From Candidatus Woesebacteria bacterium (lineage in GTDB: Bacteria > Patescibacteriota > Microgenomatia > UBA1406 > HO2-37-13b): a DNA stretch of 42,337 nt. The DNA is taken from the NCBI GenBank assembly GCA_018062605.1, contig JAGORW010000001.1:1-42337 (forward strand), in the 5' to 3' direction. Positions 1 through 42,337 of the stretch are shown one piece after another (position 1 is the stretch's first letter; each line of letters starts with the position of its first letter). The translations under genes were made by a program, and so were the position numbers. Under the pieces are notes generated by a model that was not told where the DNA came from, did no database searches, and saw only the letters and a program-made list of their open reading frames with translations.

Positions 1-2
1 AG

Positions 3-596
3 CTTGTCATTAAGGCTTCCCTATTCATCTCTGGAGTATCAAAACCAGATGATAGTTCGCAACTTGATGAGAAATCATATATTCTTGCTCCTGAGATATT
101 TGCACTTCCTGATGCAACTAATTCTGCACGCATTGTTCTCAATGGGCGAGGTACGGAAGAGACTGATGTACATATTTATGTAAATGATGAAAAAGTCGAC
201 AGTATTGCCCTCACATCCGAGGATTTCTCAACGGAAGTATCTTTGAAAAAAGGGGAAAATGAAATATATTTGGAATCTGAGGATGTAGAAAAAAAGCGTG
301 TGAAAACATCAAAAACATATAAAGTCTTATACTTAGCTGAGAAGCCAACCCTGAGCATTGAGTCACCGAAAGAAGGAGACACAGTCTCAACTTCAGAAAC
401 ATTTGTAAAGGGTACCACAGACCCTTCAGTCGCAATCCGTGTGAATGGAGGCCCTGCAGTTGTCGGCGTTGATGGATCATTCACGTATTCTGCTCGACTT
501 AAGGATGGTGATAATGAGATTAAAGTTGAAGCAACAGATATCGCTGGAAACCAAGAAGTCGTAACTTTGAAGGTGAGGTACGAGAAGGATGAATAG
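3..596 (+). CDS. Surface/secreted protein, C-terminal fragment (5' end outside window) with two tandem Ig-like beta-sandwich repeats
   Basis: Frame 3 is open from nt 3 to TAG at 594-596; the ORF track only starts at the first Met (243). Two similar ~70-aa repeats are present, of the type '..VNG..V...DGSF...V.L..G.N.I.V.A.D.AGN..' (IVLNGRGTEETDVHIYVNDEKV...LKKGENEIYLES and VAIRVNGGPAVVGVDGSFTYSARLKDGDNEIKVEATDIAGN). This pattern is typical of bacterial Ig-like surface domains. Confidence 0.5.
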   Translation, partial: LVIKASLFISGVSKPDDSSQLDEKSYILAPEIFALPDATNSARIVLNGRGTEETDVHIYVNDEKVDSIALTSEDFSTEVSLKKGENEIYLESEDVEKKRVKTSKTYKVLYLAEKPTLSIESPKEGDTVSTSETFVKGTTDPSVAIRVNGGPAVVGVDGSFTYSARLKDGDNEIKVEATDIAGNQEVVTLKVRYEKDE

Positions 597-606
597 ATAA
601 CTTCAG

Positions 607-1350
607 CTACTTGTTGTAGAGCAAGTACACCTTTGATCTCACCAAAAAAGCATGAAAACTCATCATGAATGAGTAAACAAACCCACGTGCTCCGTCAAGA
701 AAACCTCCGAGAATAAAAAATGTGTATATGAATTTCATGAAAGGTGGGAATATGACGTGCATTCCCCACACCCTCGCATCTTGCTTATATAATTCTTGCG
801 CTCTTTTTGTTGAGAAATCATTGACTGAATGAAGAAAATCAGCAATACCAGAATGGGAATAGTGAAGAAGTGGAGATGAGAGCTTTCCGATAGGTTCCTC
901 TGTAATGTAGATTTCATGCACTTTCCCTTTCCATGTGCCTGAATCTTTCTTTACAAGCCGAACAATACCTTTGAGTCGAGCTTCAAGAACTTCACCATAT
1001 CGAACTTCTTTTCCCCAAAAAACATCTACTCGTGGAATGGCATAAGCTGAATGTTTTTCGTGCTGAACACCTTCAAGAATCTCATTTTTTAGACGTGCAG
1101 ATACCCGTTCATCTGCATCAATATGTAGAATCCATTGATTCTTTGCGGCTTTCTGAGCAATTCTTCGAAGTACTGAAAAGCTGGCAGAAGAATCATGAAG
1201 GACGTGTGCTCCCAACTTTTTTGCTACTTCAGAAGTTTTATCTGTGGAGTCATTATCAACTACAAGTATCTCATCACAAAAAGAAAGCGTTGGAATAAGC
1301 TCTTTGAGATTCTTTTCCTCATTTTTAGCGAGAATGACTGCGGTTATCAT
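607..1350 (-). CDS. Glycosyltransferase family 2 (GT-A fold)
   Basis: N-terminus MITAVILAKNEE.., VVDNDSTDKT and DADE (DxD-like) motifs. 247 aa, ATG start. Confidence 0.8.
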   Translation of the reverse strand: MITAVILAKNEEKNLKELIPTLSFCDEILVVDNDSTDKTSEVAKKLGAHVLHDSSASFSVLRRIAQKAAKNQWILHIDADERVSARLKNEILEGVQHEKHSAYAIPRVDVFWGKEVRYGEVLEARLKGIVRLVKKDSGTWKGKVHEIYITEEPIGKLSSPLLHYSHSGIADFLHSVNDFSTKRAQELYKQDARVWGMHVIFPPFMKFIYTFFILGGFLDGARGFVYSFMMSFHAFLVRSKVYLLYNK

Positions 1351-1358
1351 AAGTACAA

Positions 1359-1435
1359 TGGTGGCTGTTGAGGGACTTGAACCCCCGACCTTTCGAATGT
1401 GAATCGAACGCTCTAGCCAGCTGAGCTAAACAGCC
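1359..1435 (-). tRNA. tRNA-Val (anticodon CAC), 3' CCA genomically encoded
   Basis: Hand-folded cloverleaf of GGCTGTTTAGCTCAGCTGGCTAGAGCGTTCGATTCACATTCGAAAGGTCGGGGGTTCAAGTCCCTCAACAGCCACCA. It has a 7-bp acceptor stem, D stem GCTC/GAGC, anticodon stem TTCGA/TCGAA with loop TTCACAT, T stem GGGGG/CCCTC, T loop TTCAAGT and discriminator A. Confidence 0.9.
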
Positions 1436-1444
1436 ATATTCTTT

Positions 1445-1453
1445 ATTATATCA
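1445..1453 (-). promoter_or_regulatory. Candidate extended -10 promoter (TGaTATAAT) for the tRNA-Val/GT2 unit
   Basis: On the minus strand, TGATATAAT ends 9 nt upstream of tRNA position +1. No good -35 element is visible. Confidence 0.4.
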
Positions 1454-1474
1454 CGCAATTAGCTTGAACTTCCC

Positions 1475-1504
1475 TTGTAATCGTATACTAACTTTTCGTA
1501 CAAT
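1475..1504 (+). promoter_or_regulatory. Candidate lepB promoter, leaderless geometry
   Basis: TTGTAA (1475-1480), 18-nt spacer, TACAAT (1499-1504), then 6 nt to ATG at 1511. No SD in the gap. Confidence 0.45.
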
Positions 1505-1510
1505 AGGGCA

Positions 1511-2071
1511 ATGGAGATACTGAAAAAAGTACTGGAATTCGTCATGGATATCCTCGAAACCGTGACCTTCGTCGGCTCACTTTTTATCGTTGTATACCTC
1601 TTTATTCTTCAGCCAAATGAAGTTCGTGGACAATCTATGGATGTCACGTTTAGAGATGGTGAATATATTTTAACAAGCAAGCTTTCCTACAAATTTGGCG
1701 AACCTATTCGAGGTGATGTCGTTGTTTTTAAATCTCCTGAAGATGAGGAAGTTGACTTTATTAAGCGCATTATTGGTGTTCCAGGCGATACAGTGATGAT
1801 TCAGTCGGGTGATGTCTATGTGAATGGGGAGAAGCTACCTGAAGACTATGCTCAGCATCCTTCTAATCCTATTGAGGGTGGATATTTGGTTGATGGACAA
1901 GAGATTTCTGTGCCAGAAGGCCAACTCTTTGTAATGGGAGATAACCGACCACGGTCATCGGATAGCAGAGCTTTTGGTCCAATTCCTATCCAAAGTATTA
2001 TTGGAAAAGTCTTTTTTAGATACTTCCCTGCCCCACGACTTGGAACAATCAAAAATCCGTATACGCAGTAA
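1511..2071 (+). CDS. lepB: Signal peptidase I (S26 family)
   Basis: N-terminal TM segment, catalytic Ser box GQSM, Lys box KRIIGVPGD, and C-terminal GDNRPRSSDSR box. Confidence 0.9.
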   Translation: MEILKKVLEFVMDILETVTFVGSLFIVVYLFILQPNEVRGQSMDVTFRDGEYILTSKLSYKFGEPIRGDVVVFKSPEDEEVDFIKRIIGVPGDTVMIQSGDVYVNGEKLPEDYAQHPSNPIEGGYLVDGQEISVPEGQLFVMGDNRPRSSDSRAFGPIPIQSIIGKVFFRYFPAPRLGTIKNPYTQ

Positions 2072-2614
2072 CTATTCTTTGAGCTTTGATGTGATTTTTT
2101 CAATAATTGGTGAGCTTTGAGTAAGTCCCCCATCCATCTCAATAATAATTTTTGCTCGAATGCGCGATTGGATTACCTTTACACGAAGATGTGGATCAAT
2201 AGCCTCTAAAGCAACCGTGAGATCAGTCTTTGTAGAGTCTTGAATGTGCTCACCATCAGAGGATATGTTATAGAGAACAGATCTCACTTGTTCTTCTAGT
2301 GCACTCGTTGAAAAGTTTTGCTGCAATACCATCTCATACATATTAATGATATCTGTTTCATTTTTTAGGCGAGCAATAATAAACAGATGGGTCGGCGTTA
2401 CAAGACCAGAATAGTAACCATCACGCACCAAATCAGGTAACTTCAGAATGCGAATAATGTTACAGACATACGAGGAAGAAAGTTTCAATTGACGAGCAAT
2501 TTCCTTGATGGGCACTTTATACTCATCAATCAAGATATGAAAGAGTTGAGCTTTGGCAAAAATATCATCCTCACGCTGAATTCGAGAAATATAGGCATCG
2601 AGATCTAAATCCAT
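2072..2614 (-). CDS. ParB/Spo0J-like HTH plus C-terminal domain protein lacking the N-terminal ParB/Srx (CTP-binding) domain
   Basis: The IKEIARQLKLSSSYVCNIIRILKLPDLV...G.L...H segment resembles the ParB HTH region (..LGKSRS.V.N.LRLLKLP..V). The C-terminal RVKVIQSRIRAKIIIEM resembles the ParB dimerisation end. The protein starts 20 nt from the upstream stop codon, so an N-terminal domain cannot be encoded. Confidence 0.55.
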   Translation of the reverse strand: MDLDLDAYISRIQREDDIFAKAQLFHILIDEYKVPIKEIARQLKLSSSYVCNIIRILKLPDLVRDGYYSGLVTPTHLFIIARLKNETDIINMYEMVLQQNFSTSALEEQVRSVLYNISSDGEHIQDSTKTDLTVALEAIDPHLRVKVIQSRIRAKIIIEMDGGLTQSSPIIEKITSKLKE

Positions 2615-2620
2615 ATTTCA

Positions 2621-2626
2621 ATTATA
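2621..2626 (-). promoter_or_regulatory. Candidate -10 box (TATAAT) 6 nt upstream of the ParB-like ATG
   Basis: Minus strand reads TATAAT-tgaaat-ATG(2614). No SD. Confidence 0.4.
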
Positions 2627-2633
2627 CCGCAAT

Positions 2634-4460
2634 TTAATTGTATCCCTCAGCTTGTGCTAAGAACATTCGAGCATAGGTACCTTTTTTCTTTAAAAGCTGT
2701 GTATGAGTCCCTTGCTCTGTCACTTTACCATCTTCCAATACAATGATCTTTTCTGCATTACGGACTGTTGAGAAGCGATGCGAGACCAATATGAGAGATT
2801 TATTATCTGCATAATGTTTTTCTAGATTAGTGAAAATCTCATATTCAGCTTCAGCATCAATGGCACTTGTCGGCTCATCAAGAATAAGAATCGGTGGCTG
2901 TTGATAAAATGCGCGCGCAATAGCCAACTTCTGCCATTGACCTCCCGATAGTTCCTCTCCATTTTCATATTCCCTTCCCAATGGTTGATCGTACTTTTGA
3001 GGAAGCTTCATGATGAAGTCGTGTGCGCCAGCTTTCTTTGCTGCGTTGATTATCTCCTTTTCTGAAGTAGTCGTGCGCGATCCTAATGTGATATTTTCTC
3101 TAATTGTTAGGTGATACCAGACAAATTCTTGAAAGAGAGTGCCCATGTAGGTATACCATGATTGGAGATTAACATCTTTAATGTTTACGCCATTGATAAG
3201 GATTTCACCTGCAGTTACATCATAAAATCTACAGAGAAGTTTAATAATAGTAGATTTCCCTGCACCATTATGTCCAACAAAAGCAACACTTTGCCCAGGT
3301 TCAATAACAAAAGAAACGTCGTGAAGTATCTTCTTGCCTTTTGAATAGGTAAAAGATACGTTTTTAAACTCAATTTTTGGAGGAGAATTTGAAACTATAT
3401 TGTGTGCATCAGGCTTGCTTACAATCTCTGGCCTCAATGCAAGAAGCTCAAAGTACTGATTCACATACAGGTTATTCTCATACAGCTCACTCACGTTATA
3501 CGCAGCACTAGCTGTGTTATGATTCAATTGGCTCGTCATAGTGAGAAGGAGCGAGAACGCACCAATAGTTATTACCTGAGATACTACATCTGGCAAGAAA
3601 ACGAGCGTTATGAAAAGTATGACAAGCGCTTCAAGCATTGGGGGCACTATCAACGTTTTCATGTACATATCAAGTGGCTTCTTATTCTTTTCAAAAATAA
3701 ATTCTTGAATTCCCTTAAACTTTGATAGAATCGTTTCTTGAGTTAATGCAATTTTCATCTCTCGAACAGCTACTTTATCTTGCAAGATCCAACTGAGATA
3801 CCATAACTTTTTTGATTCAGGAATATTTCCCTCCCAAGCAGACCATTGAATATTTCCAAACTTAGTACGAATATACAGTCGAGGTATCGTAACCACAGTA
3901 ATTATAAGTGGAATCCACCAGCCAAATTTGAGTACAACAATAAATGCTGATAGAAATGTCACAACATTAGAAAATAAATATGAGGAAGTTCGTATGAAAT
4001 CAGTGATCTTCCAGAGCATCATATCCTTAACTTTAGCAATAAGGTTTTGGGTATCCGAGCTCTCTATTTGCCCCATATCCAAACTCCCCACTGTTTTGTA
4101 GAAATCATATGAAATCTTGTTCTGAATTTTATAGCGGAAAATATGATCAAGATATGTACGAGCAAATGAGTTGTATACAATATCTTCCATCACATAGATC
4201 GTTGATCGAACAACAAGAGCAGCAACAACAATAACCGGAATTATGGCAAGCGGATCTCCCTGAGCAATCTGAATTTTATCAATCGCCATCGCAAGCAAAT
4301 AGCTTGTCACTACTGGAACCAATGCACCAACAAACGAGATACCATAGAAAAGTACGGTGTACTTTTTATCAAGGCCCCAAGCAATACGAATCAATCGCAC
4401 TGTATTAATGCATATTTGTTTGAATGTACCTACAATACTGAGCGGTGATATAGACGGCAT
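2634..4460 (-). CDS. ABC exporter, fused permease/ATPase (MsbA/multidrug-type half transporter)
   Basis: About six N-terminal TM helices. Walker A GHNGAGKST, signature LSGGQWQK, Walker B ILILDEPTSAID, H-loop SHR. Confidence 0.85.
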   Translation of the reverse strand: MPSISPLSIVGTFKQICINTVRLIRIAWGLDKKYTVLFYGISFVGALVPVVTSYLLAMAIDKIQIAQGDPLAIIPVIVVAALVVRSTIYVMEDIVYNSFARTYLDHIFRYKIQNKISYDFYKTVGSLDMGQIESSDTQNLIAKVKDMMLWKITDFIRTSSYLFSNVVTFLSAFIVVLKFGWWIPLIITVVTIPRLYIRTKFGNIQWSAWEGNIPESKKLWYLSWILQDKVAVREMKIALTQETILSKFKGIQEFIFEKNKKPLDMYMKTLIVPPMLEALVILFITLVFLPDVVSQVITIGAFSLLLTMTSQLNHNTASAAYNVSELYENNLYVNQYFELLALRPEIVSKPDAHNIVSNSPPKIEFKNVSFTYSKGKKILHDVSFVIEPGQSVAFVGHNGAGKSTIIKLLCRFYDVTAGEILINGVNIKDVNLQSWYTYMGTLFQEFVWYHLTIRENITLGSRTTTSEKEIINAAKKAGAHDFIMKLPQKYDQPLGREYENGEELSGGQWQKLAIARAFYQQPPILILDEPTSAIDAEAEYEIFTNLEKHYADNKSLILVSHRFSTVRNAEKIIVLEDGKVTEQGTHTQLLKKKGTYARMFLAQAEGYN

Positions 4461-4466
4461 AATGTC

Positions 4467-4472
4467 ATTATA
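4467..4472 (-). promoter_or_regulatory. Candidate -10 box (TATAAT) 6 nt upstream of the ABC exporter ATG
   Basis: Minus strand reads TATAAT-gacatt-ATG(4460). The -35 is weak. Confidence 0.4.
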
Positions 4473-4518
4473 GACTGATACTACGGGAAAAAGCTACTTG
4501 AGGAATGAGGAAGTCTTT

Positions 4519-4776
4519 TTAGACCTGAGAAGCTTCGATTGTGACAAGTTTTTTGCCTCTTCGAGTGATAAATTTCACAATTCCATCAATAGTTGCATGA
4601 ACTGTGAAATCTTTAGAAAGGTAGGTATTCGTACCAGCTGCAACAGTCATTCCTTTTTGGCGAATGATAATGTTACCAGCTTTAGCTTTTTGACCACCAT
4701 ACAACTTCACACCAAGTCGCTTGGAAACTGAATCCTTATTACCTTTTGCTGCTTTCTGGGACTTCGTATGGGCCAT
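4519..4776 (-). CDS. rpmA: 50S ribosomal protein L27
   Basis: MAHTKSQKAAKGNKDSVSKRLGVKLYGGQ..AGNIIIRQKG matches the canonical L27 N-terminus. There is no Prp-cleaved extension. Confidence 0.95.
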   Translation of the reverse strand: MAHTKSQKAAKGNKDSVSKRLGVKLYGGQKAKAGNIIIRQKGMTVAAGTNTYLSKDFTVHATIDGIVKFITRRGKKLVTIEASQV

Positions 4777-4780
4777 AGCT

Positions 4781-4820
4781 AGTTGAAACTAGTTTAAACT
4801 TATTGAAACTAGTTTATAGG
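4781..4820. repeat. 2 x 20-nt tandem repeat (AGTTGAAACTAGTTTAAACT / TATTGAAACTAGTTTATAGG)
   Basis: Read directly. It fills the rplU-rpmA spacer and overlaps the rplU stop codon. It contains the perfect palindromes AAACTAGTTT and GTTTAAAC. Confidence 0.8.
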
Positions 4821-5122
4821 GTTGTTATTTTAATTTTTGATAACATTGGTCGGAAACCGGTGACTTTTCTAAAACGAGTTTTAGATTTGTATCGTGCTAC
4901 TCTTATTTTATCACCTTTCATATTATCTAAAACAGTACCCTTAACTTTTGTTGCAAGTTCAGGAGTACCGAGTTCAATTGTGTTTTTTTCATCATCACCT
5001 TCAGCAAGTTTGACAAACTCAACTGTGCTTCCAGCTTCTTGATTGATATGATCAACAGTCAACTCAGTATTCTCTGAGACGACATATTGCTTTCCACCTG
5101 TTTGAATTACTGCGAATTTCAT
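4814..5122 (-). CDS. rplU: 50S ribosomal protein L21
   Basis: MKFAVIQTGGKQYVV is the canonical L21 N-terminus. I placed the start at the internal ATG 5122, not at the ORF-track start 5173, because a TTGTTA-17-TATAAT promoter lies inside the longer ORF. Confidence 0.9.
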   Translation of the reverse strand: MKFAVIQTGGKQYVVSENTELTVDHINQEAGSTVEFVKLAEGDDEKNTIELGTPELATKVKGTVLDNMKGDKIRVARYKSKTRFRKVTGFRPMLSKIKITTL

Positions 5123-5129
5123 AGTAGGT

Positions 5130-5158
5130 ATTATACGGAAAAAGGATTCATTTAACAA
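5130..5158 (-). promoter_or_regulatory. Candidate rplU promoter, leaderless geometry
   Basis: Minus strand reads TTGTTA (5158-5153), 17-nt spacer, TATAAT (5135-5130), then 7 nt to ATG 5122. Confidence 0.55.
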
Positions 5159-5455
5159 GCGAAAAGACGTCAAACTAATGCTTCGTCGACTGAGGGGACA
5201 TTTTCGGCTGGTGTCGAATTTAATATAGCCTTGTATATGCTAGTGAGTTCCATAAGTTGTCGATAGTATTCGGATGCTTCAGGATCTATATCTACCTCAA
5301 TAAGCTTACTGAGAACCTCAGTAGCTAGGTATATATTTAATGACATATCTCTTGCCCAAGGAGTCTTACCTCTCCATGTTCGACGAGTGTATGTAAAGGG
5401 TTCTCCAAGAGTGATCGTTCAGATATAAAAAACGATTCTATGCCTATATCCTCTT

Positions 5456-5515
5456 ATTTCAACTGATTTAAACCGATTTCAACTGATTTAAACCAATTTC
5501 AACTGATTTATACTT
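5456..5515. repeat. 3 x 20-nt tandem repeat (ATTTCAACTGATTTAAACCG x2, then ATTTCAACTGATTTATACTT)
   Basis: Read directly. The array abuts the rodA stop codon (5518-5520). Same family and orientation as the repeats at 4781 and 11019. Confidence 0.85.
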
Positions 5516-5517
5516 AC

Positions 5518-6555
5518 CTACAACCTACTTGCCATCCCTAACATAATCATGGTAGACAGAATTGATGATCCTCCATATGAGATAAACGGCAGTGCAATTC
5601 CTGTAACTGGCAAAAGTCCCATGTTCATACCCACATTCACCACTATTTCTGAAACCAAGATGACAAGTACTCCAATACCAAAAATGTACCGAAATGATGA
5701 GTCAGAGTGATTAAAGACCTTCCTAATTAATCTATACACCACAACAATATACAGTGATAATAATAATGCTGCACCAAAAAAGCCAAATTGCTCTGTCAGT
5801 GAAGCAAATGCAAAGTCTGTATGAAATTCAGGCAAAAATCTGAACCTAGCTTGTGTGCCAAGCCCCATTCCCTTTCCAAATAATCCCCCTGAACCAACGC
5901 TAATTATTGCTTGATTCAGGTTATAGGTAATTCCTTGAGGATCCAATGTTGGATCAAGAAACCCAAGAATGCGATTCTTCTGATAATCACGTAAGAAAAC
6001 CCAGCTGAAAGGCAAAATCATTGCACCAAGCGCTGCAAAACGCACAACGAGTCGTGTTGATAATCCAGAAAAGTAAAACATACACAGCCATGAGGCCAAA
6101 AACAACAATGCAGAACCGAGATCGGGCTGCTTCAAGACGAGCAAGAATGGTACAACAAAAAGCGCAATAACGATAAGGATTTTTCGTGGTGTAAACTTGT
6201 TTGCTGAGCTAAAAATCGCAGCAATAGTAATGAGGAATACTGGTTTAAAGAATTCTGAAACTTGAAACTGGAAAAAGCCAAAATCAATCCATCTGTGAGA
6301 TCCTCTAATTGGATCGAAGAATATATAGGTAGCAATAAGAAGAAAGATGAAAAATACATACATTATTTTGTAGTTTTGCTCGAGTAGACTAAGAGGTAGC
6401 TGTGAAGAAACAAAGTAGGCAATCCATCCCACGACAAGAAATATACTGTAATTAGTTATCAAATCAGGCCGAATACCAAGAATATTAAGAAATCCAAAGA
6501 TGCTGATACCTGCAAGTGCAAGTGTCATCCATAGATCTGGTTTTGATCTGAACAT
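5518..6555 (-). CDS. rodA: SEDS-family peptidoglycan glycosyltransferase (RodA-like)
   Basis: Polytopic membrane protein with QPDLGSA, QVSEFFK, EFHTDFAF and SYGGSS motifs. It lies outside the dcw cluster, where the second SEDS copy (ftsW) is found. Confidence 0.8.
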   Translation of the reverse strand: MFRSKPDLWMTLALAGISIFGFLNILGIRPDLITNYSIFLVVGWIAYFVSSQLPLSLLEQNYKIMYVFFIFLLIATYIFFDPIRGSHRWIDFGFFQFQVSEFFKPVFLITIAAIFSSANKFTPRKILIVIALFVVPFLLVLKQPDLGSALLFLASWLCMFYFSGLSTRLVVRFAALGAMILPFSWVFLRDYQKNRILGFLDPTLDPQGITYNLNQAIISVGSGGLFGKGMGLGTQARFRFLPEFHTDFAFASLTEQFGFFGAALLLSLYIVVVYRLIRKVFNHSDSSFRYIFGIGVLVILVSEIVVNVGMNMGLLPVTGIALPFISYGGSSILSTMIMLGMASRL

Positions 6556-6561
6556 GAAGCC

Positions 6562-9387
6562 TTAAGCTTTTTCAACTTTTAGTTCGGTGCCTTTCGTAAG
6601 TGATACTGCCAAAACTTTCTGAGAAATATAGGTATCAAAACCATCAGGAATTTCAGGAAGTGTCAGCGATATTTTGTCTGATTGCTTGAGACCCATCTTT
6701 TGACGCTCCTGCTGAATAGTACGAACCAGTTCTCGAGCATCACCTTCATTTTTCAAGGCATCAGTGATTGTCATATCATATGTAGCATCAGCTTGAGATT
6801 CAGCTCCTTCTTCAATCAGAACCTCTTTCACATTTAATTCATCTTGCATCAGTGAGGAATACTCTGCTAACAATTCTTGTGGGAACACTACACCTTTTGG
6901 CGTCTTTAACGTTACAGATTGCAGTGGCTGGCGTACTTTCAGCTGTGCAGTTTTACGCACACGATGCCCTGCTTCAACCAAATCCCTAACTACTGTCATG
7001 GTATCCAGTCTCTTTTGATCAAAAGTAACATCAGTTGGCCAATCTTGTAAATGCACAGAATCTTTCTCTGTGACATGCGTATAGATTTCTTCTGCGAGGA
7101 ATGGAGTAATAGGCGCCGCAACCTTACAGACAGTTGCAAAGACATAATACATTGTCGCGTAATATGCCTTTTTATCTTCCTCATTCTCAGCACTTAAACC
7201 CACTCTATCGCGAGATCTTCTCACATACCACTTAGACCAATCATCAACAAAATCAACAAGAGGTTTAACTGCAGACATTGTGTCATATCCTTCAAGAGCT
7301 GTGGTTACATCACTGACTAATTTGTGAGTTAAGTCGATTATCCACTGATCTAAGATGTTTTTGGCTTCTGGTGCAGTTTCGGATTTTTCATATTCAACTC
7401 CATCCATCTCATCATACAAAGCGTAGAACTTCAGAATATTCCACATTGGAAGCATGAAAACCTTTACGTAGTTACGATAATCCTCTTCAGAGAAAATTAG
7501 GTCTTCGCCTTTCATCACAGGACTTCCGAGTAAATACATTCTGAGAGCGTCTCCTCCGTGCTTCTGTAATGTCTCTTTTGGATCAGGGTAGTTTCCCCAA
7601 TTTTTGCTCATTTTTCTTCCATCCGTTCCTAAAATGGTTCCCGTGGCAATAACATTCTTAAATGCATGGGATTTCATCAAGGCAGCTCCAATAACATGAA
7701 GAACATAGAACCATGCTCGAGTTTGGGCAATATATTCAATCACGAAATCAGGTGGGAAAAAATCTTCAGGCTTTTCTTCGCTATTGAAGGGGTAGTGGCG
7801 CTCTGCAAAAGATGCTGTAGCAGCTTCCATCCAGCTATCAAGTATTTCTGGAACTCTACGGGCAACCTCTCCGGTAGTTGGGCTCTTAAAGGTAACATCA
7901 TCAATGTCTGGTTTATGAAGTGAGGTAACTTTAGTTCCTGATAGCTTTTCTAGCTCTGCAACAGATCCAATCACAAATCTTTCCCCAGATTCAGTCTCCC
8001 ATACAGGAATTGGTGAACCCCAATAACGACTCCGAGATATACACCAATCTGGAGCACTCTGAAAGCTTTTCAGGAATCTCCCATGCTTAATATGTTCAGG
8101 GAACCAACGAATATGCTCATTATTAGCTTCTAATTCGCTCTTTAATTTCTGAATATCCATATACCATGCATCTTGCGGTGCATAATACAACCGAACGCCT
8201 GTTCGATGATTGAGTGGAACGCTGTGAGTATATGATTCCTCCTTATACATCAGTCCCCTTTCAACTAAATCTGCATTTATCAAAGGATTCGCTTTGAGAT
8301 AATACATGCCACCAAATTTAGGGACATCTGGTAGAACATGACCCTCTTCATCAAGATGAAGTTCCATGTGAATACCCAATTTGTTCATTAAAATAAAGTC
8401 ATCTTCTCCGTATGGTGCTAATGTAACGACACCAGCACCACTGTCATCTGTTACAAAGTCCGCAGCAACAATCTCGTATGCTTTTTTGCCTTCTTCAATT
8501 GGGAAATAGCCAAAATGAGGCTCGTATTTCTTGCCAATGAGATCTTTTCCTGAGAACTTTTCTTCAATCGTATAAGAAGAATCGGTCAAGATTTCAAGGC
8601 GAGTTTCAGCTAAAATATAAAATTCATCATTCTGCTTCACTTTTACATACGTGAATTTTGGATTCACTGCAAGTGCTGTTGTGACAAGTTTGTTCCAAGG
8701 TGTTGTAGACCATGCAAGAATATAGGTTTTATCTTCCCCAAACAGTTTGTATTTATAGGTATTTGCCGGTTCAGTAATCTCAGCATAACTATTATCCATC
8801 GCCACTTCAAAGTTTGACATTGGTGTGACAGAATCTGGAGCATATAGTGAAATCCGCTTACCTTTATATATGTATCCTTTATCATACAACTCTTTAAAGA
8901 CCCACATAACAGATTCCATGTATGGAATATCCATTGTGCGATAGGCGTTTTTGAAATCAACCCATCGACCAATGTGATCAACATACCACTCCCATTCAGC
9001 AGATACTTCACTAACATACGTGATACATTCATCAATAAATTTCTTGACTCCAATTTTCTCCTCTATATCTCTTTTTCGAGTAATACCAAGCTTATTTTCT
9101 ACTTTTGTTTCAGCAGGCAATCCATGACAATCCCATCCCCAGACACGTCGCACTCTATAGCCCTTCATTGTCCAAAAACGAGGAAATACATCTTTAGGAA
9201 TACTCGATAGAAGCGTCCCATAATGAGGCATTCCTGTTATGAAAGGTGGACCATCTAGGAAAACCCAGGGTCTATCTTTTGGGCGAAACTCAACAGATTT
9301 CTCAAATGTTTGATTTTCTTTCCATTTTTGTACCCATACATCTTCCATTGCTGGAAAGTTTGGTCGTGGATCAACTGGTTTTAGCAT
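6562..9387 (-). CDS. ileS: Isoleucyl-tRNA synthetase (type 2, eukaryote-like architecture)
   Basis: GPPFITGMPHYGT (HIGH region), WGWDCHGLP, the CP1 editing motif TTPWN, and KMSKN. 941 aa. Confidence 0.9.
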   Translation of the reverse strand: MLKPVDPRPNFPAMEDVWVQKWKENQTFEKSVEFRPKDRPWVFLDGPPFITGMPHYGTLLSSIPKDVFPRFWTMKGYRVRRVWGWDCHGLPAETKVENKLGITRKRDIEEKIGVKKFIDECITYVSEVSAEWEWYVDHIGRWVDFKNAYRTMDIPYMESVMWVFKELYDKGYIYKGKRISLYAPDSVTPMSNFEVAMDNSYAEITEPANTYKYKLFGEDKTYILAWSTTPWNKLVTTALAVNPKFTYVKVKQNDEFYILAETRLEILTDSSYTIEEKFSGKDLIGKKYEPHFGYFPIEEGKKAYEIVAADFVTDDSGAGVVTLAPYGEDDFILMNKLGIHMELHLDEEGHVLPDVPKFGGMYYLKANPLINADLVERGLMYKEESYTHSVPLNHRTGVRLYYAPQDAWYMDIQKLKSELEANNEHIRWFPEHIKHGRFLKSFQSAPDWCISRSRYWGSPIPVWETESGERFVIGSVAELEKLSGTKVTSLHKPDIDDVTFKSPTTGEVARRVPEILDSWMEAATASFAERHYPFNSEEKPEDFFPPDFVIEYIAQTRAWFYVLHVIGAALMKSHAFKNVIATGTILGTDGRKMSKNWGNYPDPKETLQKHGGDALRMYLLGSPVMKGEDLIFSEEDYRNYVKVFMLPMWNILKFYALYDEMDGVEYEKSETAPEAKNILDQWIIDLTHKLVSDVTTALEGYDTMSAVKPLVDFVDDWSKWYVRRSRDRVGLSAENEEDKKAYYATMYYVFATVCKVAAPITPFLAEEIYTHVTEKDSVHLQDWPTDVTFDQKRLDTMTVVRDLVEAGHRVRKTAQLKVRQPLQSVTLKTPKGVVFPQELLAEYSSLMQDELNVKEVLIEEGAESQADATYDMTITDALKNEGDARELVRTIQQERQKMGLKQSDKISLTLPEIPDGFDTYISQKVLAVSLTKGTELKVEKA

Positions 9388-9394
9388 AGGGTCA

Positions 9395-9422
9395 ATTATA
9401 ACGTAAAATACATCGATGTCAT
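9395..9422 (-). promoter_or_regulatory. Candidate ileS promoter, leaderless geometry
   Basis: Minus strand reads ATGACA (9422-9417), 16-nt spacer, TATAAT (9400-9395), then 7 nt to ATG 9387. Confidence 0.5.
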
Positions 9423-9449
9423 AGGATCTTAATGGTTTAAGTCTGTATA

Positions 9450-9458
9450 TGATATAAT
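9450..9458 (+). promoter_or_regulatory. Candidate extended -10 promoter (TGaTATAAT) for the 9466 gene, leaderless geometry
   Basis: TGATATAAT ends 7 nt upstream of ATG 9466. It is divergent from the ileS promoter within a 78-nt spacer. Confidence 0.5.
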
Positions 9459-9465
9459 CCCACGT

Positions 9466-9816
9466 ATGGAAATGTCAGAACATGAACGCAACTCACTCAA
9501 TGATATTCAACGCCGCTATTTAATGTACCCAGAGGGGGTTTCTTTAGAAGAAAGAGAATTTCGAGAAAAGTACATAGAAACGATGCTGATAGAGATTGAT
9601 GCGGCGTTATGTTCTGTGAGTGAAGTTGAAAGGGCTTGGTTTATTTTGTTCAATGGTTTGAGCGGGGAACATGGAGCGTGGAGCTATGATAGGATAGCCC
9701 AGTGGTATGCAGCAGAAGTAATAGACATCATTAAATCGATACAGGAAACAGCTAATCGTATGCCATCCCCTTCTCATGCGCTGTTCGCAAAGAAATACAG
9801 AGAGCTGTACATCTAG
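9466..9816 (+). CDS. Hypothetical small protein with a sigma-70 region-4-like HTH
   Basis: VSEVERAWFILFNGLSGEHGAWSYDRIAQWYAAEVIDIIKSIQETANRM resembles the sigma region 4.2 pattern L..rER.v..LryGL.......tl.EIa......v..Ir.ie..Al.kL. It is the only plus-strand gene in a 30-kb minus-strand block. Confidence 0.4.
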   Translation: MEMSEHERNSLNDIQRRYLMYPEGVSLEEREFREKYIETMLIEIDAALCSVSEVERAWFILFNGLSGEHGAWSYDRIAQWYAAEVIDIIKSIQETANRMPSPSHALFAKKYRELYI

Positions 9817-9837
9817 GAATTCAGTTGAATATGATCT

Positions 9838-11013
9838 CTAAATCTTCCTTCTTAGAAATGCGGGAACATCAAATTCGTCATCTCCGGTGTCTGAGTCATC
9901 ATCTGAAGAGAATGAAGGTTTAACTGGAGCAGCCTGTGATTCATCTAATCTTTCACGTCGCAACATTGGCTTTTGCTCTTCTTGTTTGAATGGTTCAGGG
10001 GTAGCAGATGTGGTTGGAATAGGTCTCGTACGATCATAATTATGTGAAAGTCTAAACCGTGCTTCATCAATTCGTGTTGCAATCACTGTAATGCGAACTT
10101 GGTCCATCATCTTCTCATCAATAACAGCTCCAAAAATGATATCTGCGTCAGAATCTACAGTCTTTGCTATAACTGAAGCAGCTTCATCAACTTCAGACAT
10201 GGACAAATCTGGACCTCCAACAATATTAAACAGAACACCCTTTGCACCAGCAATCGAAGATTCCAAAAGGGGTGATGCAATAGCTTGTTTAATAGCATTA
10301 GTTGTTCTGTTTTCACCACTTGCTATACCAATCCCCATTAGAGCAGTTCCGGCATCCTTCATAATTGAACGAACATCAGCGAAATCTACATTAATAAGAC
10401 CTGGGGTTGTGATAAGCTCAGCAATTCCTTTGACACCTTGATGAAGTACTGAGTCAACCTTTTTGAAAGCTTCAAGAATACTCACTTTTGTATCAACGAT
10501 TTCAAGAACACGCTGATTTGGAATAACAATGAGAGTGTCAACTTTATCTTTTAGGTTGTCGATACCTTCCCCTGCTGTCACCTTACGTCGCGCACCTTCA
10601 AAAACAAATGGACGTGTTACTACAGCTACAGTAAGAGCACCAACTTCTTTACTTATTTCAGCAATGATAGGAGCCGCTCCTGTGCCTGTACCTCCACCTT
10701 CTCCGGCAGCAATAAAAACCATATCAGCACCGTCTAAAGCCTCTTTAATTTTCTCCCTTGATTCTTCGGCAGCCTGGCGACCCATTTCAGGATCTCCGCC
10801 TGAGCCTAAACCCTTTGTAAGGCCATCACCAATTTGGATTTTAATATCTGCAGCATGATTGAGAAGAGCTTGAGCATCGGTATTCATCACAATAAATTCG
10901 ACACCGTTAATGTCTTCTTCACGGATCATTGTAGCGAGAGCATTACCTCCGCCTCCTCCAACTCCAACTACTTTTATTTTTGCAGGTTGACCTGCATGTG
11001 GTTTAATGAGCAT
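9838..11013 (-). CDS. ftsZ: Cell division GTPase FtsZ
   Basis: GVGGGGGNA, the tubulin signature [10 protein letters not shown], and the C-terminal peptide DVPAFLRRK. Confidence 0.97.
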
Positions 11014-11018
11014 TGTTT

Positions 11019-11058
11019 AGTTATAACTAATTTAAACTAATTGTAACTAGTTTAAACT
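11019..11058. repeat. 2 x 20-nt tandem repeat (AGTTATAACTAATTTAAACT / AATTGTAACTAGTTTAAACT)
   Basis: Read directly. It starts 6 nt from the ftsZ start codon. Same family and orientation as the repeats at 4781 and 5456. Confidence 0.8.
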
Positions 11059-11076
11059 TGTATTTGGTTTGGTGGA

Positions 11077-11105
11077 ATTTTAGCGCTTTATAACATTTAT
11101 TACAA
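11077..11105 (-). promoter_or_regulatory. Candidate ftsZ promoter (about 60-nt leader)
   Basis: Minus strand reads TTGTAA (11105-11100), 17-nt spacer, TAAAAT (11082-11077). An alternative is a leaderless-type TATAAC (11025-11020) 6 nt from ATG 11013. Confidence 0.4.
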
Positions 11106-11121
11106 GCTCAGATTCTCCCTT

Positions 11122-11161
11122 CAGTTCACTAGTTAACACTTTCACCAGTTCACCAGTTCTA
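11122..11161. repeat. 4-5 tandem 8-nt units (minus-strand reading GTGAACTG GTGAAAGT GTTAACTA GTGAACTG) starting at the ftsA stop codon
   Basis: Read directly. On the minus strand the array is followed by AAGGGAGAA. The composition matches the element at the 20506 gene's stop codon. Confidence 0.8.
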
Positions 11162-12427
11162 CGGTATGAAACTCTTAAACAAATCTCTAAATTTCTTTAC
11201 AGAGCCTTTCATAGAGATGTTTCTGAAGATCTTATCAAAGTCTTTTCCTTTCATTTGCCTGTCACTTACATCCAAATCCTTAGCGTATAACAACAATCCT
11301 ACCACTGCTGCAAATTGAGGATAGGTTACTTCATCAATCAAACCCGTCACATTTTGAGGCGTACCAATTCGCGCTGGTAACCCAATAACCCTTTTTGCAG
11401 AATCCAATGCTCCAGTGGTTAATGCACCACCTCCAGTTAAGACAAGTCCTGATGGAATAAAATGAATGCAATCCTGAGCATCAAGCGTATTCATGACATG
11501 TTCAAATATTTCTTCTAAACGCGGTCTGACAATCCCTTCAACAACTGTTTTATGCGAAAAAGAGGTGAGACCTTCCTTCAAGTGGAGATGGGAAACATCA
11601 ATTTCATCCTTTTTATCTTTAACATATTTGATTTTTGACTCATTGCTAAGAAGCAGCTTTATTTGTTCAGCCGAATCAAGAGACACTCTTAAACCAACAG
11701 CAATATCATTTGTGATATGTCTCGCAGCAAATGGAATTGATGAGGAATGAGCAAGTGCTCCTTCAATATAGACGGCCAAATCAACTTTACCCCCGCCAAT
11801 ATCAACCAATGCAACGCCAAGCTCTTTTTCTGTATCCGATAATGTAGCGAGTGAGGATGCTAAACCAGAAAAGACATATCCATGGATCTCAATGCCCAAG
11901 TCTGACATACATCGGTCCAAATTCTTGAGATTTGTCACACTCGCAGTAATAATATGAGTATTTACTTCAAGTCGCACACCGCTCATGCCAAGTGGATTCT
12001 TAATGCCTGATTGACCATCAACAATGTATTCGCGTGGAGCAACTTCAATCACATCGCGTGTGGAAGACAGGGAAATTGCTTTCGCAGCATCTATAACTCG
12101 AGCAACATCCGCTTCTGAAATTTCAACTTCAGGCTGAGATACAGCGACTACGCCTTGAGAGTTTATCGATTCAATATGTGGGCCACCAACTGAAACAAAA
12201 GCATGCTGAATCTTGACACCTGCCATTCGTTCTGCTTGCTCAACGGCTTGTTCAACTGACGCTGATACTAAATTGATATCAACAATTTGGCCTTTCTTAA
12301 CACCTCGTGATGGAACACTGGAGAAGCCCATAACTCGCGGAACAGTATCTTCTTCATCGACTTTTGCGATAATGCAGGACATTTTGATTGTCCCAACATC
12401 AATTCCACACAGTATGTTTTGTGACAT
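11159..12427 (-). CDS. ftsA: Cell division protein FtsA (actin-like ATPase)
   Basis: GIDVGT.., VDIGGGK and LTGGGA phosphate/adenosine motifs. C-terminal amphipathic tail KKFRDLFKSFIP. Confidence 0.93.
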   Translation of the reverse strand: MSQNILCGIDVGTIKMSCIIAKVDEEDTVPRVMGFSSVPSRGVKKGQIVDINLVSASVEQAVEQAERMAGVKIQHAFVSVGGPHIESINSQGVVAVSQPEVEISEADVARVIDAAKAISLSSTRDVIEVAPREYIVDGQSGIKNPLGMSGVRLEVNTHIITASVTNLKNLDRCMSDLGIEIHGYVFSGLASSLATLSDTEKELGVALVDIGGGKVDLAVYIEGALAHSSSIPFAARHITNDIAVGLRVSLDSAEQIKLLLSNESKIKYVKDKKDEIDVSHLHLKEGLTSFSHKTVVEGIVRPRLEEIFEHVMNTLDAQDCIHFIPSGLVLTGGGALTTGALDSAKRVIGLPARIGTPQNVTGLIDEVTYPQFAAVVGLLLYAKDLDVSDRQMKGKDFDKIFRNISMKGSVKKFRDLFKSFIP

Positions 12428-12431
12428 AGGC

Positions 12432-13166
12432 TTACAATAATTTAATTATAGGTTTTTCAAATCGCACATCAATTGATGAAAATTGCATCCCATCAATTTT
12501 AAGCTCTTTATATGTGTATTCAAACTCTGCAAATTGTTGATCTGCGTCCTTTTCTGACGTCATAAACACATCAAAGTCCTCTGTATGTAATACTAACATA
12601 TTCTCACTTGCGATATCAATCGATGAAACCTTTATTCCTTTATCAGCCATGCTACGACTCACTCGTGTTACCGTGCGAATATCATCATTATCAAATAGAT
12701 CACCAATTGCATAATGATTGTAGAAAAGTGGTTGGTAGTAGTTAATGAGTGGAGTCTTTTCCTCAGGATTTTCTTTGGATTTTTGAATGATGTATCCATC
12801 TGCAGCCAAGGTAATAAATCCATCTGCTAATTTTAATGTTACGGATGGACGTTTAATGGTAGAAATGATTGTCAGAGTGTCCGGATAAACCTTTGTCACA
12901 ATTACTTCAGAAAGCTTTGGATTATTCTTCTTTAAATGCGTCGACACCTTTTGTGAAGAAAGTGTCACTATTTCTTTCCCAAAATAATCCTCAATTCCAC
13001 GAACATCAGTCGCTCCTTCTATCATAATGTTCTTAACAGAGAAAAAGTTAGAAAGACCCATCAATCCCATATATGTTGCAATACTTATGAGAAGAGGTAC
13101 GAGAACCTTTTTTAATGTGATTTTTTTGGGAGCAGGATTTTTCCGAGATTCGATTTCAGCATTCAT
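12432..13166 (-). CDS. ftsQ: Cell division protein FtsQ/DivIB-like (single TM plus POTRA)
   Basis: N-terminal TM helix followed by V..I.I.G......E.. (POTRA-like). It occupies the canonical slot between murG and ftsA. Confidence 0.7.
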   Translation of the reverse strand: MNAEIESRKNPAPKKITLKKVLVPLLISIATYMGLMGLSNFFSVKNIMIEGATDVRGIEDYFGKEIVTLSSQKVSTHLKKNNPKLSEVIVTKVYPDTLTIISTIKRPSVTLKLADGFITLAADGYIIQKSKENPEEKTPLINYYQPLFYNHYAIGDLFDNDDIRTVTRVSRSMADKGIKVSSIDIASENMLVLHTEDFDVFMTSEKDADQQFAEFEYTYKELKIDGMQFSSIDVRFEKPIIKLL

Positions 13167-13173
13167 GACTCAT

Positions 13174-13179
13174 ATATTA
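13174..13179 (-). promoter_or_regulatory. Possible internal -10 box (TAATAT) 7 nt upstream of the ftsQ ATG
   Basis: Minus strand reads TAATAT-atgagtc-ATG(13166). It overlaps the murG stop codon. Confidence 0.3.
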
Positions 13180-14253
13180 CTCTAGAATCTCATGCACAAT
13201 CAAGGCTGCTGCATCCTCATGCAGATATTCTTGCAAAGAGATGTATCCCTTTTTATATTTTGCGTAATTATGATGAATCAATAGGATTTTGTCTAAAAGG
13301 GCATCACTTGAATGATATTGATCAAATACTTCTGCTGCTCCAGCCTGTGCTAAAAGCTTTGCCTGTCGATCCTGTTCACCATTTCCCGACCATGGTAATG
13401 GAATAAGAACTGAAGGTTTTCGATAATGAATAAGCTCAAATGTCGTATTAGCCCCTGCACGTGAAACAACTATATCCGCATTTCTAAAAACCCAACCAAC
13501 TTCATCAGAGTGGAAATGCTCAACAACATAATAATTCTTACGACGAACCTTCGAAAGGCGTTTAAAATCTCCATATTTCTCAATATTTCCCGTTTGATGA
13601 ATAACAATAAAATATTTCAAGAGCTCATCTAGAATCTTTTCAATATGAATATTTATACTGTGAGAACCAAGTGAACCACCAGTTATATAGATAATCGGTT
13701 TAGACGATGATATATCAAATGGCTTTATTATTGTTCGACGAGCTTGGAATCGAATAGGATTTCCCGTTACACGAGTTTTGGAAACCTTAAAATATTTTAT
13801 TGTTTCAGGAAAAGATACAAGCACCTTATCAGCTACATACCCAATAATTTTGTTTGCAAGACCAGGAGAAATTGTCTGTTCGTGAGTAACAATTTCAATT
13901 CTGAACAGCTTCCCAATAAAACATACAGGGATTGCCATGTAGCCGCCAAATGACATAATAACATCTGGTTTGATTTTAAGTAGAATTGAGCAAGCATTAA
14001 AGAAACCATATATCGTTAAGAATAACTCGCGTATCAAAGTAGGAGAAATAATGCGAGTAAGTCTACCTGTTTTTATAGAATAGAAAGGAAGTTTGAGTTT
14101 TTTTATCTGCTTATACTCATACGATTCGGAAGTCGTGCCCTCTTGAGAAAATTGCTTCCCAACATAGTAAATCTCATGTTGAGGATGTTTTCGCAATTCC
14201 TCAATAACAGCCAAAGCGGGTGTTGGATGGCCCCCTGTAACCAAAATTTTCAT
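13177..14253 (-). CDS. murG: UDP-GlcNAc:lipid I N-acetylglucosaminyltransferase MurG
   Basis: ILVTGGHPTPALAV, ITGGSLGS and SRAGANTTFE motifs. 358 aa, in dcw context. Confidence 0.9.
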   Translation of the reverse strand: MKILVTGGHPTPALAVIEELRKHPQHEIYYVGKQFSQEGTTSESYEYKQIKKLKLPFYSIKTGRLTRIISPTLIRELFLTIYGFFNACSILLKIKPDVIMSFGGYMAIPVCFIGKLFRIEIVTHEQTISPGLANKIIGYVADKVLVSFPETIKYFKVSKTRVTGNPIRFQARRTIIKPFDISSSKPIIYITGGSLGSHSINIHIEKILDELLKYFIVIHQTGNIEKYGDFKRLSKVRRKNYYVVEHFHSDEVGWVFRNADIVVSRAGANTTFELIHYRKPSVLIPLPWSGNGEQDRQAKLLAQAGAAEVFDQYHSSDALLDKILLIHHNYAKYKKGYISLQEYLHEDAAALIVHEILE

Positions 14254-14270
14254 ATGCTATTGTACCATTT

Positions 14271-15401
14271 TTAATTAGTTCGGCGCGCTACACTAATCAC
14301 AATGCCCATCAAGCTGTAAAAAATCACTAAACTTGAGCCACCATACGAGATAAACGGAAGAGGAACACCAGTAAGAGGCATAATAGCTGTCATTCCTCCC
14401 AGATTAATCACAGCATGCAAACTCATTAATGTGAGAATTGATCCAGTAAGCAAAAAACCAAATCGATCTTTTGAATGAACGGCAACTTGATACAGTGAAT
14501 ATAATAGTAATAGATATACCATGATAAGCAAGACACTTCCAATAAATCCTACTTCTTCTCCAATAATTGCAAAAATTGAGTCTGTGTGTGCTTCTGGTAA
14601 GAACTGGTACTTTTGCCTTGAATTTGAAAATCCTCTCCCAAAAACACCTCCAGAAGAAAGCGAGATTAGAATTTGATTGATATGATAGCTTACTCCTTGG
14701 GGATCTGCCTTTGGATCCAAAAAAGACATAAGTCTTCTTAGCCGATATGGCGAAGCTATAATAAGCCCTATAACTCCGGCAAAAGCTATAGGTAAAAGCC
14801 CATATAAATACTTCAGTTTCTCTCCTGACAAAAAGTAGATCGCAATAAAAAGTGAGAATATTATTATTGATGTTCCTAAATCGGGTTGCATCATAACTAG
14901 GCCAATCATACCTGCCAGAATGAGAATAAAATGAAGAAAGCGTTTGCGATCTTTATACAAAAACCATGAAGAAAGATATAAAATAACTGAGATTTTAGCA
15001 AGTTCTGTCGGCTGAAATGAGAAAAAGCCAAAATTAATCCATCTGCGTGCCCCATACACTGTACTCCCGATGCCCGGGATGAGCACTGCAACAAGAAATA
15101 CTAATGAAACAAGAAGGAGTGGGAACGCAAAATAGTATAATCTTTTGTAATCAAAGTACGAGAAAAACGTCATCGCACAAATACCCAATAAGCACCAAAT
15201 AAGTTGTTGTCTAAAGAAATAAAAGCTATCTCCTAATTGACGAAATGCAGTAACTGATGATGCTTCAAAGATAAAAAATAGACCGATTATCGTTAATAGA
15301 ATTGGAAGAAAAAAAAGTAAGCCAATATTATGACGTTGAACCGCCAGAGCCTTGTTTGCGAAGGTTTTCTTGAATGTTTTCCTTTTGAGATGTTGTACCA
15401 T
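14271..15401 (-). CDS. ftsW: SEDS-family peptidoglycan glycosyltransferase FtsW
   Basis: QPTELAK, QPDLGTS, EAHTDSIFA and SYGGSS motifs. It sits between murD and murG, and its 5' end overlaps murD by 74 nt. Confidence 0.85.
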   Translation of the reverse strand: MVQHLKRKTFKKTFANKALAVQRHNIGLLFFLPILLTIIGLFFIFEASSVTAFRQLGDSFYFFRQQLIWCLLGICAMTFFSYFDYKRLYYFAFPLLLVSLVFLVAVLIPGIGSTVYGARRWINFGFFSFQPTELAKISVILYLSSWFLYKDRKRFLHFILILAGMIGLVMMQPDLGTSIIIFSLFIAIYFLSGEKLKYLYGLLPIAFAGVIGLIIASPYRLRRLMSFLDPKADPQGVSYHINQILISLSSGGVFGRGFSNSRQKYQFLPEAHTDSIFAIIGEEVGFIGSVLLIMVYLLLLYSLYQVAVHSKDRFGFLLTGSILTLMSLHAVINLGGMTAIMPLTGVPLPFISYGGSSLVIFYSLMGIVISVARRTN

Positions 15402-16617
15402 ATTTTAGAACAATGTCATGAAAATCAACTCCTCTTTCTGATAAGTTATTGTACATGAGATAGCTTGGTGCTCCTGGAGACAATAAACATATTGAACCTT
15501 TTGCGGTTAGTTCAAAAGCTTTTCCGACAGCTTCTTCCATTGACAAACAATCTTCAATGTGTGGGACATACCCATCAACATTTTCAATATCATTATATAT
15601 TTTTTTGTCAGTCTCTGGAAAGAGAAGAATATTTCTAACATTTTTATTGTGCAATTCCTGAGCCAACTCGGCAAACTCATATCCTCTATCTTGACCTCCC
15701 AAGATGATAGTATCAACCCTATCTAATGATTGAAGCGCCAAGATCGTTGCATTTGGATGAACCGATGCAGAATCGTCATAGAATGTTACATGTTGGAATG
15801 TGCCAACCTTTTCTATTCTATGTGGTAAGGGTTTAAACGTTCTAATTGCAGAAGAGAATTGATCATCGCTCACTCCTAAATGATGCGCAATAGCATACAC
15901 AGCTTTAAAGTTATCTGTGTGTGTTGTGTATGGTACTTCTGAAATAAGATGATCTATTGCGATGTGAGAAAAATCGGATCGATGACTTTTTGCTTGTGCA
16001 GTTAATGAGTCAGTCTCTGGTACAGAACCATTATAGAAAAGATAATCATCTTGAATTTGAAATGACGCTATATGAGACTTTGACTCAGCATAATTTTCAT
16101 ATGTGGGATGATTATGAAGCTCATGATATATATTTAGGAAACATGCAATATGAGGAGAGAATTTTATATCTTCAAGTTGGTAACTGGAGAGTTCTAAAAC
16201 AAAAATATCATCTTTCTCAATACCCATTTCAAAAGCATGAAGCATGGGATCTCCAATGTTTCCATACAGTCGGGACTGCTTACCTGCTTCAAGCAAAACA
16301 TGATGCAATAACCCAACTGTAGTGCTTTTACCCTTTGTGCCCGTCACTCCAATAATGGGATTCTTCACATTTCCAAAAAATAGATTCGTCCCCGTCGTAT
16401 ATGGAATTGTAAGTTTTTCTGGTCGAAGAAGAGGTGTTCGAATAGCCAAGTCATAATCCTTTTGCATTTCAAGATAATGAGGAGTGTCTTTTTGATCTGC
16501 AATGCCAATCTCTGCAGTTGGGTGAAATTTCTTAATAAAGCTCTCAGAAGCCTTACCTTCCAACCCATATCCTACGATGAGAATTCTTTTATATGTTTTT
16601 AGTTCATCGATTGTCAT
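15328..16617 (-). CDS. murD: UDP-MurNAc-L-alanine:glutamate ligase MurD
   Basis: N-terminal Rossmann segment ILIVGYGLEGKA, P-loop GVTGTKGKSTT, Mur ligase central and C-terminal domains. Confidence 0.9.
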   Translation of the reverse strand: MTIDELKTYKRILIVGYGLEGKASESFIKKFHPTAEIGIADQKDTPHYLEMQKDYDLAIRTPLLRPEKLTIPYTTGTNLFFGNVKNPIIGVTGTKGKSTTVGLLHHVLLEAGKQSRLYGNIGDPMLHAFEMGIEKDDIFVLELSSYQLEDIKFSPHIACFLNIYHELHNHPTYENYAESKSHIASFQIQDDYLFYNGSVPETDSLTAQAKSHRSDFSHIAIDHLISEVPYTTHTDNFKAVYAIAHHLGVSDDQFSSAIRTFKPLPHRIEKVGTFQHVTFYDDSASVHPNATILALQSLDRVDTIILGGQDRGYEFAELAQELHNKNVRNILLFPETDKKIYNDIENVDGYVPHIEDCLSMEEAVGKAFELTAKGSICLLSPGAPSYLMYNNLSERGVDFHDIVLKYGTTSQKENIQENLRKQGSGGSTS

Positions 16618-16623
16618 ATATTT

Positions 16624-17976
16624 TTACTGTGTATCACACATTTCTTTTAAGGCATCCTTGAATTGAGCTGGGATTCTCGAATCATCACCATACTCAAAAA
16701 CATTGTTTTTAAGCTTCTCAATATCTAATTCTGGCAGTACTTCATTTTCAAAATACTTCATAATTGGCTCATCTTTATACTCTCCTCCAGTATAAGCCAT
16801 ATACATTGCTACTGCGGTTTCCTCAGGCGTACCAACGCAATCAAGAGGTTTGATGCCAGTTTTACCAAGAAGTTCCATGTATCTCTCGAGACATTCAGGA
16901 TGTGCATAGAAGTCATCATCAAAAATTGTCAGGATGTCCTCTTTAGATAAGAAGGCTGTAAATAGGGCAAATACAAATTCCACTTTACCACGTGAATAGG
17001 TAATATCCCATCGACTCTGCTTCCCTTCTGTTTGTGTAAAATTATGATTACTGCTTGAGAATTTTGTGTAATACTTCTTAAATTGTGCAAATAGTTTTAC
17101 GATCTGAATTTCATGGAGGGGACGTAAAAGTGAAAAATAGTGCACATCCGTAGATATATATGTCTGAATGTAATCTTGCATCAACTTTTCAGCTTCAAAC
17201 GATTTGCTCCATTGATGATTAATAGTCATACCAAGATATTCAACACTTCCATAATTTGCACTCGCCTCATTTGAAACAACTACAAAGGCATAGGAATTGA
17301 TTAATGAATATAGCACTGCAACAAAGCTGTACATTGCTGTAATTGGAATGTGCCCCACGTAAGCATCCTTACTCTCCAAAAGGCTGAGCATCAGCGGATC
17401 CATTGTTCTTTTTATCATATGAATCTCTTTTCCAACCGCACCTGCAGATAATGCTTGAATAGGACTTGTGTGAAGAGAAAACAGATCAAAATGTATACCG
17501 GACTTACGCGTAATCTCTACAGAAAGGAGCGAATCCTTACCACCACCAAGAAGCACTAATGCCTTGTCAGATTGATATTGGGAAGAAAGGGGTTGTTTAT
17601 TGGGAGAATGAGCAGGAAAATGAATAAGATCCCGAAAGTCTAGTTTGTTTAGATAAAAAAACTCACCAAGGCCTTTCGTATACATAGTGTCCCAAAAGTC
17701 AGCTTGCTCGTGCGTTAGGTCATACGATAATGAAATGTGTGAAGCAACGTGCAATCTAAAGTAACTGATTCCTAAAAGAATATGAAGAGATTCAATTGCA
17801 GATTGAACATCTGCGCGTTCCATAATATCACGATTAAGAGGATGCGGGAACTGCAATGCTTCAGTAAACTCAAGTTTATCTCCCCCTTCTAGGATAGTTT
17901 GATACGAGAAATAAAGAGTATTTGTGTCATAGTCAATCTCGTACTTTGAAATAACAAACTCAATACCTTTTTTCAT
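16624..17976 (-). CDS. PP-loop (ATP pyrophosphatase-like) protein. Candidate MurL-type UDP-MurNAc-L-Ala-L-Glu epimerase.
   Basis: LVLLGGGKDS motif (aa 140-149; nt 17530-17559). 450 aa, packed with 3-6 nt gaps between mraY and murD. The functional call is inference from context and family knowledge. Confidence 0.45.
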   Translation of the reverse strand: MKKGIEFVISKYEIDYDTNTLYFSYQTILEGGDKLEFTEALQFPHPLNRDIMERADVQSAIESLHILLGISYFRLHVASHISLSYDLTHEQADFWDTMYTKGLGEFFYLNKLDFRDLIHFPAHSPNKQPLSSQYQSDKALVLLGGGKDSLLSVEITRKSGIHFDLFSLHTSPIQALSAGAVGKEIHMIKRTMDPLMLSLLESKDAYVGHIPITAMYSFVAVLYSLINSYAFVVVSNEASANYGSVEYLGMTINHQWSKSFEAEKLMQDYIQTYISTDVHYFSLLRPLHEIQIVKLFAQFKKYYTKFSSSNHNFTQTEGKQSRWDITYSRGKVEFVFALFTAFLSKEDILTIFDDDFYAHPECLERYMELLGKTGIKPLDCVGTPEETAVAMYMAYTGGEYKDEPIMKYFENEVLPELDIEKLKNNVFEYGDDSRIPAQFKDALKEMCDTQ

Positions 17977-17979
17977 GTG

Positions 17980-19017
17980 TTACTTCATGAAGGCAATCAT
18001 TAATCCAAGCATTGCAAAGAACAGAGCCGCAAGCCAAGCTCGCATGACTATTTTTGGTTCTTCCCAACCTCTGTACTGAAGCCACAAGTGGATCGGAGCT
18101 ACTGGGAAAAGTTTCTTTTTTCGGTACTTTTTGGAGAGAAGTTGCAAGAGTGATGAACTGATTTCAAGAACAAAAAATCCGCCGATAATTGCAAGAGCAA
18201 AAACCTTTCCTAAAAGCAGCCCTATTACAGCAAAAGTCGCACCGAATGAGAGTGCGCCAGTATCTCCCATAATAAGACGTGCCGGGTAGATATTAAAATA
18301 CAAGAAAGCTGCAAGACCTCCAGTCCAGGTACTAATGAGAATTAAAAGTGGGGTATCAAGAATAGAAAGTGAAATAACCCAGAATGCAAAAAGTGCAATA
18401 AGAAGAACACCTGTCGAAAGCCCATCAAGCCCGTCAGTGATATTCATTGCATTTGAGTAGGCCACAATAACAAATGTCGCAAATGGAATAAAGAACCAGG
18501 ACATGTTATACACGCCAAAGTATGGAACGTTGACAATGCTAATTTTCAGCTCGCTGAACATCCACCATGATATTATCCCTGCCAAAACAATTTCAAGTAT
18601 CAACTTATGGCGAAGACGAAGTCCAAAAAATGACTCATCATTCCAAATAAATATCTTTTTTAGATCATCATACAAACCTAAAAATGAAAAAGACAGAAAT
18701 GTGAAGAGAATGATTTTAAATTCTGAAACAATGTTGGGATAATTTGAAATGATATCTTGTTTAATAACGACATGGAAAACAGTGAACAGCGTGAACATGA
18801 GAAGAGTTGTCAGAATAATGAGAATTCCACCACCAACAGGGGTGCCCGCCTTGTGAGCATGAAACTTATCGAAGATAGGTGTCCTTTTATTGAAAGCATC
18901 ACGCGTTTCTTGTTGGGCACGTTGAAATTTCAATCTATAGAGAAGATTGATGAATGGCACAAAAAGTGCAAAATTTACAAAAAATGAAGCAAAAAATCCG
19001 AAAATATACAGTGACAT
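17980..19017 (-). CDS. mraY: Phospho-MurNAc-pentapeptide translocase MraY
   Basis: GLYDDLKK, NITDGLDGL and GDTGALSFG motifs. I placed the start at ATG 19017 (MSLYIFGFF..), 4 nt after the dgkA stop. The ORF-track start 19080 would overlap dgkA. Confidence 0.92.
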   Translation of the reverse strand: MSLYIFGFFASFFVNFALFVPFINLLYRLKFQRAQQETRDAFNKRTPIFDKFHAHKAGTPVGGGILIILTTLLMFTLFTVFHVVIKQDIISNYPNIVSEFKIILFTFLSFSFLGLYDDLKKIFIWNDESFFGLRLRHKLILEIVLAGIISWWMFSELKISIVNVPYFGVYNMSWFFIPFATFVIVAYSNAMNITDGLDGLSTGVLLIALFAFWVISLSILDTPLLILISTWTGGLAAFLYFNIYPARLIMGDTGALSFGATFAVIGLLLGKVFALAIIGGFFVLEISSSLLQLLSKKYRKKKLFPVAPIHLWLQYRGWEEPKIVMRAWLAALFFAMLGLMIAFMK

Positions 19018-19021
19018 ACTT

Positions 19022-19384
19022 TTAAAGTAACACTTTTGGCACAAAAATAATAGCTGCAACAATAGCAGCACCAATTGCATATGTCAACATCGCAGCAGCT
19101 GACGCATCTTTCGCAATCTTAATTTCCTCTCTCCATTCACGCGTAATTGCATCAGATGTAGCTTCAAGTGCTGTATTAATCGTTTCAATCACTAATCCAA
19201 CAGAGATTGTCAGAACAAGGAAAATCCACTCAAAAGGCTGAATATCGTAGTATAAGGCTGCTATAACAACAAGTGCAGACACAATAAAATGGACTCGATA
19301 ATTTGGCTGAGTTCTCCAAGACCATAAGACGCCATCAACAGCATGTTTTAAGGAAATTGTGTGTCTTTCAATAATTCTTTTCAT
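19022..19384 (-). CDS. dgkA: DgkA-family lipid kinase (diacylglycerol/undecaprenol kinase)
   Basis: 120 aa with 3 TM helices and an ETINTALE motif like the DgkA ELLNSAIE. Its start overlaps the yvcK stop as ATGA. Confidence 0.8.
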   Translation of the reverse strand: MKRIIERHTISLKHAVDGVLWSWRTQPNYRVHFIVSALVVIAALYYDIQPFEWIFLVLTISVGLVIETINTALEATSDAITREWREEIKIAKDASAAAMLTYAIGAAIVAAIIFVPKVLL

Positions 19385-20352
19385 ACAGTTCCAATAATGT
19401 CATGCAAGATATGCGCAATTTTTAATGGATCATGCCTCAAAATACTTCTTAACACTTCGTCAGATTCAGATTGATGTACAATTCCTGGTACTAACAAATC
19501 TTGTCGAACAACTGTGTACTGATTATCTAATGCATCATCTTTGACCGATTGAGCTCCATACTTCTTGTAGTATTGTACAACAGACTTCTGAATTGGTGCA
19601 TTATTTACCAATAGTATAGATACTTTTTTACCAAGATACTTCTCAATATCATTAATGTGATCCATTACGGTATATTTAGGTGTTTGCCCAGGTTTCGTCA
19701 TTAAATTTGAAATGTAAATTATCTTTGCTGACGACTTCTCTATAGCTTCCTTCATCCCATCCACTATAAGATTTGGGACAAGGCTTGTGTATACGTCTCC
19801 CGGTCCTACAATGATGTATTCGGCATTTTTAACTGCTTTCAATGCTTCTGGGTTGGCTTTAGCACGTGGCTTTAAATAGACCTTTTCAATTCTTTGAGTT
19901 TTATGAAATGCTGAATCAATTAAATCCTCAGTTTCAATGATCTCACCATCCTCATATTGTGCACATAAATGAACCTTATGATATGTTACAGGAATGACAT
20001 GACCCTTCGTTTGAAGAATGTAAGACGCCATGTCTATAACTTGGGAATAGTCTGGAGCAATTTTTTCCAGAACAGTAAGAAAGATATTTCCAAAATTATG
20101 GCCTTTAAAATCTCCATTCTCAAATCTATAGAGGAACAATTTGCGCCAGAGATCTGGAGCCTCAGAAAGGGCAACAAGACATTGTCTCATATCTCCTGGG
20201 GGCAATGCGCCATATTGGTCTCGAAGTTTACCTGTGCTTCCACCGCTGTCTACTGTGGACACAATGGCAGAAATATCATACGGAAACATCTTCAAACCAG
20301 ATAAAACAATAAATGTTCCTGTTCCTCCACCTATCACAACAACGCGTTTCAT
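19381..20352 (-). CDS. yvcK: YvcK/GlmR (CofD-like, UPF0052) family protein
   Basis: MKRVVVIGGGTG.., VDSGGSTGKLR and GPGDVYTS motifs. Confidence 0.85.
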   Translation of the reverse strand: MKRVVVIGGGTGTFIVLSGLKMFPYDISAIVSTVDSGGSTGKLRDQYGALPPGDMRQCLVALSEAPDLWRKLFLYRFENGDFKGHNFGNIFLTVLEKIAPDYSQVIDMASYILQTKGHVIPVTYHKVHLCAQYEDGEIIETEDLIDSAFHKTQRIEKVYLKPRAKANPEALKAVKNAEYIIVGPGDVYTSLVPNLIVDGMKEAIEKSSAKIIYISNLMTKPGQTPKYTVMDHINDIEKYLGKKVSILLVNNAPIQKSVVQYYKKYGAQSVKDDALDNQYTVVRQDLLVPGIVHQSESDEVLRSILRHDPLKIAHILHDIIGTV

Positions 20353-20359
20353 ACCTGAT

Positions 20360-20368
20360 ATTGTACCA
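20360..20368 (-). promoter_or_regulatory. Candidate extended -10 promoter (TGgTACAAT) for yvcK, leaderless geometry
   Basis: Minus strand reads TGGTACAAT-atcaggt-ATG(20352). The 8-mer array begins directly upstream. Confidence 0.5.
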
Positions 20369-20372
20369 TCTG

Positions 20373-20452
20373 GTGAACTTGTGAACTTGTGAACTTGTGA
20401 ACTTGTTAACTCGTAAACTGGTGAACTAGTGAACTTGTGAACTCGTAAACTA
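20373..20452. repeat. 10 x 8-nt perfect-register tandem array (GTGAACTT x4, GTTAACTC, GTAAACTG, GTGAACTA, GTGAACTT, GTGAACTC, GTAAACTA)
   Basis: Read directly: 80 nt with no spacers between units. Confidence 0.9.
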
Positions 20453-20476
20453 GAAGATTGATTGTTTTTTCCCTCC

Positions 20477-20508
20477 AGTTAACCAGTTCACAAGTTCACT
20501 AGTTACTA
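20477..20508. repeat. 4 inverted copies of the same 8-mer (AGTTAACC AGTTCACA AGTTCACT AGTTACTA). Right arm of a 28-bp inverted repeat.
   Basis: The reverse complement of 20477-20504 matches 20424-20451 at 26 of 28 positions, 20 of them contiguous. The loop is 25 nt. The array overlaps the stop codon of the 20506 gene. Confidence 0.85.
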
Positions 20509-21633
20509 ACTGATGAAGTAGCCCTGTACAAAGAATCCAAAAAGAAAAATATGGAGGATCAGTGATATTCCCAACAGAGTGTATCGTGCATTTTTAGAGG
20601 GAATCTGAGAAAAAACGTAATACAGTGACAATACCATCAATGCATACCGAGGCGTTGATGAGAATGTACCCGTTAATGAAGGTACAACAATGTGCGTCAA
20701 TGAATAAAGCGCAAGACTCATGTTAAAAATATCTTGTTTTCTATATGCAAGCCATCCATGGATTGCCACAGCAACCAAACTTACTGAAACAACAAGAAAC
20801 TCTAGTACGGCAATGAAATATTGAAAGTTTGGCTGAGCTGTTACAAAAATCTTTATGTATCTATAGTACACCTGAAAAATTGTTATGAGTTCTGTGGACC
20901 GTTGTGCTCCAAAAATTGGTTGAGAATTGAAGAAATATAAGGGATCACCTGTCGTCTTCCATAAAAAGGTCATATAGAGTGATAGGCCAATACAAGGGCT
21001 GATTGCCAAAACGTATGTCCAGATTGATTTCTTGTCCATATGCAAATACGCATATGCTAGGAATGGAATCACGAGAAAAACGCCTTGGAGTCGTACAAAA
21101 GAGCTTAACCCCGCCAATATACAGGCTACTACAAACTTTTTACGTAGCAGATAAAATAGCGCACTCACTGTTAACAATAAAAACAAGCTCTCCGTATAGA
21201 CTGCCGAAAAGAAGAAGGAGGTCGGGATAAGAAATAGGAATGTTATTGCCAACACCGCACTTTTCTTACCATAGAGCTCCTTAAACAATCTATAGAAATA
21301 CCATCCTGCAGCTATAAATGCGGCGTTCGAGATGAGAATTCCTGCATGCAAATAATAGTGGCCAAACATTCCCCCAAAAAATTGCACTAACAAAATATAT
21401 CCTGGGAAATATGCTTGGTCATACTGATGATAGCCTTGCAAAGCGATGTGGATGTAGTGAGCACCATCAAAATTTGCCCATGAGTATACCCAAAATGGAA
21501 GTTTAAAATTTTGAATAACATCTTTATATGGAAAGTTTCCACTATAGGGGATAAGCAGATAGATCCAGGCAGCGATAATTGAATATATAAGAAAGCGAAT
21601 TCCAACAAAATATGCGAGTTTCTTCCAGGTCAT
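20506..21633 (-). CDS. GT-C fold membrane glycosyltransferase, PIG-V/mannosyltransferase-like
   Basis: Polytopic membrane protein with W.NFDGAHYIHIALQGY....AYFPGY, typical of bacterial PIG-V-like proteins. Its start overlaps the murA stop as ATGA. Confidence 0.6.
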   Translation of the reverse strand: MTWKKLAYFVGIRFLIYSIIAAWIYLLIPYSGNFPYKDVIQNFKLPFWVYSWANFDGAHYIHIALQGYHQYDQAYFPGYILLVQFFGGMFGHYYLHAGILISNAAFIAAGWYFYRLFKELYGKKSAVLAITFLFLIPTSFFFSAVYTESLFLLLTVSALFYLLRKKFVVACILAGLSSFVRLQGVFLVIPFLAYAYLHMDKKSIWTYVLAISPCIGLSLYMTFLWKTTGDPLYFFNSQPIFGAQRSTELITIFQVYYRYIKIFVTAQPNFQYFIAVLEFLVVSVSLVAVAIHGWLAYRKQDIFNMSLALYSLTHIVVPSLTGTFSSTPRYALMVLSLYYVFSQIPSKNARYTLLGISLILHIFLFGFFVQGYFIS

Positions 21634-22961
21634 ATTCTTCTAATATTGGCACCGAGTGCCGTTAATCGGTCTTCAATCTTTTCATACCCTCTGTCTATTT
21701 CTGAAGCTCCCATAATCACTGACTCACCTTCTGCAGCGCATGCACCAATCAATAGTGTTGCACCTGCACGCATGTCAGTTACCTGTAATACCCCTCCATG
21801 AAGTGCCGTCGGACCATGAATTAAAATTGCTTGCCGTTCATCATTAAATGTAGATACATCCTCAATGTCAAATTGATAGATGTTCTGCGGATCAACAACG
21901 CTAGGTTTGTAATATTCAATGTTCGCTCCTAATTTATTCAATTCTGTAACATAGCCAAATCGATTTTCAAATACTGTTTCATGAATTCGTGAATCTCCGA
22001 GTGCTTGTGTCATAAGGACTGCCCATGGAGCTTGCCAGTCAGTCATAAAGCCAGGATCGGTACTTGTCATCACATCAACGGCTTTGAGCTGACCTATAGA
22101 GTAAAAACGAATTGCTCCATCTCGGACTTCATATCCTCCACCAATTTTGTCTAAATATTCTAGGAAGACTGTGAGATTTTTTTGATCAGCACCTTGGACT
22201 GTTATATCACCCTCTGTTGCTAGGGCAAACATTGCAAACGTCACCGCGTTATTTCTATCAGATTTTATGGAAAATTCATCAACTCCATGCAGATCTTTAA
22301 CTCCATCAACATGAATATCTTCTCCATCTCTCTTAATAGTAGCGCCAGAGATATTGAGAAGTTCAATAAGTTCATCTATTTCTGGTTCTAATGAAGAGTT
22401 TCTAATAACTGAGTGTCCTTCTGTAGAGGCCGCAATCATTAATGCTAATTCTGTACCTGTGTGAGTTTTCTTTGGAAAAGTAAAGTCAGCAGGAACTAAT
22501 TCAGTCTCTACCTGAGCAGAATAATATCCAGTTTCAGAATCATACTCTGTTTTTACCCCAAAGGCATTCATAAGCTGTACCATTCTATCGATTGGTCGCG
22601 CACCAATGCGACATCCACCGGGGTTAGGAATCCTGGCTTTTCCATATTTTTTTAGGAATGGAGCAAATAGCAAAAATGAAGCACGAATTTTTGATCCAAA
22701 CAGTAAACTTACCTCATGGGAGTGAATGCTCTCAGGATCAATTTTTACTACGCTATCTTGAAAATCCACTTGGACTCCAATTTCCTTAAAGAGTTCAAAT
22801 AATTCTCGAATATCTTTAATATTTGGAATGTTGCGTAACGTAATTGGTTTATCAAATAATAATGCCGCCACCACTACTTTAAGAGCAACATTCTTAGCCC
22901 CTTCTAAAGCAACAGTTCCTATCAGAGGCTTTCCACCTTTAACAATAAATGCATTTTCCAT
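21630..22961 (-). CDS. murA: UDP-GlcNAc 1-carboxyvinyltransferase MurA
   Basis: GAKNVALKVV, and active-site Cys in NPGGCRIGARPID (E. coli PGGCAIGARPVD). Confidence 0.95.
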   Translation of the reverse strand: MENAFIVKGGKPLIGTVALEGAKNVALKVVVAALLFDKPITLRNIPNIKDIRELFELFKEIGVQVDFQDSVVKIDPESIHSHEVSLLFGSKIRASFLLFAPFLKKYGKARIPNPGGCRIGARPIDRMVQLMNAFGVKTEYDSETGYYSAQVETELVPADFTFPKKTHTGTELALMIAASTEGHSVIRNSSLEPEIDELIELLNISGATIKRDGEDIHVDGVKDLHGVDEFSIKSDRNNAVTFAMFALATEGDITVQGADQKNLTVFLEYLDKIGGGYEVRDGAIRFYSIGQLKAVDVMTSTDPGFMTDWQAPWAVLMTQALGDSRIHETVFENRFGYVTELNKLGANIEYYKPSVVDPQNIYQFDIEDVSTFNDERQAILIHGPTALHGGVLQVTDMRAGATLLIGACAAEGESVIMGASEIDRGYEKIEDRLTALGANIRRI

Positions 22962-22975
22962 ATTTTTTACGTTAT

Positions 22976-23887
22976 TTATAATCGAACAATTTCTTCGTGA
23001 AGTTCAATATTATGTGTTTTTTTAACAGTGCTTTTTATATGCTCAATCAATTGAGCAACATCATCTGGAGTTGCACCACCAGTATTAATAATAAAATTTG
23101 CATGCAAATCTGAAACCTGAGCACCTCCAATTGAAAAACCTTTCAGCCCTGCTTCATCAATAATTTTACCAGCTGAAACACCGTCTACGTTTTGAAAGAA
23201 ACATCCAGAGGTTGCAACACCATATGGTTGTGTCCGCTTTCGATGAGCACGTGCGTCTTGCGCGTGCTGCATCAATTCTTCAGCAGGCTGCTTTTCCAGT
23301 TTAAAATCTGCCCAGACAATACATTCATGCGTCTCTTTAATAATACTATGGTCATACCTAAAGTTGAAATAATCATGATCTACTTTTTTTGTTGTACCAT
23401 CTTTTTCAACTAAGAGAGCTTGAATAACCGGATCTCCCACATACTTGTCTGGCTTATGTTTATACCATCCTGAATTCATAGCAATACCCCCTCCAACGCT
23501 TCCCGGCAATCCAGATTGATATTCAAGTCCAGCATATCCTGCTTCAGCTGTTTCATTGGCAAGTCGTGACATATTAAAGCCAGACCCAACACGAAGCACC
23601 ACATACGTATCGGTTTCTTCAATAAGGTTTTTATAGCTATTGAGATTCTTAACAACGAGTCCTTTAATACCCTTCTCTCCAACAACAACATTAGAAATAC
23701 CTCCCAATGTAATATAGGGAATGTTCAGATCATGAGCTGCTTTGACAGCATTAATTAGGTCATCATCGGACTCTGCCTCAAAATAGAATTCAGCAGGGCC
23801 ACCTAATTTAAAGGTTGATCGAGGACCCAAATCAACATTCTCTCTCACCCTCCCAACTCCCACATATTTTTCTAATTCTTTAAGCAT
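22976..23887 (-). CDS. murB: UDP-N-acetylenolpyruvoylglucosamine reductase MurB
   Basis: FAD-binding PCMH-type N-terminus (FKLGGPAEFY, LGGISNVV) and MurB C-terminal domain. 303 aa. Confidence 0.9.
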   Translation of the reverse strand: MLKELEKYVGVGRVRENVDLGPRSTFKLGGPAEFYFEAESDDDLINAVKAAHDLNIPYITLGGISNVVVGEKGIKGLVVKNLNSYKNLIEETDTYVVLRVGSGFNMSRLANETAEAGYAGLEYQSGLPGSVGGGIAMNSGWYKHKPDKYVGDPVIQALLVEKDGTTKKVDHDYFNFRYDHSIIKETHECIVWADFKLEKQPAEELMQHAQDARAHRKRTQPYGVATSGCFFQNVDGVSAGKIIDEAGLKGFSIGGAQVSDLHANFIINTGGATPDDVAQLIEHIKSTVKKTHNIELHEEIVRL

Positions 23888-25309
23888 TTATTCAGTTTTT
23901 TTAGATGTAATAACTTCAATTATAGCATTGTGAAGCCTAAAGATGTTGCTGGCACCCATTGTGAGAATAACATCTCCATGATGCAGTTCTTCCCGCAAAA
24001 TATATGAGACTTTCTCTTCATCAAGATACTCAACATGTTCATACCCTTTATTCTGAGCATAATCCACAATATCCTGAGAACCAACTGAATCTGCGGTTTG
24101 AGTCTCACGAGCAGATGCATATACATCCAAAATAAAAGCCTTATCAGCAATCTGTAAGACTTCAGCAAAGTCTACTTTGAAAGCTTCCGTACGAGAAAAT
24201 GTATGAGGTTGGAACAGCACGATAATTCTCCTATTTGGATATGTCATCCGAGCTCCTCTTAATGTTTCCCTAATTTCCGATGGGTGATGAGCATAATCAT
24301 CTATGAGAATGTAATCGTCACTTTCATAAACATGTTCAAACCTTCTTTTTGAGCCAGTAAAAGTAGCAACATGTTTTTTAATATCCTGGAGATTGAAACC
24401 CTTAAGATACAAAAGAATAATCGCACCAGTAATGTTTTTCACATTATGCTCTCCAGATAGGTGAGATCTCCAATCGCCTGTGTTTTGTCCATCAAGTGTA
24501 AGTGAGAAAACAGTCATTCCGTTATCCACATGAATATCAGAGATCTGAGCAAAGTGCCCAGCTGTAGTGCTATAGCCATATATATTTACATCGGTTATCG
24601 ATTGTGCGACCTCTGATAAAGCTCGTTCATCTGCACAATACATCAATGCCCCATCTGCTGGGAGTTTTTCAAAAAAAGAGCGAAAGGCTACTTTCGTATC
24701 ATCAATGGATTTATATATATCCACATGATCATGCTCGATATTTGTGCAAAGAATATGTGTTGGATTTTGGAACATAAATCGAGGAGTGTTATCTGTTCCA
24801 GGTGATGCAGCGTATTCATCAGATTCAACAACAAAATATTCATCACCTGTGTAATCTCCTCCTGGTAATCCTGAAAATGATGGAGCCCCTACTTGATATC
24901 CACATGGCGCATCCATTTTTACCAATAAATATGCAAGCAATGAGGAAACGGTCGTTTTGCCATGCGTTCCACACACCGCAATTCGTGTCTTGAAATCATC
25001 CATAAGTTTCCCCAAACCTTCTGCATGTGTCATAACAGGAATGCTTTTTTCTCTTGCCGCTAATACTTCAGGATTTTTTAATCCACCATGAGCACCTGTA
25101 GTAATAACTAAATCAATCTCGGATGTTATATTTTCTATACCAAATGGTTTCACTTCAATGCCGACCTTTTCTAAGAGGGCATCAGCAGGCTCTCGTGTCT
25201 GAACATCGGCGCCCCAAACATGCTTCCCCATCTTTTTTAGAATTGCAGCAAGTGAAGACATTCCTGCGCCTTTTATCCCGAGCATATATATGTTTGTATA
25301 GTTGTCCAT
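23888..25309 (-). CDS. murC: UDP-MurNAc:L-alanine ligase MurC
   Basis: GIKGAGMSSLA, P-loop CGTHGKTT, DDYAHHPSEI. Confidence 0.93.
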   Translation of the reverse strand: MDNYTNIYMLGIKGAGMSSLAAILKKMGKHVWGADVQTREPADALLEKVGIEVKPFGIENITSEIDLVITTGAHGGLKNPEVLAAREKSIPVMTHAEGLGKLMDDFKTRIAVCGTHGKTTVSSLLAYLLVKMDAPCGYQVGAPSFSGLPGGDYTGDEYFVVESDEYAASPGTDNTPRFMFQNPTHILCTNIEHDHVDIYKSIDDTKVAFRSFFEKLPADGALMYCADERALSEVAQSITDVNIYGYSTTAGHFAQISDIHVDNGMTVFSLTLDGQNTGDWRSHLSGEHNVKNITGAIILLYLKGFNLQDIKKHVATFTGSKRRFEHVYESDDYILIDDYAHHPSEIRETLRGARMTYPNRRIIVLFQPHTFSRTEAFKVDFAEVLQIADKAFILDVYASARETQTADSVGSQDIVDYAQNKGYEHVEYLDEEKVSYILREELHHGDVILTMGASNIFRLHNAIIEVITSKKTE

Positions 25310-25310
25310 A

Positions 25311-26018
25311 TTATTTCATTATAAAACTCCAATTTCTGGTTCGTATGTCAGAAATATCATAATCTTTTCTATCATATGAAAAAAACATATCAGTTTCACA
25401 GCGTGTGCAATGAATATCCATATCAATGTGCTCTTCCTTAATTCCTTCCGCTTGATACTGCAATGCATTTAATCGAGGTAGACTTATATAGGTATTATCT
25501 CCATCTATTTGAGTAAAATCATCAAACCACTTGGTATATGTGCTCTTGAAATCCTCATATCTCTGATCATAAAGCCTGTTGCAACAATCTTGCAATGAAG
25601 GTCCAAGAGCCACTCGAATGTTATCCACTTGGCATCCACATGAAACAAGCTTTTCTACGGCAACTTTAGCCATATTGGCAATGGTGCCTCTCCATCCTTG
25701 ATGCGTTACTGCAGTAATCTGCGCAACCGGATCAAAGTATACTGCTGGAACGCAATCTGCTGTTTTGAGAAGTAAAACAACATCGGAAAGATCAGTAATC
25801 ATTCCATCTAGATTATCTATTCGTGTCATTTTCTCTTGAGGAGCATTTTTTATAACTTCAATAGTCGCACTGTGTACCTGTAACATTGAAATATAATTAT
25901 TGGCTTCAATTATTTCTTCAATCGGCGGAGTTTTTTTTGTGCCAAATCCTGAAATCACTCCAAGATCTTTTAAGAGAGAGGATTCAAAATACTGATGCTG
26001 ATCATTAAGTATAAACAT
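25311..26018 (-). CDS. pgeF: YfiH/PgeF (DUF152, purine nucleoside phosphorylase/peptidoglycan editing factor) family protein
   Basis: VHSA.., TADCVPAVY and THQGWRG motifs, and a C..C pair near the C-terminus. 235 aa. Confidence 0.85.
   Translation of the reverse strand: MFILNDQHQYFESSLLKDLGVISGFGTKKTPPIEEIIEANNYISMLQVHSATIEVIKNAPQEKMTRIDNLDGMITDLSDVVLLLKTADCVPAVYFDPVAQITAVTHQGWRGTIANMAKVAVEKLVSCGCQVDNIRVALGPSLQDCCNRLYDQRYEDFKSTYTKWFDDFTQIDGDNTYISLPRLNALQYQAEGIKEEHIDMDIHCTRCETDMFFSYDRKDYDISDIRTRNWSFIMK
25318..25323 (-). promoter_or_regulatory. Possible internal -10 box (TATAAT) 8 nt upstream of the murC ATG
   Basis: Minus strand reads TATAAT-gaaataat-ATG(25309). Confidence 0.35.
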
Positions 26019-26024
26019 GTATTA

Positions 26025-27260
26025 TTATTTCTTTGCAATGGCCCTTTCTACGGCTTTATATTCATCCCAAGGAAATTCCTTCAATTTACGTGCAAGACTT
26101 TGTTCATGTCCTTTTCCAGTGAGTACTACTACATCTCCTTTTTGAGCAAAATCGATGGCAAATTCAATAGCCTTCTGACGATTTTTAATAATTGTGAAAG
26201 CCTTTCCATCAAAATTTCGCTCCTTAAGAACATCAGGCTCCATATAGCTAAAGCCTTTCTCATACAAGCCTGCACTCACCATTCGTGTGATCTTCATAAA
26301 ATCTTCAGTTCTATAATCTTCCTCAGTAATGATTGACACATCAGCATATGATCCACTCGATTTACCCATCTCAGGGCGCTTCACACTATCGCGAAGCCCT
26401 GCAGATCCAAACACATGGATAAGCGTATTACGTGGAGTCTTAAGGCCTTTCAAGAGCTGTGCAATTGAGTGGGGAGTATGAGCAAAATCAATATACACAG
26501 TAAAGTCCTTGTCATATACCTTATCCAGTCTGCCTTTTGGCAACGCAAACGTCTTGATTCCTTTGAGAATATCTTCAGCAGATAAACCCAACTCTTTGCA
26601 ACATGCATATGCTGCCAATATATTTTCACGATTGAATGTTTCTTTAATTGACGTTTTTATTTCATCAGACCAGTGCGTTGGTGCATTCTCATTGATTAAA
26701 GAATACGTGGTATATTTTTTGTGAGCTTTATCTAAAATGCCTTTAATCTGTTCGTACACATCCGCGTCCTCATTGATAATTACCTTTTTTGCATTCAAAA
26801 GAAGCTTTGCTTTAGTACGAACATACGCATCGAACGTTTTATGATAATCCAAATGCTCTGGCGTAATGTTCGTCAATACACCAACCTCATACTGTACACC
26901 CCACACTCTATGTTGATGTAGCGCATGAGAAGTAGTTTCTAAAACAAAGAATTCTGAGCCATTCGTGAGAGCTTGTGCAAGATTTTTCTGAACGACCCAA
27001 TGGTTTTCAGTTGTAAAGTGCAGACCTGTATCGCCAATATTCCCAGCTATGTCAGCCAACACTGTTGATGCCATTGAGACTTTTTTTCCGGCAGTTTTGA
27101 GAATGTGATAGATAAGATGAGAGGTTGTCGTTTTGCCATCAGTTCCTGTGACTCCAATAATGCGCATTTTACGACCCGGAAATCCATAGCGCACATTTGC
27201 TGCAATAGCGCCATATTTATGGACTTCGTTCTTTACAGCTCGCACAAGTGACTGATACAT
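26025..27260 (-). CDS. murE: MurE-like Mur ligase (UDP-MurNAc-L-Ala-D-Glu:diamino acid ligase) lacking the usual N-terminal domain
   Basis: P-loop GVTGTDGKTTT. ETTSHALHQHRV..LTNITPEHLDYH and VFGSAGLRDSVKRPEMG..ADVSIITEEDYRTED align by eye with E. coli MurE VFGCGGDRDKGKRPLMG..ADVAVVTDDNPRTEE. The start is ATG 27260 or TTG 27269 (ORF-track start). Confidence 0.8.
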   Translation of the reverse strand: MYQSLVRAVKNEVHKYGAIAANVRYGFPGRKMRIIGVTGTDGKTTTSHLIYHILKTAGKKVSMASTVLADIAGNIGDTGLHFTTENHWVVQKNLAQALTNGSEFFVLETTSHALHQHRVWGVQYEVGVLTNITPEHLDYHKTFDAYVRTKAKLLLNAKKVIINEDADVYEQIKGILDKAHKKYTTYSLINENAPTHWSDEIKTSIKETFNRENILAAYACCKELGLSAEDILKGIKTFALPKGRLDKVYDKDFTVYIDFAHTPHSIAQLLKGLKTPRNTLIHVFGSAGLRDSVKRPEMGKSSGSYADVSIITEEDYRTEDFMKITRMVSAGLYEKGFSYMEPDVLKERNFDGKAFTIIKNRQKAIEFAIDFAQKGDVVVLTGKGHEQSLARKLKEFPWDEYKAVERAIAKK

Positions 27261-27278
27261 AACGCTCAAAAATGACTA

Positions 27279-28934
27279 CTAATCTGGAGCTACATTATAC
27301 TCAACGAGCAGGTCTTTTGCTATCTCGAAGAACAAAGGAGCAGCCGTTTCAGATGCCCATTGAGACGTTTCTGGTTGATTCAATGTTACGAGCATAATGA
27401 ATTTAGGCTTTTTAACCGGAGCAAATCCGATATACGATGCATAGGTTTTAGATTCATCATACGTACCTTCCAATGCAATTTGAGCTGTTCCAGTCTTCCC
27501 TCCCATTTCATATCCATCGGGTACTTTCCACTTCGCTTCTCCATGTTTAACAGTTGCACGAAGCATCTCTTTAATTTGGGTAGAGGTTCTATCACTGACA
27601 ATCCTTTTTATTTTCTTAGGAGTAATTTCTTGTTTGTCTCCATTTTCTGATGTAAGAGATTTCACGACATGCGGTTGCATCAACCATCCACCATTAATAA
27701 TAGAAGAAAACGCAGCAATCATTTGAATCTGAGTAACTGCAATCCCTTGACCAAATGTTGCCGTCGCATAATCAATGGGATACCATTTCGGTTTAATATA
27801 ACTTGGAGCTTCACCTTGAATATCAATATTGGTAGCTTTACCAAAGCCAAATTCGTTAATGTATTCCTTCACCTTATCGTTGCCCAACTTTTCTCCTATG
27901 TAGACCATACCAACGTTTGAAGAGGTCTCAAGAATTTGAGTCATCGTGGTTTTACCATGATATTTATTGTCCCAAGTGCGAATAAAGTAGCCACCAATTT
28001 TGATTGGACCTTCTTCATCGAATGTATCTTTTGGCTTAATAGCTTTTTCTTCCAACGCTGCTGCTACAATTAAGGGTTTAAAAATGGAACCTGGTTCAAA
28101 GCTGTTAGAAATAATGGGATTTTTGAACACCTTCTCATCAAAGTCTTTATATGCAACGGGATCAAAATCAGGTAAGCAGGTCATAGCAAGAATTTCTAGC
28201 GTAAATGGATCTGCAACTGTCACACATCCACTTTGAGCTTTATACGTATCCAAGGCTTTCTTGAGCTTCATCTTGGCAATTACTTGAGTACTTTTATCAA
28301 TAGTCAAAACGATTCTTCGACCATTTTCACCTCGAAGTTTATCCTGTGTACCAATCACAATAGGCCTTCCAAGCACATCTCGTTCCGTCTTTAAAATACC
28401 TGGCAACCCCTCTAAATCCTTATTGTAGTACCCTTCAACCCCAAAGTACCCAATACCATCCCCATCCTGATCTTTACCCACAAAGCCTGTTAGATGAGCA
28501 GCTAGAGAAGCCTCTGGATAAAAACGCCTACTTGTTTCATCAAAACCGAGACCATGGATTTTAAGACGCTCAACAGATTGCTTCTGATCTTCTGACAAAT
28601 CCTTTGCAAGTGCAATCCACGATTTATCTCCCTTCAACTTAGCTTCAAGAGTTGCCTCTCCAATTGCCAATGTTTCATCTAATTGTCTAATTGTCGCATC
28701 CTTATTTTCCAAGACTTTAGGTTCAGCAAAGAGGGTATAGCGTGTCTCATTAACCACAATAGGCTCTTCATTCCTATCTGTAATAATGCCCCTTAATGGC
28801 GTTATGCGAACCGTCCTCAAATAATCATTAGAAGAAAAAGAATCTGAAGCCAGAACTTGTACGTAAAAAAGTCGAAGAATAATGATAAAGAGTAGTATGC
28901 AAAAAAAGGTAAAAACGATATGAAGCCGATTCAT
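27279..28934 (-). CDS. ftsI: Class B penicillin-binding protein (FtsI-type transpeptidase)
   Basis: N-terminal TM helix, PBP dimerisation domain, and the SIFK (SxxK), SSN (SxN) and KTGT motifs. Confidence 0.9.
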   Translation of the reverse strand: MNRLHIVFTFFCILLFIIILRLFYVQVLASDSFSSNDYLRTVRITPLRGIITDRNEEPIVVNETRYTLFAEPKVLENKDATIRQLDETLAIGEATLEAKLKGDKSWIALAKDLSEDQKQSVERLKIHGLGFDETSRRFYPEASLAAHLTGFVGKDQDGDGIGYFGVEGYYNKDLEGLPGILKTERDVLGRPIVIGTQDKLRGENGRRIVLTIDKSTQVIAKMKLKKALDTYKAQSGCVTVADPFTLEILAMTCLPDFDPVAYKDFDEKVFKNPIISNSFEPGSIFKPLIVAAALEEKAIKPKDTFDEEGPIKIGGYFIRTWDNKYHGKTTMTQILETSSNVGMVYIGEKLGNDKVKEYINEFGFGKATNIDIQGEAPSYIKPKWYPIDYATATFGQGIAVTQIQMIAAFSSIINGGWLMQPHVVKSLTSENGDKQEITPKKIKRIVSDRTSTQIKEMLRATVKHGEAKWKVPDGYEMGGKTGTAQIALEGTYDESKTYASYIGFAPVKKPKFIMLVTLNQPETSQWASETAAPLFFEIAKDLLVEYNVAPD

Positions 28935-28937
28935 ACC

Positions 28938-29282
28938 TTATGGTACCAGTGCAACCTCGTTTGAATCAAGGAACAGAGGCTCAGCAGTTTTAGTAAAACC
29001 GAGCTGATCTGCAAGTTCCTGTAAGTTTGAGATTGAATTTTGAGTGTACACTTTTTGTTCTAAGTGAGAATTTTCTTTTCTCAAAGCCGTCGTTTTGCTT
29101 TCAAGATTCACGATGCCATCAGAAATTCGTACGGTTTGCGCGAAGGTCAATACATTTGCAGAAAGAAGCATGATGAACAGAACAGCTGCAAAAACTTTCA
29201 TAGCAATAGATTTCTTTGCAGTCACATGAGGAGTTTCAATATGTGCAACTCTCCCTGAAGAATATCGTGAAATTCTGTTCAT
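28938..29282 (-). CDS. ftsL: FtsL-like division protein (single TM plus short coiled coil)
   Basis: 114 aa with a TM helix (VFAAVLFIMLLSANVLTF) followed by a heptad-like LRKENSHLEQKV. It occupies the canonical slot between rsmH and ftsI. Confidence 0.55.
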   Translation of the reverse strand: MNRISRYSSGRVAHIETPHVTAKKSIAMKVFAAVLFIMLLSANVLTFAQTVRISDGIVNLESKTTALRKENSHLEQKVYTQNSISNLQELADQLGFTKTAEPLFLDSNEVALVP

Positions 29283-30121
29283 ATTTTTGTGATAACTCGT
29301 AATAATGCTGATCGTTCAAATGATTTGCCCTGTTTAGCTCTTAGAGCCTTTTTAGTAGCGTTCAATTTATTAAAACGGATCAAATTTTTAATGTATCTAT
29401 CTTCTGTTGGGTGAAATGACAAAATGATCATTTTTCCACCAGGTTTTAAACATTCGTATCCACCCATAATTCCGTTTTCGATGTTTTGTAGTTCTTCATT
29501 GACTTCCATGCGAATCGCCTGGAAGATCTTTGCCATCGTTCCATTCGATTTATTAACTGTTTGGATTGCTTTTTTCAGATCTCCAACTGTGCGGAGATGC
29601 TTTACACGACGTTGCTGGTCAATAGCGTGTACAATTGCCCGAGAATTGACCTCTTCACTATATTTCGAAAATATGTCATATAACTGGTCTGTCGAATAAC
29701 TATTAACAACATGAGCAGCTGTGAGAATAATCTTTTCATTAATTCTCATATCCAGAGGCTCATCCTCTTGATCTTTCTCATAGCTAAAACCTCTTTGTGA
29801 TTGACGAATTTGCCACATTGACAAACCCAAATCAAATAAAATTCCATCCACTGGCAGAAATTTGTTTTTCTCTGCTATCTTCTTAATATCTGCGTAGTTT
29901 CCAAGAGCTAAGGTAATACCATCATGATCTGTAAGCTTCTGAGCATCGATAGACTCATCATCCCAATCAATGCCTAATACTTTTCCACCTTGTTCCACAA
30001 TCGCCCTGCTATGGCCACCAAGACCATACGTTGCGTCGATATACTTTCCCCCTGGGATAACCCCAAGCTCTTCGATAACCTTTTGTAAAAGTACTGGTGT
30101 GTGTTGTGTATTCATATTCAT
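29279..30121 (-). CDS. rsmH: 16S rRNA (cytosine1402-N4)-methyltransferase RsmH/MraW
   Basis: HTPVLL and DATYGLGGHS motifs. The ORF-track start 30127 is TTG; I used the first ATG at 30121. Confidence 0.92.
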   Translation of the reverse strand: MNMNTQHTPVLLQKVIEELGVIPGGKYIDATYGLGGHSRAIVEQGGKVLGIDWDDESIDAQKLTDHDGITLALGNYADIKKIAEKNKFLPVDGILFDLGLSMWQIRQSQRGFSYEKDQEDEPLDMRINEKIILTAAHVVNSYSTDQLYDIFSKYSEEVNSRAIVHAIDQQRRVKHLRTVGDLKKAIQTVNKSNGTMAKIFQAIRMEVNEELQNIENGIMGGYECLKPGGKMIILSFHPTEDRYIKNLIRFNKLNATKKALRAKQGKSFERSALLRVITKI

Positions 30122-30127
30122 TCTCAA

Positions 30128-30526
30128 CTACATGTCTACCTTCTTCAGATACTCATTCCATGTAACTTCATCCCAAACCTCAAAGTGATCACCTACTCCA
30201 ATGACCTTGACCTTTTCAGATGAAAGACCCATAAATTCGGTCAAAGACTTTGGAATAACTAATCTCCCTTGGTCATCAATAACTATTTCCTGTGCTCCTG
30301 AGAACAGAACACGTCTTTTATCAATATGTTCTTTATCAAGGAGCGATACCTGCATCAGTTCAGCGGATCTCTTCTGCCAATCATCTCTATCGTATCCAGC
30401 AAGACATACATCAAATCCCTTCGTTAAGACAAACACATCCCCTTTCAAATTTTCCCGAATCTTCTTTGGAATGGCGATTCTGCCACCCTCAGTTACCGAT
30501 ACTGTATATTCACCAAAAAACACCAT
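30128..30526 (-). CDS. mraZ: Transcriptional regulator MraZ
   Basis: FGEY.., and two SpoVT/AbrB-like halves with GGRIAIPKKIRE and QGRLVIPKSLTE. 132 aa, first gene of the dcw cluster. Confidence 0.93.
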   Translation of the reverse strand: MVFFGEYTVSVTEGGRIAIPKKIRENLKGDVFVLTKGFDVCLAGYDRDDWQKRSAELMQVSLLDKEHIDKRRVLFSGAQEIVIDDQGRLVIPKSLTEFMGLSSEKVKVIGVGDHFEVWDEVTWNEYLKKVDM

Positions 30527-30534
30527 CTAGATCC

Positions 30535-30564
30535 ATATTACACCAGTTGTTACACGTCTGTCAA
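30535..30564 (-). promoter_or_regulatory. Candidate mraZ (dcw) promoter, leaderless geometry
   Basis: Minus strand reads TTGACA (30564-30559), 18-nt spacer, TAATAT (30540-30535), then 8 nt to ATG 30526. Confidence 0.55.
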
Positions 30565-30614
30565 CACTAAAACAAGGAAGATTTAGCCTCACGCTCGAGT
30601 ATATAGTAATTTGA

Positions 30615-30650
30615 TGTGGATCATAGTGGATAGAAGTGGTATTTATAGGA
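30615..30650 (+). promoter_or_regulatory. Direct GTGG repeats at an exact 10-bp period. Candidate MraZ operator.
   Basis: tGTGGAtcat aGTGGAtaga aGTGGTattt atAGGAtc, with GTGG at 30616, 30626 and 30636 and a degenerate fourth unit at 30646. Confidence 0.45.
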
Positions 30651-30665
30651 TCAGCAAGTGACCTA

Positions 30666-30695
30666 TAGACATTTTGTGCGGTAAAGTGATAAAAT
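30666..30695 (+). promoter_or_regulatory. Candidate promoter of the 30762 gene
   Basis: TAGACA (30666-30671), 18-nt spacer, TGaTAAAAT (extended -10; hexamer at 30690-30695). This predicts a leader of about 60 nt with the RBS AAAGGAG (30748-30754). Confidence 0.45.
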
Positions 30696-30761
30696 ATATT
30701 CTAGTTGTAATACAACAAAGTACCTTTACAGAAACCTCTGTTACACTAAAAGGAGCTTAGA

Positions 30762-31247
30762 GTGAAGCCAACGACCGATGCCGTTTGGAAGGCTTTAATG
30801 AATGATTGGGACTTCGTCACTTTGCCTGACTCGGTGAAGTTAGCTATTCGCCCCATTATTGACAAGATCCCTGATGTATTAGAAAACTTGCTTGAAAAGC
30901 CAGCAAACTTTGAGACTATGGTACAGGCACGCTTGCGAGTCATGGATCTTTTTTATGACGACGATTATGCGTATTTTTTCTCAGATGCGATGCCGGATGA
31001 TTTTCTTCGAGATGAGATCCATCACGCCCAACGCGATCGTATCGAGACCACAAGGGCTATTCTTTATTCTATTTCACTTTTTCCGAGTGACTTTCTTACA
31101 AGAATTGGCAGTACAGATAGGGAAGTAATGCTCAGTAGGTCTATGGGGCTCGTAGGTGAAGCAAGAGAGTTGTATCTTTATGGGAAACTCACAGTTGGTG
31201 AACTTCTCACTATACAACCGAGAACAATAATTGAGGAATATAAGTAA
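30762..31247 (+). CDS. Hypothetical acidic cytoplasmic protein (161 aa)
   Basis: GTG start 7 nt after AAAGGAG, and a clean ORF followed by an intrinsic terminator. I recognise no family. Confidence 0.6.
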   Translation: MKPTTDAVWKALMNDWDFVTLPDSVKLAIRPIIDKIPDVLENLLEKPANFETMVQARLRVMDLFYDDDYAYFFSDAMPDDFLRDEIHHAQRDRIETTRAILYSISLFPSDFLTRIGSTDREVMLSRSMGLVGEARELYLYGKLTVGELLTIQPRTIIEEYK

Positions 31248-31255
31248 TTTGCCAT

Positions 31256-31294
31256 GCGCGGCGCAGGTTAACCCCTGTGACCGCGCTTTTTTTT
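31256..31294 (+). terminator. Rho-independent terminator
   Basis: GCGCGG (31256-31261) pairs with CCGCGC (31281-31286), followed by T8 (31287-31294). It lies 9 nt after the stop codon of the 30762 gene. On the minus strand it has only an upstream A-tract. Confidence 0.7.
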
Positions 31295-31322
31295 GCACCT
31301 TATAGCAAAAAATAGAGCTGGG

Positions 31323-31808
31323 TTAGAGGTCGAAATCCCCTTTATACAGCTTTGAACCGTAATCTCCTTTGAATTTAAGCTCCACAGTAACCTTGCTCAT
31401 AATTTTGTCGTATTTACACGTGCCAGATGAACACGTTCCTAATGTAACTTCTTTGGTAACCTTGGACGTTTTTGAATCAAGAACGAAGTCGCCATTTACT
31501 CCATTAAGAACTGTTTGTCCTTCAACATCTGCTTCATATGTCAATCCATATTCGATGCCAGTTGTCCCAGTTGGATAGTTATCAACTGTCAGAACTGCTT
31601 CGTGGAGCAATTTGTCTGCAGTAAGTGTTACCAAAACCGAAGAATCAACGGTTGGAATAACTACATTGTCTGGGAGAGTTGAGGTATCATTGACAGATTT
31701 TTTGCCAGCTGCTCCACCCCGTGAAGTTAGAAGGAAACCTCCAACAACAAGAACCAATACAATAACACCTGTAACCATAACGTTCTTATTTTTCATAATA
31801 TTTTCCAT
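31323..31808 (-). CDS. Hypothetical membrane-anchored/exported protein (161 aa)
   Basis: N-terminal hydrophobic segment VMVTGVIVLVLVVGGFLL followed by a beta-rich Thr/Val/Gly domain with GTCSSGTC. No family recognised. Confidence 0.6.
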   Translation of the reverse strand: MENIMKNKNVMVTGVIVLVLVVGGFLLTSRGGAAGKKSVNDTSTLPDNVVIPTVDSSVLVTLTADKLLHEAVLTVDNYPTGTTGIEYGLTYEADVEGQTVLNGVNGDFVLDSKTSKVTKEVTLGTCSSGTCKYDKIMSKVTVELKFKGDYGSKLYKGDFDL

Positions 31809-31835
31809 AGTAGTTCTGTGTAAAGAATTAAGTAA

Positions 31836-33194
31836 TTATGAGATCTTAGTAACAATATATTCTTTAATTTTGTCCACGTCAACTCTGTCTTGTTGCATCG
31901 TGTCCCTGTAGCGAATCGTGACAGAATTATTTTCTAACGTGTCAAAATCTATCGTAATACACAGCGGTGTTCCAATTTCATCTTGTGCAAGGTAGCGCTT
32001 TCCAATATTCCCACGATCATCCCAGTTAACAGAAATCCCATCAGCAACTAATGCTTCATAAATGCCTCGAGCTTTCTCAACGAGCTCTGGCTTATTTCTT
32101 AAGAGTGGAAATACTGCGGCTTTATATGGTGCTAACTTTGGATTCAAAGCCAACCATGTGCGATTCTCATCAGATCTATACGCATCTGCAATCACAACAA
32201 GCATCAAACGATTCAAACCAATTGAATATTCTGCAACATGAGGAATGTACGACTCTCCAGTTTCTAGGTCAGTATGGGTGAAATCGGTTCCAGAAAATTC
32301 TCCATGACGCTTCAAATCCCAATCACTTCGATTATGAACACCCTGAAATTCTTTCCATCCAAAGGGGAATTCGTATTCTAAATCTGTTGCAACTTTATTG
32401 TAATGAGCTCTTTCTTTGAAGTCTTGATCTCTAAAACGGAGCTTATCTTTATTAATGCCAATCGACAAAAGCCAATCCATGCTCATCCCCTTCAGCTTTT
32501 CATACCATGAATCAGCTTCATTAGGGTGCGTAAACATTTCAAGTTCCATTTGTTCAAACTCACGAGTTCTGAAGATAAATGGACCAACCTTAATTTCGTT
32601 TCTGAATGCTTTTCCGATTTGTGCTATTCCAAAAGGGAGTTTTTGACGCGATGTATCTTTGACAAGTTTAAAGTTATAAAAAATTGGCTGGCACGTTTCT
32701 CCTCGCAAATACGCAATTTCCTTTTCATTTTCAAGAGTCCCAACTGAAACTTCAACCAAAAGTTTAAATTTCTTTGATGCAGACAATGGATTTCCATCAG
32801 GACTCTTGAGATTGTTTTTTTTAATCAACTCGTCAATTTCCTCAGGACTCATTCCGTCTGCTTGGATCTTAAGAGCCTCTTCCAATAGATGATCTGCTCT
32901 GTACCTTTTATGAGTCACCATGTCTTCTACCATTACATCGCTAAATGATTCAACATGACCACTTGCTTCCCAAACTTTGGGATGAGAAATGATAGCGCTG
33001 TCTAATCCGACAATATTGTGCTGTTTGTGAACAAAGTTTGACCACCATGAACTACGAAGATTGCGAAGAAGTTCAGTTCCAAGTGGACCAAAATCATAGG
33101 CTGCTTCCCAACCTCCATAAATTTCAGATGATTGAAAAACAAATCCACGACGTTTTAAAAGTGAGACAATTTCTTCAAGAGTAACGGGTTTCAT
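31836..33194 (-). CDS. glyQS: Glycyl-tRNA synthetase (class II, alpha2 type)
   Basis: RRGFVFQSSEIYGG...YDFGPLG N-terminus, class II motifs (FRNE, GLNRL) and a C-terminal anticodon-binding domain. Confidence 0.93.
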   Translation of the reverse strand: MKPVTLEEIVSLLKRRGFVFQSSEIYGGWEAAYDFGPLGTELLRNLRSSWWSNFVHKQHNIVGLDSAIISHPKVWEASGHVESFSDVMVEDMVTHKRYRADHLLEEALKIQADGMSPEEIDELIKKNNLKSPDGNPLSASKKFKLLVEVSVGTLENEKEIAYLRGETCQPIFYNFKLVKDTSRQKLPFGIAQIGKAFRNEIKVGPFIFRTREFEQMELEMFTHPNEADSWYEKLKGMSMDWLLSIGINKDKLRFRDQDFKERAHYNKVATDLEYEFPFGWKEFQGVHNRSDWDLKRHGEFSGTDFTHTDLETGESYIPHVAEYSIGLNRLMLVVIADAYRSDENRTWLALNPKLAPYKAAVFPLLRNKPELVEKARGIYEALVADGISVNWDDRGNIGKRYLAQDEIGTPLCITIDFDTLENNSVTIRYRDTMQQDRVDVDKIKEYIVTKIS

Positions 33195-33201
33195 AATCAG
33201 A

Positions 33202-33207
33202 ATTATA
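33202..33207 (-). promoter_or_regulatory. Candidate -10 box (TATAAT) 7 nt upstream of the glyQS ATG
   Basis: Minus strand reads TATAAT-tctgatt-ATG(33194). Confidence 0.45.
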
Positions 33208-33220
33208 GCAGATAATTTTG

Positions 33221-33226
33221 TATACT
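33221..33226 (+). promoter_or_regulatory. Candidate -10 box (TATACT) 6 nt upstream of the GT2 ATG
   Basis: TATACT-atactt-ATG(33233). It lies 14 nt from the divergent glyQS -10 box. Confidence 0.4.
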
Positions 33227-33232
33227 ATACTT

Positions 33233-34111
33233 ATGCCTGAGCTCTCAATTATCATCATTTCATACAACACGCAAGACATTACGAAGCGCTGTTTAGAGAC
33301 TATTGTTGCTTCTTTAAAAACTGATACATCTTTAAAAGCTGAGATTATTGTGCTTGATAACAATTCTTCTGATGGTTCTGTGGAGATGCTGAAGTCATTT
33401 GCTGGAATTGAGTGCATTTTTTCAAAAGAAAATCTTGGCTTTGGAAAGGGCAATAATGAAGCTGTAATGCATGCGAAAGGGGAATATCTCCTATTCTTAA
33501 ATTCGGACACTGAGGCTTTAGATGATGCTGTTCCCCAGCTTTTATCAGAATTCAAACAGGCTCAATTTGATTTTGCCGGAGCTCGCCTTCTCAATAAAGA
33601 TCGCTCTGTGCAGCTTTCAGTTGGCCGCTTCTACACCTTATGGATCGCCTTCCTCGCGCTTTTTCTATTTGCAGATAGGTGGCATGGCACCCGCTATTCA
33701 CCCACTTCCACTCGAAAAGTCGATTGGGTTTCTGGAGCCTGCTTTATAACACGCACTAAAACATATCAACAACTCAGTGGCTTTGACCCAGCAATTTTTA
33801 TGTATTGGGAAGAAGTGGACCTGTTTTATCGCGCTGCCAAGCAACACATGTCAGTTGGCTTTTTACCTCAACCAACCTTTATCCACTTGGAAGGCGCCTC
33901 AAGCAAAAGCCGCACTGCTCCTATTATTAAAGTTTTTGAAGGCTACCTTATTTTCTATAAGAAGCACTACTCCCCCTTGCACGTCGGTGTCTTACGCTGT
34001 ATGCTACAATTGAAGGCACTTTCATCATTACTAGTTGGAAAGCTAATAGGCAGCACATATTTAATTGAAACCTATTCAAAGGCATATGAAGTTTCTAAAA
34101 ACACTCGATAA
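33233..34111 (+). CDS. Glycosyltransferase family 2
   Basis: LSIIIISYNTQD, VLDNNSSDGS and NSDTE (DxD-like) motifs. The ORF-track start 33218 is TTG; I used ATG 33233. Confidence 0.8.
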   Translation: MPELSIIIISYNTQDITKRCLETIVASLKTDTSLKAEIIVLDNNSSDGSVEMLKSFAGIECIFSKENLGFGKGNNEAVMHAKGEYLLFLNSDTEALDDAVPQLLSEFKQAQFDFAGARLLNKDRSVQLSVGRFYTLWIAFLALFLFADRWHGTRYSPTSTRKVDWVSGACFITRTKTYQQLSGFDPAIFMYWEEVDLFYRAAKQHMSVGFLPQPTFIHLEGASSKSRTAPIIKVFEGYLIFYKKHYSPLHVGVLRCMLQLKALSSLLVGKLIGSTYLIETYSKAYEVSKNTR

Positions 34112-35753
34112 CAATATTCTCCAAATTCTTTTATCAATTTTTATACTCTTCATTCCGCTGTACATGAAGTTTCCATTTCATAATGTGAACTTCACCTATA
34201 TCTCAATCCGACTAGACGATCTCATGTCAGTCCTCATTATTGGCGTTTTCTGTTTGCAAGTATTACGAAGAAAAATAAGCTTTGCAGAGCTACCATTTAA
34301 GAAAACATTTGCAGCATTTTGGGTCATTGTGATGGTTGCCTTCCTTTCTGGATACTATCTGATGAACGCAATTGAGTATCCAATGATTGGTTTCTTGCAC
34401 GCTGCCCGAAGAATTCAATACATGATGCTGTTCTTTGTGGCATTTGCCTCAATTCGAAATTCTCGAGACTTTAAATACTTCATGTATGCCATCATAGGCT
34501 CAATCTTTTTGGCAGGTATTTACGGGATTGGGCAAAGACTTTTCGCTTTTCCAGCAATCTCAACGATGAATCCAGAGTTTGCGAAAGGACGTATTCTCTA
34601 CTTAACTCCAGAAGCCAGAATGAGTTCAACATTTGCAGGTCACTATGACTTTGCAGCATTCCTGGTTTTCTTCTTTCCAATTATGTGGGCTGTATTTTTT
34701 CAAACGAAGCAGATTGTCTTATCTACAAAGCAAAAAGCGCTCCTGGGATTTTCTATGCTTCTCCCAATCGTAATGAATGTTAGCACGCTAGCTCAAATCG
34801 CATTTCAAACTGACTTTGTAAATCTCATTACAATCATTCTTTCATCTAAACTCTTTACGAGCATTATTGGAATAATGGCACTTGTCACACTGATTCACCT
34901 AACAGTGCGCGGCAAAATTCAGAAGTGGTATATTTTCACGATCATTACAGTTTCGGTTTTGGGACTCATTGCAACATCTTCTCGCTCTTCATCAATTGCC
35001 TATGTTGTATCAATCTCTGCATTCCTCCTGATGTACAAGAAATTTAGATACTTCCTGTTCGCTGTTATTCTCTTTTTAGGCATTTCATATCTTGATACAG
35101 ATCTTTTTCAGCGATGGTCACAGACCGTCCAATTTAAGGAGATTATTATAAATGCAAAAACGGGAGAGCAAGTTGTAGTTCAAAAAATTAGACCAGATGA
35201 ACTTCCAGCTGGAACAGCATTTGTAAATAGAAAAAAAGTGTTGGACTCAACAGCTTCAGCATTCCTTAAACAAGAATTGATTAACAAAGCGACAATTGGT
35301 GGAACTATAGCCACAGAAGGTGCACAGCATTATGAAACCTACTCGGCGGTTGCTGGAGACATTTCTGTAACGACACGTTTACAAGTGAGCTGGCCTCGAG
35401 CAATCAACGCCTTTAAACGAAACCCACTCGTTGGAACAGGCCCATCTTCCATAACTGAGTCCACTGACGGTGACTACTTTAGATGGATTGGAGAAACAGG
35501 AGCACTTGGAGCTGCTACCTTCTTATTCACTATTGGTTCAATTCTCAAATACCTTTTCGATAAGAGAAAGAATCTTTCTAAAGAGATGAACATTCTCATA
35601 TTTGCAATTATCTTTGGAACTGGTGGCTTGTTGATTAACGCAGTCTTAATAGATGTGTTTGAAGCATCCAAAGTGGCATACATGTTCTGGTTGACTCTAG
35701 GCTTGTTTGTTGGAATGGTAGGTCTTGATAAAAAGGAGATTAGCAAACTATAA
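34086..35753 (+). CDS. O-antigen ligase/polymerase-like (Wzy_C) polytopic membrane protein
   Basis: At least 10 TM helices, an SSRSSSIAY segment and a large external loop before GTGPSS....YFRWIGETGALG. The ORF-track start 34065 is TTG; I used ATG 34086, which overlaps the GT2 3' end. Confidence 0.65.
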   Translation: MKFLKTLDNNILQILLSIFILFIPLYMKFPFHNVNFTYISIRLDDLMSVLIIGVFCLQVLRRKISFAELPFKKTFAAFWVIVMVAFLSGYYLMNAIEYPMIGFLHAARRIQYMMLFFVAFASIRNSRDFKYFMYAIIGSIFLAGIYGIGQRLFAFPAISTMNPEFAKGRILYLTPEARMSSTFAGHYDFAAFLVFFFPIMWAVFFQTKQIVLSTKQKALLGFSMLLPIVMNVSTLAQIAFQTDFVNLITIILSSKLFTSIIGIMALVTLIHLTVRGKIQKWYIFTIITVSVLGLIATSSRSSSIAYVVSISAFLLMYKKFRYFLFAVILFLGISYLDTDLFQRWSQTVQFKEIIINAKTGEQVVVQKIRPDELPAGTAFVNRKKVLDSTASAFLKQELINKATIGGTIATEGAQHYETYSAVAGDISVTTRLQVSWPRAINAFKRNPLVGTGPSSITESTDGDYFRWIGETGALGAATFLFTIGSILKYLFDKRKNLSKEMNILIFAIIFGTGGLLINAVLIDVFEASKVAYMFWLTLGLFVGMVGLDKKEISKL

Positions 35754-35763
35754 CTAACAGCAT

Positions 35764-37236
35764 ATGACAAAAGAGCCAGCATCATTTTCTCGCATTGATT
35801 GGATCCTTCTTGGATTGATACTGTTGGTTGCTCTTGTTTTGCGACTCTACAATGTAACGTCTCCCCTTGCAGATTGGCATTCATGGAGACAAGCTGATAC
35901 CGCAGCAGTTTCACGCAATCTTGTTGAAAAGGACTTTAATCTCATGAGGCCTATCTATGATGATCTTTCAAATGTCCAAACAGGAGAATACAATCCTGAA
36001 GGACTGAGGTTTGTTGAATTTCCACTGTACAATGCCGCCACTGCCCTAGTATATAAAGCGATCCCAATGGTTCCTATCGAACAGATTGCTCGCTACATCA
36101 CGATCTTTTGTTCGTTGATAGTGATTGCATCTCTATACTATCTTGTGAGATTGGAAGTGAGTCGCCTTTCCGCAATTTGTGCCGGCTTAATCTATGCTGT
36201 CTTTCCATTTTTTGTGTACTATTCCCGGGTCGTTTTGCCAGAAACTCCTGGACTCGCATGTATGAGCATTTCAATTGTCCTGCTGTACATGTACATGAAA
36301 TCCAAACCCGGTTCACTGAAGTTGCTTCAGTTTATATTGGCTTGTGTTGGCGCAGCTGCTGCACTTCTTATTAAGCCAACTCTGATTTTTTACCTTATAG
36401 TTGCTGGTTGTATGTATTGGGCGAAGTATCGATTGAGTATTTTTAAAAGGATTGATGCATATCTGTATGTTGCTCTCGCGATACTTCCTATGATTGCATG
36501 GAGAATGTACATTCAACAATTTCCCGTTGGTATTCCTGCCTATGATTGGCTTATTACAACAGTCAATACGTATGAAGGACCAAAGGTTATTTTCATGAGA
36601 CCTGCATTCTTCAGATGGATTTTTCATGAACGAATCTTAAATCTCATTATGGGAGGTTGGGCAGCTGTGTTTATCGTGATTGGGGCTTTAAAAAGATCAA
36701 CACGTTCGATGACTATTCCTTACGGCATTGGACTATCTGCGCTTACCTATCTTCTTACGTTTCAAGGAGGAAATGTACAGCATGATTATTATCAAACCTT
36801 GATTCTGCCAGCCCTCGCTGTCTTTGCAGGTATCGGTATTGCTATGATCTATGAGAACAAAAAGACTTTTACTCATCCATTTTTAGTTTCGATTATTGTT
36901 GTTGGACTGCTTGGCTTTTCATGGCTTATGTCATACGAAACAGTGAAAGGATATTATGGATACAGTGAACAGCTCATCCAAACTGCAAAAATCATCGATA
37001 CCATTACACCAAAAGATGCACTTGTGATTACAGAATCTGTAGGTGACACAACTCTTCTCTACAACGCCCGTCGAAGAGGTATGCCTTCTACAGCTGATAC
37101 TCTTCCAAAACTTAAAGAAAGGGGCATGCAATATTTTGTGACGACATCTGATGAAACAATTGCGAAGACTCAAAAAGAGAATCCAGAATATGAAATAATA
37201 TTTAAGAATGATGGCGTTTCTATTTTCAAACTCTAG
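35764..37236 (+). CDS. GT-C fold glycosyltransferase, ArnT/PMT (GT39/83)-like
   Basis: LRLYNV...ADWHSWRQADTAAVSRN...EFPLYN N-terminal signature, polytopic membrane region, and a soluble C-terminal domain of about 100 aa. Confidence 0.7.
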   Translation: MTKEPASFSRIDWILLGLILLVALVLRLYNVTSPLADWHSWRQADTAAVSRNLVEKDFNLMRPIYDDLSNVQTGEYNPEGLRFVEFPLYNAATALVYKAIPMVPIEQIARYITIFCSLIVIASLYYLVRLEVSRLSAICAGLIYAVFPFFVYYSRVVLPETPGLACMSISIVLLYMYMKSKPGSLKLLQFILACVGAAAALLIKPTLIFYLIVAGCMYWAKYRLSIFKRIDAYLYVALAILPMIAWRMYIQQFPVGIPAYDWLITTVNTYEGPKVIFMRPAFFRWIFHERILNLIMGGWAAVFIVIGALKRSTRSMTIPYGIGLSALTYLLTFQGGNVQHDYYQTLILPALAVFAGIGIAMIYENKKTFTHPFLVSIIVVGLLGFSWLMSYETVKGYYGYSEQLIQTAKIIDTITPKDALVITESVGDTTLLYNARRRGMPSTADTLPKLKERGMQYFVTTSDETIAKTQKENPEYEIIFKNDGVSIFKL

Positions 37237-37239
37237 TCT

Positions 37240-38445
37240 ATGAAGATCTTGATGCTTACGCCCTATATGCCGTACCCTCCTTCTTCTGGCGGCCAAGTGC
37301 GTTCATACAATCTCATCAAACATCTGAGCAAAAATCATGATATCCACTTGGTTGCACTTGTTAAGAACGATGAGGAGAAACAATATCAAAAACAATTGGA
37401 GAAGTATTGTTCAGAAATACACGTGTGCAAGAGATCAGAGTCACCTTGGACAATCTCTAATATTGTGAAAAGCGTTCTTGGTAAGTTTCCTTTTCTCGTT
37501 GTCAGAAATTATTCCGCAGAGGCGGAGGCGCAAGTAAAAAAACTCATAGCGACTCATCAATTTGATCTTATTCATGCAGAAACGTTTTACATTATGCCAC
37601 ATATTCCTCACACTTCAATTCCGATTTTTTTGGTTGAACAGACAATTGAGTACAAGGTCTATCAGCATTTTGTGAATCAGATTTCCCTTCCATTCTTACG
37701 ACCATTTTTCTTGCCAGATATTCTTAAATTGAAATATTGGGAGAAATCTTTTTGGAAGAAGGCTGATTTTGTGGGTGCAGTTTCTGAATCAGATGAAGAA
37801 CACATGCATGAACTTGTTCCTGGGCTTAAAACTACGATTATTCCTAATGCTGCAGGTGAAGATCTCCTTGAAATCTATAAACCGTCTAAGCAGCCAAAAC
37901 CAATCTTTTTGTATATCGGAAACTATTCCTGGTTGCAAAATGTTGAGGGTGCTCAAATTTTAATTGATCATATTTTTCCGCTGATCCGCCAAGAAATTCC
38001 AGAGGCGACCTGTATTATTGCAGGGCAACGAGCTGATGAAAAGCTTGGTATAGTTACATCACCTGGAGTTAAGATTATTGATATAGCTTCATCAGATACT
38101 GATAAAGTGATTGAAGTCTTTACTAAAGGCTCAATATTCCTTGCTCCTCTTGAAGGACCGGGTGGGACTCGTCTCAAGATCCTTGGCGCTATGGCAGCTG
38201 GAATGCCTGTTGTTTCTTCTAAGACTGGTGTAAGTGGTTTAGAAGTGAAGCATGGAAAACACGCCTACATTGCAAAAAACTACCAAGAATTTGCAGACTA
38301 TGCCATATCTCTTTTGCGAGATCCAAAAAAATATGCGGCAATGAGAACTGATGCTCGTGCCCTTGTGGATGATGTGTATAGCTGGAATGGAGTTTCTCAA
38401 AAGCTTGAGAAGATTTACGCTAAATTAACTACTAAAAAATCATGA
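37240..38445 (+). CDS. Glycosyltransferase family 4 (GT-B, 'group 1')
   Basis: PYPPSSGGQVR N-terminus and the C-terminal GGTRLKILGAMAAGMPVVSS (EX7E-type region). Confidence 0.85.
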   Translation: MKILMLTPYMPYPPSSGGQVRSYNLIKHLSKNHDIHLVALVKNDEEKQYQKQLEKYCSEIHVCKRSESPWTISNIVKSVLGKFPFLVVRNYSAEAEAQVKKLIATHQFDLIHAETFYIMPHIPHTSIPIFLVEQTIEYKVYQHFVNQISLPFLRPFFLPDILKLKYWEKSFWKKADFVGAVSESDEEHMHELVPGLKTTIIPNAAGEDLLEIYKPSKQPKPIFLYIGNYSWLQNVEGAQILIDHIFPLIRQEIPEATCIIAGQRADEKLGIVTSPGVKIIDIASSDTDKVIEVFTKGSIFLAPLEGPGGTRLKILGAMAAGMPVVSSKTGVSGLEVKHGKHAYIAKNYQEFADYAISLLRDPKKYAAMRTDARALVDDVYSWNGVSQKLEKIYAKLTTKKS

Positions 38446-39587
38446 GGATTGGTATAGACATATCTCAAACCGCATATGCAGGGACAGGTGTTGCCAGATA
38501 CACGACGGCTTTGGTAAAAAGCTTATTACTTGCCAATTCAAAGCATGAATTTGTTTTCTTTTTTAGTTCTTTAAGACTTAAGCCGCCAAAAGAACTTACC
38601 GATCTCATTAAGGAACCACACATCTTAAAGCATTTTTACTTTCCCCCAACTCTATTATCACAAATGTGGAATGAGCTTCATATGGTGCCGATTGAGAATT
38701 TCATTGGAGATCTCGATGTCTTTATTTCCTCAGATTGGGTACAGCCTCCTGTCAAAAAAGCTAAAACTATCAGCATCGTTCATGATATGGTGATCTATGT
38801 TCATCCAGAGACATCAACACAGAAAACAACATTTAATTTGAAGCGAGTACAGATCCGTCCAAATATTGTAGATACTCAAAAGAAACGACTTCATTGGGTT
38901 GCAAAAGACGTTGATTGCATTATTGCTGACTCAAATAGTACGAAGCAAGATCTTGAAACTATCTTAAAATTGAAAAAAGAAAATGTGAGAGTTGTGTATC
39001 CATCAGTGTATGTAGAGCCCACACTATTGAGTAAAAACCATCTCAAAGAAAAGTATCATCTAAAAAAACCATATCTCTTAACTGTTGGAAAACTTGAGCC
39101 AAGGAAAAATATTCCTATGTTAATTAAATCTTTTATTTCATCAGGGCTTTCTGAAAAAAATGATTTAGTCGTTGTTGGTGCTCAAGGCTGGGGAGACTTC
39201 AAACTTGATATTCCCCATGACATGAAAGATGCAATAAAGTTTTTAGGATATGTACCCGATGATGACCTCTCATCTTTATATACCTTTGCAGAACTCTTTG
39301 TCTATCCATCAGTATATGAAGGATTTGGATATCCTGTTTTGGAAGCCATGCAATGTGGAACACCAGTTGCAACATCTCACACCTCTTCTACAGGAGAACT
39401 TGCTGACTCATATGCTCATATTTTTGATCCGCATGAGATGCAATCGATTTCACAAGTGTTGGTGACTGTCATGAAAGATGAAAAACTTCGATTGAAATAT
39501 GTAGATAAAGCACAAAAATATGCCCTATCATTTACTGAGGAAAAATTTGGTAAAGAACTATTAGAAGCTATTGATTCACTTGCATGA
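38442..39587 (+). CDS. Glycosyltransferase family 4
   Basis: PSVYEGFGYPVLEAMQCGTPVATS motif. Start overlaps the upstream stop as ATGA. Confidence 0.85.
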   Translation: MRIGIDISQTAYAGTGVARYTTALVKSLLLANSKHEFVFFFSSLRLKPPKELTDLIKEPHILKHFYFPPTLLSQMWNELHMVPIENFIGDLDVFISSDWVQPPVKKAKTISIVHDMVIYVHPETSTQKTTFNLKRVQIRPNIVDTQKKRLHWVAKDVDCIIADSNSTKQDLETILKLKKENVRVVYPSVYVEPTLLSKNHLKEKYHLKKPYLLTVGKLEPRKNIPMLIKSFISSGLSEKNDLVVVGAQGWGDFKLDIPHDMKDAIKFLGYVPDDDLSSLYTFAELFVYPSVYEGFGYPVLEAMQCGTPVATSHTSSTGELADSYAHIFDPHEMQSISQVLVTVMKDEKLRLKYVDKAQKYALSFTEEKFGKELLEAIDSLA

Positions 39588-40666
39588 TTATCGGGATTGA
39601 TGGGATTGAGGCCAATGTTGAACAGAAGGTTGGCGTGTCTGTTTATACAGCACAGCTACTTTCATATTTTCATGCAAAAGCGGATAAGAATACGCAATTT
39701 CTTGTATATTTGAGATCTGCGCCAGTTGCTAATCTCCCCAAAGAAACTGAATATTTTAAATATGAAGTTGTTCGCCAAAAAGGTTTATGGAGAGATTTAT
39801 TCTTTCCACTTCATCTGTATCTTCATAAAAAAATCGATGTATTGTTTTGCCCAGCTCACTACATACCGCGATTTTGCCCTGTTCCAACCGTTGTGACAAT
39901 TCATGACTTGGCATATGAATTTTTTCCGAATGAGTTTAAGAAGGAAGATTTATATAAACTAAAAAATTGGACACGTCATTCAGTTGAAAGAGCACGGAAT
40001 GTCATTGCAGTATCTAAGACGACGGCCGAAGATCTACATAAATTGTATGGCGTCCGTAAAGAAAAAATTGCGACAATTTATAATGGGTATGCAAGTATTG
40101 AAGTACCATCCAATGAAGAACTTGATTCATTTGGATTAAAACCGCAAAAGTACTTCTTGTACATAGGCACGTTACAACCACGGAAGAACATTCCCACCCT
40201 TATTCAAGCTTTTTCAAAGTTTCATAAAAAACATCCAGATATTAAGTTGGCAATTATCGGACGAAAAGGCTGGATGTATGACAGCATTTTTGAAGAAGTT
40301 AAGCGTCTGAACATTGAGGATTCAATAATTTTCACTGGTTACGTTAAGTGTCTCAAAATGTTTTACACCAACGCCATTGCCTATATACTACCCTCCTTAT
40401 ATGAAGGATTTGGATTGCCAGTTATAGAGGCAATGCATTATGAATGCCCCGTGATTGTATCTGACACGCCTGCCCTTATGGAGGTTTCTGACGGCGCTTG
40501 CTTGAACTTTCCTGCGCATGATACAATGGCATTAGCTCAAGCCTTAGAAAAAGTAATAGATCCATCAGTTAATAAAACGTTAATTGAAAAGGGTAAAATG
40601 AGAGCAAAAGATTTTAGCTGGAAGAAAACAGCACAAAAAACATTAGAGATACTGACACAATCATGA
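39584..40666 (+). CDS. Glycosyltransferase family 4
   Basis: PSLYEGFGLPVIEAMHYECPVIVS motif. Start overlaps the upstream stop as ATGA. Confidence 0.85.
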   Translation: MIIGIDGIEANVEQKVGVSVYTAQLLSYFHAKADKNTQFLVYLRSAPVANLPKETEYFKYEVVRQKGLWRDLFFPLHLYLHKKIDVLFCPAHYIPRFCPVPTVVTIHDLAYEFFPNEFKKEDLYKLKNWTRHSVERARNVIAVSKTTAEDLHKLYGVRKEKIATIYNGYASIEVPSNEELDSFGLKPQKYFLYIGTLQPRKNIPTLIQAFSKFHKKHPDIKLAIIGRKGWMYDSIFEEVKRLNIEDSIIFTGYVKCLKMFYTNAIAYILPSLYEGFGLPVIEAMHYECPVIVSDTPALMEVSDGACLNFPAHDTMALAQALEKVIDPSVNKTLIEKGKMRAKDFSWKKTAQKTLEILTQS

Positions 40667-41271
40667 AAACGCCACTAAAAAATCGCATGGGAGAAGAATT
40701 GACTTTCTCACAAGTTGGAGAAAAAGGTATTGGTCGCATTAAGGCTATTGTGCACGAATGTCTCGTGTTTGTTATGCACCAAGCAGGCTACATTCCCTTT
40801 CATCATGTTCGTCGGCTCTTCTACAGATTAGCTGGCATGACAATTGGAAAAGGTTCATCAATTCACATGTATACGAGATTTTATAATCCTAGCGGCATAA
40901 AAATCGGTCAAGACAGCATCATTGGAGAGTTTGCCGTTTTAGATGGAAGAGCGCCTCTTGTAATTGGCAACCATGTTGATGTCGCATCTGAGGTAATGTT
41001 TTACAATGCTGAACATGGGGTAAATGAAGCAGATTTTGCAGCACATACTCTCGGTGACATTGTTGTTGGTGATTATGTGTTTATTGGCCCACGTGCTATT
41101 ATTCTTCCTGGAGTAACAATTGGAGAAGGAGCTGTAGTAGGTGCAGGCGCCGTTGTAACCAAAGATGTTCCCCCATATGCCATTGCTGGTGGAGTTCCTG
41201 CAAAAGTGATTGGAGAAAGAAAGAACAAACAACTTCATTATACGCTTGGTAGGGCTCATTGGCTCCGATAA
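40663..41271 (+). CDS. Hexapeptide-repeat (LbH) O-acetyltransferase, WcaF/WbbJ-like
   Basis: IGPRAIILPGVTIGEGAVVGAGAVVTKDVPPYAIAGGVPAKVIG. Confidence 0.85.
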   Translation: MKTPLKNRMGEELTFSQVGEKGIGRIKAIVHECLVFVMHQAGYIPFHHVRRLFYRLAGMTIGKGSSIHMYTRFYNPSGIKIGQDSIIGEFAVLDGRAPLVIGNHVDVASEVMFYNAEHGVNEADFAAHTLGDIVVGDYVFIGPRAIILPGVTIGEGAVVGAGAVVTKDVPPYAIAGGVPAKVIGERKNKQLHYTLGRAHWLR

Positions 41272-41273
41272 AA

Positions 41274-42337
41274 TTATCTTTCTCGCCCCAGTTTCTCATA
41301 CAAGGCTCTTTCAGTTTCAGTCAAGACAAATCCTTCAACTGGAATATTCCTATCATGCATAAACACATAGACTCCGGCGAAACCATCTTTAATTTCAAAC
41401 GCTTCTGTAAAAACCTTTCTCTGGAATACAAAATATGTTCGTGCATCGAGATATGACGATCCAATAAGCAAAAGCAACATTCCAATTGCGCAATATGAAT
41501 AATGCTTTTTCAAATACTTGTTATGCATACAGAAATGAGCAAGAGTCATAATACCCAATCCAAGAAAATACATTACAGACGGAAGCACGGTGATAGTCCG
41601 TAACATATTAGGATTTTCATGTGGATATGTCAGAAGCGTGGGAATTATTGCCAAGACTGCATAGACAAGAAATATGGCATTGTACGGATGTCTAAAATTT
41701 CTTACGGACACAATCAAGCCAATCAAAGCAAAAGCGGCAGCAATAATGGTAAGTGCTGGTTTGTGTGGATAATTGTGACGTCCGCTGACATCACCTTGCC
41801 AAAAAAACATTCTAATTGTTTTATCAATGTTATCAAGTAAGAACAATCCTTTCTCTGTAACACTTAAATTCTTGTCTGCAAAGTATAATTGCTGCTGAAT
41901 TCTGACATCATTTTGTTGACCCAAATAAACTGTAAGTGGCAACATTACAGCTCCACACACAACGGCATATATCAGAAAGTTTTTCAAAGTTCTTACTTTT
42001 GAAAAAAGCGCCAAAGCAAGCACTGGAATAAAGATAAACAATCTTCCCGGCTGATATGAATTGTAAGCAAGACCTGCAAAAAACGCTGAAAGAACTAGCC
42101 AAGGAACGCGACGAGTGTTAATAAATTTCACAATTGCACTCAAACTTACAAGCTCTAAGAAAATAACAAACGTTGCTTCAAATGAATAGCGTGCAAAAGA
42201 ATAGTACCAGCGCGTGAGTGCAAAAACCCCTGTTACAATAAATGCCAAATCAACTTTGAGAGGGTGTTTGACCAAAGGGCACTTAATACTTTCTGAGACA
42301 TCCTTAAAAACCTGTCTCAACAATGAGTATAGTGCAA
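41274..42337 (-). CDS. GT-C fold (ArnT/PMT_2-like) membrane glycosyltransferase; 5' end outside window
   Basis: Polytopic membrane protein. The ORF-track 'start' at 42323 is TTG, and the frame stays open to the window edge. It is convergent with the acetyltransferase, with a 2-nt gap between stop codons. Confidence 0.6.
   Translation of the reverse strand, partial: ALYSLLRQVFKDVSESIKCPLVKHPLKVDLAFIVTGVFALTRWYYSFARYSFEATFVIFLELVSLSAIVKFINTRRVPWLVLSAFFAGLAYNSYQPGRLFIFIPVLALALFSKVRTLKNFLIYAVVCGAVMLPLTVYLGQQNDVRIQQQLYFADKNLSVTEKGLFLLDNIDKTIRMFFWQGDVSGRHNYPHKPALTIIAAAFALIGLIVSVRNFRHPYNAIFLVYAVLAIIPTLLTYPHENPNMLRTITVLPSVMYFLGLGIMTLAHFCMHNKYLKKHYSYCAIGMLLLLIGSSYLDARTYFVFQRKVFTEAFEIKDGFAGVYVFMHDRNIPVEGFVLTETERALYEKLGRER

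What the first reader, a model, noticed from the sequence alone, without database searches (positions are those of the whole stretch)
16624..17976. PP-loop protein between mraY and murD: candidate MurL-type glycopeptidyl-glutamate epimerase or a new peptidoglycan-precursor enzyme
Seen in sequence:
- A 450-aa ORF sits between mraY (stop 17980) and murD (start 16617) with gaps of only 3 and 6 nt. In canonical dcw clusters mraY and murD are directly adjacent.
- The ORF carries an SGGxDS-type PP-loop, L-L-G-G-G-K-D-S (aa 142-149, nt 17530-17553). This is the signature of ATP-pyrophosphatase/adenylating alpha-hydrolase folds.
- By eye the rest of the protein does not resemble TilS, QueC, NadE, GuaA, ThiI or asparagine synthetase.

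Established knowledge: in Xanthomonas oryzae a variant MurD (MurD2) adds L-Glu to UDP-MurNAc-L-Ala. An adjacent ATP/Mg-dependent protein of about 450 aa, MurL, then epimerises the terminal L-Glu to D-Glu. This bypasses glutamate racemase.

Inference:
- An adenylating PP-loop protein of this size glued to murD fits MurL, and the neighbouring MurD may then be L-Glu specific.
- If it is not MurL, it is an uncharacterised ATP-PPase-fold enzyme embedded in the lipid II precursor operon, which would be more novel.
Basis: partly seen in the sequence, partly recalled or inferred. Interest (0 to 1): 0.72.

Follow-up and report, generated by a model that had tools for sequence, protein, structure and literature searches.

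The report
MurL glutamate epimerase in a CPR bacterium
The gene between mraY and murD in this Candidatus Woesebacteria contig is a homologue of MurL, the ATP-using enzyme that flips L-glutamate to D-glutamate on the cell-wall precursor; it belongs to a known family, but a large part of that family lies in the ultra-small Patescibacteria (CPR), which the papers I could read do not mention.

Summary
In detail: a 450-aa ORF (16624-17976, minus strand) lies 3 nt after mraY and 6 nt before murD and carries GGGKDS at aa 144-149.

- The protein matches the NCBIfam MurL model nearly end to end (E = 8e-89).
- It carries Pfam MurL_N and MurL_epimerase_C.
- It is 32% identical over 443 aa to an annotated Xanthomonas sacchari MurL that passes the model's own cut-off.
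- The downstream MurD shows the published MurD2 (L-Glu-adding) pattern: Arg348, Pro414, aromatic 416, no Lys319 and, by alignment, Glu182.
- In all 75 assessable relatives out of 80 species genomes, murD follows the MurL gene on the same strand. In 20 of them the two are fused into one protein.
- AlphaFold2 plus Foldseek place the core among PP-loop ATP-pyrophosphatases, closest to QueC.

Two departures from characterised MurL:
- The gene sits inside the division and cell-wall cluster.
- The protein belongs to a monophyletic clade that has lost all four cysteines of a QueC-like Cys4 motif, while keeping 83 of 88 conserved columns under purifying selection.

Not shown: absence of murI from the whole genome, and enzyme activity.

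Verdict: new member of a known family, moderate interest.

The parts
16624..17976 (-). [quoted passage not shown]
   Evidence: NF041275 MurL at E = 8e-89, covering protein 7-445 on model 12-445 of 447. Pfam MurL_N plus MurL_epimerase_C, precomputed. 32% identity over 443 aa to X. sacchari MurL, E = 9e-65. AlphaFold2 mean pLDDT 92.9.
17530..17547 (-). PP-loop GGGKDS (aa 144-149), the predicted ATP pyrophosphate-binding loop
   Evidence: Invariant in all 64 aligned homologues. Identical in X. sacchari MurL and 74 of the 80 loci; the other 6 read SGGKDS, GAGKDS or GGGRDS. Aligns with the SGGKDS of TtuA in a profile search, E = 0.0013. The fold matches PP-loop enzymes.
16975..17061 (-). Former Cys4 site (aa 306-334): FSSSNHNF...RWDITYSRGKVEF where typical MurLs have FSSCNRNF...WCGxCxKC
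   Evidence: All four Cys are replaced, by S309, D324, R329 and V332. This is the lowest-confidence part of the model, with block pLDDT 54 and 73.
16819..16851 (-). KPLDCVGTPEE motif (aa 376-386) with the family-invariant Cys380, a candidate catalytic acid/base
   Evidence: K376, P377, C380, V381, G382 and E386 are invariant in 64 sequences. C380 is present in all 80 loci and in Xanthomonas. The catalytic role is an inference.
15328..16617 (-). [quoted passage not shown]
   Evidence: TIGR01087 scores 237 bits, but that model does not separate MurD from MurD2. The specificity positions match MurD2.
16105..16137 (-). MurD segment LNIYHELHNHP, equivalent to E. coli 177-188: Glu aligned with Asp182, and a one-residue deletion at the His183 column
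   Evidence: The same motif occurs in L085 and L087, with similar ones in L005 and L009.
15757..15777 (-). MurD segment DDSASVH: Ala at the position of E. coli Lys319 and Val at Thr321
   Evidence: Lys319 is present in all five solved D-Glu MurDs seen and in none of the 73 MurL-linked MurDs.
15673..15699 (-). MurD segment GGQDRGYEF: Arg at the position of E. coli Lys348
   Evidence: Arg in 73 of 73 MurL-linked MurDs.
15451..15486 (-). MurD segment LLSPGAPSYLMY: Pro at position 414 and Tyr at position 416, as in Xanthomonas MurD2 (GAPSF)
17980..19080 (-). mraY. The true start is probably Met22 at 19017, giving the 345 aa seen in relatives

Best explanation
The ORF encodes a MurL orthologue that works with the MurD encoded directly downstream to make the D-Glu residue of the peptidoglycan precursor without free D-glutamate.

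Step 2 (inferred from homology, fold and the published biochemistry of Xanthomonas MurL): MurL binds ATP through its PP-loop GGGKDS. It adenylates the alpha-carboxylate of the terminal L-Glu, which makes the alpha-proton acidic. [quoted passage not shown]

The product goes to MurE, which is encoded in the same cluster. The core of MurL is a QueC-like PP-loop domain flanked by family-specific N- and C-terminal domains.

In this lineage the QueC-like Cys4 site has been replaced by polar and aliphatic residues. That site is presumed to be structural zinc. I expect the enzyme to stay active without it.
For: Homology:
- NF041275 MurL matches at E = 8e-89, nearly end to end.
- Pfam MurL_N plus MurL_epimerase_C are present.
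- The protein is 32% identical over 443 aa (E = 9e-65) to X. sacchari MurL, which itself scores 836 bits against a cut-off of 700.

Partner enzyme:
- The window's MurD has Glu (by alignment) at 182, Ala at 319, Arg at 348, Pro at 414 and Tyr at 416.
- X. sacchari MurD2 has E, I, R, P and F at these positions; E. coli MurD has D, K, K, A and L.
- PMC8788868 reports that E197D/R358K switches MurD2 to D-Glu use, and that K319T lets E. coli MurD accept L-Glu.
- Among 73 MurL-linked MurDs, position 319 is never Lys, 348 is Arg in 73, 414 is Pro in 69, and 416 is Tyr or Phe in 72.
- Five solved D-Glu MurDs have Lys319 and Ala414.

Linkage:
- In 75 of 75 assessable loci murD lies downstream on the same strand.
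- Twenty of these are single MurL-MurD fusion ORFs, and one was confirmed by HMMs.

Chemistry:
- Foldseek's best hits are QueC, QatC, Cap9, ThiI, TtuA and MnmA, all PP-loop ATP-pyrophosphatases.
- A sequence profile hits the TtuA PP-loop.
- Xanthomonas MurL consumes ATP and forms AMP (PMC8788868, PMC5808125).

Still functional:
- pN 0.16 against pS 0.74.
- 83 of 88 highly conserved columns are retained.

Context: the window contains murA, murB, murC, murE, mraY, murG and ftsW but no Asp/Glu racemase or class-IV aminotransferase.
Against: - The MurL score of 298 bits is far below the Xanthomonadales equivalog cut-off of 700. A Pseudonocardia plasmid paralogue with no murD neighbour scores higher, at 323 bits. 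The HMM alone therefore does not fix the function.
- All four cysteines conserved in Xanthomonas MurL and in 77 of 80 related loci are missing here. If they were catalytic or held a needed metal, activity could be lost or changed.
- The MurD has a one-residue deletion at the conserved His183 column and Val at Thr321. This makes the Glu182 assignment depend on the alignment and hints at a remodelled active site.
- Only 42 kb of the genome is visible, so a murI or dat gene elsewhere is not excluded. At least one CPR bacterium is reported, by title, to have an active glutamate racemase (Penalver 2024, cited in PMC11974145).
- No biochemistry exists for any CPR MurL.
Confidence: 0.8

Rival explanations
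1. It is a MurL-family paralogue with altered chemistry. The PP-loop enzyme still adenylates the terminal carboxylate of the MurD product, but the outcome differs. It might amidate (a QueC-like carboxylate-to-amide step giving iso-glutamine), or act on a different position-2 residue, because this clade has remodelled both MurL and MurD.
For: - The Cys4 motif is lost and there is a clade-specific R311H change.
- The MurD of the same sub-clade has lost the His183 column and changed Thr321 to Val and Thr322 to His.
- QueC, the closest fold, turns a carboxylate into an amide and then a nitrile through an adenylate (fold match; the QueC chemistry is from general knowledge).
- MurL-like paralogues outside any murD context exist.
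Against: - 83 of 88 conserved family columns are unchanged, including the PP-loop, H209, E237, HQW 254-256, K258, K331, K376 and C380.
- The differences are confined to the four Cys.
- Gene order with murD is identical to that of Cys-type relatives.
- MurE downstream in the pathway needs a glutamate gamma-carboxylate.
Confidence: 0.08
2. It is a decaying or inactive MurL. After losing its metal site it is retained only as a structural partner of MurD, and D-Glu comes from a murI elsewhere in the genome or from the host.
For: - Four otherwise near-universal cysteines are lost.
- The segment is modelled with low confidence.
- CPR bacteria depend heavily on hosts (general knowledge).
- A CPR glutamate racemase has been reported (title only).
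Against: - The ORF is intact and under strong purifying selection, with pN 0.16 against pS 0.74.
- The Cys-less clade is monophyletic and diverse, with 24 of 64 sampled sequences down to about 40% identity. Synteny was the same in the three relatives examined, P0002, P0006 and P0015.
- The PP-loop and all other invariant residues are retained.
- The partner MurD lacks Lys319 and keeps Arg348 and Pro414, the L-Glu-type pattern. That pattern would make MurL indispensable.
Confidence: 0.06
3. It is a generic PP-loop enzyme (QueC, TilS, ThiI or similar) that lies in the division and cell-wall cluster by chance.
For: The PP-loop motif and a QueC-like core fold.
Against: - No Pfam or NCBIfam hit to any of those families; the only significant family hit is MurL.
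- The N- and C-terminal domains are MurL-specific.
- Linkage or fusion to murD in 75 of 75 assessable relatives.
Confidence: 0.01

Closest known systems
[quoted passage not shown]
   Same: - Same length (450 against 451 aa) and full-length collinear homology, 32% identity.
- Same GGGKDS PP-loop, and the same conserved H209, E237, HQW, K258, K331, KP..CVG..E residues.
- Encoded immediately upstream of a MurD2-type ligase.
   Different: - Lacks all four cysteines of the C-x15-C-x2-C-x2-C motif.
- Lies inside the division and cell-wall cluster between mraY and murD. In X. sacchari the pair sits next to a bifunctional aspartate kinase/diaminopimelate decarboxylase gene, with no cell-division or other mur genes in the 13 kb examined.
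- The host is a Patescibacteria (CPR) bacterium, a group not listed in the published distribution (PMC8788868, PMC5808125).
- Scores 298 bits against an equivalog cut-off of 700.
[quoted passage not shown]
   Same: The window's MurD shares Arg348, Pro414, an aromatic residue at 416, a non-Lys residue at 319 and (by alignment) Glu182 with Xanthomonas MurD2.
   Different: - One-residue deletion at the His183 column (HE-LHNH in place of PEHLDWH).
- Val in place of Thr321.
- About 27-30% overall identity.
QueC (7-cyano-7-deazaguanine synthase) and QueC-like defence proteins QatC and Cap9
   Same: - Closest solved folds: TM 0.56-0.63 normalised to QueC, Foldseek probability 1.0.
- PP-loop near the start of the domain.
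- In typical MurLs a C-xn-C-x2-C-x2-C motif lies about 165-185 residues after the PP-loop, as in E. coli QueC (Cys188/197/200/203).
- Both enzyme types activate a carboxylate with ATP.
   Different: - No sequence similarity beyond the PP-loop (hhalign aligns 16 columns).
- MurL has an extra N-terminal domain of about 125 aa and a helical C-terminal domain of about 110 aa.
- The substrate is a UDP-muramyl dipeptide.
- The window's protein has no Cys4 site.
MurI glutamate racemase
   Same: Functional analogue: both supply the D-Glu of the stem peptide.
   Different: Unrelated fold and chemistry. MurI is cofactor-independent, uses two cysteines, is reversible and acts on the free amino acid. No MurI is encoded in the window.

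Membership tests
[quoted passage not shown] | Full-length sequence homology to experimentally characterised MurL lineages | tested here: met
   NF041275 matches at E = 8e-89 over model positions 12-445 of 447. The protein is 32% identical (E = 9e-65) to X. sacchari MurL, which passes the equivalog cut-off. The score of 298 bits is below the Xanthomonadales-specific cut-off of 700. Family membership is therefore met, and equivalog status by NCBI's rule is not.
[quoted passage not shown] | Pfam architecture MurL_N + MurL_epimerase_C | tested here: met
   Precomputed Pfam hits PF26299 and PF26298 on P0001, which is identical to the window's protein. The local Pfam copy lacks these two models, so one search found nothing.
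[quoted passage not shown] | Conserved PP-loop (GGGKDS) consistent with ATP to AMP chemistry | tested here: met
   Invariant in 64 of 64 aligned sequences and present in Xanthomonas MurL. The PP-loop fold is supported.
[quoted passage not shown] | Cys4 motif SSCNRNF...WCGxCxKC | tested here: not met
   The window has S309, D324, R329 and V332. The motif is present in Xanthomonas and in 77 of 80 loci. The literature does not list this motif as a defining feature. It is a conserved feature that I noticed in this work.
[quoted passage not shown] | Encoded next to a MurD2-type ligase | tested here: met
   murD starts 6 nt downstream. In 75 of 75 assessable relatives murD lies downstream, and 20 are fusions.
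[quoted passage not shown] | Genome lacks glutamate racemase (murI) and D-amino-acid aminotransferase | not testable with these tools
   Neither is in the 42-kb window. The rest of the MAG could not be fetched.
[quoted passage not shown] | ATP/Mg-dependent, unidirectional L-to-D epimerisation of the terminal Glu with AMP release | not testable with these tools
   This is a biochemical property, described for Xanthomonas, Micromonospora and Salinispora enzymes in PMC8788868.
MurD2 (L-Glu-adding MurD) | Glu at the position of E. coli Asp182 (Xoo Glu197) | tested here: inconclusive
   MAFFT places Glu165 of the window's MurD at this column, but only with a one-residue gap at His183. An alternative register would put His there. 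Among 73 MurL-linked MurDs the column is Glu in 59 and Asp in 15.
MurD2 (L-Glu-adding MurD) | Arg at the position of E. coli Lys348 (Xoo Arg358) | tested here: met
   The segment GGQDRGYEF carries Arg. Arg is found in 73 of 73 linked MurDs. It is not sufficient on its own: S. agalactiae D-Glu MurD also has Arg here, and the paper reports the same for S. mutans MurD.
MurD2 (L-Glu-adding MurD) | Loss of Lys319, and Pro414 plus an aromatic residue at 416 (Xoo Pro433/Phe435) | tested here: met
   The window has Ala, Pro and Tyr at these positions. Lys319 and Ala414 are present in E. coli, P. aeruginosa, 7sir, S. agalactiae and T. maritima MurD. Lys319 occurs in 0 of 73 linked MurDs.
MurD2 (L-Glu-adding MurD) | L-Glu and not D-Glu is the substrate in vitro | not testable with these tools
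   Requires an enzyme assay.
QueC family (PP-loop, Pfam QueC) | Sequence-profile match to QueC, and the Zn Cys4 site | tested here: not met
   There is no Pfam or NCBIfam QueC hit. hhalign aligns only the PP-loop. The window's protein has no Cys4 site. Fold similarity alone is met. It works like a QueC-type adenylating enzyme but is not a QueC.

The most novel reading that the evidence does not exclude
The Woesebacteria/Microgenomates sub-clade represented here has changed both partners. Its MurL has no Cys4 metal site and carries R311H. Its MurD lacks the His183 column and has a changed glutamate pocket (Thr321Val, Thr322His).

The most novel reading my evidence does not exclude is that this pair no longer performs plain L-Glu addition followed by epimerisation. 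It might instead install or modify the position-2 residue differently, for example by amidation through the adenylate, or by using a different acidic amino acid. That would give a non-canonical stem peptide.

A separate, more likely and less radical reading is that MurL/MurD2 is the usual D-Glu route across Patescibacteria. I put its probability at roughly 0.6.
Probability: 0.08. Interest if true: 0.7.

Novelty: new member of a known kind. Interest (0 to 1): 0.45.

Why it matters
MurL/MurD2 is described in the papers I could read as confined to a few genera: Xanthomonadales, a few Alphaproteobacteria and rare actinomycetes (PMC8788868).

Here it sits in the core division and cell-wall operon of a Candidatus Woesebacteria genome. 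At least 592 species-representative genomes encode a relative, and the best 80 loci carry titles from many Patescibacteria lineages. A quarter of those 80 are MurL-MurD fusion proteins.

If confirmed, three things follow.
- It would explain how many of these reduced genomes obtain D-Glu without a racemase.
- The pathway would no longer look like a narrow-spectrum drug target specific to a few pathogens.
- The naturally Cys-less clade offers a ready-made test of whether the conserved Cys4 site of MurL is catalytic or only structural. The MurL mechanism is still unresolved.

No paper in the searchable library links MurL to CPR bacteria. Database annotations from JGI and Pfam already recognise the family there, so the novelty is limited.

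Tried and rejected
- The local Pfam-A scan of the ORF gave only sub-threshold glycosyltransferase noise, because that copy lacks the MurL models. This is not evidence against MurL.
- A PDB sequence search with the single protein found nothing. No MurL structure has been solved.
- hhalign of the family profile against E. coli QueC aligned only 16 PP-loop columns at low probability. The QueC relationship therefore rests on fold and on motif spacing.
- The TIGR01087 murD hit cannot separate MurD from MurD2. Xanthomonas MurD2 passes it too.
- The genome-contig scan returned only the best 80 loci, all CPR-type. It gave no Xanthomonas, actinobacterial or other outgroups. The Xanthomonas reference pair came instead from a tblastn against PLSDB.
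- I could not read Penalver et al. 2024, on glutamate racemase in Ca. Saccharimonas aalborgensis, by DOI or PubMed id. Only its title is used.
- I could not search the rest of this MAG, or complete CPR chromosomes, for murI or dat.
- I considered a link between the MurD His183-deletion variant and the Cys-less MurL clade. It is not strict. L009 has Cys-type MurL with the variant MurD, and L089 has Cys-less MurL with canonical His183.
- Literature searches combining MurL with CPR terms, or CPR with glutamate racemase, found nothing on this topic.
Full report
**1. Observation**

- A 450-aa ATG-initiated ORF occupies 16624-17976 on the minus strand.
- The upstream ORF (17980-19080) ends 3 nt before it, and the downstream ORF (15328-16617) starts 6 nt after it.
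- L-L-G-G-G-K-D-S is aa 142-149, nt 17530-17553.

The neighbours are a MraY-family transferase and a MurD-family ligase.
- MraY: Pfam Glycos_transf_4 at E = 4e-30. TIGR00445 scores 178 bits, just under its cut-off of 192.
- MurD: TIGR01087 scores 237 bits against a cut-off of 212.

The window is a long division and cell-wall cluster on the minus strand. The gene order is mraZ, rsmH, a small ORF, a class-B PBP, murE, pgeF, murC, murB, murA, a PMT_2-like membrane protein, yvcK, dagK, mraY, the ORF, murD, ftsW, murG, ftsQ, ftsA, ftsZ, then ileS and rodA.

The protein is identical to NCBI 'hypothetical protein KBC70_00095 [Candidatus Woesebacteria bacterium]' on a contig of the same 42,337-base length as the window. 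The organism is therefore a Patescibacteria (CPR) member.

**2. What the ORF is**

- The only significant curated family hit is NCBIfam NF041275, MurL. The match has E = 8e-89 and 298 bits, covering protein 7-445 on model 12-445 of 447. The score is below the model's cut-off of 700, which is tuned to Xanthomonadales.
- The protein database carries precomputed Pfam hits PF26299 (MurL_N) and PF26298 (MurL_epimerase_C) for this exact sequence and for all 120 listed homologues. The local Pfam copy lacks those models, which explains the empty result.
- A tblastn against PLSDB found an annotated murL in a 508-kb Xanthomonas sacchari record. That protein passes the equivalog cut-off at 836 bits. It is 32% identical to the window's protein over 443 collinear residues, E = 9e-65.
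- In X. sacchari, murL is also followed directly by murD.

**3. The partner MurD**

PMC8788868 reports three relevant results.
- Xanthomonas MurD2 differs from E. coli MurD near the glutamate site: Glu197 for Asp182, Arg358 for Lys348, Pro433 for Ala414 and Phe435 for Leu416.
- The E197D/R358K double mutation switches MurD2 to D-Glu use.
- K319T lets E. coli MurD accept L-Glu.

I aligned E. coli MurD, X. sacchari MurD2 and the window's MurD, using crystal numbering (Met1 numbering minus 1):

| E. coli position | E. coli MurD | X. sacchari MurD2 | Window MurD |
|---|---|---|---|
| 182 | Asp | Glu | Glu (by alignment) |
| 319 | Lys | Ile | Ala |
| 348 | Lys | Arg | Arg |
| 414 | Ala | Pro | Pro |
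| 416 | Leu | Phe | Tyr |

Five solved D-Glu MurDs have Lys319 and Ala414: E. coli, P. aeruginosa, entry 7sir, S. agalactiae and T. maritima.

Caveats:
- The window's MurD has a one-residue deletion exactly at the His183 column (LNIYHE-LHNHP), so the Glu182 assignment depends on the alignment.
- It also has Val at Thr321.
- TIGR01087 does not distinguish MurD from MurD2, because X. sacchari MurD2 passes it.

**4. Comparative genomics**

The best 80 loci are listed.
- Many titles name Patescibacteria lineages: Roizman-, Woese-, Woyke-, Levy-, Uhr-, Morani-, Kaiser-, Taylor-, Falkow- and Staskawiczbacteria, Saccharimonadia, Peri-/Peregrinibacteria and Gracilibacteria.
- About 20 more are titled only 'uncultured Gammaproteobacteria bacterium', and a few 'uncultured bacterium', 'Weeksellaceae' or 'Bacillota'. 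I did not check their taxonomy.

ORF analysis of these loci gave:
- In 20 loci, MurL and MurD are one ORF of 812-990 aa. HMMs confirmed one case, L025, with MurL at 5-443 and MurD at 466-836.
- In 55 loci, murD lies downstream on the same strand. In 51 of these the gap is 177 nt or less, and the commonest arrangement is a 4-nt overlap.
- In the remaining 5 loci, the contig ends right after the MurL gene.
- MraY is immediately upstream in only 10 of 80 loci. The conserved unit is therefore murL followed by murD, and the position between mraY and murD is specific to this lineage.

Among the 73 MurL-linked MurDs with the relevant region present:
- Position 319 is never Lys (Ile 62, Leu 5, Ala 4, Ser 2).
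- Position 348 is Arg in all 73.
- Position 414 is Pro in 69.
- Position 416 is Tyr or Phe in 72.
- Position 182 is Glu in 59 and Asp in 15.

Family size: there are 978 clusters at 50% identity with E <= 1e-30, and about 18 of the best 150 are fusion-length proteins.

**5. Fold and mechanism**

- AlphaFold2 gives a confident model, with mean pLDDT 92.9 and pTM 0.92.
- Foldseek against the PDB returns PP-loop ATP-pyrophosphatases at the top: QatC, QueC (2pg3 and 3bl5, TM 0.56-0.62 normalised to QueC, probability 1.0), ThiI, Cap9, TtuA and MnmA.
- The E-values are marginal, about 1e-3.
- A model of a Cys-type relative, P0061, again has B. subtilis QueC as its best hit, with TM 0.63.
- The family profile aligns its GGGKDS segment with the SGGKDS of TtuA, E = 0.0013.

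This fits the published finding that MurL consumes one ATP, forms AMP and acts only from L to D. It also fits the published hypothesis of alpha-carboxylate adenylation (PMC8788868, PMC5808125). Those reviews state that MurL lacks known conserved domains, so the QueC-like PP-loop assignment adds mechanistic support.

Candidate acid/base residues come from invariance: C380, H209, H254, K258, K331 and K376. This is inference only.

**6. A variant feature**

Xanthomonas MurL and 77 of 80 loci carry SSCNRNF...WCGxCxKC. This motif has the same C-xn-C-x2-C-x2-C pattern as the four C-terminal cysteines of E. coli QueC, and lies at the same distance from the PP-loop.
- E. coli QueC: PP-loop at residue 9, Cys at 188, 197, 200 and 203.
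- X. sacchari MurL: PP-loop at 147, Cys at 311, 327, 330 and 333.

That these QueC cysteines bind zinc is from my general knowledge of the QueC structures. I did not test it here.

The window's protein has S, D, R and V at these four positions.
- The 24 Cys-less sequences among the 64 sampled form a single clade in a neighbour-joining tree rooted on Xanthomonas.
- Of 88 columns that are at least 95% conserved in Cys-type proteins, 83 are unchanged in the Cys-less clade. Four of the five differences are the cysteines. R311H is specific to the clade.
- Against a 73%-identical relative, pN is 0.16 and pS is 0.74.
- Three close relatives keep the mraY-murL-murD-ftsW-murG-ftsQAZ order.
- The segment is the least confident part of the window's model, with block pLDDT 54 and 73, against 80 and 79 in the Cys-type model.

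I read this as the loss of a structural metal site in an enzyme that is still functional. This is not proven.

**7. Cautions**

- MurL-like paralogues on Pseudonocardia plasmids score 323 bits on the MurL model and keep the PP-loop, the CxxCxxC motif and ECVG. They lie next to a WD40 protein with no murD nearby. HMM similarity alone does not fix the function, and here context carries much of the weight.
- The window has no Asp/Glu racemase or class-IV aminotransferase, but it is only 42 kb.
- A 2024 paper, known to me only by its title as cited in PMC11974145, reports glutamate racemase activity in Ca. Saccharimonas aalborgensis. Some CPR bacteria do have MurI.

**8. Comparison with what is known, and novelty**

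The ORF is a member of the known MurL family, and its neighbour is a MurD2-type ligase.

New relative to the papers I could read:
- The host group. The published distribution lists Xanthomonadales, three alphaproteobacterial genera and rare actinomycetes, with low-similarity orthologues in cyanobacteria, a fungus and an amoeba.
- The location inside the division and cell-wall operon.
- The frequent MurL-MurD fusions in relatives.
- The Cys-less clade.

No paper in the searchable library mentions MurL together with CPR terms. JGI already labels some CPR homologues as the epimerase, and Pfam models cover them.

I rate this as a new member of a known kind with an interesting variant, interest 0.45.

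Noticed in passing
L025:9992-12514 and 19 other loci (L032, L035, L040, L041, L047, L051, L060, L062, L063, L065, L066, L070, L072, L073, L075, L077, L079, L080, L083): Single ORFs of 812-990 aa fuse MurL (N-terminal) to MurD (C-terminal) in 20 of 80 species genomes. About 18 of the best 150 cluster representatives are also fusion length. I found no mention of such fusions in the papers searched.
   Followed up: partly
window 16975-17061; also P0002-P0028, P0032, P0063, P0078, L004, L005: A monophyletic MurL clade, whose named members are Woese-/Roizmanbacteria and Microgenomates, has lost all four cysteines of a QueC-like C-xn-C-x2-C-x2-C motif. It keeps 83 of 88 conserved columns.
   Followed up: yes
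window 16105-16137 (MurD aa 161-171); same motif in L085 and L087, similar in L005 and L009: The MurD of this sub-clade reads NIYHE-LHNHP. The otherwise conserved His183 column (His in 72 of 75 sequences with this region) is deleted or shifted, and a His replaces the Asp two residues later. Thr321 is Val and Thr322 is His. This is unexplained. It may be a compensating rearrangement of the Mg and glutamate site.
   Followed up: partly
L003:5959-7359 (Pseudonocardia alni plasmid pPaSha1); also hits H3 and H4: MurL-like paralogues on mobilizable actinobacterial plasmids score 323 bits on the MurL model and keep GGGRDS, CNDCAKC and ECVG. They have no murD neighbour and lie next to a 1,300-aa WD40 protein. 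Their function is unknown and probably not peptidoglycan precursor epimerisation.
   Followed up: no
window 26025-27269: MurE is only 414 aa and matches the TIGR01085 model from position 63 onward. The PBP gene ends 9 nt upstream. The usual N-terminal domain of MurE appears to be missing.
   Followed up: no
window 19017-19080: The longest mraY ORF (366 aa) overlaps dagK by 59 nt. Relatives have a 345-aa MraY, so the true start is probably Met22 at 19017.
   Followed up: partly
window 19022-26018: The cluster carries extra genes compared with the classical division and cell-wall operon: pgeF (peptidoglycan editing factor) between murE and murC, then murB, murA, a PMT_2-like membrane protein, yvcK and dagK, all upstream of mraY. 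murF, ddl and alr are not in the window.
   Followed up: no
L002 (NZ_CP010410.1, X. sacchari R1 'plasmid unnamed', 508 kb): This record is labelled a plasmid but carries murL-murD2, an aspartate kinase/diaminopimelate decarboxylase gene and ssb. It may be a chromosome fragment or a chromid.
   Followed up: no
L005, L006, L008, L012, L014 and others; L021, L032: About 20 MAG records titled 'uncultured Gammaproteobacteria bacterium', and single records titled 'Weeksellaceae' and 'Bacillota', carry MurL homologues 37-44% identical to this Woesebacteria protein. Several, such as L005, L006, L008 and L012, also share the mraY-murL-murD-ftsW-murG order. The taxonomic labels look doubtful.
   Followed up: no
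window 1359-1435: tRNA-Val (CAC) on the minus strand is the only RNA gene detected in the window.
   Followed up: yes
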